This document shows, one piece after another, positions 1 through 64,000 of a stretch of 64,000 nucleotides of DNA (position 1 is its first letter; the number at the start of each line of letters is the position of its first letter). Source of the DNA: Callorhinchus milii (lineage: Eukaryota); contig NW_024704742.1 of assembly GCF_018977255.1 (NCBI RefSeq), forward strand, positions 33,048,001 to 33,112,000, given 5' to 3'. The position numbers and the translations under genes were made by a program. The notes under the pieces were generated by a model that saw only the letters and a program-made list of their open reading frames with translations, did no database searches and was not told the DNA's origin.

Positions 1-2859
1 ACTTACACACGTAATGAGGCAAGTTAGTTCATTTGACTTAATCTACAAATAGCTCCAGTGTATTCGGTTTAGGGAACAAGCTGGGAATCAACAGTAGGGT
101 CTGAGTAGTGTTAGCCCTCAAATAATAAATCAGAGTTTAGATAATAATAATAATTCTTGCATGTACAGTGCCAAGGAAGAATCTTTGCACATTACAATCC
201 TGTCAATATGAGCTTTCGACAACATTTACTAAGTACATGCAACATAAGGTTAGACTTGTCTTTTGGTGTTTGTACAATCAGCATCCCTTCAAAATATGCT
301 TAAATCATTAAGCTTTGTTTTATTTGAGTGCAAAGTCCTTTTTCCTCATTGAATCATTTGACTAGTATATGCATATACTCTCCACATTTATAGACAGAAC
401 AATCACTTACATCATTTTCACTGGTTTGAAAACAAAGCTCCAAAGCAGCTTGATGGATGAGTAAATTGCTAAGCAAATACTACACGTCTGTACCATACAT
501 GTGTAAATGAATAATAACATCAGACAAGAAGATCAATCTTTGTTATATTTTAAGTACAGCAGCTCCCTAGGTTAGTAAACAGTGGGCATTATTCTCCACA
601 TGTCGGTGAATATTTTCTTCTTGTCCATAAACACCTGGATGTAAAGGCATTTTCTCTCTATTAGCGCACATCACTAAGGTTGATAAATGGTACCCACAAG
701 TGTAAGAACACTCAATTCCTTATGGAATTTACCACAGAATACAAAGGTACAGGATTGACCAATGGGTGTTTTAACAAGTCACTCAGTGTATGCAGAACAG
801 TGATTGAAATAATAAACCAATAGAATTAGTATCTTAATAGGAAGATTTCAAAAGAACCAAGGGGATTTGTAATTTACATCAATATTTCCAGCGAGTATTA
901 AACCACACTGGTCCTGCTGTTTTCAATACCACTATTGGAGAATTTGAGTTTACAGCCATCAAGTGTTGATTTACTCTTTCAGCAAAGAAATTAATTATTA
1001 TTTGCTTGGGAGGTTAAAAGGATACGTGTACACTGAAATGAACAAAAAATCTATGGACACATTCTTTCTGTGCTGTGAGAGTCTAGGGACAGAATACTAT
1101 CTGTGGAGAGAGGAAAGTCAACACATTGAATAGTGGAGAAGTGAGGAAGGTTGATTATTCCAGTGTTTTTTCTTGACTATATTTGAAAAACACAGAATAA
1201 TGTAGAACTTCTCCCCAGGAAGCAGAATCCGCAATTGAGTAGGATTTAAAGAACTTTGGAGGAAATGGCTAGATGGTTGAGTAGACTTTTCTCATTCCAC
1301 TGTTTCTTATAATTGCCAAAATAGCAAGGTAATAACCTCCACACTGTCACCAGGGGGAGGTGCTGAGCAAAAGCCAGGCATTCTCTGCAGCAAGAGAGAA
1401 AATTGGAGGATCATTCAAAGAAGTGATTCAGATCAATGTTGGCAGAGGCCTGGAAGCAAGTTTCCTGGATTTGGCTGCTGAACAAAGTCTGATGAATCTA
1501 AGAGATGGAGAGAGAATAAAATCAAATTTTAACCACAGGGTGAAAGATGAACAGTATTGGAAACAAATACAGTAAATTATTTACTTCCCTTTAATCTGAT
1601 ATTGTGCACATTTCTATTTCTGCTAGAAATCAATTATTCTTCAGACTGTGTGTGTACTGTTGGAATTTTTATTGTTTCGTGCAAAATAATTGGTGTTCAT
1701 GGGGTGGGGGGCCTAATATGTTACATGACCATCAGTGTGACAACTGGAGTCTAATCCAAGCTTCAGTGTCCCCTATCACCATTTAACATTTTAAGGCTTG
1801 TTTTAATCTCTTCGAGCTTTCTTCAGTTAGTCACAGAGGACTTTTATTGCATCCTTATTGAATACAGTACTATACTTGTTTTTATTTTCCACACATCTCT
1901 AAAAGTTTTTTTTACTTATGTTGACATTTTCATGAGGTTGGAGTGGAGTTGGGAGGTGGGGGGGAGAAGAGTCACAGAGTCATTGATGCTTGGGGGCCAG
2001 TGCTAATGTTAATGCAGGTGGATGCATATTTTAGTATAGATATATCCAATTTTCCAGGTGCTAGGAGCTGAGTAATCTGATCAGAAATCTTGCTGCAGCT
2101 CAGATGTCGAGACTATCTTGAGGAGGTGCATTTTTTGAGGTGTATGTATTCCAATACAATAAACATAGCAACTGGCATTTATGCAGTACATTCACATCAC
2201 AGAACATCTCAAAGCACTTGACAAATTTGGTGACGCTTACCAAGCAGTGAAAGATTTAACAATGTTGAACAAAAGCACAGGCAAAGACAGGCTTTTTTGG
2301 GACATATTTGAAGGTGGGGAGTGATGTTGCAAGGTGAGGTCATTTGAAGTCTTCAAGGTGATGAAGGAATGGATGGGGCTCATCATTACGTTAATGTGCT
2401 GTCACCTTAAAAGGCCAAGGCAAACTGAATCATTGTGATAACTGAGTATGGATCCAGTGTTAAAGCCAAATTCAGTCTGTTTCTTTTGCTTCAGATAAGT
2501 AAAATCAATTTTTGCTCTGCTAAATTGCAATCTTCTTTACCACAGGATTAAAGCAGTCGTATTTTCAAAGGTATACAGACTGCTTCAAGCTGCTGTTCAT
2601 CAAATATCTTCATGGCAGGCACCAGAAAGTAATTATTTACCCAGAGGGTTACTAACAACTGGAACTTGTTACTAGTAAGGGTCATTGAAAAAACCCCATT
2701 TCACTGGAGTCATTTAATAATCAGCTTGATGCTGATACTTGATGCTCATGGGAGAACAGTTGGGTGGATATTCTGGAAGGATGAGATCAAATGGGTCAAA
2801 GGGTCTTCTTTAACCAATCCTTTATTTTGATCTTGGGATGTTAGAGCTATATTTGTTCT

Positions 2860-3200
2860 GATTGACTCCTTGTCTGACATGAAGTCCTGGATGAGCATTA
2901 ACTTTCTGCAGCTGAATGTCAATAAGACTGAATCTATTTTATTTGGTTCCCAACAGAACCTACCTACATGAAAGTGCTCTGATTCCATCAATCTCGCTGG
3001 CTGTTCGCTCATACTGAACTAGCTGGTGCACAACCTTGGCATTCTGCTCGACCCTGAGCTGAGTTTCAAACCTAACATCTGGTCCGTTGCCAAGACTGTC
3101 ATCTCCCACCTCTGGAACATTGTTTGCATATATCCATGCATCACACTGCTAATATCACCGTGATAATAGATTTTTCCAATACTACTCTTGCAAGCATTTT
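2860..3200 (+). mobile_element. Old L2 ORF2 fragment
   Basis: Encodes an LSDMKSWMSINFLQLNVNKTESILFG-like segment followed by NLGILLD. Confidence 0.7.
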
Positions 3201-3400
3201 AATAACATTATAAAAAAAACTAATAAGTCACATTGCTTTCCAATGTTGAGTGGTAAATTGTACTACAAGAAGTGATATTGTATTGCTTCCAGTGGTATAA
3301 ACAGGCCCATCACGGTGCACTGTGAACTTTAGGCCAATGATAGATCTTAGAAAAGAGAAGGAGGCCAGAATCAAATCCATGGGAAAACACACTACTCCCA

Positions 3401-3723
3401 AATAATAATAAATAATAACAATGCTTGAATTTGATATAGTGCATTTTCAAATCTTCGAGACATCTCAAAGGCTTCACAGGATATACTGTAAAGTGAATTG
3501 ATTGTATCTTTTCTAGGTGAAACACGACAGCCAGTTGCACACAGCAGTGTTCCACAAACAGTCATGGTTTGAGTGACCAAATTATTATTCTTTTTTAAAA
3601 GGGATTATTACACCTGGAAAAGCGATCCGCCAATAGACTAACACCGGGTTCCTATTTACTGCTAGGTAAACAGAGGCGTGTGGAGTAAGGAAACTTTCCC
3701 AACATTTCACCCTGCCGGGAATC
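3401..3723 (-). mobile_element. tRNA-Ala-like SINE (family A), long form, head truncated
   Basis: Homologous to 38279-38649, with an (AAT)n tail on the + strand. Confidence 0.85.
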
Positions 3724-3984
3724 TGCTGAACTGTTGGAAAGTTGCCATGCAGTATGTTGTTTCATTTTCAATAAGCTTTACTTTGAGTGCCTAACCATGC
3801 AATAAATAGCCGTGCAACTAGTGTCCTGTGCACTTCATTATTAGAAATGAAGCATGGCAGGCTAGAGGTGCTGCTATTTCAATAAACCTTCAAAACGTTC
3901 CTCATTGGGGCAACCTTTCATTAAAGATTACTTTCATTCATCAAAATATATTTTAGCTTTCCCCAGCAACGTTCTTCCCTCCTC

Positions 3985-4225
3985 TTCCAAAGATAGGTAC
4001 AGTTCCACATTTGCTGGTTGTCTTCCAGTATCTCACCCGAGTGATTAATCGTATGTGAGCTCAACAATGAGAGTCAGTAGCTGCTTGACCTTTGGTTGAG
4101 ACAGCTAAGCCTGAACTAGCCTTCAGCTGATAAACATATGTACGTACTTTGCAACAGGGGCCACTTAATACTAGTAAGGAGTGGGAACCCTCACTGATTT
4201 ATTCCCATTCTTAGCCTAGTATTTA
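3985..4225 (-). mobile_element. AmnSINE2-like ancient SINE relic
   Basis: The minus strand has AAATCAG..AGGGTTCCCACTCC and GTGGAACTGTACC; similar to 5665-5945. Name from memory of the consensus. Confidence 0.5.
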
Positions 4226-4237
4226 AGAAACATTAAG

Positions 4238-5250
4238 GTGTCTGACTCAATTGGCAGCATTTTCACCCTTACATACATATATGAATGTAATTTTGTTGTC
4301 ATTGTGATCATGGTCTAGGCTGATACTCCAATGCAATGATGGGGGAAGTGCCATATTGCTGGCATAATTGCTGAACTGATCCTGAAGCTTTTTCTCTGAT
4401 TTGCATTAAATCTGTATTGTCGGAGGTGCTGTGTTTCAGATGAGATGTTCAATTGACATCTTGTCTGCCTGTTCAGGTGGACGTTAAAGACCTGGCATTA
4501 CAATTTCAAAAGTGAGGGGAGTTTCTCCTGGTAAACAGGTCAACAATCCTCCAGTTAAATCACCTCCTGATTGTTTGCAGGACAACCCTATGTGTAAATT
4601 GGCTTCTGCACTTGCCTACAAATACAACAACAAAAAAATTACATTTATAGAGCCCCTTTCACGTTGGGAGGACGTTCCAAAGTGCTGAACAGTCAGGTGT
4701 TGGGGCCTGAGCATGCGGGAGGGGTGGGGTAGGGGTGAGGGAAGGCAGAGAGATGGGAGGGTGACCAAAGCCACGATCGAAGAGAAGGGTCTTGAGACTG
4801 GCCTTGAAGGAGGCAAAGGAAGAAGCGAGGCAAAGGGACTGTGGGATGGAGTTCCAGAGTGTGGGGACAGAAAGGCTGAAAGCCCGGCCATCAATGGTAG
4901 GGTGGTCGGGCGGGAGACATGGAGCAGACTGGAGCCCGCTGAATGGAGGGAGCGGGCAGGTTGGTAGAGAGTCAGCAGTCAGAGAAGTAAGTAGGAGGGG
5001 ACAAGGCCATGGATGGCCTTAAAAATGAGGACGAGGATCTTGAATTCGCTCCTCTGGGGGATGGGGGGGCCAGTGGAGTCGGGCGAGAGTGGGAGTGATG
5101 GGGTCATGGAGCCTGGTGCGTGAGAGTACACAAGCTGCAGAGTTTGGGATGATCTGCAGCTTGTGAAGGGAAGAGTTGGGAATACACAGTCACCCCACAA
5201 CAGTAATTAATGTGAAGTGCTTTAAGACATTTCAACGTGATAAGGTATTA
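4238..5250 (+). mobile_element. Deu-domain SINE split by an L2 (pieces 4238-4626 and 5181-5250)
   Basis: Deu core at 4418-4550. AATACA is repeated at 4621-4626 and 5181-5186. Confidence 0.75.
4627..5180 (-). mobile_element. L2 LINE 3' fragment
   Basis: PQRSEFKILVLIFKAIHGLVPSYL (ORF2 C-terminus), stem-loop tail and (TTG)n. Close match to 19165-19722. Confidence 0.9.
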
Positions 5251-5664
5251 TTTTGTAAACAAGGTTGAAAGTCATTAAAACATAGCAGATGCCATTCAGC
5301 ACATTGAGCCTGTTTCACAGCTTTATTAGTATTCCATATCATGCCTGATCTTGAAATCTCATTTTTGTATCTTTAATCTTGTTCTCCAAGTATCTACCTA
5401 TTCCTCTTTTAAACAACCCAATCAATTCTGCATCTATGGCTTTTTGGAGCAATGTATTTCATATTTTACAACTCCTTGTGTGAATTTTTTTTCTGATCTC
5501 ACTTTCAATCAGTCTAAATGTAGAGCTTTGTAATTCTTATCCAGCATAGATCATAAAAAAAATCTAAGACCATTAGAGTCTGGTATATCTTAGTTTCACA
5601 ACTAGAGAGCTATATTTTAATAATTATTTTCTCATTATAAACTGTCTTCAATTTTCTCTCCTTG

Positions 5665-5945
5665 TCTCCTGAAGACAATTGGTTCCTTGTTCTTTCTGCT
5701 GGGGTACAATTCCACTGGCCCAGACATTATCCAATACTTCAACTAAGTGATCATGTATGAGGCTAGATGTTGTTGGAAAATGATATGGGACACAACCATT
5801 CCTCACCCTGTCTTCATCCAATGTTCTGATCATGATCAGGAGCAGAAACTTTGGCTGATTTTCTGTTCTGTTCTCCAACTGCTGCCTTGGCTGAGATCAG
5901 CTAATCGTCATATTCTAGTTTGCATGGCAGTGCCTTTGGCAGCTA
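5665..5945 (-). mobile_element. AmnSINE2-like ancient SINE relic
   Basis: The minus strand has TTAGCTGATCTCAGCCAAGGCAGCAGT, AAAATCAGCCAAAGTTTCTGCTCCTGATC and GTGGAATTGTACCCCAGCA. Confidence 0.55.
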
Positions 5946-6397
5946 GCCCAGTGCAGATATGATGGACCTGTGTGTTAAACATTCTGCGATTCTATGATTT
6001 ACCTTTCCAGTATTTTGGTCACAAATTGTTTTAAAAAGTGTATTAAAGCAATGTTGATGGACGCAACAAATCACTCAAACAATCTTGTTTGTGTATACTT
6101 TATTTGACAGTATGTTGTCACTGCACTATCTTTGAACTTTTGGATTTGCATTAAATCTGGTTTTGGTTATCTGTGGTTTAAGTTTCCATTTCCTTTTTTT
6201 CATTGATCACATGCACTTTTCTCTAAGTATATTTTTCACAGTTTTTAAATCGAAGAGTATGGTTTCCTCTGTTCCTCTTTTTTCCATTGTCTCCCAGTTC
6301 CATGCTCTTCCTTCCTGGGCTGAAAAACAACAGTGATTGAGAAAGTAGGCAGATAGGTGACCAACCCCCCAAGGCCTTTGTCATTAAAACTCAGAAC

Positions 6398-6416
6398 TGG
6401 CCACTAGGAGGTGCAT
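6398..6416 (+). promoter_or_regulatory. Candidate CTCF site, forward
   Basis: TGGCCACTAGGAGGTGCAT resembles the core TGGCCACCAGGGGGCGCTA. Confidence 0.45.
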
Positions 6417-7039
6417 AGAACCAACCTGGGTGATGATTCTCTGACTTGTTTTTCATTCCTTTGAAAAACACATGGCTTTCTCTCACTGCCGTTGTGGAGA
6501 CCCTGTAAGTGTTAAAGAATCTCTTGTAGAAGATAGAGAAGTGAAACTACATTCAGTCTTTGCCAAAGGGCTGCAATTAGCACTCCTGTAGTTGATGAAT
6601 ACAATATGCATTTGTGGTCATTCGCCTCCAAATATGCAGTCACTTCCCTTTACAATATATCCTGTGAAGCGCTTTGAGACGACTTCCTGACACGAAAGCC
6701 ACTGTATAAAATGTAAGGATTATAATTATTATTATATTAACAAGGTCACTCGGCTCACATTGTTAGCAATTCTGCAGCCAAGTGTCAGAGGGCCATTATA
6801 ATCATTTAGAATTGCACACCATCTGTATTACTTATTTTAACATAAAATCTATTAACCAAAACCATTCAGCCCATCAAAACCGTTTATTTCACAGACCATG
6901 ATGCATCTACCGTACTATAAATTCCATCTCACCCATTCCTGGGGAAAACTTTAAGAATCCTCAAAAATAATCAAGCAAAGATCCAGATAATTCATCCATC
7001 CCATGTCTCCACTATTCAGCCTTGGCTTGCTGCCCACCA

Positions 7040-7303
7040 ATGTCTGCCTGTTTAAAGATCGCATAGCACTACTCAAAATGAGGAGGGAGTTTCTCTCGAT
7101 GTCTTTCGCCTGGTGTCCTCGGGTAAAAATAAAGTGGGCATTTACTTTATTGGCTGTCTTGGTGGGAAACTGATGTGCACAGATGGGCTGCTGTATTCGC
7201 CTACAAATATACAGTCACTGCACTTTACAATAAATCATATGAAGCGCTTTGAGACGTCCACCTGACCTGAAAAGTGCTATGCCAAATGCAAGGGTTATTT
7301 TTA
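7040..7303 (+). mobile_element. Deu-domain SINE, 3' half
   Basis: GTCTGCCTGTTT...AAAGATC...GGGAGTTTCTC followed by the shared tail. Confidence 0.7.
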
Positions 7304-8037
7304 TCCCAGCCCCTGGCCCTGCTCCCTGTGTGGAACTGAAACGGGCGAAAGGTTACAGTCCTACCTACTGACACTGGTGGAATGCTGTGATCTTGAAGAG
7401 AATAAAAAAATCTTCTGAATCTGAGTGCTTTTCGGGCACGATGTACATTTTGTTTCTCTGCCTGCAGTTTCCACTATTGGGATCCCTCTTTGTTCTTTTT
7501 AAGATATAATGTCCTCCAATTTGAAATGTAAATGCTGCAATATATGGCGTACCACTGGCGGAGGACAATCCCCATGGCAGTGGTGCCTTGCCAGCAAATA
7601 AATAGCCCCTGACAGCAAAATGTCATTGTAATATACATTTGCAGTGGAAGACGGTAAAATAGCACATTATCCATCTCGACTAAAAATACATGTTTGCGTC
7701 AGTATCGAGATATGAGCAAAGCAGCTAAGCACACAGACCTACAGGAATGGGGGAAAGATTTTCTGACGCTCGAGATTGTAAAATAACACATTAACCCCCA
7801 CATCTCTTTTACCAAAAAAAATGATAATTTGATTTGCACCAGTATTGAGACAAGAGCAACACAGCTAAGCGCACAGATTTACTGGAATTGGGAGGATGGG
7901 GGGGTGGGGTGGGGGGTAAGTTTCCTGTGTTTATTTACATCTGAACAGGGTTCTAACGCTTGGGGTTTTTCGTTTTAAATGTATTTTGAGATGCAATGTC
8001 TAAGAAAAAAAAACAAGGCTGGGCTTTGCTGGGTGCT

Positions 8038-8045
8038 TGACGTCA
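8038..8045. promoter_or_regulatory. Palindromic CRE (TGACGTCA)
   Basis: Exact CREB/ATF consensus about 970 nt upstream of the ATG. Confidence 0.6.
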
Positions 8046-8129
8046 GTGGCCAAGCTCCTTCCCCCCCCCACCCCCACACCCCATCCCCACACCCCCTCCC
8101 CCAGTGGTAAGCTGGTTTGGGGGAGGGTT

Positions 8130-8139
8130 TATCGCGAGA
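8130..8139. promoter_or_regulatory. CGCG element / BANP-type motif (TATCGCGAGA)
   Basis: Fits TMTCGCGANR, a motif typical of CpG-island promoters close to the TSS. Confidence 0.55.
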
Positions 8140-8377
8140 TGTGCAGAGACACAGGAGCTGGGGCTTTCAGTATCTCATTTCCCTGTTAGTGGAAAGGCTG
8201 AGGAGTGAGTTAGTGAGTGAGTGAGTCGGTCACACACAGTCAGGCTGTTGCTTTACACCAGAGGAAGAGGGACACACACCAACCACAAGAGGACAGAGAC
8301 TGAGAGCAGGACAGGACAGGCACAGGGTCACACTCACACACACACACCACACACATTGCTTGCATTGCTGGAGAGAG

Positions 8378-8402
8378 CAGCAGCAGCAACAGCAGCAGCA
8401 GC
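8378..8402 (+). repeat. (CAG)n microsatellite with one CAA interruption
   Basis: cagcagcagcaacagcagcagcagc. Confidence 0.9.
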
Positions 8403-8497
8403 TTCAGATCTGCTGTGGTGTTGCTCAGGGGTTGGATTGACTGGTTGAGACGAGAGGGGGGAATCGTTTTCAGGCTGTCACACAACCTGCAGTGAGG

Positions 8498-8615
8498 ACA
8501 CACACAGACACACACACAGAGACACACACACACACACAGTCTCACACACACACACAGACAGAGACACAGTCACACACACACACACACACACATAGACACA
8601 TACACGGTCACACAC
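8498..8615 (+). repeat. Interrupted (CA)n microsatellite
   Basis: CA runs broken by GA/GT. Confidence 0.9.
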
Positions 8616-8971
8616 GGATTGACTGACTGGGGACAAGGAGCACAGCCAGACGACCCCCACCCCCCACCACCCCCCTCCTCCCCACCCCACCACCTCCCCC
8701 CCCCCCCCCAGCACTGTCCAGCTCTGCCCATTGCACACACACACACTCACACCTGTAGTGAGAGAGAGAGGGAGGGAGGGGGGGGGGGGGGGGGGGTGTG
8801 GAGAGAAGACAGTATAATAGCAGACACGGTGCTGCTGCTGCTGCAGCCCCACAGCCGAGCATTGCCCGAGGTGCCCGGGGCGGCTGCCGTGCACCAGCGA
8901 GCGGGGCAGTGGCTGAGCTCCCGAGTCGGTGCTGTGCTCAGAGCGAGGAAGGCGAGAGCGAGGAGGAGGAG

Positions 8972-9002
8972 GGCGGCGGCGGCGGCGGCAGCGGCGGCAG
9001 CG
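8972..9002 (+). repeat. (GGC)n tract abutting the start codon
   Basis: ggcggcggcggcggcggcagcggcggcagcg, then accaccATG. Confidence 0.9.
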
Positions 9003-9008
9003 ACCACC

Positions 9009-9070
9009 ATGGCTTCCACCACCTGCACCAGGTTCACTGACGAGTATCAGCTCTTCGAGGAACTCGGAAA
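9009..9070 (+). CDS. CAMK2D: CaMKII delta, coding exon 1 (MASTTCTRFTDEYQLFEELG + AA of Lys)
   Basis: ATG at 9009 in strong Kozak context (ACCACCATGG). Translation matches the CaMKII N-terminus. Phase-2 donor AA|GTACGG at 9071. MAST..., LFEELGK and the exon-2 RRCMKI are delta-type residues, unlike gamma or beta. Confidence 0.95.
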
Positions 9071-9167
9071 GTACGGCTACAAAGTGGCAGCACCTCTGAG
9101 CTGAGTGACATGGGCTGTGTTTGATGTGTCAGTCCAACAACATGTTGCAATGTGTTTGATTTCCTTA

Positions 9168-9488
9168 ACCCCCCCTCAACCCCAACCCCTCAACCCCCCC
9201 AACCCCTCACCCCCCCAACCCCTCACCCCCCTCAACCCCCCCACCCCAACCCCTCAACCCCCTCAACCCTCACCCCCCTCAACCCCCCCAACCCCTCAAC
9301 CCCACCCCTCAACCCCCCAACCCCTCACCCCCCCCCCCTCACCCCCCCCAACCCCTCACCCCCCCAACCCCTCACCCCCCAACCCTCACCCCCCCTCAAC
9401 CCCCCCAACCCCTCAACCCCAACCCCTCAACCCCAACCCCTCAAACCCCAACCCCTCAACCCCAACCCCTCAAACCCCAACCCCCAAC
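9168..9488 (+). repeat. C-rich minisatellite (ACCCCTCA/ACCCCCCA/ACCCCA variants)
   Basis: About 320 nt made only of C, A and T, built from 6-9 nt units. Confidence 0.9.
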
Positions 9489-9644
9489 TGAATGAAAGCT
9501 TCTGCTCAACTGGCACTGAGAGCCGGGGATCCCAGCAGCTGCCATGGTCTGTGTGTGTGTGTGTGTCTGTGTGACTGAGTGTTTGTTTGTGTCTCCCTTT
9601 TCCATGTATTTAACACAACAACAAGTCAGGGATACATTTCATCA

Positions 9645-9783
9645 TAATAATAATAATAATAATAATCATCATCAGAATGATCCTCGCGTTCGACACCGCG
9701 CCTGATCAAGTCCTCCGGACATCTCGAGCGCTTCGCCGGATGCACCGTCAAGTGAATTTGACCGCGTCGGTTTGTGGGCGAAA
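9645..9783 (-). mobile_element. SINE 3' tail fragment, strongly GC-shifted
   Basis: An (AAT)n tail plus about 104 nt that align collinearly to the SINE tail at 48495-48595 and 33203-33305. Confidence 0.8.
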
Positions 9784-10257
9784 TTTAACGCCCGCTCCCG
9801 GGGGGGGGGGTGGGGGGGCGTCCGATCCTGCAAACTGCCCGGTCAAGTTTACGTATTGATTTGCAAGTACAGTTCGCGCGTTGTTGCCGATTTTTGTTTG
9901 GCTGCCGGAGTGTATTGTGTTGTAAACATGGGTTTTCTTTAATCACGGTATCCTATGAAATCCAGTCCTTGTGATTTTTTTGGGGGGGCGGGCGGCGGGC
10001 GGGGGGGTTGACTCTCTTTGTTGTTAGTGAGGCTGTTTTAATGTTTGGAAAATGTGTTTTGAATATTAACCGAGCACCCCTGCTACCACCATCACTGCAC
10101 GAGCAAATAGCTTGGTTGTCCGTCAGTTGGACCTAAGCAGCATTGTAATTTATTAGGATCTTAAGTTACCCAACTCTGGACAGGTTTTTTGCTCTGAGAC
10201 GACTTCCAATTGCCAGTTGTTGTTGTTGATTTGAGCGTATTGTTGCGTTGCTTTCAG

Positions 10258-10352
10258 GGGAGCATTCTCGGTGGTGAGGAGGTGCATGAAGATCTCGACA
10301 GGTCAGGAATATGCTGCCAAAATCATCAACACCAAGAAACTGTCTGCCAGGG
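10258..10352 (+). CDS. CAMK2D: CaMKII delta, coding exon 2 ([32 protein letters not shown] + G of Asp)
   Basis: Acceptor ctttcAG at 10256-10257 and donor G|GTGGGT at 10353. The 95-nt exon is phase-compatible with exon 1, completes the GKGAFS glycine loop and carries the YAAK catalytic lysine. Confidence 0.96.
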
Positions 10353-12645
10353 GTGGGTATATGTTTTTTTTCTCTCTCTCCCAAACAGTTTTTTTATATA
10401 CAAAAAAAATTGCCTTCACCTTACTAATTTGTGCTAGATTGGTGGGTAAATAAATTCAGTAAATACCAGTTTAAGTTGTTCATCGTGTTGTAAATTGCTG
10501 CAATCTCAAGACTTTCAACACTTCAAGATGAGCTTTAGGAAGAACGGTGGGCAATGTGTTATACAATACTCGCTGAATCAAACCAACTTTGGTTTCAGGG
10601 GCTGTGGCAGCAAAAATAAGTAAATAGGCAGTGAGAATGCAGGATTATCGGTGAATTCTTTGAAGCAAGTTGTTCTTTGTAACAAGATTTGGAACTAGTT
10701 GAAGCTTGCATGCTCATGTTTACTGTGTATGTGATTGGGGAATATCACAAAAAATGTGTGAACACCCTTTTGGGCCTATGTGTTGCACCCAGTGCAGTGG
10801 AATCCGTTTAATTTAAGCACTTAACTTTGTAATAGCACAGCCGCCCATTGTTGTGAAGCGGCATGGAGTTGTCATTGATGTGCAAGGCAAATTGTATGCA
10901 TGAATCTTCATGTGTCATAAATGTTTCTGTGACACTATGTTCTGAAATTGGCATGTGAAAACTAGCCGATTATGTTTTAACATGAGTTTTCATGGATAGA
11001 ATTTTTATGTTTCACAGTTTTCTCCCTTTGCTTGCTCTTGTCAACCTGGCTTTTCCAACTGGGAGGGTAGGACATGCTGGAACTACCCACCCAGTCAGTT
11101 TGATTAGTGCAGGAAATGAAGTGCAAAAGAACGTAATGTTTCAGAGGCTCAGCAGATGCTGCTCAAGATCCCTCAGTCAGGACAGAAGGATATAAATGCC
11201 TTTTCAAAGCTTACCACTTCAATTTCAACTTGGCTGTCCAAGAGTGATTCAGTCGTCTTGGTTTTGGACTGCGAGAGTTATTGAAAAATGTTAGAATATG
11301 CCTTATAATGTTTCTTTAATATAATATTTGGCAAATACGGAATTGGATTTTATTGTGGAACTCATTTTAAATTGGTGGCCTCCTGATTTACCACCTTGAT
11401 ATTTCTGAACAATAACAAAACAACACAATTACATTTGTATAACTCCTTTCACATTAGGAGGATGTCTTGAGACGGGTCTTGAAGGAGGCAAGGGATGGGG
11501 CGAATCAAAACCTGGATTTTCACTGATCCCTGGCTTTAAGGACTCACTGCTGTTGAAGTGGGCAGGCGGGAGCCAAGTTTCAATGATGATATAAGCTCTT
11601 TTATCCTTAGAAACCTTGAGCTGTATTCACAATTAGACTAATTACCATTTATAGGGCAGTGTTGTTTCTAGGTCTGTGTTAATAGGTTTGCATCCTGTTG
11701 TATGTTGCTTTATTTGACTATGAACAATGCACTTCTAGAAAAGACCTTTATTTCAATATATAAAAAGACATTTTCGTAGTATTTTGTATAGTACAGATAG
11801 CACATTTTAAGAGTTTCTCATCCTATTTTTCGGGTTCATTTGAGTTGCTTGATATGAAGGAGCAAACAATCTTGCATTCCGAGTGTGACAATTATTCTTT
11901 AAGTTTTATTTTTAAACTTGCGTTAGATCATGATCTGTGTGACATAATTGAATAATTAATGTTAGCCATTTTGCTGCATTAATTGATGGACTTAACACCC
12001 AAACAGTAGTTCTATTTATTGCATATCATTCCATTCAGTGTATTATCTTCTCGGGCCATTTAATGAAGCACATTTAGAATAAATAACAGTTTTGCCCAAT
12101 GCTAAGATGCCCTGTTGGTTTGGACTTTGCCTTGTAGGTTAGAAGTTTATATGAGCCAGACAATTGGCAACCATGAACAATCCCATATAAAAAAAATTGC
12201 ACCTACCTGAATTTAGAGCCACCTGAGTTGAAACCCAAAACGTTGTGGTTGCTCAGTGATCTTAGTTGCGCAGGGTGTTTACAGTAGGAATGAAAAGTTG
12301 TATTTATTCTATCTTTATCTAAAGCACAGGTCTATAAGCCAGCTAATGAGATGATTTAGACCAGTCATCAGCAAAGCATAGACTTCCTCCCTTAAATTAA
12401 TAATTGGTTGGTCTTACTGCTGCAGCATAATAGTGCATACTAAATTCATTAAAATTGTTGAGCGCCAATACTGGGCGAAGGTTTCAAATTACTGAGAAGC
12501 ATGCCCCAGAATGAGATATTCAAGTAGCTCTTGTAGTTTGAACAGTAATAAAAAATTCATCATATGTTTTGAGCATGTCTATTCAGACTAAATGTTTGTT
12601 GTGTGAATTTTTGAGTAGCTTTGTGTTCATGAATGTCTGTCGCCA

Positions 12646-14408
12646 GTAATTACAAAGTTGCCCTTTCTGAGTGTGTTACAGTGGTCGGTTCATTATTGGT
12701 TTGGTTTGCGAGACTTATTTTATGGTCACAATTCAAAACACTGGAATTGATTCTAGCACCCAGGTTTGATTGCTAGCTTCAACACAGCTTCAAATTTCAT
12801 GAGCTCCTTCTGGGAGCATTTTATTGGCTCTCTTTTGGAAAATTGGACTAAGTGCTTTGTGGCACAGGAAGAAAGAAAACCAAATGAATGACCTACTCTG
12901 CCCCACAATTGTTTCCTGCTGGTTGATGTGACAGTGTTGACATCAGCGACAGAGAAGTCTGCAGCTGAGGTGTGAGCGTTCTATGTGAAGATGGAACTGA
13001 GCTCAGATCGGATGAGAGAAATTGATAGAACCAAACTGCCTTATGGTGATTTATTGGATTAGATATTTAAGGCCTGTGGAGTGACAGAAATTACAGCACA
13101 GATGAATGCCTATTGCTAATAAAGCCTGTGCTGAATTTTAACCAATCTAATCTCAACTTTCTGATCCCTTCCTTGTATTGTTCCCTCCTAAATATTAATT
13201 GCATTCCCTTTTAAGTATTATTAAAGGCTTGGCCTTAATAGCTGACAGTATCACCATCCATGGATGCACGTTCTACCTTACTAAACCAGTCCGGAAACTT
13301 GGCGTCTTGTTTGACGCTCAAGTCTCCTTTCTACCCCACATCTGTGTCATGACCCGCTCTGCTCTCCCCTACCTCTGCAACATCGCCCGGCTCTGCCACT
13401 GTCTCACACCGCAGGCCGCCGAAACCCTCATACCGCATTAATAACATTGAGGCTTGACTATGCAACCTCTTTGCTTGTCGGCCTCCCCAACTCCTCCCTC
13501 CACAGGCTGCAGATCATCCAGAACTCTGCAGCCCGTGTCTCTTCCCCACCAGGCTCTGTACCCTATCACCCCATCCTTACCTGACTCCACTGGCTTCCCA
13601 TCACATAGAGGATACGGTTCAAGAATCTGGTCCTCACCTTCAAAGCCCTCCATGATCTTGCTGCCCCCTACCTCTGTGACCTCCTAAACCCCTACCATCC
13701 TGCCTGCTCCCTCTGCCCAGTGGGCTCCGACCTGCTTCACGTTCCCTGCCTCAGCCACCCCGCCATTGTCAGGTGAGCCTTCTGATACTCTGCCCCACCC
13801 TCTGGAACTCCTTCCCGCAGTCCATCCACCTCGCCTCCTCCCTTGCCACCTTCAAGACCCATCTCAAGACCCTCTCCTTCGACCGTGCTGCCGATCACCC
13901 TGCTTCTCCCACTGCCCTCCCCAATCCCGACCCCCAGCTTGGCTCCGAAACACTGACTGTCCAGCGCCTTGGGATGTCCTCCCAATGTGAAAGGCTTGAT
14001 ACAATTTTTGTTGTTGTTGTTGCTTTTGGCAAATCAATTTGTGTTCTAACAACCCTGTACATGTTCCAAATGGCCCTCACTGCCTGGGAACATCCTCTCG
14101 ATATGAAAGGCACTATATATAAACGTTATTGTTGTCGTCCATGTTACTCATACTCCTTAATTACAGATTTATTTTATGTTGTAATTAAAACGTTGCTGAG
14201 TGTGTTACAGTGGTAGTTCGTTATTGGTGTGGTTTGCAAGACTTATTTTATGATAACAATTCAAAAGACTTTTGTAGATATAGAAGTGGAGTTAATTCTG
14301 GCAGCCAGGTTTGAATCCAAGCTTCAACACAGTCGCATTTCATTAGCTCCTTCTGGGCGTGTTTTATCTGTTTCTCGTTTGGAAAATTGGACTGATTGCT
14401 GTGCGGCA
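12646..14408 (+). repeat. Diverged direct duplication of ~220 nt (12646-12865 and 14181-14408)
   Basis: Shared blocks CTGAGTGTGTTACAGTGGT, AGACTTATTTTATG, AGCTTCAACACAG, AGCTCCTTCTGGG and TTTGGAAAATTGGACT. Confidence 0.85.
13235..14025 (+). mobile_element. L2 LINE 3' fragment
   Basis: VRKLGVLFD...NIARL...AAETLI and APTLWNS-like motifs, L2 tail and (TTG)n. Confidence 0.9.
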
Positions 14409-14702
14409 ATTATAATAATAATAAAATTAAGTTACAGATTTACTATCCAGCAGGAGGTTTTCCTGTCAAAAACCTTTTAGAATTTTGATGACCTCTCTTG
14501 TCCTTCCACTTCTAGAAAGTTTTCACTGGACCGGAACATTCAGTCCCCGTTAGGTTAGCAGCCCCCAACTGCGGATCAATGTCAGTGACACTGTATAAAG
14601 GCCACAGCAAATGTAGTGAAGGTTGTGAGATGACCAACTTGTTTGAGTATCCTCTGGATTGTACTGGCAAGTGTCTGGCTTTAGCTGGTTCAGTTCCACC
14701 AG

Positions 14703-15060
14703 GTTGTGTGTGTGCGCGGGAGTGGGGGGGGGGGGGCCCTTGCGTGTGTGTGGAGGGGGGGGGTCCTTGTCTGTGCGCGGGGGTGGGGGGCATTGCGTGC
14801 GCTCATGGCGCGAGGGGGGGGCTGCACTGGGCGCGAGGGGGCGGGCTGTGCCGGGCGCGAGGGGGGCTGCGCCGGGCACGGGGGGGGGGGGGGGGGGCTT
14901 GCGCGGGGCGCGAGGTGGGGGCTGTTCGTGGTGGGTGTGGGAGGGTTATGCGGGTGTGGGAGAGAGATGGTGTGTGTGGGTGGGGTGGGAGTGTGTGGGG
15001 GTTGCACTCGGGGTGTGGAGGGGTGTGCGCGGCGGTGTGTGGGCGTGTAGTTGGGCGAGG
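14703..15060 (+). repeat. G/GC-rich low-complexity block with ~22-nt units (GCGCGAGGGGGGCTGCRCCGG)
   Basis: G runs, GT/GC alternation, and 3-4 degenerate units at about 14808-14880. Confidence 0.8.
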
Positions 15061-16284
15061 ATGTCTTATCATCCCCGACTCTTGGAGAGAGATTGTGCAT
15101 GGAAGCAGAATCTCTGCTTCATAACCCGTCTGTAGCTCTAAGAGACTTTTAAGTCCAACATGTGAATTCTGCATGTGTCAAACTCCCAGCCGGCTTTTTT
15201 TTTAAAAAGTGTGCGAATGAGATGGCAAGGAGTTAATGGAAATTGGTGGTGTGATGAGAAGAGCAATTGTTAAAAACACTGATGGACTTTGTTAAGTGCT
15301 CTTGGAATTCCACCAGCATTTATTTGAAAAAATTAAAACGTTTGTAAGTGCACCTTTTTGTGTTAATGGAAAATAAATGAAGAAATATTACAGGATTTTT
15401 TTAGGCTAACCTGGTAAATATATTTATACATGGAGAATATTATCTACCTCATTTAAATCCTATCATGATTCAAAAAAGGTTAGTCCTTGCTTCAGCAGCA
15501 CATCAAAAGCCTAGTTTGTTTTGATTGAACAACATTCTGAAATCTATTTCATGCCATGAATCTGAATTGTAAAGTGATTTTTTTCCCCACCAAATAAAGG
15601 TTTAACGTCCACAAGATTGAAGAGATGGATTGCATTTCAAATTCGGTGTTGAATTTGCTCTGACTTATTTGGGTTAGCGGGATTGTTTTAAGAATAATGA
15701 TGGTGTTCCAATGCACAATATGGATTGTATTGTATTGAGCAATGGCCAGGTACAATTTTTAATGAATATTTGTTAAGAGACCGACTGTGACGAGCTGCCT
15801 TATTCTGTGTCTTGCCTAGCGAGGATTTAGTGAAATTACAGTATTCTGTCGCTACGTTTGCAGCAAAGATGATTACTGTATCACACTTCTTAGAATTGAA
15901 GGGTTCTATTTGCTTTGTTGGCCAATCCACTGGTTATTCCAGACCTAATTGCTGCAGACTTGATATGATTCTTTTTAAAATTTTAGCAAACGATAAACCA
16001 TATGCTTAAAATTGCATCATTTCTTTTGGGATCAATAGACCAGCAATTTAGCTTTGAATGGTTCACTCTATTCGTGATAAAATATTAGAAGGCTGTCATT
16101 ACTGAGATTGGAGAATTCAACAACAGCTTGCTTTTGCGTAGTGGCCCTCACATAGGGTTATTGTTATTTTATCATTAGGGTTATTTTTTTTCTTCCACTT
16201 TTTTTTCCTTTTGCTCTTTCCGCCTAGGACTATATTCCAATTATGACTGAGAGTGTGTTCTGTGGTTTTCTATATATTCTTGCA

Positions 16285-16670
16285 TTAAATATAGTGCCTT
16301 ATCACATGATTGATGGCTTGAAGCACTTCACAGCAGCAACGTGTGGTGACAGTGTTTGTAGACAGGCAATTTTGCACATAGCAATGTCCAACAAAAGCCA
16401 TGAAGTGAGTTACCAATTTTCTTTTGGGTGGTGGGGCTTGTTATCCAGGATACTGGGAGAAGTTCCCTTCTCTTTTCAAATAGTGCCATGGGATCTTTAA
16501 CATTCTTTGAACAGGCAGACTGGACCTCGGTTTAAGGACTTATTTGAAAATGGGACCTGCAACAATGCAATGCACCCACAGAACTGTGTGAGTTCAAGTC
16601 CGAATGTGGGATTTTGGACAAAACTCTACAACCTTCCGAAGTGGGACTTTTACCAACTGAGCCAGGCTGT
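16285..16670 (-). mobile_element. Deu-domain SINE
   Basis: TAGTGCCATGGGATCTTTAACA...GAACAGGCAGAC is the reverse complement of the Deu core. Confidence 0.75.
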
Positions 16671-18019
16671 CATTTGTTGTGATAGGACTGATGTTTTTCT
16701 ATTCCTTCTTGCTTCTCCTCCTCTTCCCCCCTGCAGCCAGCATGAATGAAATTGTCAATTTCCCAGTGTGATGGGGAACCACAGGCTCGAGTCCACATCC
16801 TGTCATTCCGTTGTGCTGCTGTGTGTGTGGTGTCATGGAAACGCCTGCTATTCTGAGAATACATCTAGGGATTAGTTTTTCAAATGTAAAGTATGTTGAA
16901 AATAGCACTTGTGTCTTTGCGTAACAAGATGCATAAATATGCTTCCCCTGTTAGTTTGAGGGGTCATTTGGACAGATTGGTCCAGTAAGAGATTTGACAC
17001 TGATTCACAAGAGTGGCTCTTATTTCCTGTTGCAGATTTAAAGGGAACTGAATATCTTTCAGTGCTATAATTGGGTTAAATAAATGATACTCCGATTTCT
17101 CTTTTGCTAAATTAAGAATATTTTTCAAGTATGGATCTAAAATACCTAGAAATATCACCCCTATCATTTCTAATTCTGCGCTTCCTTATTGTAGTTGCTG
17201 TTGATATGATTAGAAATTGTTCAGTGCATATTATTGTTCTGACTTGTCACCTGCAAGGCACAATGCAATATTCTTGGTGTGATGGATGTCTCGCTCTTAT
17301 TTGTTGGTGTAGGTGGGTGGATTATTCAAGGATTAATCCAGATTCATTCAACTAATGAAAGCTGTTGTCTCATCGCACTGTATTTCTGCATATTTTCGCA
17401 ATATGTCCACCATGATCTGTTTCAGTAAATAAAGTTTGTGTTGTTCCAATGGAAGAATATTCTATTTCCAATGTCAACTTATTCTTGCCCGTTAGAATTA
17501 TGTAATTTAAGTTTTTAAAAAAATAATTCTTGCATTTTAATTTTTAACTTTTTCTTACTTAAACTATACATGGATTCCATATAAGAGAGAGAGAGAGACG
17601 TTTCACAACGGGAGAACATCTCAAAGTGCATCACAAGATTTACTATAAAGTGTGGTGACCTTGCATTTTGTAGGCGAATGTAAATTTAGTTTTATTTGAT
17701 CAATTTACTGGTTGGGATAATTGCCTGTAGCTTGTCTCTTTTTCAAAGCGTTTGAATGTTAAGCCTGTTATGTATGTACATTCTGAAGTGATGCTCTTCG
17801 TTGCCTCTGTTTCTGTACGAGATGGATTTTGGAACTTGACTTTGATCCAATATAAGAGCTTTGCTCTGAATCCTTGGGCTTCTAGCTGAGAATGGATGCA
17901 AAATTCACCTGAGCTTTCGGGCACCTCTGGAATTCAAATCAAGGATCTCTGACATGGGATGGATGTATTTAATAATCCTTTGCATTTGATGTAGCAACTT
18001 GTCACTTTCCAGGCTACTG

Positions 18020-18435
18020 AGCCTACTGGCCCCTTCCTCACTTGGCTCCATTGGCTCCCCATCCACCAGCAGAATGAGTTAAAGATCCTCTTTCTCGCTT
18101 TATAGTCTCATCCCCCCCCCCCCCCACTCCCACCTCTACATCCTCCTCAAACCCTACTGACCTGCCCATCCCCTTTACTCAGTGAACGTCAGCCTGCTTC
18201 ACTATCCCGCATTATCTGCCCCACATTGCCAGGTGGGCTTCCAACCTTTTTGCCTCACACTCTGAATCTCCATCCTGGAGTCACTCCGACCAGCTTTCTC
18301 TCTTGCCTTGTCCAATGTCTGTCTTTGAGTGTGCTTCCGCTCATCTTTCCCATCCCCACCTTCCACCCCCAGCTTGGGTGCCCAACCGGTACAGAATAAG
18401 ATCGCCCCTTGATATAAAAGGAACTATATAAATAT
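18020..18435 (+). mobile_element. Decayed L2 3' fragment
   Basis: LHWLPI-like segment and a degenerate tail. Confidence 0.7.
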
Positions 18436-18439
18436 TACT

Positions 18440-18785
18440 GTGTATTATATCACGTCAATATCTCAAAGCACTTCACAGGTTTTTACTGTGAATTGTTGTA
18501 ACATTGTATTTGTAGGCAAATGTGGCAGCTGATTTACACCCTGCAATGTTGCACAAACAGCCATGGAGTGAGCGAGCAATCTTATCTGGGGGATTTTGGC
18601 CTGGGCACCGGGAGAAACTCCTTTCTTTTTTCAGGTATCACGAGAAGTTTAACGTTTAACGTTCACCTAAACACCTGGGATCTCAGTTTAATATCTTGTC
18701 TGAAGGTTGGCACCTCCAGCAATGCAGCAGACCCCAGCACAAGTGTCAGTCAAGACTGCGGGTTCCAAGTCTTGATGTGGGGATG
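18440..18785 (-). mobile_element. Deu-domain SINE, decayed
   Basis: Homology to 44691-45105. Confidence 0.65.
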
Positions 18786-19164
18786 ACTGACATAGCTGCC
18801 ATGCTGTTTGATAACTGTGTGAAGTGATTTAATGATGATGGTTTGCTTCAGTGTATAGAACCAAATAGAGCAAATAGAACCCAGTCGGAGTCCTTTGTGC
18901 ACACTGGTACCTGTAAATCATTGTCAGTGGTTGTAAATGACTTTTTATAGGCGTACAGCAAAAACATTCTTGGGAGATTGCCATTAGGAGATTGCAAAAA
19001 AAAGTCAATGTTGCCTTTTCAACCAATTATCAACCAATTTAACTTTCTGGAGTTGGGAAAGTAAAAGTTAAAATAATACATAAGTAAAAGTATTCAGGGG
19101 CAACGTGCCTTTTCGTGTTTAGAGGAAGACGTTTATTTAAGTTCCTTTCCTTTGCTTAATTTCC

Positions 19165-19722
19165 TCATCGGCGTTCCCAACTCTTCCCTTCACAAACTGC
19201 AGACCATCCAAAACTCCGCAGCTCGTGTATTCTCACGCATCAGGCTCCATGACCCCATTACTCCCACCCTCGCCCGACTCCACTGGCTCGCCATCCCTCA
19301 GAGGATCGAATTCAAGATCCTCGTCCTCACTTTCAAGGCCATCCATGGCCTTGCCCCCTCCTACCTCTCTGACCTGCTGATTCCTTACCAACCTGCCCGC
19401 TCCCTCCATTCAGCGGGCTCCGGTCTGCTCCATGCCTCCCACCCGAACAGCCATACCATCGGTGGCCGGGCTTTCAGCCTCTCTGCCCCCACACTCTGGA
19501 ACTCCATCCCACGGTCCCTTTGCCTCGCTTCCTCCCTTGCCTCCTTCAAGGCCGGTCTCAAGATCCTTCTCTTCGATCGTGCCTTCAGTCGCCCTCCCAC
19601 CTCTCTGCCTTCCCTCACCCCTACCCCACCCCTCCCCCATGCTCGGGTCCTGACCCCTGACTGTCCAGCGTCTTGGGACGTCCGATGTGAAAGGTGTTCT
19701 ATAAATGTAATTTTGTTGTTGC
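19165..19722 (+). mobile_element. L2 LINE 3' fragment, ORF still open
   Basis: LQTIQNSAARV...LHWLAIPQRIEFKILVLTFKAIHGLAPSYL...GGRAFSLSAPTLWNS...FKAGLK. Confidence 0.92.
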
Positions 19723-21581
19723 ATCTGACCATTATGCCATAATGCAATAAACATACAAAGTTGGTTGATAACAATCTAACGCAAGTGGTGTGGTAATAAC
19801 ATTCATATGGCAAAGAGTTCAAAGTGTTTGATTTTCAGATAGCTTGATGTTATTCCACAAAATAGGTGAGAACAGTAGCAAAGTGGTGGTTAGCACTGCT
19901 GATGGTAAGAGTTTTAGAAATCTTAAACAGAAATGATGAAGGCTCTTGGGTGGGTGAAGTAGACTGGGAGATGGATGTTACATGGATCAAGATGGAAGAA
20001 TTGGGGATAAGGGAGGAGAAAGTGCCTTAGACCTGAGACAAGTTCATAAGATTTTTCATTTTGTTTTGGTGTTTGCTTTCTTCAGTTGGTCATGAAATAT
20101 TACATTGAATCATTGAGATATTTATACAGTAATGTTGAAGTCCTTTGAAGGAATTCTTTTACTTGCAGAAACGCATCATTATGCTTAAGGGTATCCAAAC
20201 CAAACATCCCACGTACACATGGAAATTCCCTTCTTTTGGAATGGAATGCATACTCTCTTCCTAGTCTAGTTACACTTTTAATAAAAATAATGTATTCCAT
20301 GATTGTCTTTGTAAGTGTCAGTGATGCAGTTGCTGTCAGGTGGAGATAAAAGTCTGGGTTTTACCTTGACAATGTTGATTGTGGCCACTTTTAATCTGCG
20401 TGAACAAGTGAGACTGCAGAAATTGATTTCTTTACAATGAATCCTATGAATCACTTTGAGACTTCCTGCCTAGATTGAAAAGCACTACATCACATGCAAG
20501 AATTATAATTTTTTATTATTAATTGTGGATGGAGTGGTGAATGTTTTGGGGGAGAATTTAGCATTGTACTCTAGTTTGCAGAGAAACTCCCTTTAACCTT
20601 GTCTGACAAAAACATGTGTTCCCATTCTTCTAAAACTCATTGTTGTTGCTTTATCATGTGAGTTTTCATGGTGCTAACACAGGATGTAAAATAGAATTGC
20701 AGCTTGAAAACTTATCAAGTCCTTACAAAACCGCTTCTGGGATTGTTGATGTATAAATCATTCTTGCACTTTATGACCTCTGAACTGTCTACTGAATTAG
20801 AGTACAGTAATTTGTTTTTGCATGTCTACTGTTCTTGGCATGTACAGTATTTGTAACTAAATGTCTGTTGCAAGATAATTTGTGTTTCAGTTACTGGAAA
20901 AAACTTTCCATCTTTTAGGTGAAAATAATGCTATATTCAAAGCAATAAAGTCAATATTTTTAATAGGTTTTCTGAACCAAAAATATGATTGAACAGAATA
21001 TATACAACAGCAGAATGCAAATTAAGTTATGCAGTTTATAAACCTATGTTGAAGTGTGTAATGGAATAGTTTATTCTGCTTCCTGATAATGTGCTATAAC
21101 TACAACCTTAGTGTGAATGTTTCTGCTTCCTACTTCATCGCACCTTACTGGGTGCAGTAGTTTGAGATTTTTCTTTGTGGTAAGACGCTATATAAATAAT
21201 ATCTCATGCAAGCATTATTTACTGAGCCATCTGTATGATTGCTCTAAAATTGCCAATAAAGTATTGTTTTGCAGCAAATTGAATGTAACCCTGACTCAAT
21301 TGGTAGCTCTTTCACCTCTGAGTCGGAAGGTTGTGGGTTCAAGTATCACGTTGGAACTTTGAAATCGTATACCCTCGGCTGACACGGCAATGCAGTGTTG
21401 GGAGTGTGGTTCAGTCATCTTTCAAATGAGAAGTTAAAATGAGATGAAGTTCTTTGAGACATCCTCCCAATATTAAAAGGCAGAATATCAAATGCAAGAA
21501 TTTGTATTTGTTAAATAAATCTCATGCTTTTGATCAGAATTCACTGGAGACCGGATTTAGATAGCTCGTACTCATACCAGT

Positions 21582-21626
21582 TGCATGATCAGTATGAGTA
21601 TTAACCATACTCATACTGGTCATGCA
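21582..21626. repeat. Inverted repeat: 20-bp stem with a 5-nt loop
   Basis: TGCATGATCAGTATGAGTAT-TAACC-ATACTCATACTGGTCATGCA. Confidence 0.9.
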
Positions 21627-21699
21627 TTTCATGGCTTGCTGAGAACGTAAACCTTAACTTCCTCAATCTGTGCTGCTGTTATAAATGTTTGTGTGTGTG

Positions 21700-22460
21700 C
21701 CCAAGGCTCTGCTTGGCTCTTCTCAGTGCTTCTTGCCTCAGGTGCTGACCCACATCAACCTGCACGGATGGTAACTCCACCTGATGGAGCCAATACGTAA
21801 CTTTGAGGTTTTGTTCGACCTCCCATCGTCTGAAACTCCAGATGGGGGTAATCCTTCACTCGGCTTTCCCTTACCTCCACAATGTCACTTCCTGTTGCCA
21901 CTATTTTTCCCATTTCCTCTCCTGGGAGCCGAGACCCTCATGCACTCCTTCATCACGTCCTCACTGGGTTATTTCAATGACCCATTCTCTGGGCCCCACT
22001 TCTTCTTTCCTGCACAAGCTGTGTACCACCCAGAACCCTGCAACCTGTATCTTCTCCCTCGCTAGACTACACAAAACTATTGCCCCCCCACCCTTGTTCA
22101 GCTCCTCTGGTTCCCCATCCCCCAGTGGATCAAATTCAAGTTCCTTGCCCTCGCTTTCAAATCCCACCACATCCTTGGCTCACCCTACGTCTACTGCCTC
22201 CTGTGACCCTCCTCCACCGTCCTCCTGCATATTCAGTGCCCGATCCACTCATTCTGCCCATGTTCTCTGGAACTCCTTGCTGGAACCCCTCTGCCTTGCT
22301 CTTCCCTCCCCATCTTCAAAACTCACCTTACAATTTTGGCTGTGCTTTTGACCATCTTAACCCTTTCTTCCCCCCTGCTCCCCCAGAGCTCAGGGTCCCA
22401 GTCAGCCATGTGAAGCTTTTTAAGATGTTCTTCCTACATGAAAGACACTATATAATGTTA
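21700..22460 (+). mobile_element. Decayed L2 fragment
   Basis: AETLMHSFITSSLGYFN, QNPA and LWNSL motifs. Confidence 0.78.
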
Positions 22461-24565
22461 AATATTCTCATGGCTCAAAAAAGGTGAATGTGTTAAAAGG
22501 TGATTACACAATCCATCAGAGCATGTTGTGGAAAATAAAGGATGGGAGAATAGTGGCCTTCTGACAGGTTATATTAATCTGAGAGAGGTGATTAAAATAA
22601 TGGAACAAGCTAGATGATGGCTGTTCTTCTCACTGCAAGATGGACAGAAAGCAAGAGGATCATAATGTTACAATTAGAACCAGGTTGGTTGGCAGAGGGA
22701 TCTGGAACCATTTCTTATACCCAGGGTTGTGAAAATGTGGAATGCACTGCCCCTGTAGGCTCTAGAAAACCAATAGGATGCTTACAAGGGAGATGGATGA
22801 ACAGTCGAAAAGGGAAGGAAATGGGATTAAAAAATCTGCCATGATTTAATAAAATGGTGGAACAGGTTTAATGGGCTGAATGGCTACCTCCTGTTCCTAA
22901 GTTTCCATGCCCATTTCTGGCCATGAATTAATCAGGTATGGGCCATTTAAGATGAAAGATGGGAAATTGTTTCCCCAGTTGATTTTCAAGTTAATGAGGT
23001 CTTGTGTGTATGATGATGATTTACTGATGATGGCAACAGGAACTCAATTAATCTCTGGCGTAGCCAATTTACTGCATTAGTTAAATGGGAACTCTGGTTT
23101 GGGGACTTTCTGTTTAGCTAATACCATGAATTCTAACTCTAATACACAGCACTGTTCCAAAAGAGTAACTTGGGTTAAGCACTATTTTGAAATATAGAGT
23201 GTTCTGCAGGAGAGCAAACTAAGGTAGGTGTTGGCAATAAACAACCATATCGTCTATGAGTCTCTGGCTTAGACCCTCTATCACCTGCAGTACAGAAAGA
23301 AGGAAGAAAAGCTCATGTGGGGAGCTGTAAAACTACATATAAGTTTGGAATATTTTAACGAGATGAGGTAATGCCAATGAATCATTTCATTGTATTTTTA
23401 AATGCCATTGGTTTAATGTTGACAAAAGGTTATAGAATATATATGTGTATGTTGTAGCTTAAATGTTTGCAAGTTTATTTGACTGAAATGTTTTCTGGTC
23501 AGAAAATTTAGGTCATATTCCAGGGCCTTGGGACCCTCGATGTGAAAGGCGCTATACAAATGTAATTTATCGTTGTTGTCCTGTTTTTATGTGAGCAATA
23601 CTTAAGATTGTGATATTGTGCATTGCAAAATCAATGCCATATCCTCCAATAAATATACATTTTTATTATTTGGGACTACATAAATTGCGATCCATAAAAT
23701 TCTAACCTGTACTATCGCGGTTTCACTGTGCATGCTTGCAGCTTGCAGGCTCCCACGCTAAAAGAAGAAATGTATTGACTTCTATTTTAGCATGAAGTTC
23801 GGTCGTTGTGCAGGAAGAGAGCGACTGGCTGTGTGTGTACGCACTGAATGGTGTCTACAGTGCAACCACGTTACAATCAAATTCAGACTACAAAGAAGCG
23901 AGTCATAACTGATCTGCATTGCTATCTTGCTTAAATCAACTAACTATTGTGTTCTTTTCTAAGGAACCATAATTTTTCCAGTTTTTACTTAACTGTATTT
24001 TTGTACCATTAGAAATGTATCAATTTGGAGGAGGGATTAGATTTCCAGTAGTGAAGTCTATACAAAAATGAAGATTAATATCATGTGGAGAGTTCTATTG
24101 GGAAAATAATCTGAGGCTGATGAACCTTTCCTGGCACGCTTCACGTTTCTGAACAGGGTACAGATCTGCTCTTGCCTCAAGCATTCAATCTGGAATAGTC
24201 ATTGCTCCTCTGAATATTTCTGTCTAATGCTTCAGAATACAACACCACTTGCTCTTTGTCATTCTTAGAATCTCAGTATTGAAGTCACAATTCATCTCGC
24301 TGTCGGCTGTACATTTTCTATCCCAGCGTCTCCAAGATTATGAAATCCCTTATTTCCCTCAGCGTTTCTTTCCGTATACAATCTATTTGTTTTTAAAATC
24401 ACACAATCACTATTTTATTTTACTCATTCCTCTTTCATGCGTCTTTTCAACATTGGTCACGCACCACATTATTGGCCAATTGTTTGCCTAGATTCCCTTC
24501 CCTCTCCTAAAAGTGCTGATTTAAGATCTTTCTCTTCAAGCCTTTGTAAACCTAATCTATCACCT

Positions 24566-24889
24566 ATAATAATAATAATAATCCTTGCATTTGATATAAC
24601 GCTTTTCACGTCGGGAGGACGTCCCAAAGCGCTTCACAGAACACACTGTAAAGTGAATTGACTGTATATTTGTGGGCGAACGCGGCAGCCAATTGCGCAC
24701 AGCAATGTCCCACAAACAGTCGTAGATTGAAAATGACCAATTTATTATTGTTTTTTGGTTTTGGAGGGATTATTATTAGGCTCTGTGTGGAGTAAGGAAA
24801 CTTGCCCAAGGTTTCGCCCTCTGCCTGGAATTGAACTCAGGTCTCTCGCTTGCAAAGCGAGTGCTCTAACCACTGAGCTACAGGACTCC
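24566..24889 (-). mobile_element. SINE family A, short form, full head
   Basis: The minus strand starts GGAGTCCTGTAGCTCAGTGGTTAGAGCACTCGCTTTGCAAGCGAGAGACCTGAGTTCAATTCC (A box, TGC anticodon arm, B box), then CCTTGGGCAAG (CORE-like), an L2-type tail and (TTA)n. Confidence 0.9.
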
Positions 24890-26199
24890 ACGGTCCTGAA
24901 TGGCTTGCTGATACAGCCAGAGCCGACAGCACAGCAGTTACTCTGACAACTGAAATGGCACATCTCCAATAGCCTCTAGAAATGGATAAATTTAGGAGCT
25001 TCTCCTTAGATGAACTTCCTTTGGTTACCCAGTGTACCAATTTTGATCAGGTCAACTTGTGAGTAAACTAGATCAATGTTCATTATCAAAGAGGCTATGT
25101 ATAATGGCAGGAAGGATTTCACTACTACATTTTTCACAATACATTGAGGGAGAAGAAGTGATGGAGTAGGGGGGTAAATATCTGCATTAGAAAGATTCTT
25201 TCTGTGTTTTTTTTCTTAAAAAGGGGAGAAAAGTTAATTTAATATTTAATTTGAGGGTTTTAATTAGTTGTCAGAATGTAAAAATATGCTGTTCAATCAA
25301 ATTAATTGCAACACTAAGGATATGAAACATAAAAACATTGTATGGACTACAGTGGGTTCCAATAAATGTCACTCTGGGTGGTAAAAAATAAGAGTACATT
25401 CTTTTTTGAATGTGCTGAATGTATTTTGAATGGAAAGAAAAATGTTCGATTTTTCCTCTCAGGAAAACAGCTGAAGAAAAATAATTTGGCAATTTAAATA
25501 AAAAGCAGTAACTGATGTCAAACTTTAGCCTCATTTGACAATTTTTTTTACTGTCTTAAGAGTATAAGGATTCCTAGAAGAGGAAGGTTTTGTTCTGGGA
25601 AATGTTCTACAAAATAATTGGTGCAATTAGTTGTTTGAAGATGTGGGACCTTTGTAGCATTTGCATTTAATTTATATAATGGTCACGATCTGCAACCCAT
25701 GTGTCAAAGATAGGTGGCTTATTTATTTGAGCCCACAGTGAAAGAGCAGGCTGATGTACTCTTGTGGGTTCTCTGAATTACAATTAGTTTTGCCCTGGCC
25801 AACAATCTTCCTGATGAATTGGGCATTCACCTCAGGCCTGTTTGTGGGACCTTGCAGGTGGCTGCTGCTATTGCCTACAAAGGCAGTCATCACACTTGAC
25901 AGTAATTACTTGTGAAGTGCTTTTGAGACATCTTGGTATGATAAGGTGCTATAAAAATGCAATTTTCTTTCTTCCTGGGATCCATAAGGCCATTAATATC
26001 CACTCAATATGGTTATATCACAGATTGGAACATTTTTATTGAACGAAGATGAGCAAAATGGGAATTATGCTGAACATCACACAGGTTTATGGTGCAGCTT
26101 TATCTAAGAGCTAGGATTATCTGTAGCTGATAAAATGCTCATTAAGCAATGAGTGTGCCCTTACCTTTATGTCTAAGGATATTAATAGTAAAATTTAGG

Positions 26200-26560
26200 A
26201 AACTTGCATTTTTAGGGTTTCTTATCCAGTCACAACATCTCAAAGGGCTTAACAATCATGTTTTGCCCATTTCTATAAGCAGGTACAGCCATTTTGCGCA
26301 CTGCAATGTAGCATATACAGCTGCAGGATGAATGACTAATTTACCTGGAGGATTGTTGGCTCGGTTACAAAGAGAAACTTCTCCCTTTTTCGCATACTGC
26401 CATAATATCTAATGTTCAATGGAAGAACAGGCATCTTGTTTTAACATCTGAGCTGAAGGATGGCATCTCCAGTGATACGTCAGCCTTGAGTGTGAACTTG
26501 TGTTGCATTGGGAATTGAACCCATGACTTTGTGATCCAGAGGCAAGAGTGCTACAGCCAA
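26200..26560 (-). mobile_element. Deu-domain SINE, decayed
   Basis: Homology to 44691-45105. Confidence 0.6.
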
Positions 26561-27499
26561 GGTAGTCTGAACAAATACTGCATTAAAGTTGACATTCTCA
26601 GAATGCTATATAATTTTTTTTAGAACAATTTACAGCTTCAGGCATTCAGACTACCAGTTACGAGGGACTAAACTCTCACAGTGCTAAATTTCTCATTAAC
26701 TTTTGCATTATTTCTAAGCCTGAAGAGCCATTATATCATTCCTTTTTTTAATCCTTTGTGTATTGAATGTCCTTTACCAGTTCTAATTTTNATATTCTAT
26801 AAGTCGTTTTGAATTGAAATGTACAAAACCATTAGTATTAAAAACATCATAGTTTCTAAGTGTAAAGTCACTTCAGTGCAGACTAAGGTTAACAATTATT
26901 TACCAATTTTGAGCTTTTCAACTCTCGACTTGAGTATGAGGTTATCCTTTGACAAACTCTGAATTGCCTGCCCTATGTCCTCACATTGTTAAAACGAACA
27001 TTGCTCTTGTATGTATACAAGTAGCAAATGGAGTATTAATGCCCTTGAGCACTCCAGTAAAAATGCCAATTTGGAATAACATCTAAACGAACTCATTGTC
27101 ATCTCAACAAAGAATGGGATGTTTGGCGCTGTTTGTAATATTGTAATGAGATGGCTACAATGGGGTATGTTTCTGTGATGCGTCTCATGTTTTTAAACTT
27201 TAAACCAGGATTGTTGAACCCAGATACATACTGAGCCACATGTGTGGCTTGTTTATCATCGACAGGGCTTTGAAATAATATTACAGAGGTGTACACTGTC
27301 CAGTATCCAGCGCCTTGGGATGTCCTCCCGACGTGAAAGGCGCTATACAAATGTAATCTTGTTGTTGTTGATTGTAATAGGGCAGTATGAATAATATTTC
27401 ACTATCTCAATGTCCTTTGTCTGTAGTAGACTAAATGATGTGCAGTTTATATTTATTGGCTTTGAGATGTGTCCGATGTAGCTAGATTGATGAAGCAAT

Positions 27500-27905
27500 A
27501 TATAATAATCCTTACATTTGATTTAGCGCATTATCACATTGAAATGAATCAAATTGCTTCACAGGATTTTACTGCAATGTGTAGTGACTGTGCAGGCGAA
27601 TGTGGCAGCCAATTTGTACATGGCAATATCCCACCAACATCCATGAAGTGAGTGACCAATTTTATTTGGGGGATTGTTGGCCAAGACACCAAAAGAAACT
27701 CCCTTCTCTTTTCAAATAATATCATTGGATTTTTACCGTTGAACGAGCAGACTTCAGTTTCATCTGAGAATGACCCTTCCGTCAGTGCAGTACTTCCTCA
27801 ACACTGCAATGGAGTAAAAGTCTAGACTATGAGCTCAAGTTCCAATTTGGGTTGTAAACCCACAAACATATGATTTGGAGGTGAGAGTAATACCAACTGA
27901 GCAGG
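27500..27905 (-). mobile_element. Deu-domain SINE
   Basis: Tail, Deu core and head are all recognisable. Confidence 0.72.
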
Positions 27906-29242
27906 ATTGACATCAAAAAGCCTTTTAATTTTTTTTAACTCACTACATTTTACTAGATTTTCAGTTTCCTCAGGAATTACATTGAATTAATTTACATCTG
28001 ATAATTTCAGATACAACCTGATAAAACGTCAAATATTAGAAACTTGTAATTCTGCCTATCTCACTTTGCCCAGGCGATCTAGCAATGTGACGTGCTGGTC
28101 TATGACTAATATGTCATCTGATTGTTTGCTGAATTGTCAACCACCCATTGTGAATGTTCTTAATAGTGCAGATTTACTATTAGGAATGAGCTTTTATGAA
28201 TAATAGTAATTGTGAAACTTTGACATTTGAAAGAAATACTATGCAGAAACATTTTACTGGTACATCATTTGCAAAGTGGTTTCAACTTTTGAGCTACAAA
28301 AAATCTTTAGGATCATCTCTCTGCTCTCAAACCTCCTTGTTCAGTTTAGATGTGGAACAATTGCAATTTATAATCCTGTCATAACCCATCACTGACCTGG
28401 TTAGGTGTTAGTTGGCTGATCAGCTTTACCTTGGAGAGTAATCATGCGCTCCAATGATGGAGGCACGATCTGCCTAAACCCACATATTTGTGTCAGGTTT
28501 AGTTCCACGCGGAATATTTATATATTATACCCAAACGTTACATTTTTACCTAAAAGACCAAGCGAGAATTTTCTGATGATCATAGTCACAGAATAGCCCA
28601 ACCCACTGCACACTGACTATTATGAAGGTGTTGTGACATCTGCTCCATAAGGGTGTGGATTTATGAGCATCAGGAGCAATCCGCCACCTCGTGCGAATCA
28701 TGGCTATGAAGAGGAGTGATTTATTGTGGTGGGGGAGGGGGAAGAGAGAAATGAAAGAGAAATGTCCTTGGTTAGTTATTTAACTTTGTTAGATAGCTAT
28801 TATAATTTAATCATTACATAACTTGGAACTTTTATGGTTCTTTTTAAAGTTCCAGTTTCTCTTTTGCATTTCATTTTTAATATTGTTACTTTAAAGAGCT
28901 GTGTTTCTGAAAGATTGTGTTAAAATAATGGAATAGATGTTATATGCTGCTTAGGTGTTTACTCTTATAAATGCTGGTAATTTTCCACATCATGAGTTGA
29001 TGGGAGCACTTTGGATGAACAAAGCCATTTGACTCAAATGAGCTTATTCTTCCAGAATGCCAAATCTTAGTTGTCTTCCCATTATGACATCAAGCTGGTC
29101 CTTAAATTCCTCCAGTGTCCTGACCTCAACCATCCTTCCTGATAACCAGCTCCATCTGTTGAATATCTTCCTTTTTTTAAAAAAAACTTCTTGGATTTGG
29201 CCTGAAGCTCTATCCAATTGTGTATATTAATTCACTTTACTA

Positions 29243-29932
29243 CAACAACACCAACAACAAAATGACATTTGTATAGCACCCTTCACATTGGCAGGACGTC
29301 TCAAGGCGCTCGATAATCAGTGTTTCGGACCGAGCTGGGAGTTCGGATCAGGGAGGGTGGAGGGCGGGGGGGGGGGGGGTGAGGGAGGGTAACCGAAGGC
29401 ACGGTCGACGAGGATGGTCTTGATTGCTCTTCAAACAAGACCCCAAGGTTCCGGACTGGCTTAGTAAGGTGGAGTGTGCATCCACAGATGGTGATGCTGT
29501 CAGCACCTGAGGTGTGGAGGTGCTGACCAGAGCCAATCAGGAGGGACGTCCTCCTGACGTGAAAGACGCTATACAAATGTAATCTTGTTGTCGTTGTTAT
29601 TGTTGATGCTCAACTGTAGAAAATTAGCTCTCATCCAGAACTTGATGTCTGACAGACATTCTGTCAGCACAGCAGTGGTCCTGGAGTCGAGGGTGGAGGT
29701 AGAGAGATAAAGTTGAGTGTCATCCGCATACATGTGGAAATTGACCCCATGTCTGTGGATGATGTCACCAAGAGGGAGCATATAGATATTGAAGAGGAGA
29801 GGACCAAGGACAGAGCCCTGAGGAACGCTGCACAAGCGTTAGTGCGGGGGCTGGAGGAGAAGCTGTTTGTGGAGATGAAGTGGAGACAGTGTGAGCGGTA
29901 GGTTCTGAACCATTCAAGGACAGAACCATGGA
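29243..29932 (-). mobile_element. L2 with RT core, internally deleted, with a + strand tail-only insert at 29543-29605
   Basis: [20 protein letters not shown]...[11 protein letters not shown] reverse-transcriptase motifs; 3' tail at 29243-29310. Confidence 0.9.
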
Positions 29933-30338
29933 AACTCCACTGGCTTCCCATCACGCAGACGATACAGTTCAAGATCCTGGTCTTCACCTTCAAAACCCTC
30001 CATGGTCTTGCTCCTCCCTACCTCTCCGACCTCCTAACCCCCTACCATCCTGTTCGCTCCCTCCGCTCAGCAGGCTCTGGCCTGCATCACGTCTCCTGCC
30101 TTGCTCGTCCCACTATCGGCTGGCAGGCCTTCCGCCACTTTGCATCCACCCTCTGGAACTCCATCTCGCAGTCCCTCCGTCTCGCCCCCTCCCTCGCCAC
30201 CTTCAAGACCCACCTCAAGACCCTCTTCTTCGACTGTGCTTTCGATCTCCCTGCTTCCCCCCAACCCTCAGCTTGGGTCTGAAACTCTGTCTGTCCAGCG
30301 CCATATTACGACATAAATGCAATTTTGTTGCTGTTATT
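29933..30338 (+). mobile_element. L2 3' fragment, head-to-head with the previous element
   Basis: LHWLP...FKILVFTFKTLHGLAPPYL-type sequence; damaged tail. Confidence 0.88.
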
Positions 30339-32384
30339 GAAGGTTGAGGTGAGAGGAGAAACAGTGGAAGAGGATAGAGTGGTCAATGGTATCGAACAGT
30401 ATAAGCACCAGCAAAGGTTCCACAAATAACAGAGTTGTCAAGGATCATCATAATAATAATAGCACTTGATACAGCATCTTATCACATCTTCGAGATGTCT
30501 CAAAGTACTTCACAGAATACTGTAAAGTGAATTGACTGTATTTTGTGGACGAAACTAAGTATTGGTTATGCACTGTGCTTAGCCTTGCAACTTTTCATTC
30601 TGAAGGGAACTTTTGGATTGTTTTCAATTGAGTCAGCTACAATGACTAAACCAGTTATGCCACTTTTTGGGGTAAAATTTACAAGATCCTGGATTTTCCC
30701 TTTAAAAGAAATCGCAAGTTCACTTCACTCTTTAAGTTGGACCAGGCTTACAAAGCAGTCTGCACTTTTTAATTGATTCTCCAGAAGGAGTTGTTTGTTC
30801 AAGACTTGGGCATTGTGCCAAACCAGGGAGAGATTTTAAACCGCCAAAGTCACTGAAATCTTTTGCTGCAGTGACGTTTGTTAATCTGCTCATGCAGTCT
30901 CTAGAATGGTGACGCCAATAATTTTTTATAAACTGCTAAATTTATTGCTCTTTCTCTAATGCAAAGGTCAGACTACAACTAAGACTTGGTATGTTCGCAC
31001 CCTAAATATAAAGATAAGCCTTTAGGACTGAATGTCAAAAGCATGATCTAGGCCTCATGTGCATTAAGACAGCCTTTTGTTAGTTAAATGGGCTCAGTAG
31101 AGTACATTGTGTTTATGCTCTCCTGAATGCACCTTATCTTAAAAATTGTGCCAGCAGCATTGTGTTCCATAGTGAATGTTTATCCATTCATTGACCGCAA
31201 TGGTTGTGTATAGCTTTGTACTCTCACGATTTGAAAGATAGAACTGGGAATTTGTTTACAAAGCCTGGTCGTGTTGAAATGCCTCCAAGTGATTCAGTGG
31301 TAATTACTGCCAAGTAGTGAATTTTTGTAGGCCAATGCAATAGCCATCTGTTCCAGCAACGTCCACAAAAACAGCCATGAAGGACCAATTAATCTGAAGA
31401 ATTGTTGGCCAGGATGAATGCTCCTGTGATTAGCAGGATCTTTTAACATCCGCCTGAAAAAGCAGATGGGACCTTGGTTTAACCCCCTTTCTGAGAGACA
31501 GTCTCTCTGTTAATGCAGGCTTTGATTGACAGCCGAGTCCCTCTCCCTCCCAACTTTCAAAGCCTGCCTCAAGATTTACCTCTTTGACTGACTTTTGGTC
31601 ATCTTCACCCCATCCACACCTGATCCTCCTCAGGTACCCAACCAACTGTGAGCTTTGAGATGTCCTCCAGATACAAAAGGCGGTACATAAATGTAAATTG
31701 TATAATGAATTCTGCGAACTGATATATAGGGCTTGAATTTTCTGACTCAAAGGTGAGGGTTACTACCAACGAAGTCATGCTGACACTGCGAATTGTGTTA
31801 CATGTTAGAAACTGAGTACATTTTGTATTTATGCTAATATTAAGAGGGTTTGTCTTATTCTAGTTTTACGGAAATCTGAGCTATTTTCATTAAAACGTGC
31901 CCTCAAACTCAGGACATCTTCAACAACAACAACTTGCACTCATATAGCGCCCTCCACGCAGGGTAGCGTCTCAGAGTGCTTGGCGGAGCCTGTCTCCGAA
32001 GCAGGTGGGAGGTGGCCGTAAGCATGGTCGAAGAGGAGGACAGACCAACTTCAGAATTCAGTAAAGTTTCTTTTTCCCAGAAAACCTCTGAAATCTGCCT
32101 GTGTTCTAGATTTGAGTAAATGTGGTAGTCTCAATGTCTATGCATTGAGTCTTAACTGTGACAATTTTGTAAACCTTGCTGATTTGTAAAATTGCAAGAA
32201 TTTCAAAATGTGTATGACTGATTCACACAAAATCCTGCAGTTCCCTTTGTGGTTTTACTTCCCTTTTTATCTTCAGCACATTTCACAGAAAAGTGTTTTT
32301 TTTCACAGAGAAATTAAATGTAAATTTATTGTAGCTGGGTTATTCTCAAACTAGTATGAGACTGCTGCCAACTTGAGCACATTG

Positions 32385-32705
32385 AGAGCACATTGAGAAA
32401 TCATGTTCAGTTTTGAGCACCTTACTTTATGAAGGATGCAAAGAGCTTGGAGGCGATTCAGAGGAGGTTTACAAGAAAAACTAAGATGAGGGGTTGGGTT
32501 TTGACAGGTTAAATGGTGAGTCTGTGATTTTGGGACACAGATTTAGTAGTCACAAAAGAAGAGCGAAAGGAGAGTTTAGGAGAATATTTTTTTTCCTGCT
32601 CAGAGTTGGATCTGCCAAGAAAAGTGGTAAAGGCAGAGTCCATTGTGGGATTCAAGAGGATAGCAGATGGGTATATGAAAGTTAGAAGCTTAAAGGGGTA
32701 TGAGG
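32385..32705 (+). mobile_element. Old CR1 3' fragment
   Basis: Decayed VQF(W)APYFMKDAKSLEAIQRRFTR segment and 3' end. Confidence 0.7.
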
Positions 32706-33194
32706 ATAACAATAAAATAATTATCCTTAAGTTTTGATTAGCCCCTTTCAAGTTGGGAGGACATCTTGAAGCACTTCCTACAATTGACTGTAATGACTGT
32801 AATATGTAGTGATGGTGCAATTTGTAGGCGAATAGGGCAACCAATATGTACACAGCAATATACCACAAACTAAAAAATTAACACTTAAAAAATCAGGCAA
32901 TACATCTTTCATCTGTAGCACTTTTCACTGAGGAGAACATCTCAAAGTACTTTTCAGAGACTCTTTACAAACTGTGTACGGTACAGTATTTATAATAATA
33001 ATAATCCTTGCATTTGATATAGCGCTTTTCACGTCTTCTAGATGTCCCAAAGCGCTTATTTGTTCATTGTTATTTGTTCATTGCCATCATGCCTATAATG
33101 TCTTGTGCATTCATGCTTAAAAAAAATTATTGGAAACAACACTTCAACAGCAATTCATGTGTATCGCACCTATGGAGGCATGATTTCTGATTGA

Positions 33195-33535
33195 ATAATA
33201 ATGATCCTTGCATTTGATATAGCGCTTTATCATGTCTTTGAGACGTCTCAAAGCGCTACACAGAATATACTGTAAAGTGAATTGACTGTATATTTTGTGG
33301 CCAAAATGCAGCAGCCAATTGCGCACAGCAGTGTCCCACAAACAGTCGTGGATTGAAGTGACCAATTTATTATTATTATTTTTACCCTCGGAAAATCGAT
33401 CCGCCAATCCACTAACAACCAGATTCCTACTTACTGCTAGGTTAACAGAGGCGTGTGCAGTTAAGGAAACTTGACCAACATTTCACCCTGCCAGGAATCG
33501 AACCCGGGTCTCTCACTCGCGAAGCGACTTCTCTA
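33195..33535 (-). mobile_element. SINE family A, long form (extra tail fragment at 32993-33057)
   Basis: Homology to the other copies in the window. Confidence 0.88.
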
Positions 33536-35089
33536 GAATTGTTGTACCTGTACCATAAATTGTTAAATCAAAGCCAAGAACAATAAATCTACAGTTTCAA
33601 ACCAGAATTGGATCGTTCTCTTTTTTTCTCCTACGTTGTTGAAAAGCATCTCACACTGCTGCTGTGTGAGTCGTTGGCACTAGCAGTCCTCCAGTAACTC
33701 ATCTAATGAGATTTGACATTCCAGTTGTGGAATATTTCATTCAACGTGCTGGCAGTTTGCACTGTCAACCAATGATCGCAGGAATGACTGTAGGTGTGGG
33801 AGGTGACTGCCTCAAAGGAGTTCTTATTATAATGTGCAAATGAAAAAGACTAGAGAAAAAAATGCTCAAGTTAGTTAACCAGGGTCCACGGGGTGACCTT
33901 AAAGTGAGTTTCTCCTGTATTGTGCTTAATGCTGTTATATTGCAGCTAGTGCAAGGTCAAAATACAGTGGAGCTGTGTTGTAACACACCTTGTGCCAGCT
34001 GGCTTGCTTCTACAATGTGTTGGAGGAAGTTAGAGTAGGCAGTGACCTGATGACCAGGAAGTTGGCCACTTTTTTTTAGTGTGGAAGCTGGCAGGTGCAC
34101 AGGAATCAAGGCGTCTAGCTGTGTCTGTGTGCACTAAATGTAGAAGTCTTGCCAACTATCACGGCTTTGTTGTAAGGCGGATTGGGATTTCAATTGATGC
34201 AAGACGTGCACTGTTGCAGCTCTGTAACACACATCTTCTTCGTGAAACATGCCTCTTTGACCTTGATTAGTCACCTTTCCCCTCGCAATCTACACCCCCA
34301 CCACTTGCCACAACACCAGCTCCTATCCCCAACTCAGATGAGGTGCCCATCCAGTGCTGTGAAGCACTTAGAGATGTCCTTCTGGTGTGCAAGGCACTAT
34401 ATAAATGTGCATAAACATTTATGCACATAAACTGACTAGAAATTCAATGAATTTTGCTATATCCTTGCATTCAAAATTTCTTCTTTCCATAAGAAAGGTT
34501 GGCTTTGTTCATAATTTTGTATGGTCACTGTAACTGAGGCCCATTAAAAATATGAACTTTTAGAGATCAAGAGAAGACTGACTGTCTCTGTATGGAATTG
34601 GCAAGAAAATTAGGTGCTTAAAATTACTTAACTTCATGATCAATGTATGCTTACTCTCCACTGAACTTAGGGTTTCACAAAAAAATGTAGATGCTGCACT
34701 GAAACCTGCTGAAATACAAACCTGCAGCTATGTCCTACTGTACATCAAGTTGAGTATAAATTATTAAATAAGTATCACCCCACTTTCCTATTCTACCTAG
34801 TCGATCTTGTAGTTCACATAATAGGTTTTGAATAATGTAAGTGAACAGCTTGTGCCTTTGGGAGGGAAAGTACTTTCTGTATGTAACTAATCAATGGTTG
34901 AATGTCCAATCTAATTCTGTATAATTGCATAGTTATAGTTACAGCTATAATTGGAAATGTAAAATTCCAGGCAAAGCTAATCCATTTCTATGCTCATAGG
35001 GTGGTGAAAACAACTACCTACATGATGGTTCAGCAGGGATGTTGGAACATTTTGGGGGCACAGTAATTATTTGAAAGAACCCGAGAAGA

Positions 35090-35630
35090 ATTTATATAGT
35101 AGTTTTCACATTGGGAGGATGTGTCACAGGGCTTTGCAAAGGTGACTGGGCACCTGAGTTGCAGGAGGGGGGATTGGAAGGTGGGAGGAGAATGACCGAA
35201 TGCACAGTGGAAGAGATGAGTCTTAAGGCAGGCTTTAAAAATGGTGGTGGGGGGGGGGGGGGGGGGAAGAGAGGTAGAGGGATGTTAGGATGGAGTTCTA
35301 GAGAATGGGGGCAGAAAAGCTGAAAGCTTACCACGCTGTCGGTGATGCAGATCAACCTGGGGACGTCTAGCAGTCACTGTTAGCTGAGCGGCTGGATCAG
35401 TAGGGTTGCAGAGGTTGGGTGGAGTGAGACCATGGAGGGATTTGGATATCATAACGAGGCTTTTGAATTTGATCTGGTGGGGGATGGAGAGCCAATGCAG
35501 CCGAGGAAGAGGCTGATAGGCTCATGGAGCCTGGTGTGACAGAGGACATAAGCTGCAGAGTTCTAGATGGTCTGCAGCTTGTGGATAAAGGAACTGGAAA
35601 GTCCCACAAGGAGATAATCAAACTTGGATT
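35090..35630 (-). mobile_element. Decayed L2 3' fragment
   Basis: Homology to 4627-5180. Confidence 0.75.
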
Positions 35631-37696
35631 TAATGGAAAGAATTTCTGGAAGGGGAATAATTATTCTGTTACTTTCTAAAACTACTTAAGTTGTATGGAT
35701 GTGCTGTGCATTGAGCTACAAGACACAATCACTACAGTTCAGAGTATATGCTGTGAAGCACTTTTTGATCTTCCTGACATCAAAGATGTGATATCAAATG
35801 CAAAGACTATTATTTACTATAATGTTGCTGCATTTATTTTGTTGAGTAACTTACAGTCAATTTGCAAACACAATGTCCCACTACCAGCCGTGAAGTGAAT
35901 GACTAATGTTATCTTGGGGATTAATGGCAGGATATTGGGAGAAATGTCTATTCAATTAGTGCATGAGATTTTCAATGCCCCCCTGAAAAGGCTCATGGGA
36001 TCTTGGTTTGACATTGGTTTGAAAGAAGGAACATGAGGCTATTTAGAAGAAAAGGGTAAAGTTTATATAAAAAAAAGTTCCATGCATTAGTCAACTTGTT
36101 TTGAAACACTGCAAAATTTGGTTCAAAATTACCCTTCTCACATTTCCCATGTCAGAAGCAATGTTGAAATAAATCCAGAAAAAACTGTTGTTTCCTTTTC
36201 TTGTGGAGTTGCATTGGTTCTGCTAAATTTCAGAAATCAGATTGATACATAGTAACAATGGAACTGAATGTATTTGTTTTCTCATTTCTTCCACAAAATA
36301 CAGAGTCAATCCACTTTACACTGTATCCTGTGAAGCGCTTTAAGTTGTCTCGACAACATGTATCACAACCAAGGATTATTATTAAATTTGTCTTAAGATA
36401 CATTCCTAACTACCAACTATAAGAGTAATGAGTAATTTCACCCTTGGTTTCAGTAGGTGCTCCTATTTCAAGAATAAAGACTGTGGTTGTCTATTAGTTT
36501 AACTATTTACTGCCTCTCCAGATGGTGGTTGAATGGATATGCAGTAACCTCACAGGTAACCTGTGTGTGCATTCTTTACTTGTATACACATCAGCTGCTG
36601 CTGCCATTTCAAATTTGCAAATGCCAATCTGAAATGAATTATGCCACTGAAGTTGTTCATCTGACTCAAGTCTTATAGCTGTCATTGTTCTTCTTGCCCC
36701 TTTGGGGGTGTCAATTTTGCTTAGCACTCTGACCTCTAGGTTAAATGGCTGTGGAGTCAAGCCACAAGTCAAGACTTCATAGCCTTATGAAAGAGAATGA
36801 ACTTCATTGAAATGGCTCAAAGCGCTTCACAAATGATCGCTGTCAAGAGCAATGACTTTTATTTAATAATAAAAAAATACATTTTATATAGCATCTTTTG
36901 TGTTGAGAGGAAGTCTCAAAGGGCTTCACATGATTTATAAATATAATAATAATAATTTACTGTAAATTGTAGCGACTATGTATTTTGTAAGCAATGTGCA
37001 GCCTTTTGCCTGTAAAAATTGGTTTCTGAAAATTGCAGTAGTAGCTACCCATTTATTATTGTTGGTTTGTTATTGCTCAATCTGCAGGCTTTACATGGCA
37101 ATACTGCATTATTTCAGTGCCATCTGGATCATTTTGTCCAAGAACAAATCACATATTTAATTATTTATTCAGATTTGATAGGCCTTGTAACTACTTCTAG
37201 GAATCTTTTCAAATCCCGAGGCAATCATTATGTACAGAGCCATGAGCTTCTACAGTAACTATTTTTAATGTTTGAGTTCAATCTCCAGGAGTCTTTGTGA
37301 AGCTAAATGATACCTGGCTTTTTTGTGGATGAAGTTCTTTGCCTCCCTCTTATTATGGAAGTGTATTGGCATGTTTTCAGTCTGTAAGGTTCGTGGAGCA
37401 GAAAGATCCTGATTGGAAGACTTCACTGTGTGGACACATTAATGTAGTCACAGCAAGTATATGTTACGAGGTTGTTCTGTTTTCTGGAGTGGGAAATTCA
37501 AAGATGCATTTACTTTTGCTTTTGGTTGGGAGACGGCAGGGTTTACAGGAAATCCTCCTAATTTCCTTACCTCACTGGGTCTACTCCACTTCAGACTAGG
37601 GATTTACCTCCTCTCAAACTGGTTGCTTGGAACTGTTGCATGTCATTTGCCTCTTTTGCACCTTGACATCCTCTTGGACTGATGTGTCAGTGCCAA

Positions 37697-38034
37697 TATA
37701 ATCATCCTTGCTTTTGATATAGTGCCTTATCACGTCTTCGAGAATATAATGTAAAGTGACTTGACTATATTTTGTAGGCGAAACCCGGTAGCCGATTGCG
37801 CATAGCAGTGTCCCACAAATAGTCATGGATTGAATGACCAATTTATTGTTATTTTTTTTTGAAGTAATTATTACCCCCGGAAAAGCAACCGCCAATCGAC
37901 TAACAGCCAGGTTCCTACTAACTGCTAGGTAAACAGAGGCGTTTGGAGTAAGGAAACTTGCCTAACGTTTCGCCCTGCCGGGAATCAAACTCAGGTCTCT
38001 CGCTTGTGAAGTGAGTGCTCTAACCACTGAGCTA
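37697..38034 (-). mobile_element. SINE family A, long form
   Basis: Homology to other copies; tRNA-like head at about 37975-38034. Confidence 0.88.
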
Positions 38035-38278
38035 AATATTAAACTCCTTGGGATTGCTCAAAGGCTTATATAAATTTATACTGTATTATATGTGAAAGGC
38101 TTTATAAGATTGTAAACTTATACTGTGTACTATATGGACTGTACATTCAGGCACTCTTTGGTGCTGAACACTTGCTCGAATGCACGAGTACTAGCTTGTT
38201 TTTAAAGATTAAAAATTGGTGTTGGTAACCATCATCACGGTGCAGTGATGTGTTATGCTTCACTCTTCGGACCTAAGA

Positions 38279-38649
38279 TAATAATAATAATCCTTGCATT
38301 TGATATATCGTTTTTCATGTCTTATAGATGTTTCAAAGCCTTCACAGAATATGCTGTAAAGTGAATTGACACTATATTTATGTGCAAAACGCAGCAGACA
38401 ATTGCGCATAGCAGTGTCCCACAAACAGTCGTGGATAGAGTGACCAAATTATTATTGTTTTTTTTTTGAAGGATTATTATCCCTGGAAAAGCAATCCGCC
38501 AATCGATTAACAACCGAGTTCCTACTTACTGCTAGGTAAACAAAGGTGTATGGAGTAAGAAAACTTGCCCAACATTTTGCCTTGCCGGGAATCAAACCCA
38601 GGTCTCTTGTTTGCAAGGCGAGTGCTCTAACCACTGGTTATAGGACTCC
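38279..38649 (-). mobile_element. SINE family A, long form, full length
   Basis: Runs from the GGAGTCC head to the (TTA)n tail. Confidence 0.9.
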
Positions 38650-39374
38650 ACTGAGCTACCGATGAAGTACTTTAGAGAATAATTTACCTCTTTGGTTTTA
38701 CTTATTTTGAAGCATCTTCAGTTTTACTTATTTTCAGTGTTTTTAGGTATGATGTTAGGGAAAAAAGTGACCTATTTAAATTCTGCTTGTCAGTTATATT
38801 TAACACATTCTCTAAAGCACGATATTGTCTGCTAATGCCAGTAAAGTCTAGAATTGCTATTACTGGTGGTATAGGGATATATCTTGGAATCGCTGCGTTC
38901 TGCCATCTCTCCCAATGTAATCATCCTAAAGGTGGGATTGTATGCTGGCCATTGTTATCAATGTCCTGCTTGAGGTAATTTGTTCCCTCAAAGCAGTACC
39001 TGAACTCAAATGCAGGAAATTGTTTTCTGTTTGTAAGGCAGTTCAAATGCTTTAATGAGAAGCTCTTCTAGGTAAGAGTTTCCTGTGCATTGATGGGAAA
39101 TCATTTCCATCCATCAATCAATAAACTGCTGAAAAACTGACAGAGCTCATTACTGTGCTTCTGAAGAGTGACTTGGGAAAAAGGGCAGTTATTGAATAGA
39201 TAACTAGGTCAAAAATGTATTAAAGTATATTTTAACTTTCCTTTCCCCAATGGAGACCAAGGTTTAATCAGTCTGAAACAGTGGCCCAGAAATATTCTTA
39301 CCAACAAAATGGATCTGATTCGTAGCCCAGCTGATCAGAATGTAATGCTGCAATATTGCAATCTAAATTTTAAT

Positions 39375-39670
39375 AAGCCTTGCATTTGATTTAGGGCCTT
39401 ATCACTCAGTTCATCTGCCTCAAAGCTCTTCTCAAGATTTACCATAAGGTGTGATGACTATGTATTTTTAGATAATTGTGGCAGCGAATTTTGCGACCAG
39501 CAATGCCCCGCAAACAGCCATGACTTGAATGTCTATTTTTATATGGGGATTTTTGGCCAGAACACCAGGACGAATTCCCTTCTCTTTTCATATAATATGT
39601 TGAGATCTTTAATGTCCACTTGAATAGAGAAACAAGACTTTAACAGAAGGACGACAGCTCCAACAATTCA
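39375..39670 (-). mobile_element. Deu-domain SINE, 3' two-thirds
   Basis: Homology to 44691-45105. Confidence 0.68.
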
Positions 39671-39772
39671 AGGATTGGCAACTAGTAAACCTTGAGTACA
39701 ACCCATGTACAGAGGGAAAGATGGATGCCATCAACCCTTAAATTATCAATGAAAGGAATGTGTTATTAAATT

Positions 39773-40158
39773 AACAACAACAAGATTACATTTGTATAGC
39801 ACCTTTCACGTTGGGAGGATATGCCAAGGCACTGGACAGTGTACAGCATTTCAGACCCGAACTGGGGTCAGGGAGGGAGAAGGGAGGGGAGGGGAAGGTG
39901 GGTGACCGATAGCATGGTCAAAGAGGAGGGTTTTAAGGCGGGACTTGAAGAAGGCTAAGGAGGGGTCGAGGCGGAGTGATTGGGGTGTGGAATTCCGGAG
40001 GTTGGGGGCAGAGTGGCTGAAGAATCTCCCACCAATGGTGGGGCGGGTGGGTCGGGGGACGTGGAGCAGGCCTGAGTGAAGGGAGCAGGTGGGTTGGTAG
40101 AGGGTTAGGAGGTCGCAGAGGTAGGGTGGGGCAAGGCCATGGAGGGCCTTGTAGGTAA
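39773..40158 (-). mobile_element. L2 3' fragment
   Basis: (CAA)n and stem-loop tail, then the ORF2 C-terminus. Confidence 0.87.
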
Positions 40159-40551
40159 ATTAATAACTAATCGGTTTCATTGTTTAATTAGATAATTAAA
40201 GATCCCTGTCATTTCCTTTGTACATATGTGTTTACACACAGAGCATAATAAACCACACTATCTGATCTGAATGTTCCACTTGCCAGACATTTATCATCCA
40301 TTTTATTAGTAGTATATTCTCCATTTTTTGAATAACTACTTTTCGTGGGGAATGCAGTTTCATTTTATGTGTACTATTCAAGCTTCTTTGGGCCATCAGA
40401 TACTTTAGAACAAATGAATCCTATTTGTTTTGTTGCTGAAAGAAAAGTAGGGATTACTCTGAGCAACCTCTGACTTTTTCGTTTTTATCCATGGATTTTT
40501 ATCCAATTCTGTGTTTTTTTCCCTGTTCTTTGTGAGTTGCCTTTGAAGAGT

Positions 40552-41611
40552 AATAATAACAATAATCCTTGCATTTGATATTGTGCCTTATCACGTTTTT
40601 GAGATGTCTCAAAATACTTCACAGATTATACTGTAAAGTGAATTGACCGTATATTTTGTGGGTGAAACTCAGCAGCCAATTGCGCTCAACAGTTTCTGAC
40701 AAACGGTCGTGGATTGAGTGACCAAATTTTTTTTTAAGGGATTATTACCTCTCTGAGCCAGTCAGTAAGCTAGGCATCTTGTTCGACCCTCAACTACTCC
40801 ACATCCCTGCTATGTCCTTCTCTGCCTTCCCCCACCTCCGCAACATGGCCCGACTCCGCCACTACATCACCTGTCGAAACCCTCATACATGCTTTCATTA
40901 CATCCAGGCTCGACTATGCCAACGCCCTGCTTGTCAGCCTTCCCAACTCTTCCTTTCACAAGCTGCAGATCATCCAGAATTGTGCAGCTCGTGCCTCTCC
41001 CACACAAGCTCTGTGACCCCATCACACCCACGCTCTCCCGGCTCCACTGGCTCCCCATCCCTCAGAGGATCGAATTCAAAATCCTCATCCTCACCTTCAA
41101 GACCTCCATGACTTACCCCTCCTATCTCTCCAACCTGCTAACCCCTTATCAACCTGTCCGCTCCCTCCACTCAGCAGCTCCGGCCTGCTCCATGTCTCCC
41201 ACCCAGCCTGCCCCACCATTGGACCTTCAGCCTCTCTGTTCCCATCTTCTGGAACTCCATCCCACATTCCCTACGCCTCGCTCCCTCCCTTGCCTCCTTC
41301 GAGGCACAACTCAAGACCCTCCTCTTCGACCGTGTTTTCGACCACCCTCCCTGCCCTCCACCCTCCTGATCCTAACCCCTCCCCTCCTTTCTCAGGTCCT
41401 AATCCCTGACTGTTCAGCGCCTTGGGACATCCTCCCAATGTGAAAGGCGCTTTACAAACGTAATTTTGTATTGTATTACCTCTGGAAAAGCAATCCACCA
41501 ATCGACTAATAACCAGGTTCCTACTTATTGCTAGCTAAACAAGAGTGTGTCGAGTAAGGAAGCTTGCCTAACGATTTACCTGCCGCCAATCAAACCCTGG
41601 TCCTCTCGCTT
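40552..41611 (-). mobile_element. SINE family A split by an L2 insertion (pieces 40552-40752 and 41474-41611)
   Basis: The two halves are contiguous in the family consensus. TATTACCTCT is duplicated at 40743-40752 and 41474-41483. Confidence 0.88.
40753..41473 (+). mobile_element. L2 3' fragment with 10-bp target-site duplication
   Basis: LHWLPIPQRIEFKILILTFK, L2 tail, and TATTACCTCT duplication. Confidence 0.9.
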
Positions 41612-42576
41612 TTCACATTCTCTCACACCCAATAAAGTGTAGGGGATTGTTTTAACCTTTGCCTTCACTTCCGTCTATCTCCCCATCTTGTTTTTATCTG
41701 TAAATGTTTACTTCAAGGCCATGGTCCTATTTGTGAACTACAGATTCAGCTCTGGGCAGATTCCATAAACAGGAATTGCTGCTATTATGAAGTACAGTAT
41801 GAAACAATAACATTTCAGTTTTTAATTTGAGTGTCTGGTGGCATCAATGCTAAGAGCAAAGATTAATATTACAGCTGCGTACTTTGACATGCTATGTTTG
41901 CCTTGCTTATTTCTCATTAATGTTGGGGATATTACTTTTTTTTAAAGTTAACATGTTACCAACCATCTTAAATTTCACTATATTAATGTTGGTCCCATGT
42001 GCACCATTACATCCTATAGCATGCTTTCCTGTTTTATTTTTAAATGAGATGAGCCATAAAAATTAATCGACGAACAGCATTTGCTTCAATGGTTTAATTT
42101 CAATTGGGAGGGGTGGGGGGGATGCTTCACAAGGTTGCTTTAACTTCTTTGTCTTACTGTTCCTAACCCCAGTTTCTTTATATAGAACAACGGCACTGAC
42201 ATATAGTTCCTTTCACATCTCGAAGCAGTTCCCATGGATAGAGTGAGACACTAAGCAAGGTGCAAAAGGTGGAAAGTGACCAAAAGCATGTTTGAAGAGA
42301 TTGTTTTAGAATGGTATTGAAAATGGTGAGAAAGTGTGAAAGGCAGAGGCACTTTGGAAATGAGTTCCAGAGAGCAGTGACATGGTGGCTGAAAGCTCAG
42401 CCTCTGATGATGAAATGAAAGGTGTGAGGCCTGTGCAGCAAGCTTGGGTTTGTAGAGCTAAAGGAGGGGATGGGAAAGTAGGGGTTAGACATAATTACAG
42501 GAGGAGGGTGGGATACGAGTATGGAGGGATCTGAAAGTAGGCAAGAACCTCATAATCGATGGCTGATACTCCAGTG

Positions 42577-43311
42577 CAACAACAACAACAAAATGACATT
42601 TGTATAACACCTTTCACGTCGGGAGGACGTCCCAAGGCGCTGGACAGACAGAGTTACGGACCCGAGCTGGGGGTCGGGGTGAGGGAGGGGGGAGGGTAGG
42701 AGGGAAGCAAGGAGATTGAAAGCACGGTCGAAGAGGAGGGTCTTGAGGTGGGTCTTGAATGTGGCGAGGGAGGAGGCAAGACGGAGGGATTGCAGGATGG
42801 AGTTCCAGAGGGTGGGTGCAAAGTGGCGGAAGGCCCGCCCGCTGATAATAATAATAATAATCCTTGCATTTGATATAGCGCTTTTCACAGAACACACTGT
42901 AAAGTGAATTGACTGTATATTTGTGGGCGAACGCGGCAGCCAATTGCGCACAGCAATGTCCCACAAATAGTCGTAGATTGAAAATGACCAATTTATTATT
43001 GTTTTGTTTTTGGAGGGATTATTATTAGGCGTGTGGAGTAAGGAAACTTGCCCAAGGTTTCGCCCTCTGCCTGGAATTGAACTCAGGTCTCTCGCTTGCA
43101 AAGCGAGTGCTCTAACCACTGAGCTACAGGACTCCGATAGTGGGCTGAGCAAGGGGGGTACGTGCAGCAGGCCAGCGCTCGCTGAGTGGAAGGAGAAAAC
43201 GGTGGTAGGGGATTAGGAGGTCGGAGAAGTAGGGGGGAGCAAGACCGTGGAGGGCTTTGAAGGCGAGGACCAGGATCTTGAACTGTATCCTCTGTGTGAT
43301 GGGATGCATCA
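42577..43311 (-). mobile_element. L2 3' fragment containing a SINE-A, inserted in a DeuSINE
   Basis: QRIQFKILVLAFKALHGLAPPY and GRAFRHFAPTLWNS lie on either side of the SINE. Confidence 0.9.
42848..43135 (-). mobile_element. SINE family A, short form, inserted in an L2
   Basis: Near-identical to 24566-24889. GATA flanks it on both sides (42844-42847 and 43136-43139). Confidence 0.9.
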
Positions 43312-43653
43312 GTGGAGTGATGGAGGTGTGCTGCATTATTGGAGTTGCCACCCTTCGGATGAGATGTTAAACTAAGGCTGGTCTGCTAGTTCAGTTGGAC
43401 ATAAAAATATCCATGGCACTATTCGAAAAGAGAAAGGTGTTTCTCTCGATGTCCTGGCCAACAATTCTCAAGTTAAATTGGTCATTCACCTCCTGGCTGT
43501 TTGTGGGACTTGTTATGTGCACATTTGACTGCTTTGTTTGCCTACAAAATACACAGTTAATTAATCACACAGTAATTAACAGTAATCACTGTGAAGTGCT
43601 TTGAGGGCTTTCAACATGATAAGGCACTATATCAGATGCAAGGATTATTATTA
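43312..43653 (+). mobile_element. Deu-domain SINE body (5' stub at about 42551-42577, split by L2)
   Basis: CTTCGGATGAGATGTTAAAC...ATCCATGGCACTATTCG. The stub GGCTGATACTCCAGTGCA lies just before the L2. Confidence 0.78.
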
Positions 43654-44012
43654 ATTTACAGTGCCAATTTCTGTCATAACTGGACTCCTACATGCTGTGC
43701 ACACTAGCTGTTTGTAGCCATGTGCCTTAGCAAAAAATTGATATATTTTAAGCCACCATCTTATTACTTATCTTGGGATGAAAGAAGAGAAACTAATGCT
43801 GACTATTTTGTGCATGCTGTCCATACCATATGTGTGTGCGCGTGGTGTACACCATGAATCTACTTTGACTGGTAAAATATGCAACATTGTGGATTCAGTT
43901 GTTTTACTCTTTGAATATTGTTTTCCATTGTGGCTTTCAAAGCATATATATGTATACCTTCCTACAGTATGTTTTTTTTCAAAATGATTAGCAAATTTCA
44001 AAGCTTTTTAGT

Positions 44013-44384
44013 ATAATAATAATCCTTGCAGTTGATATAGTGCCTTATCTCGTCTTCAAGGTGTCTCAAAGCATATTCTGTAAATTGACTGTAAATCTTG
44101 TGAGCGAAATGTGGCAACCAATTGTGAACAGCAGTGTCCCACAAACAGTCGAGGATGATGTGACCAAATTATTATTTTTTTAATTAAATTTATTTTTGGA
44201 GTGATTATTACCCCCCGGAAAAACGATCCGTCAATCGACTAACAACAAGGTTCCCACTTACTGCTAGGTAAACAGAAACGTGTGGAGTAAGGAAACTTGC
44301 CCAACATTTCGCCCTGCCCGGGCATCAAACCCAGGTGCTCTTGCTTGTGAGGCGAGTGCTCCAACCACTAAACTACAGGAGTCC
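44013..44384 (-). mobile_element. SINE family A, long form
   Basis: Homology to other copies from head to tail. Confidence 0.88.
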
Positions 44385-44690
44385 ACACCCCAGTATGAAA
44401 TAAATGGGGGAATGCTTGGCACAACAGACACATTTTTCTAATCTCAAGCTACATTTTTATACAGTGAAAATCACATGAGCATAAACCCAACACAAGATAA
44501 TGTGTTTGTCATACTAAAATAACATCACATTAAATTGTAAGCTGGTAAATAAATTGACAAGGTAATTTAATTAAAACAATTTAACTTTTGGACTTGAATT
44601 TGTTTTATTCTCTCAAGATTAGTCCCAAATCACACTGTTCCAAAGAAAGTGTTGCTTTATCTTTATTGTGGTGCATTGTCTTTCTCATTC

Positions 44691-45105
44691 TGTCAGTCTG
44701 GTGTAGTGGTAGCACCCTAGACTCTGAGTCAAAAGATTGTGGGTTCAAGCCCCACATCCGAACTTGGAATCACATAGTCTAAGCTGATACTCCCAATACA
44801 GTGCGGGGGGGTGTTGCATTATCAGAAGTGCCGTCTTTCAGATGAGATGTTAAATCGATGTCCTGTCTGCCTGTTCAGGTGGACCTTAAAGATCCCATGG
44901 CATTATTCAAAAAGAGAAGGGAGTTTCTCCTGGTTTCTCCTGGCCAACAATCTCCTAAAATAAATGTTGTCATTCACTCCATGGCCTTTTGTGGGACGTT
45001 GCTGTGAGCAAGTGGCTGTCGCTTAGAAAATACACAGTCAATCCACTTTAGTGTATATCTTATGAAGCGTTTTGAGACGTCTCATATGCAAGGATTATTA
45101 TTATT
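44691..45105 (+). mobile_element. Deu-domain SINE (DeuSINE superfamily), best copy in the window
   Basis: tRNA-Gln-like head (GACTCTGAGTC arm, GGTTCAAGCCC B box); central GTGCCGTCTTTCAGATGAGATGTTAAA...GTGGACCTTAAAGATCCCATGGCA...CTGGCCAA recognised as the Deu domain; L2-type tail. Confidence 0.8.
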
Positions 45106-45703
45106 GTTGAAGGTTGTGATATCAAATGAAAATATTGCACGTTTTGCAAACTCTATTGGGGTGCCATCCTTCAGATGAGAGGATGTTAAACTGAGCCCTG
45201 TTTCCTGTAACTGAAGTGGATCAATCCTTTATATTTTTACATTATAGGGCATTTTATGATATTCTCCAGTTCATGGAAACCTAGAAATGTTCAGCACAAA
45301 AATTCTGTAACATTTTTATTAATCCCTTAATTTTGAATTAAATCTTTCTGGATATCACTGGCAAATTGAGCAATTTGTTAAACTGTTTCCATTAAACAGT
45401 TTAAACTTAAAGTTCGAAAAAAAGAAAAATTTTGTTTAAAAAAGGGAAACTAAATTTTTAGACATCCTACTCTGGAATTTGTTAATACCTTTTCAAATTG
45501 GAGTTATGATGAAATTAACTATTTAAACTTTTCTCTTTGTGATTTGACATCCCAGCCTCTGTGGGGCATAGTAACTTGATACGAGCTTCTCTCCCACATA
45601 TAAAAAAAGATTACAACAACAACAACAAGATTCCATTTATAAAGCGCCTTTCACGTCAGGAGGACGTCCCAAGGCGCTGCACAGTTGGGTCATGACCCGA
45701 GCA

Positions 45704-45842
45704 GGGGGGAAATGGTCAGGGTGAGGGGAGGGAAGGGAGGGAGCGAGGAGGGGGGAAATGGTCAGGGTGAGGGAAGGGAGGGAGCAAGGAGGGGGAAATG
45801 GTCAGGGTGAGGGGAGGGAAGGGAGGGAGCGAGGAGGGGGAA
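45704..45842 (+). repeat. Purine-rich tandem repeat, 3 units of 42-47 nt
   Basis: GGGGGAAATGGTCAGGGTGAGGG(GAGGG)AAGGGAGGGAGCRAGGA three times, attached to an L2 3' end. Confidence 0.9.
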
Positions 45843-47744
45843 GAGAGTCGATTAGGTGAACTACGAGATGTGTAGAAACAATAGAACAGGTTCTACTGTA
45901 TTTCTGTATTCAATGAGCTATGATAATCATCCTTGCATTTGATATGGCACTTTATCACGTTGTCACAACATCTGAAAGTGCCTCACAGGATTTAATGCAG
46001 AGTGTAGTGACTGTGCACTTGTAGGCAAATAAAAGGAACTGGTTTAAAAACAAATCGGTGAACCTAGAGTGTGATACAACTGACGTCAGCTTTTGTCCAC
46101 AAAATACACATTCAGTATACTTGACAGGATAGGGCAGGAGGCCGCAGACCTCCAATGGACCAGAGGCCTCCTGCATTACGTCATGCTGGTCCAACCTCTG
46201 CTGAGCGCCTGCTCCTGTCGCAGGATAGGGTAGGAGGCCTCTAGGATGCAAGATGGCATCTAAAAGGACGAGTTATCTGATCAATTCATTATTGAACTGC
46301 TTACAAGAATTTCTAGAATTCAACCATTTACTTGTTCAATGGAGTGATGAATAAAACGTCCCTTAATAACATTTTACAAGGGAAGCAGCCGGGATATTGG
46401 TAACTTAAGTGGTAGTGACAAGTTAACCAGGGTCGAGTTATCAGGGGTTCATGTATTTCTTTTAGGACTTACCATAGAAGTCTAAAGCAACCTTAGCAGG
46501 CTGTAGGTGTACTCTATCCTCATCTCTCACGTGGCTTGTACCACATATTTTTAATATAAAAACAAGTTGGAATTTTAATTTGCTTCTAATCAAACATTAT
46601 TTGCATCTATGTTTTCTTTAACCTTGAAATAACTTGCATTTATGACGCTTGCTCTTCTTGGCCTGCTCACATTTGTTGCTAACAATTTACCACAACAGAA
46701 GTGGTTATTTCATTGTGTTGAGTGTCAGGTGATGAACTTAGTAGCCTGTTTTTTTTAATCCAATTGCAAAGAGGTAGTTCAAGAACTACTACCTCTTTGA
46801 CTGCACATCTGGTCATCTTTCCCCTGCCACTCCCAGCTCGGGTGCCACGCCAGTATTGTTAAGCGCGTTGGGATATCCTCCCGATGTGAAGGACGCTTAA
46901 CATAGGTGAAGGTTGCTTAAATAGAAAATTGTATTGTATTTGATTGATAAATGCTTGGTTTATACAATCATTTTATACTCTTTGTAAAGCATATAACCTT
47001 GTTAATAGATATTCCTTGTTAGCTTACTTTGCAATAATTTCCCCGTTTGTGAAAAGAAAAAGTAACAGGATCCAGATGGATGTTGAGTGTAGACGTCTGG
47101 GGAAGGTGTTGGCGATTGGTGGAATGCCGTTCGCAGTAGCTTAATTGACAGGATGTGGGCACAGTCCCTTTCGATCCCTATCTGTGTGTATGGTAGCCTT
47201 GTGGTATTGTTACATTTCGCAAGAACATCACAGCATTGCTGTTCCAAGACTTTGTACAAGCAACATCTAATCATGTAATTACTGTTTAAACTAAGTACTA
47301 CATTGTTGTAGAATGATAAATTATTGATTCTGTTTGGTTCACTTCAATAACTGCTATCAGATTATTGGTTTTACACAGCACTGTCTGCAATATAGAATTA
47401 TTGATCATTCAATTTGGCACCAAATGGCTCTTTATACAGTGTACAGATTTTAATTTTATATACAATGTCCTGGTGTCTGTAAGATGACAGATGGATTTGG
47501 GAAGATTGACAAGCAGGGAATTGGGGTAGTCAAGCTTAGATGTAATAAGTGCATGGATGAGGGGTCCGGCAGCCTGAGGGGAGAAGCAGTGGCAGAGCCG
47601 GGTGATGTTGCAGAGGTTGGGGAAGACAGTGCGGGTCATGTCACGAATGTGGGGAAGAAAGGACAGTTGAGCATTGAACTAGATGACAATTTTTCAGCCT
47701 GGCTCAGGTGACTGGCCTGGCAATGGAATGACAGAATCGAGCCA

Positions 47745-48430
47745 GTCCTGTGTGACATCTTCGGTAGTCCAATACCTCTCTCTGAAAGTCGCTGAAACCC
47801 TGGTCCATGCCTTTGTCACCTCTCGGCTGGACTATTCTAACGCCCTCCTCGCCGGTCTCCCATCCACTACCATCCATAAAATCCAGATTATTCAAAACTC
47901 TGCCACCGGCATTCTCACCCGCACCAAACTCCGCTCCCCGATTACCCCAGTCCTTGCCAGACTGCACTGCCTGCCTGTCCCAGAGAGGGTCGACTTCAAG
48001 ATCGTCACCCTTGTCTTCAAATCTCCCCAACAACAACAAGATTCCATTTATAAAGCGCCTTTCACGTCAGGAGGACGTCCCACTCCTCTGCACCCCCATA
48101 TCTCTCTGACCTTCTCTCTCCTCAAAACAGTGCCGATTGCCTTCGTTCCTCTGGGTCTGGCCTCCTCCTTGTCCCCAAGTCCTCCGCTCCACCTTTGGTG
48201 GCCATGCCTTCAGCCACTATGCCCCAAGGCTCTGGAACTCCCTTCCTTACTCCATTCGCCTCGCTCCCTCTCTTCCTATTTTCAGGTCTCTGCTGAAGAC
48301 CGTCCTTTTCGACCGCTCTTTTGGTCACCTTCCTCCCCCTGACTCGGCCCCAGGATCCATTGCTGTGAAGCACTCTGAGACAACATCTGGCGTGGAGGGC
48401 GCTATATAAATCCAAGTTGTTGTTTTTGTT
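47745..48430 (+). mobile_element. L2 3' fragment, second subfamily (different tail loop), with a tail-only insert at 48028-48082
   Basis: [24 protein letters not shown]...[14 protein letters not shown]...APRLWNSLP. Confidence 0.9.
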
Positions 48431-48477
48431 GTCCAATTCGTGAGCCAGGGGTATCTGCATTATTTCAGGGCACTGCT

Positions 48478-48820
48478 GATAATAATAATAATAATCCTTG
48501 CATTTGATATAGTGCCTTATCACGTCTTCGTGTCATCTCAAAGCGCTTCACAGAATATACTGTAAAGTGAATTGACTGTATATTTTGTGGGTAAAATGCG
48601 GCAGCCAATTGTGCAGAGCAGTGTCCCACAAAAACTCGTGGATTGAGTGACCAAATTATTATTGTTTTTTTTGGAAAGGATTATTATCCCTGGAAAGACG
48701 ATCCGCCAATCGATTAACAACTGGGTTCCTACTTACTGCTAGATAAACAGAGGAGTGTGAAGTAAGGAAACTTGCCCAATGTTTTGCGCCGCCCGGGAAT
48801 CAAACCCAAATCCTCTCGCT
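48478..48820 (-). mobile_element. SINE family A, long form, head truncated
   Basis: Homology to other copies. Confidence 0.88.
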
Positions 48821-48834
48821 AATGACCTGCTTCA

Positions 48835-49030
48835 TTGCCAAGACCTGGAAGGGCAGACCTGTTAGTGGGGGCAGGGAGTCATCGCACTCAGCTCCTGTTA
48901 ACCCTGTAAGCCAAAGCCCTAATAGGTAGGGTGGTCCTAGCTGGACAGGCACTGGGAAAGCTTATCAAGGGCAAGCTATGCAGTTTTAGCTGGTTAGACT
49001 CCAGCAGTACCCTAACACACACTCTGGGGT
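48835..49030 (+). repeat. Unclassified interspersed repeat, copy 1
   Basis: Matches the reverse complement of 58630-58830 (AAGCCAAAGCCCTAAT, GGCAAGCTATG, TGGTTAGACTCCAG). Confidence 0.75.
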
Positions 49031-52000
49031 CCCCAAACCTTGGCTCTTGCCAGCCTGTGCCTAATACTCTCTGTGATTCCTGTGAACCCTTTGACACGTC
49101 CTCCCAACATGAAAAGTGCAATATCAGGTTCAAGGTTATGCAAGTGTCTTAAAATTGAACATTGGCATTTGTTATTGTAATGCAAGAGTTGCTTACTTGT
49201 AAGAGGATGAATGAAAATGGGATTGTTTTGGTAACTTTAAAGTCTGATTTTCCGTTTGGAAAGTAAACTTCCTTTATACTAAGTAGTAGTATCTCCCTCT
49301 CTCTCTCCCTCCACCTCACCCCCCTTCCCCATAGCATTAGATCCTGTGAAAAGAAAAAAAGCTGTTTTCCAATTATTTGGTTCACTTCCTCTAGTATTTC
49401 TAAATCTGTAAATAAGTCTGAGAGACAAGCTGGGACTCGTCAGTGTTGATGTTGAGATGCTTCAGAGAGGAACTTATGGGGATTATGTATGATTTGAAAC
49501 AGATTGAGAAGGTAAACTCAGAACAATACTTTCAGATCACCAAGACAGCAGAACGAGAACAGATTTAGGTTTGTAAAAGGCTATTTAAAGACATACACGG
49601 TCTGTCAGACATTTAAAGGCAGTATTTCTTTACCCTGAAGGATACATTTACATACGGTTTGATGCTGTGCTGGCAAGGCTGTAGGGTGGGTGTTTTGGAA
49701 GGATGAGATCAAATGGGCTGAAGGGTCTTCTTAACCTGAACCTCTCTTGTAAGGTCTCTGTTTTAAGTAAAAACACATCAGTTAATGGGAATGTGCTTGT
49801 GCAATGGGTTGGCCTGGTGAGCTAAACACTGCCTGCTACTTTCTGGGATTTAGGTCCAAATACAGATGAAACTCTGTAAAGTCTTTAGGTAAAGCTCTAC
49901 AGAATTATGGAACGAAAAGAGCCAGCACAGACCTGATGGGCCGTATAACCACCTTCTGTGCTGTAGATTTCTGTTTCTATAGCTTTGAACTTTCATTGCT
50001 ATGTGTGGAAGGTTTATTAGGTTGTCTCAGCTGATATCAGCCATGTGAAGGGTTGAGTATATACTGTTCATTGATACGTTAATGCTGAGCAACAAAGCAC
50101 TGTTCTGTTAATGCATTTAAATCTGGTGACAGAATAAGATATTTATCTAACATTTTAGGGTTTAACTTTTCCGGTCAAATCTAAAGTGTGAATGACTACT
50201 TAATGAAATTAAGGTAAGAGCTACAGAAACATTTTAGTTATCTACTGTGTGCAAGAACAGCAGCTTGTTTCTATAATAAGCTTGAACTGTATTAGCAGTC
50301 GATGCTGTGTCAATTTAACACCTAAAAGAAGCTGGATGAATATGTAGGAACGGATTAGTGCTTCTAGGGATTATAGGCCAGCAAATGACCTCAAGCCAAG
50401 ACACTAGGCCTGAAAATCTGAGTGCTCTAAGTCTGAAACATCTGGTGAGTCAGTTGGTGTTTATAATCCACGTGAGATTCCACCTCTCGTAATCCCCTCT
50501 ATTCCTTTCTTCCTCATGTATTTATTAAGCTTCCTCTGTCTGGTTCAACCTTATCTTCCAGCCCTGACTTCCACATTCACACCACCCACTGCATAAAGAA
50601 TTTCCTGCTAAACTCTCTTTTCGATCTACTTCTGCCAATTTTATGTTGATGAGAGAGAGAGTATGAATTGGCCTCATTGCTGTGAGGGCGAGAAGGAAAA
50701 TCAGAAGCTTGTATTTCACTTTAGACTGTTATCGGATGACTCTGCCCCTATAAAGTATACATATAGGGGTGGGATAATGCAATTTTCATTGTGGATTTGA
50801 TGCATCACATTGAACCTGTCATGAAACATTGGGTATTTCATCACATATGGGCGAGAACTGAGGAGTGATTGCATTGCTGATGTGGTGCCTATGGAACCGT
50901 ATCCAAGCACGACAAGAAAAACCTGCAGGGAGGGATAAAACCTACTCTTACCATTTCTGATATAGTCTAGACAGTCTCTTTTTCCATTATTGTGTGAACA
51001 TTACTTTGAATGAAAAATGGGTCTCATAATACTCAGAACTGAAAAAGCTGAACATATCCTTTCAGTCATTCTCCCTCCATTAATTGAACTATTAATATTG
51101 GCAAGTGGGCGGGTGTGTGTGATCCTACAAGGCTAAATAGTACTCAATGCCAAAATGAGTAAAGACATTAATAGGTGTTCAAGATCCTACCTAGGATTAT
51201 GACTCATAGAGTATTAGAGATATTTATCATTTGATCCACATTTGCAAACTGGCTTGTAGGAAATGTGTTCCTCCTACTTAGGTATTCAGAAGTGGCAGGG
51301 AAACAAATCTGAACATTAGTACCTTGTTGCATCTTAGATAATCGTGCATTGTCAAATATGGTTGGTAAACGCTTGCAAAACCACACATTGTACTAATCTA
51401 ATGACTGACCAGCTTTTGTATTGGCTTGACTACACAGTGAACTCATCTTATTTTCTAACTTTTGCTAATTCTGCTACAATTGGAAAGTGGAGCGTTGGGG
51501 AAAGAGAGTGTGGTTTCACCTATTTTTTTTGAATGCTCTTAAACCCCAACTAAATCTTGATACACACCATTTTTATTTGTGTGCTTTGAGATCTCTTTTA
51601 ATGTCAAAGGTACTCTATAACTTTATAAATTTAGATATTAAACCTTATCCCTGCAATATGTCTTTCAGATTTGTTCAAATTAAACTAAGGTTTTTTTGTG
51701 TTTACTGGATTGTTTGTTCATGCCTCAAGTGCACTGATATGCTCTTCAAATACAATTTGGGTAAAGCCTCAAAAGACAAATGACAGAGCAACAGCAACAT
51801 TTTTGATGTAATAGAATGAATGGAAAAGAACAGTTATCTTGTGTACAAATGGTGTGTGTGTGTGATCTGTTTCTACTTGTGGAAAGTTTTGAATGTCCCT
51901 CAGTGTCATTTTGACTCGTGACAAACTATTTAGTTCAACTAATGTTAAATGAAAAGCCTTTTGTGTGTCTTGTTTTTTGTGCAGCTCGAAAATGTAATTT

Positions 52001-54214
52001 GGGTGTTACATGAAAAGGTTTGGAATTAGATTATGCACTTTGGGTGTGCTGTTGATGATGGGCATTATTTTTTTAAAAATTACAGATTGCACGTGAGTTT
52101 AACAGAGTGAAGCAGCTAGCTCAGTTGTTTGCATTCTTTTCTGAATCAGAAATTTGTGAGTTCAAGCCTCACAGCAGGACTTTGAACTCCCAATCTTGGC
52201 TGAGACACCATCACATTGCTGGGAAAACACTGCATATTTGGAGTTGCAGCACTGATTCAGCTAAAAATTAAGGTGGCGAATGGACAACATCTTAAGTCTT
52301 GTTACGTGATTTGAGTCTAGCTTTGATAGATCAATTGAAAATCTTTTCATTCTGTTGATGGAGAGTCCTATGTGAGATAAATTTGGGTTATCTCAACCCA
52401 GTTCATAGCCTTAGCTCTGAGTCTGCAGCATAAAAGCTGCCTGCAATTTGGTTTTGAATTGTCCTTTCCAGAAGCCTCAGTATTGGCTGGTGCTCAAAGC
52501 AAATAACAGATTGTCGCAATAAGGACAGCTCTTCCGAGGTTTGGGTCAAAGTGCATCGATGGAGATTTTTCTCTCTGACCTGATACCAATATTCAATGCT
52601 TAATAGGAAGCAAATTCTATTCTTCAGCACTGCAATTTCAAATCTTAAAAGAACAATGTCTTGTATGATTAAGATGCCAGACTAGAGCCGGATAAAGTCT
52701 CAAAAGCATGACTTATTCACTTGTATGTGATTTACTATTGCATAATGTTTCTCCATGTAAGATTGTAATCTCTTAAAGTAGTAAAACCTACACAAAATAC
52801 AGTTTTACAGTGGTCAGAGATTGTCAGTATAAATGTTGAAAAATAATGTTATTCATTTAAAAGCCCCAGTGAGAAAGATTAATTCAAAGGAAGTGGGTAA
52901 TAAGTTTAGCACTTTTGATAAACACAGCATTCAGTTAATGAGGAAATCAGCTTTATTTAAATTGCCTTCACATCCTGAATGTTGTTTGACATCTGTGTAC
53001 ATGTATGTTGCTTCCAGGCTGTTGGAGATAGAACCAAAAAGGATTAAACTCCAGTTTTAAGTTATTTTATTTCTGAAAACTGACATGAGTTGTTCTTAAA
53101 ATTAAACACTTTTGTAGAAGTGCATGCTGAATCTGACTGCTTTTGATACTGTAAACTGATCCACTTGTATAGTAATCAATACAGCAGTTAATGCTCTCTG
53201 TGGCCTGGCTGTGCGACTGTTTGGAGTTCTGTGCACATCTACACTGGATAGCATCTGAACAATGTTTGCATTTGAGCAGTCTAGCCATTATAGGTACATT
53301 TATGATGCCTCTTGTGTTGTTGCTAGAGGAGGTAACCATCTTGTCACTCTGAAGATAATAATAATGCTGAAGGTGAATGAGGATCCCTCAACTAATGTTG
53401 TAAGTTTTGTGAGTAATTAGTGCTTTAAAATGTTCAGGGTTCTTCTAATTCATTTTTGTAGAAAATTCACTGCTGTCTTTCTTTTTCTCTCCTCTCCCAG
53501 TAGAACTCTCTTGCAAGATGCAGATCATAGTATCCCATTTTAATGCATTTTTAGAGTCAATGCTATTTTTGCATCAAATCGATTCTAGTTTTAGAACTAT
53601 AGATTTCTGAGTCATGTTCCCAAAATCACCTCCAGCAGGTAACTTGAAATGAAATGCTTTTGTGCTGATATGAACAAAGATTTAAATGTAATTGTTTTTT
53701 CCTTTATTTTATTGTTCCTGAGCTGATCATAATTAGGGTCTAGTTAGTAGAACAGTATAAGTACTTAGTTAGACATGCACAGGACTTACCTCAGCCCGAA
53801 TCTGGAGTGCGTTCCTGAATTGCTGCATTATGTAAATGTCTCTCAACAGTATGAAAGGATAAGATGGCAGCGAGTGCCATTCAGTGTAAGACTCTGAGCA
53901 TGTCTCCACTTGTATAAACCAATTATATAATTCCGGGTGTTTGAAGTGATAGCAAGTGATGACCACTTGAGTTGAACAGTGAGTGCAGAACTCGAGAATA
54001 CAGTTTCAATATAGCTCCAAGAAATAAATTGAAGGGAGAACGTTAGTAAAGAAATCTAAGCGGAGAATGTAAATTAATGTGCAGCTTCACTTACAATGAG
54101 GTCTGATTTATGGTATTTCATAATATTGTTGGACTTAACAAGACTATTAACAAGACTATTTTTCAAAATAACTACCTCCAGAGAATATCCAGAATAATAC
54201 TTTATGATGCACCA

Positions 54215-54470
54215 AGACAGTAGAACCAAGAGGACATAAGTTTAGTGTTGCAAAGGGTAATTTCAGGACAGACAAAAGTTTTCTTCACCCAGAGGGTATT
54301 TAATGACTAGAACAGATTGCCAGGAAGGAAGCTTAAGGCCAGGATACTGGACTGACTTGTTTTTTTTAAAAAGAGCTTGATATGGTGATGGGAAGATGGT
54401 AGACTGGATGTTTTGGAAAGATGAGATCAGATGGGCTAAAGGGCTTTCTTCCAAATCAATCTTGTGGTAA
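54215..54470 (+). mobile_element. Old CR1 3' end (relatives at about 2620-2830, 22560-22900 and 49430-49745)
   Basis: RTRGH/FFTQRV-like segment. GATGAGATCARATGGGYYRAAGGG is shared by the 2780, 49700 and 54420 copies. Confidence 0.6.
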
Positions 54471-55824
54471 TGGATCTTAGTTGCAAAAATAGGAGCTCTT
54501 TGCAAAAAACTAAAGTATATCGCACTGATCCTCTGTACTCTGGACTTCTTCTGGTGGAGATCCTGCAGGTTGACAGAAATCCCATTTGACATTGCTGCAT
54601 TTTGGATCCCAGCGTGTTGAGCCTTATTTTCATTCAATGCAGTTTTTAATTTAGGCTTGTAAGTGACCGACAACCACTTTGAAAGTCATTAAAATGATTC
54701 AGAAAGGGTGCATAGGCAGGAAGTCGGTTTTGTATTTTAACATAAGTTGTGCTCCTTTCACTCTTTGCATTATGCAGAACCAATGCAAATTTTTGACGGT
54801 GTGCTTTTGGGGAGAACACAGTTGTCACAAGATACACAGATAAGATATGCAAAACCATACAGTGAGCTTCATTTGAATATATTTTTTGTAGCACAATTCA
54901 CACAAGCCATGTGTGTGAAATTTTTTACGTCTGAAATAATACGAACTTTAAAAGCACTCTTTCAAGTTTTGGGGGAAATTATTAAAACAAGTTCAGCACC
55001 ATCCCTGCAAAATCCACCACCTTCAGGGAGAGAATGTCACTGCAGATTTCAGATATAAATTCAAATTTACAGAATGCATTGCTATTTCAAAGAGCTGTAT
55101 TGATCCTTATTGTGCATGAATATTAGTCTGTTTGCAGGCAAAATTGTATACATACGGTATATGTCAGCCGAGATACAATACAGGACGTTTTTGTTTGTAA
55201 AGTAGTAGGCATGGATGGGACTACTATGTGGTGATAAGGTGGAAATCAATCATTTCTGAGACCCCAAAGTGGGTAAGGAACCCCCTGACTAATAGCACTT
55301 CACGATTGGTTACAGGCTAATGTGTTTTCTTGATTTGCCCACTTTTTGTCCTATACAGAAACTCCCCTAACATTGTTGTTCGTGAATGTCTGGCAGTTTT
55401 TTTTGTTACTGCTTGTTTGTTTAAGACTGACAAAAAAGCATGTCTAGAGTGGGAAAAGAAAGGGGCAGTTTATTTTAAACTGATCATAAATTACCTCTGG
55501 TCTACATTCCAATTGTGACTCAGATGCTGGGTTGCATCCATCATTATCACTTGGAAAGAGGCTCTATACGTAGGTACACAGGATCAGATATGAAACTCGT
55601 CCCAGTTCTTGCCACCCCATGGAGAAACATTTGACGACTCAGTGTTTTATCTGAGAATAGGAAGTGAAATAATTTGGAGGTGATAAAACTGCCAAACTGC
55701 TGTGAAAGAACAAGATATGTTGCTCTTGAGAGACGGCTGCAATTGTCACTGTTGTCTGGGAAGTTAAAAGAGAGCCACAAATGGTGCAGGGGAAGCTGTA
55801 TCCAGTGGTTAAAATTGAGCATTA

Positions 55825-56450
55825 AGCATTAAGCATTCGACTTCCCATCTCTTCCGTCCACAAGCTGCAGAATATTCACAACTCTGCAGCACGTGTCCTC
55901 TTCCACACTAAGCTCAGCCTCTCAACACCCCCCTCCCCATTGGAACTCAACCCTAGAGCCCCTCCGTTTCGTCCCCTCGCTTGTCTCTTTCAATGCCCGT
56001 CTCAGGACCTTCTTCTTTAACTGTGCCTTTGGTCATCTTCCCACCTCCATAGTAAGGCTGCTTGTAATGAAAGCACGGATGAGGGTCTCAGCGGCCTGAG
56101 GGGAGAGATAGTGGTGGAGAGGGGAGGCAATGTTGCGGAGCTGGGGAGGAGGCAGAACCGGTCATAACAACAACAACAACTTGGATTTATATAGCGGCCT
56201 TCACGCCGGACGGCGTCGCAGAGCGCTTCACAGTAACGGATCCTGGGGCCGAGCCAGGGGGAAGGGGAAGAAGGTGACCAAAGGCGTGGTCGAAAAGAAA
56301 GGTCTTCAGCCGATGTGGGACGCCCATGGGAATTAAAAGACAGTTGAGAGTCGAACAAGACACCAAGGTTCCATACTGGCTCAGTGAGTTGGAGAGTGCG
56401 TCCAAAAATAGTGATGCTGTGCACTGCCGCCAGGGGCACCCAAGGTAGAA
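55825..56450. mobile_element. Cluster of L2 fragments on both strands; second-subfamily tail at 56165-56310 (-)
   Basis: VWNLGVLFDSQLSF and LKTFLFDHAF motifs; tail resembles 48300-48430. Confidence 0.75.
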
Positions 56451-56597
56451 TGTTGGGCATTTTTTTATTGTCAGATGGGGGGCTGACACATATGGAAACC
56501 TATCACCAGGCTTAGAGTATTGAAACCATCGAGGCATGGAAACTTCTCTGGACTGGACTGGAATGTGCACTCTCTCCTTGGAGGCACACATCCTGCT

Positions 56598-56833
56598 TAA
56601 TAATCCTTGCATTCGATAGAGCGCTTTTTCGCATCTTCTAGACGTCTCAAAGCACTTCACAGAATATGCTGTAAAGTGAATTGACTTTATATTTTGTGGG
56701 CGCAATGCGGCAGCCAGTTGCGCACAGCAGCCTCCCACAAACGGTTGTGGATTGAAGTGACCACTTATTATTGTTTTTTTTCTTGAGGGATTATTATCAG
56801 GCTAGTGGAGAAAGGAAACTTGCCCAAGGTTTC
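56598..56833 (-). mobile_element. SINE family A, short form, interrupted by CR1 (remnant at 58615-58630)
   Basis: Stops at AAGGTTTC and resumes as GTTTCGCCCTG after the CR1. Confidence 0.8.
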
Positions 56834-58614
56834 ATAACATAACATGTAGGAGCAGGAGTAGGCCATTCGGCACTTCGAGCCTGCCCTGCCATTCAATCAT
56901 GGCTGATCTTCTAATCTAACTCCAGCTAATAACCTAACCCTGCCTTATCCCCATATCCCTTAATCCCTTTTGCAATAAGAAATCTATTTATCTCAGTCTT
57001 GAATATGTTCAAGGACTGAGCGTCAACAGCCCTTTGGGGTAGTGAGTTCCATACATTCACCACCCTTTGAAGAAGTTCTTCCTCAACTCAGTGCGAAAGG
57101 GCTAGCCTCTGATTTTAAGGTTGTGACCCCTGGTTTTAGTTTCTCCAAACAAGGGAAACAATCTCCCACTGTCTGCTCTATCATGCCCTTTGATGATCTT
57201 ATAGGTTTCTATAAGATCCCATCTAATTCTTCTATATTCTAGAGAATATAGGCCCAAATTGGTCAGCCTATCCTCTTAACTCATCCTCTTCATCCCTGGT
57301 ACTAACCTAGTAAATCTACGCTGCACCCCCCCCAAGGCAAGTACATCCTTCCTTAAATAAGGAGACCAAAACTGCACACAGTATTCCAGATGTGGTCTCA
57401 CCAGGGCCGTGTACAGTTGCAGCAAGACTTCCCTACTCTTATACTCTAATCCTTTCATAATGAATGCTAACATACCGTTCGCCTTCCTAATTGCTGCTGC
57501 ACCTGCAGACTAACTTTCTGTGATTGGTGTACAAGGACACCCGAGTCCCTCTGGACGCTAACACATTCCAATCTCTCCCCTTCTAAAAAATAACCCGCTC
57601 TACTGTTTTTGCTACCTAGGTGGATGACTTCGCACTTCCCTACATTATACTTCATCTGCCACCTACCTGCCCAATCACCTAACCTATCTATGTCTTGCTG
57701 CATTTTTTTAATGTCATCCTCTGTGGTGACACTTCCTCCTAGTTTTGTGTCATCCGGGAATTTAGATATATTAACTTTGATGTCCTCATCTAGATCGTTG
57801 ATGTAGATGGTAAATAGCTGAGGCCCAAGGACTGATCCTTGTGGCACTCCACTAGTCACATCCCGCCAATCTGAAAAGGACCTGTTTATCCCTAATTATT
57901 TGTTTCCTACCTGTTAACCATTCCCCAATCCACGTTAATATGCTCTCCCCAATTCCATGGGCCCTTATCTTTTGGACTAACCTTTTATGCGGCACCTTAT
58001 CGAATGCCTTCTGGAAGTCCAAATAGACCACATCCAGTGATTCAACCTTATCCAGTTCACTTGAAATATCCTCAAAAAACTCTATGAGATTTGTCAAATA
58101 TGACTTCCCTTTTGCAAAGCCATGTTGACTTGGCCTAACTATATTGTGCTCCCCTAAATACCGCTATACCACATTGTTAATCAATGATTCTAAAATTTTC
58201 CCTATCACTGATGTAAGGTTAACTGGCCTATAGTTCCCTATCTTTTCCTTTCCATCTTTTTTAAATAGTGGTGTGACCTTTGCGATCTTCCTATCCATGG
58301 AGACTGTTCCAGAATCCAAGGAATTTTGGAAAATCAGACATAAGGCCTCCACTATCTCATAAGCTACCTCTTTTAAAACCCTGGGATGCAAGCCATCTGG
58401 ACCAGGGGATTTGTCACTTTTTAGTGCTAACAGTTTCCCTAGCACCAATTCTCTACTAATGAAAATTTCCCTAAGTTGCTCCCTGTCCTTATCCCCTTGG
58501 TGCATCTCTATTGTTGGCAGACTTGTTGTGTCTTCCAGAGTGAAGACAGATGCAAAGTACCCATTTAGGGACACTGCCATGTCCTTATCCCCCACTGCAA
58601 CTTCTCCCGTCTGT
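56833..58614 (-). mobile_element. 5'-truncated CR1 LINE (frameshifted ORF2 reverse transcriptase)
   Basis: [73 protein letters not shown] and LYTALVRPHLEYCVQFWSP across several frames; (TTATG)n 3' end. Confidence 0.95.
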
Positions 58615-58629
58615 GTTTCGCCCTGTCTG

Positions 58630-58830
58630 GAGAGTGTTAGGTATAAGCTCAGGATACTACTGGAGTCTAACCAACTAAAACCACATAGCTTGCCATTGAA
58701 AACATTGTCTGGCAAGCTATCACACTGCTTGTTTAGTTAGGACCACTCTACTAATTAGGGCTTTGGCTTGTAGGGTTAAGAGGAACTGAGTGGGAGGATT
58801 CCCTGCCCTCAATGACTGGTCTGGCACTCC
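58630..58830 (-). repeat. Unclassified interspersed repeat, copy 2
   Basis: Reverse-complement match to 48835-49030. Confidence 0.75.
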
Positions 58831-59504
58831 AATACTACCAATGAGCCAACTTGGCTGATGTGTCATCAGCAGTGCCCTGGAGTACTGGGGACCCGCCCAG
58901 GTCTAGAAACGGACAACCGAGACCACCACAGAGGATTGGCTTGATTCTGACATTCTGTTTCCAAGCTCCAAGGAGACTTTACTTCCCTCCTCCCCAGTTT
59001 AGGGAAACTGGCGAATTGTAACACAATGGTAACTGGTTGGTTGAGCTCTGTCAATTCAGCAGAGTATCAATCTGAAAATCTTTCTGGTCTGTATGACGCT
59101 GCCTCGCTGAGTAATGTATTCACTCGCTTAGTCATCAGGGAAAATCAAATCTTACATTCTGTCCTCTTGAAGTGCTAAACAAAGTTTTTTTTTACCTTTC
59201 ACCTGAAAGAGAAAGGGTCGTAGGCATTGACAGTTTACAAAATAATTTGGGTGTATTTTGATCTTTTGCTTCTGTGTTGACTCAGATATGAGGTACAGAT
59301 TCCAAGTAATTTGTGTTCATTGTTCTGCCATGGTTGGTGTGGGCCAGTGAATTGATGCGGGCGATTTGACGCAAAAGAAATTGAAATACTGACAGACCAG
59401 TCACCCACAATAGTGTACTAAAAAGTGGAAGTCGATATTGCTCTGGATACATTACAGTTACAGATTCTTTAAAAAAAACACATTATACTTATCGTATCTG
59501 ATGG

Positions 59505-59715
59505 CAGTGCCTGAGCTCATTACAAAATCACTGAGTTAGGAAGGGAAAGATTCATCCACGGCTTCTATTTGAATTGCACCGCAGCGACTCCTACTAGATG
59601 TTTTCTGTGTGGATGTCAGATGAAGGGAGGACAAGCTTCATTTGGCTGGGCTGGCCCTGCAGTTGAATGAAGCTCATACATAAAAAATGCCCAACTAAAT
59701 ATGCTACTGCAAGAG
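59505..59715 (+). mobile_element. AmnSINE2-like relic (a head-like piece also at about 58990-59140, -)
   Basis: GTTAGGAAGGGAAA, GTGTGGATGTCAGATGA and GCTCATACATAAAAAATG. Confidence 0.45.
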
Positions 59716-61125
59716 TCCAGCTGATTTCAGAAGAGTGAAAGGGAGAAAATCAGTTAAGTGAGGGTGAGGAAACCTTGGCTGAAAACAGGGCTAAAAATTT
59801 TTGCAACCATTCATTTGTGTTTGTTTAATGGCGGCAGTGTACTACTTGTTTCTATTTGTGAAGAAGTTTGAAGTTGATTCACTCTTGTTATTTGTAGTTA
59901 TGCTCTTTGCTTCTTCCGTAGTTACACTTTCCAAAATATGGCTTGGTGTTAATGGGGTGTTTTTATAAAAGATATTCAGAACCTTCTGCCCATCCCTTGA
60001 CTCCCTCCACTCCACCATCAATGGCTATGCTTTCAGCCACTATTCTCCGAACCTCTGGAACTCCCTGACTCAATCCCTTTGCGTTGTCCCCAGATCGCAC
60101 CTGAAGACTTTTCTCTTCAAGCTTACATATGGAAACCACCCTTTTCTCCCTGGCTCGGGGTTAAACTACTCCATTGTTAAGTGCTACAAGATTTGTGAAC
60201 CTGCTACATATATGCAAGTTGTTATTGTTGAATTAAGGCAGGTTTGTAGTGTGATGGAATGTGAAATGAATGTAACTTTATTACAGTACATGCAATGAAA
60301 TGCAACTGTGTTCTTGTTTATAAACTTATATTATTGATCAGGGCAATATTTTACTGCAATATTACTGAATAAAATACGCCAGATGATCTTAATCCCCTCT
60401 TCCTCGGTTGGACCCAGCAAGCAAAAATCAATTAAATTTATCTTGGGAAGTGAGCGGGTGGTGGGGGTGAGATCTGTCTCACCCTTCCTGTTATTACCTG
60501 GTGTTGCTCAGATCATTCTTCAGTTTAACTGCCCTCCAGAGAACACATTGACGCAGAACAATCCTAGCCAAGATGTTGAAGGCCGCTGATCGATCAACAC
60601 TGAATTATTAGAATTAATTTCGCTCTTTGAAATCTGAGTCCTTTCAGTTTCTACTTTGTCAGCTTCTAGTAATGTTAAATTTTAATTGTGAGTCATGGGC
60701 AGCACCACACCACCATGATTTTTGTGTAGCCTGGCTGTTAATGTTTTATTTGTTTCTTGCCTGGACCTCAATCAAAGGAATAATAGCATAGATAAGAAAG
60801 CTTGCAACGTGACTACCACAGTATTATTGTAAATTCCAGCCACGAGAGAGGTTTTTAACCTATTTTGTAGAAAATTTGTGTTCCAGGATTGATCAGCTAA
60901 TAAGGAACTCTAGCTGATCTCTGGAGGACAGTTAAAGTGAAGAATGATCTGAGCAACACTAGGTGAATCTTCCCAGCCCAAGAATAGTTTATGTGTTGAT
61001 TGGACTAGAGTCGTCGGGCCCTATCCAATGCGAAAATGATTCCCAGGACTGTGAATTTCTTCCCTCAAGAGAATAACAATGGTGTTCCAGATCTAAATAG
61101 AAATTTCCTCTTCCTGGAATGGGAG

Positions 61126-61141
61126 TGCTGCCATCTAGTGG
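61126..61141 (-). promoter_or_regulatory. Candidate CTCF site, reverse
   Basis: The minus strand reads CCACTAGATGGCAGCA, a close match to CCASYAGRKGGCRS. Confidence 0.6.
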
Positions 61142-61754
61142 AAATTTACAACAGCATCAGTTTCCATTAATGATGAGTTTAACACATTGAAAAACATTCC
61201 TCCTGTGATTCTGAGGGAAATGTAACAACACTGGGGAAATCAGATTACTTTCAGGAGTTCAAACAGTGGCTGGAATGCTGCATTAATCACAGTAAAGAAG
61301 CTGGACAAAAGGGTTAAGTGGGAGACTGGGACTGGCAATGAAATGCTAGGTCTCATTAACCCTATAGTTACAGCTCACAAATCCAATTGGAAAGTTGTTA
61401 ATAAGTTGTGCCTTGAATGTCTTAAGGAAATGGGTCAAATGGGTCACAGATAGGCTGCTCACTAGAGTGTATATCCTGGGTATTGCAGATGCTGGAAACC
61501 TGAAATAAGATCAAGAATTGCTCAGTAGTTCGGTTGGCTGCTGTAAAGAAAATATATGGTTAAGTTTCAGATTTGACTCATCATTAGAATTTTGCTTAGA
61601 GGTTAACACTTCTGAAGATTAACCAATCTTTCTCTTTTAGATGTTGATTAACCTGTTACTCCAGAAATGTTACCTCCTTCTTTTGTTAATTTCACCCCCA
61701 CCCTCCTGCAGAAATTCCTTTTAATATTGTAAAGAAATGCTTCAGGCTAATGTA

Positions 61755-62165
61755 ATGCCTGACTGGCTGAGTTGGTAGAACTCTTGTCTCTGGGTTCGTG
61801 GGTTCAAAACGCACATTGGGATTTTGACCTCGTTGTCTAAGATGACACTCCAAAGCAGTGATGTGGGAGCACTGCATTGTCAGAGGAGTGGTCCTTTGGA
61901 TGACACATTAAACCATCTGCCTGTTCAGGTGGATGTTAAAGATTCCATGGCACTATTTGAAAAAAGAAGGGAGTTTCTCCTAGTGTCCAGGCCAGCAATT
62001 ACCCAGATAAAATTGGCCATTCACATCCTGGCTCTTTGTGGGACATTGCTGTGTGCAAAGTGGCTGTCACATTCATCTAAAAACAGTCATAACCTTCATA
62101 GTTAAATCTTGTAAAGCGCTTTGAGACATCTCAATGACATGTAGAGGCATGATCTAATATGCAGC
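61755..62165 (+). mobile_element. Deu-domain SINE, near full length
   Basis: GTTCAGGTGGATGTTAAAGATTCCATGGCACTATTTG core, with head and tail present. Confidence 0.78.
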
Positions 62166-62326
62166 GTAAAATTATAAATAGGTACTGTGATTCTGATTGT
62201 TATGCGGATCATCTCAAGGCAGAGGTGGGTGGAAATTGGTTTGGCTGTCAGAAGCTATCCTGTCAACTCCTGTATCCAGCAGCTAATCGTTTTGATATGT
62301 GCATCACCGGCAGTCAGTCTATGGTT

Positions 62327-62585
62327 GAGAGAAAAGAGAAAAATTATAACAGAAGATTTTGTGTTTGTTTTGGATTTCAGTTGAAGTAAATATATTTATA
62401 AATAAATATATATTTAAAAAAGTGCGCACAACCTAATTGTGTGTTGAAGAAACGTGCCGTAAACAACAGAAAGTTTTTTGTATCAGGAGAAAAGGGAAAA
62501 ATTGTATCAGAAGATGTTGTGTTTGTTTTGGATTTCTGTTATACTCAATATTATATTATAAATAAACATATTTTTTTAAAAAAGG
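62327..62585 (+). repeat. Diverged local duplication of ~95 nt
   Basis: GAGAAAAGRGAAAAATTRTAWCAGAAGATKTTGTGTTTGTTTTGGATTTC occurs twice, about 158 nt apart. Confidence 0.85.
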
Positions 62586-62929
62586 CAGTCTATGTTCGAG
62601 AGACAACACAGGTTCTTATCTTTGCTTCAATGAGAAAAGCATTAAAGTGCTGAGACCAGTGGATTCACATTTATTAAAGCTACACACCTTGCGTTAAAGT
62701 TTAACCTCTTATAGTTCCAAACATTTTTTTCTCCAAGAGTGGGAAAAGAGTTCTTGCCATAGCTTTAACTTGTATTCAATATCCCTTTTAAGGTTAAGTG
62801 TTTAAAAGAGAACAGCTTTGTCTTGCTGTTATTTTTATAAATGGGTTGATAGCAAGGAATTTTGTCTAGGGTATTGAAATAACTATTGGACAACCAATTT
62901 GGGAGCAGTGATAAGTGATGAAAATCAAT

Positions 62930-63110
62930 GTGTATAACTTCAGAATGGAAATTGTGGAGAATCTGCGTATGTGGGCAAAAGTTGGTAGATGCAGTTTGTG
63001 AAGATGAGAAATGTGAAGTTGAAGTTTGTTGTAAAAAAAAGGGTGGTGCGCTTGAGGTATCCGGACAGAAGAGAGATCTTGGAGTATTGGTAAATGAAGT
63101 CGATTGTAGT
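62930..63110 (+). mobile_element. Old CR1 ORF2 relic
   Basis: KCEV and RDLGVLV motifs in ORF 62928-63137. Confidence 0.55.
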
Positions 63111-63217
63111 TTTGGTGCTCAGAAATGGAAACACTAAATGTAGCCTAACAAATATCTTCACAGGTTGGGCATTGCCTCTTTGATCTTGCTTTGTATTTCC
63201 ATTCAATGGATAAGGTC

Positions 63218-64000
63218 TAACATAACATAACACGTAGGAGCAGAAGTAGGCCATTCGACCCTTCGAGGCTGCCCTGCCATTGAATCATGGCTGATCTTCT
63301 AATCTAACTCCAGCTAATAACCTAACCCTGTCTTATCCCCATAGCCCTTAATACCTTTTGCAATAAGAAATCTATTTATCTCAGTCTTGAATATGTTCAA
63401 GGACTGAGCGTCAACAGCCCTTTGGAGTAGCGAGTTCCATACATTCACCACCCTTTGAGTGAAGACGTTCTTCCTCAACTCAGTGCGAAAGGGCTGGCCT
63501 CTGATTTTAAGGTTGTGACCCCTGGTTTTAAATTCTCCAACCAGGGGAAACAATCTCCCACTATCTACTGTATCATACCCTTTGATGATCTTATAGGTTT
63601 CTAATTTCTTATAGGTCACTTTTTAGTGCTAACAGTTTCCCTAGCACCAATTCTCTACTAATGAAAATTTCCCTAAGTTGCTCCCTGTTCTTATCCCCTT
63701 GGAGCATCTCTATTGTTGGCAGACTTGTTGTGTCTTCTAGGGTGAAGACAGATGCAAAGTACCCATTTAGGGACTCTGCCATGTCCTTATCCCCCCATTA
63801 CAGCTTCTCCCATCTCTTGACTGAAGTGGACCTACATTTACCCTCACTAACCTATTCCTCTTAATGTATTTGTAAAAACTTTTACAATCAGACTTAATGT
63901 TCCTAGCTAGCTTACCCTCATACTCCTTTTTCTCGCTCTTAATGAGTTTTTTAGTTTTTTTTTTGCTGGTTTCTAAAACTCTCCCAATCTTCAGATTTGG
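63218..64000 (-). mobile_element. CR1 LINE, same family, with a ~1.2-kb internal deletion; runs off the window
   Basis: 63218-63603 matches 56833-57211 and 63615-63815 matches 58413-58612. Encodes TRGHNLKI...FTQRVVNVWNSL. Confidence 0.93.

Follow-up and report, generated by a model that had tools for sequence, protein, structure and literature searches.

A short SINE tail in the first intron of a CaMKII-delta-like gene has been shifted strongly towards G and C: its GC content is about 59%, against about 40% in the consensus of its family, and about a third of its A/T bases have been replaced. A fixation bias towards G/C is needed to account for this pattern, and GC-biased gene conversion (gBGC) offers the best fit to it. 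Dogs, birds and GC-rich isochores provide earlier cases of the phenomenon, and the copy described here is a clean single-locus instance of it, not a new mechanism; the locus is of value as a clear illustration and a practical marker. With a starting sequence that is securely known, the repeat copy amounts to a natural experiment, in that the force keeping this patch GC- and CpG-rich has been active since the insertion, and on a sequence that had no prior function. Throughout, the window means the whole stretch of DNA that was analysed, 64,000 nucleotides long. It is taken from contig C1 (33,048,001-33,112,000) of a genome of 991.5 Mb, in which five contigs are of macrochromosome size (139, 126, 99, 81 and 69 Mb) and the sizes of the others reach down to about 4 Mb.

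The SINE tail and its surroundings

The focal element (Table 1) genuinely derives from the 3' tail of a tRNA-headed SINE, of which it is a copy in reverse orientation. Read along the plus strand, members of the family show (AAT)n and then ATCCTTGCATTTGATATAGCGCC..., which corresponds to the reverse complement of a SINE with a 3' (ATT)n tail, and full-length copies have, on the minus strand, a terminal head that resembles tRNA-Ala (for example at 24816-24886). The sequence quoted in the initial annotation was found at 9680-9783 with its preceding (AAT)n tail, and it aligns collinearly to the SINE tail over 104 columns; the other copies share this layout, with (AAT)n standing directly before ATCC, and in the focal one 13 degenerate bases follow the (AAT)7. 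A profile built from nine window copies (nhmmer) matched 9680-9786 (E=5.4e-8, 27.3 bits), the part of the profile that aligned being positions 1-106. When 9670-9800 was used as a query against the whole genome, 39 further matches were obtained at 75-84% identity, with E down to 6.9e-17, among the 40 scored of 195 candidates. The initial annotation was right that this tail recurs in the window, while its figure of about ten copies has to be revised: 32 matches are found by the profile, and 25 of them, the focal copy included, cover the tail.

The tRNA-derived head is absent from the focal copy, a short form of about 104 bases, which makes it a truncated member of the family. Many other copies are of this form, stopping at ...GGGCGAAAT and continuing into unrelated DNA, and the focal copy does likewise; examples in the window lie at 45929-46029, 30462-30559 and 36283-36376. 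Either truncation tends to occur at this one 5' point, or the short form is a mini-element of its own. No convincing direct repeat that could be a target-site duplication was seen by eye between the sequence left of 9640 and that right of 9785. The degenerate units between the pure simple repeat and the element would, if they were once AAT, add about five further changes towards G/C, a figure that depends on an unsafe microsatellite alignment. The sole N in the window stands at 26791.

An artefact, be it a chance alignment of GC-rich unique DNA or an error of assembly or base calling, is hardly credible as the origin of the pattern. The profile score is modest, and the element is covered by a contig of one run only among four, but the match is significant, collinear over all 104 columns and placed right after the (AAT)n tail, and the BLAST comparison with other copies reaches the low E values given above. 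Moreover, the short-read contig from this run (X1; 1,246 bases) matches 9683-10100 except for two single bases, one of which (9721, A>G) restores a consensus CpG; the other is at 9874 (T>C), and both are likely polymorphisms. Assembly or base-calling error, which the initial annotation had named as something that might undo its reading, is therefore not supported, since a contig reproduces the shifted sequence. Runs X2-X4 left 9560-9825 uncovered, with contigs only from 9826 onward, after the G run, and speak neither way on the element.

Exon 2 of the gene finds its best solved-structure matches in CaMKII delta (50.3 bits), followed by alpha/beta (45.3 bits) and gamma (39.5 bits), and the N-terminus encoded by exon 1 is presumably that of a delta-type CaMKII. 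The focal copy lies antisense in intron 1, about 600 bases downstream of the start codon. It had been assigned to a "CAMK2D CpG island"; the CaMKII-delta-like gene is upheld, while the single island has to be replaced by two CpG-rich patches, with the copy in the second of them, inside intron 1. The observed/expected ratio of CpGs (CpG o/e) is 1.71 in the first 200-base half of this second patch (9601-9800) and 1.03 in the other, and it is 0-0.36 in the 600 bases that separate the two patches. The non-repeat DNA of the window has a GC content of 0.41 and a CpG o/e of 0.33. The stretch 9821-10257 occurs once in the genome, so that no consensus is available for polarising changes in the remainder of the patch. 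An Rfam search of 8000-10400 returned nothing within the element.

Two further observations concern the 5' region of the gene. A long poly-C and a long poly-G face each other at 8650-8800, and the pair (8667-8819) gave miRNA-like Rfam matches below threshold (24-34 bits, for cut-offs of 64-95), probably an effect of composition. Near the beginning of the GC-rich 5' region, about 970 bases upstream of the start codon, TGACGTCA occurs at 8038-8045; we take it to be a cAMP-response-element-like palindrome.

Table 1. Features of the window around the GC-shifted SINE copy.
Feature	Position	Strand	Evidence or remark
Next upstream SINE copy	6621-6720	minus	Ordinary; W→S 8, S→W 6
Nearest upstream SINE copy	7126-7295	minus	Ordinary; W→S 8, S→W 7; bounds the shifted zone
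CpG-rich patch just upstream of the start codon	8801-9000		GC 0.70, CpG o/e 0.85, 20 CpGs
CaMKII-delta-like exon 1, coding part	9010-9071	plus	Start codon at 9010; 20 residues, then a split Lys codon; donor GT at 9072
CaMKII-delta-like intron 1, 1,186 bases	9072-10257	plus	Splice sites read; carries the low-complexity C-rich stretch, the SINE copy and two runs of G
C-rich low-complexity repeat, CCCCTCAA-like, about 325 bases	9165-9490		Almost CpG-free despite GC of about 0.7; separates the patches
Second CpG-rich patch	9601-10000		31 CpGs (15 from the SINE copy); GC 0.47-0.53
SINE simple-repeat tail, (ATT)7, on the plus strand (AAT)7	9646-9666	minus	Read directly from the sequence
Degenerate tail units CAT CAT CAG AAT G	9667-9679	minus	Between the pure repeat and the element; compared with other tails
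GC-shifted SINE 3' tail copy, 5'-truncated short form	9680-9784	minus	Profile match, alignment, change counts
CaMKII-delta-like exon 2	10258-10353	plus	31 residues; solved-structure matches

Direction of the changes and gain of CpGs

Changes were counted on the 104 aligned columns, with consensus position 96 taken as G, the state of 95 of the first 100 listed genome copies (hand count). The AT-type 17-base tail start occurs 107,759 times in exact form in the genome, so that the family consensus can safely stand for the sequence as it was inserted. Compared with this consensus, the focal copy shows 22 changes from A/T to G/C (W→S; 9 T>C, 8 A>G, 3 A>C and 2 T>G), two in the opposite direction (S→W; C>A at 9709 and G>A at 9721), one S↔S change (G to C) and no W↔W change. 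Because the X1 contig has G at 9721, one of the two S→W changes reflects either polymorphism or variation between individuals. How columns 84-92 are aligned could shift the count by about two, owing to a single inserted base. The hand count of the initial annotation, about 20 W→S, one S→W and one G→C, was close to this recount, and the comparison with a family consensus that it had proposed yields 22:2 with an ancestor backed by the AT-type copies.

The 24 other tail-covering copies of the window, taken together, carry 127 W→S, 176 S→W, 72 W↔W and 29 S↔S changes. The difference from the focal copy is pronounced both for W→S relative to S→W (22:2 versus 127:176; Fisher's exact test, P=1.5e-6) and for W→S relative to the sum of W↔W and S↔S (22:1 versus 127:101; P=7.8e-5). 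Per site, W→S changes amount to 0.355 in the focal copy and 0.091 in the other window copies, S→W changes to 0.049 and 0.195, respectively, and the classes that gBGC leaves unaffected to one change in 103 sites as against about 4.4%. With 22 W→S changes and only one in the unaffected classes, neither age nor unmethylation alone is sufficient, and a bias towards G/C is needed. The shift is also local, as the copies 2.4-3 kb upstream are ordinary (8:7 and 8:6).

Two candidates were considered and rejected. Old age of the copy disagrees with the single W↔W or S↔S change when about 4.4% of sites have changed in this way in the window copies, and RNA editing of one strand before insertion disagrees with the balance of T>C and A>G (9:8). 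The footprint expected of gBGC is symmetric by strand and includes transitions as well as transversions, as do the four types of W→S change seen here; the presence of both strands and of both types of change fits a fixation bias and not one-strand editing.

A local mutational bias, arising from a process tied to transcription start, replication initiation or break repair and involving no fixation bias, would account for the raised W→S rate, and the copy is some 600 bases away from the start codon; PMC13712754 deals with a peak of mutations at transcription start sites in humans. Such a process should, however, raise S→W, W↔W and S↔S changes too, whereas there are three of these in total against about 12 expected from window rates, and the 9:8 ratio of T>C to A>G leaves no transcription-strand asymmetry. 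We consider this explanation improbable.

Some of the changed sites are variable across the family. Sites 17, 61, 65 and 87 have a G/C state in 32, 18, 12 and 17, respectively, of the first 100 listed copies (hand counts), shares that may be high because these copies come from the first 3-6 Mb of contig C1, an end region. The same four sites vary among short-form copies in AT-rich flanks. Four or five of the 22 changed sites may have been inherited, and a conservative count of changes after insertion would be 17-18 W→S against two S→W.

The gain in CpGs is larger than a random distribution of the changes would bring about. The initial annotation had spoken of many new CpGs, and the total does rise from six in the consensus to 15 in the focal copy, with three kept, three lost and 12 new. 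Random placement of the same changes would give 5.9 new CpGs (P=0.0008), and a second estimate gives 11 observed against 5.5 expected (P=0.0025). As read from the change list, 14 of the 22 W→S changes participate in new CpGs and eight create none. When the CpG-creating changes are set aside, eight W→S changes are left (five without the possible subfamily sites) versus no non-CpG S→W change, a weaker signal.

The CpG gain was also compared among other copies. The loci fetched from the rest of the genome had been picked by their likeness to the focal copy, so that their central copies are biased, and the bystander copies in these loci were separated out. The ratio of observed to expected new CpGs is 1.57 in the selected shifted copies of GC-rich loci (W→S of at least 15), 1.28 in bystander copies with at least 10 W→S changes, and 0.73 in the window copies, in AT-rich DNA. 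The roughly twofold excess of CpG-creating changes in the focal copy goes beyond what plain gBGC predicts, and a force or repair bias favouring CpG may contribute. Part of the excess would consist of new CpGs that survive where the DNA is unmethylated, and methylation state clearly matters; the remainder may come from mutation context effects, selection on CpG density or CpG-directed mismatch repair, which one locus cannot separate.

These figures bear on a further explanation, in which an unmethylated island is maintained without recombination: CpGs would not decay, and a CpG-favouring force would fix the changes that create them. Candidates for this force would be selection acting on CpG density or on binding sites in a promoter-proximal island, and T:G mismatch repair directed at CpGs outside meiosis. 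The excess of new CpGs (11-12 versus 5.5-5.9), the participation of 14 of the 22 W→S changes, the CpG o/e of 1.71 around the copy and the depletion of new CpGs in AT-rich context, which indicates that methylation state matters, all agree with it, and passages of a study of dog CpG islands (PMC4350167) describe non-methylation and gBGC acting together. Unmethylation, however, only stops CpG decay; it produces neither a four-fold rise in W→S changes nor a loss of non-CpG S→W and W↔W changes. Eight W→S changes create no CpG at all, and the shift extends over GC-rich chromosome ends and microchromosomes, where selection on a single island is implausible. This makes the explanation an unlikely one.

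Shifted copies elsewhere in the genome

The focal copy could instead have inherited its composition, either from a rare GC-rich source or subfamily or through ectopic overwriting by a copy that was already GC-shifted. The focal GC-type 17-mer, ATCCTCGCGTTCGACAC, is found in exact form in 16 other copies (17 with the focal one), and there are 192 matches with at most one mismatch; the variability of sites 17, 61, 65 and 87 and an otherwise ordinary copy that has the GC-type block away from any island (locus L091, below) point the same way. Against this stand the 107,759 copies with the AT form, the clustering of GC-type copies by place where dispersal would be expected, and the fact that bystander copies of both forms shift with the GC content of their flanks. 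No near-identical donor for ectopic conversion was found among the scored matches, the best other copy being 80-84% identical. The focal variant CTGATCAAGTC occurs in 56 copies, and the GC-type upstream block is missing from each of the 55 besides the focal one. Similarly, 58 of the first 100 listed of the 1,628 GACACAG (ACAC-type) copies keep the AT-type states at all of sites 6, 9 and 12 (hand count), and TCA, the product expected from decay of an ancestral CpG, is present in one of these 100. Inheritance is thus very improbable. A GC-rich subfamily as such, or CTGATCAAGTC as the marker of one, was rejected on the ratio of 17 to 107,759 copies and on the linkage of AT-type states to the variants. 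The initial annotation had regarded a multi-copy GC-rich subfamily as fatal to its view; this was tested and none was found, GC-type copies being placed in a non-dispersed manner and bystanders tracking flank GC.

The baseline for the genome-wide comparison consists of the 24 window copies, the bystander copies and 15 kb of contig C27. In the fetched GC-rich loci, 41 bystander copies carry 425 W→S and 146 S→W changes, counts that have to be read with the bias that heavily shifted old copies in GC-rich DNA drop below detection. Their bias correlates with how GC-rich the non-repeat flanks are (Spearman 0.68, P=1.2e-6; 0.69 with the window copies added, n=65), and long and short forms alike are shifted with flank GC. 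In three 5-kb stretches of C27 (5.3 Mb), taken at round coordinates, W→S exceeds S→W in 14 of 14 tail copies (148:25 when pooled). The C27 pieces (L048-L050; G000:C27:4300001-4405000) have a non-repeat GC content of 0.45-0.51 and a CpG o/e of 0.53-0.58.

Copies resembling the focal one are concentrated towards contig ends and on small contigs. Within 3.2 Mb of an end lie 27 of the 35 placed similarity matches (21% expected, P=3e-12) and 60 of the 96 listed placed non-focal 17-mer copies, out of 192 matches overall (21% expected, P=5e-18). Of the 24 non-focal copies on the five macrochromosomes, 23 are within 6.3 Mb of an end. In vertebrates, the ends of chromosomes and the microchromosomes are as a rule places of high recombination, and a GC shift in just these places is consistent with gBGC. 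The same GC-enriching process is at work across entire GC-rich regions, both towards chromosome ends and on small chromosomes.

The setting of the focal copy is another one, 33 Mb away from the end of C1 (139.2 Mb), the largest chromosome, and two further island-local cases were encountered. At L033 (G000:C10:11791368-11794384; 11.79 Mb, mid-chromosome), a SINE tail with 19 W→S changes and one S→W change is associated with an island at locus positions 151-1800, where GC is 0.51-0.79 with 7-23 CpGs per 150 bases before dropping to 0.28-0.41. L032 (C7, 7.45 Mb) is a GC patch of 600 bases with ordinary copies within 1 kb. A counter-example is L091 (G000:C5:28540501-28543600; 28.54 Mb), in which a copy starting at locus position 1545 has the GC-type first 17 bases with one mismatch, while its remainder, with 12 W→S and six S→W changes, is ordinary, and no island surrounds it. 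A GC-type block can therefore arise without an island, possibly, in L091, as a short ectopic conversion tract.

A candidate mechanism and related systems

We propose that a short, AT-rich copy of the SINE tail inserted antisense into intron 1 of the CaMKII-delta-like gene, and that a fixation bias favouring G/C has since raised it from about 40% to about 59% GC, W→S changes gathering several times faster than in other copies and S→W changes being nearly blocked. The agent would most likely be GC-biased gene conversion at a recurrent site of meiotic recombination in the promoter-proximal, CpG-rich patch. That the focal copy was rewritten by gBGC at such a recurrent site, in a patch that is probably unmethylated, is an explanation to which we give somewhat better than an even chance. 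We infer recombination as the cause, the unmethylated state of the patch and the long life of the site from the pattern of changes, and the "hotspot" that is "extending the island", in the words of the initial annotation, would likewise be a reading of that pattern, as would recombination independent of PRDM9. The direction and locality of the changes and the need for a G/C fixation bias support in part its attribution of the pattern to gBGC; the twofold excess of CpG-creating changes is missed by gBGC in its plain form. A rough scaling of W→S changes to the unaffected classes at this one locus would suggest a population-scaled bias B of about 4-17.

If gBGC is the cause, the locus would mark a long-lived recombination site, and the abundant SINE family could be used to map such sites and the strength of the bias genome-wide without population data. 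A bolder generalisation, which we hold to be possible though doubtful, is that interior promoter-proximal CpG patches are old and stable recombination sites with B of about 4-17, able to rewrite a 40%-GC repeat to about 59%, and that CpG-creating alleles are favoured there beyond other W→S alleles, as expected from CpG-directed T:G mismatch repair, with the SINE as a hotspot recorder. Were this true, more than 100,000 SINE copies would form a genome-wide record of the positions and strengths of past hotspots.

The PRDM9 domains KRAB and SSXRD (Pfam) gave no matches at E<=0.01 in the genome, in an exon-by-exon search for short domains that was run without a positive control. In the passages drawn on here, Berglund et al. 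(2015; PMC4350167) report that dog CpG islands gained substitutions through gBGC after the loss of PRDM9 and that unmethylated DNA attracts recombination. The locus resembles those islands in that W→S changes are concentrated in CpG-rich, presumably unmethylated DNA near genes, so that GC-rich DNA grows, and in the interaction of non-methylation with a G/C fixation bias; it differs in being a single locus polarised by a repeat consensus rather than by outgroups. Where recombination is not directed by PRDM9, promoter-like features are targeted, and parts of several reports describe stable hotspots at promoters and CpG islands in birds, canids, some fish and snakes (PMC5519329, 10.1101/023101, PMC10369914). 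The setting proposed here is of the same kind, although putative: a promoter-like feature and a lasting recombination site, with time for compositional change.

Interspersed repeats are shifted W→S in GC-rich, highly recombining regions, in what is termed isochore-type evolution, as in studies of human Alu elements. The SINE copies likewise act as reporters of a known ancestor, with a bias that scales with local GC, chromosome ends and small chromosomes. Unlike such a regional shift, that of the focal copy is found 33 Mb inside a 139-Mb chromosome, in AT-rich surroundings, and is confined to an island of less than 2 kb.

CpG islands can also be maintained by hypomethylation alone, that is, by a regime of low deamination. 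The patch resembles such islands in its high CpG o/e and in the three of six consensus CpGs kept in the focal copy. It differs from them in that 12 of the CpGs of the copy are new, not retained, and in that non-CpG W→S changes are in excess as well.
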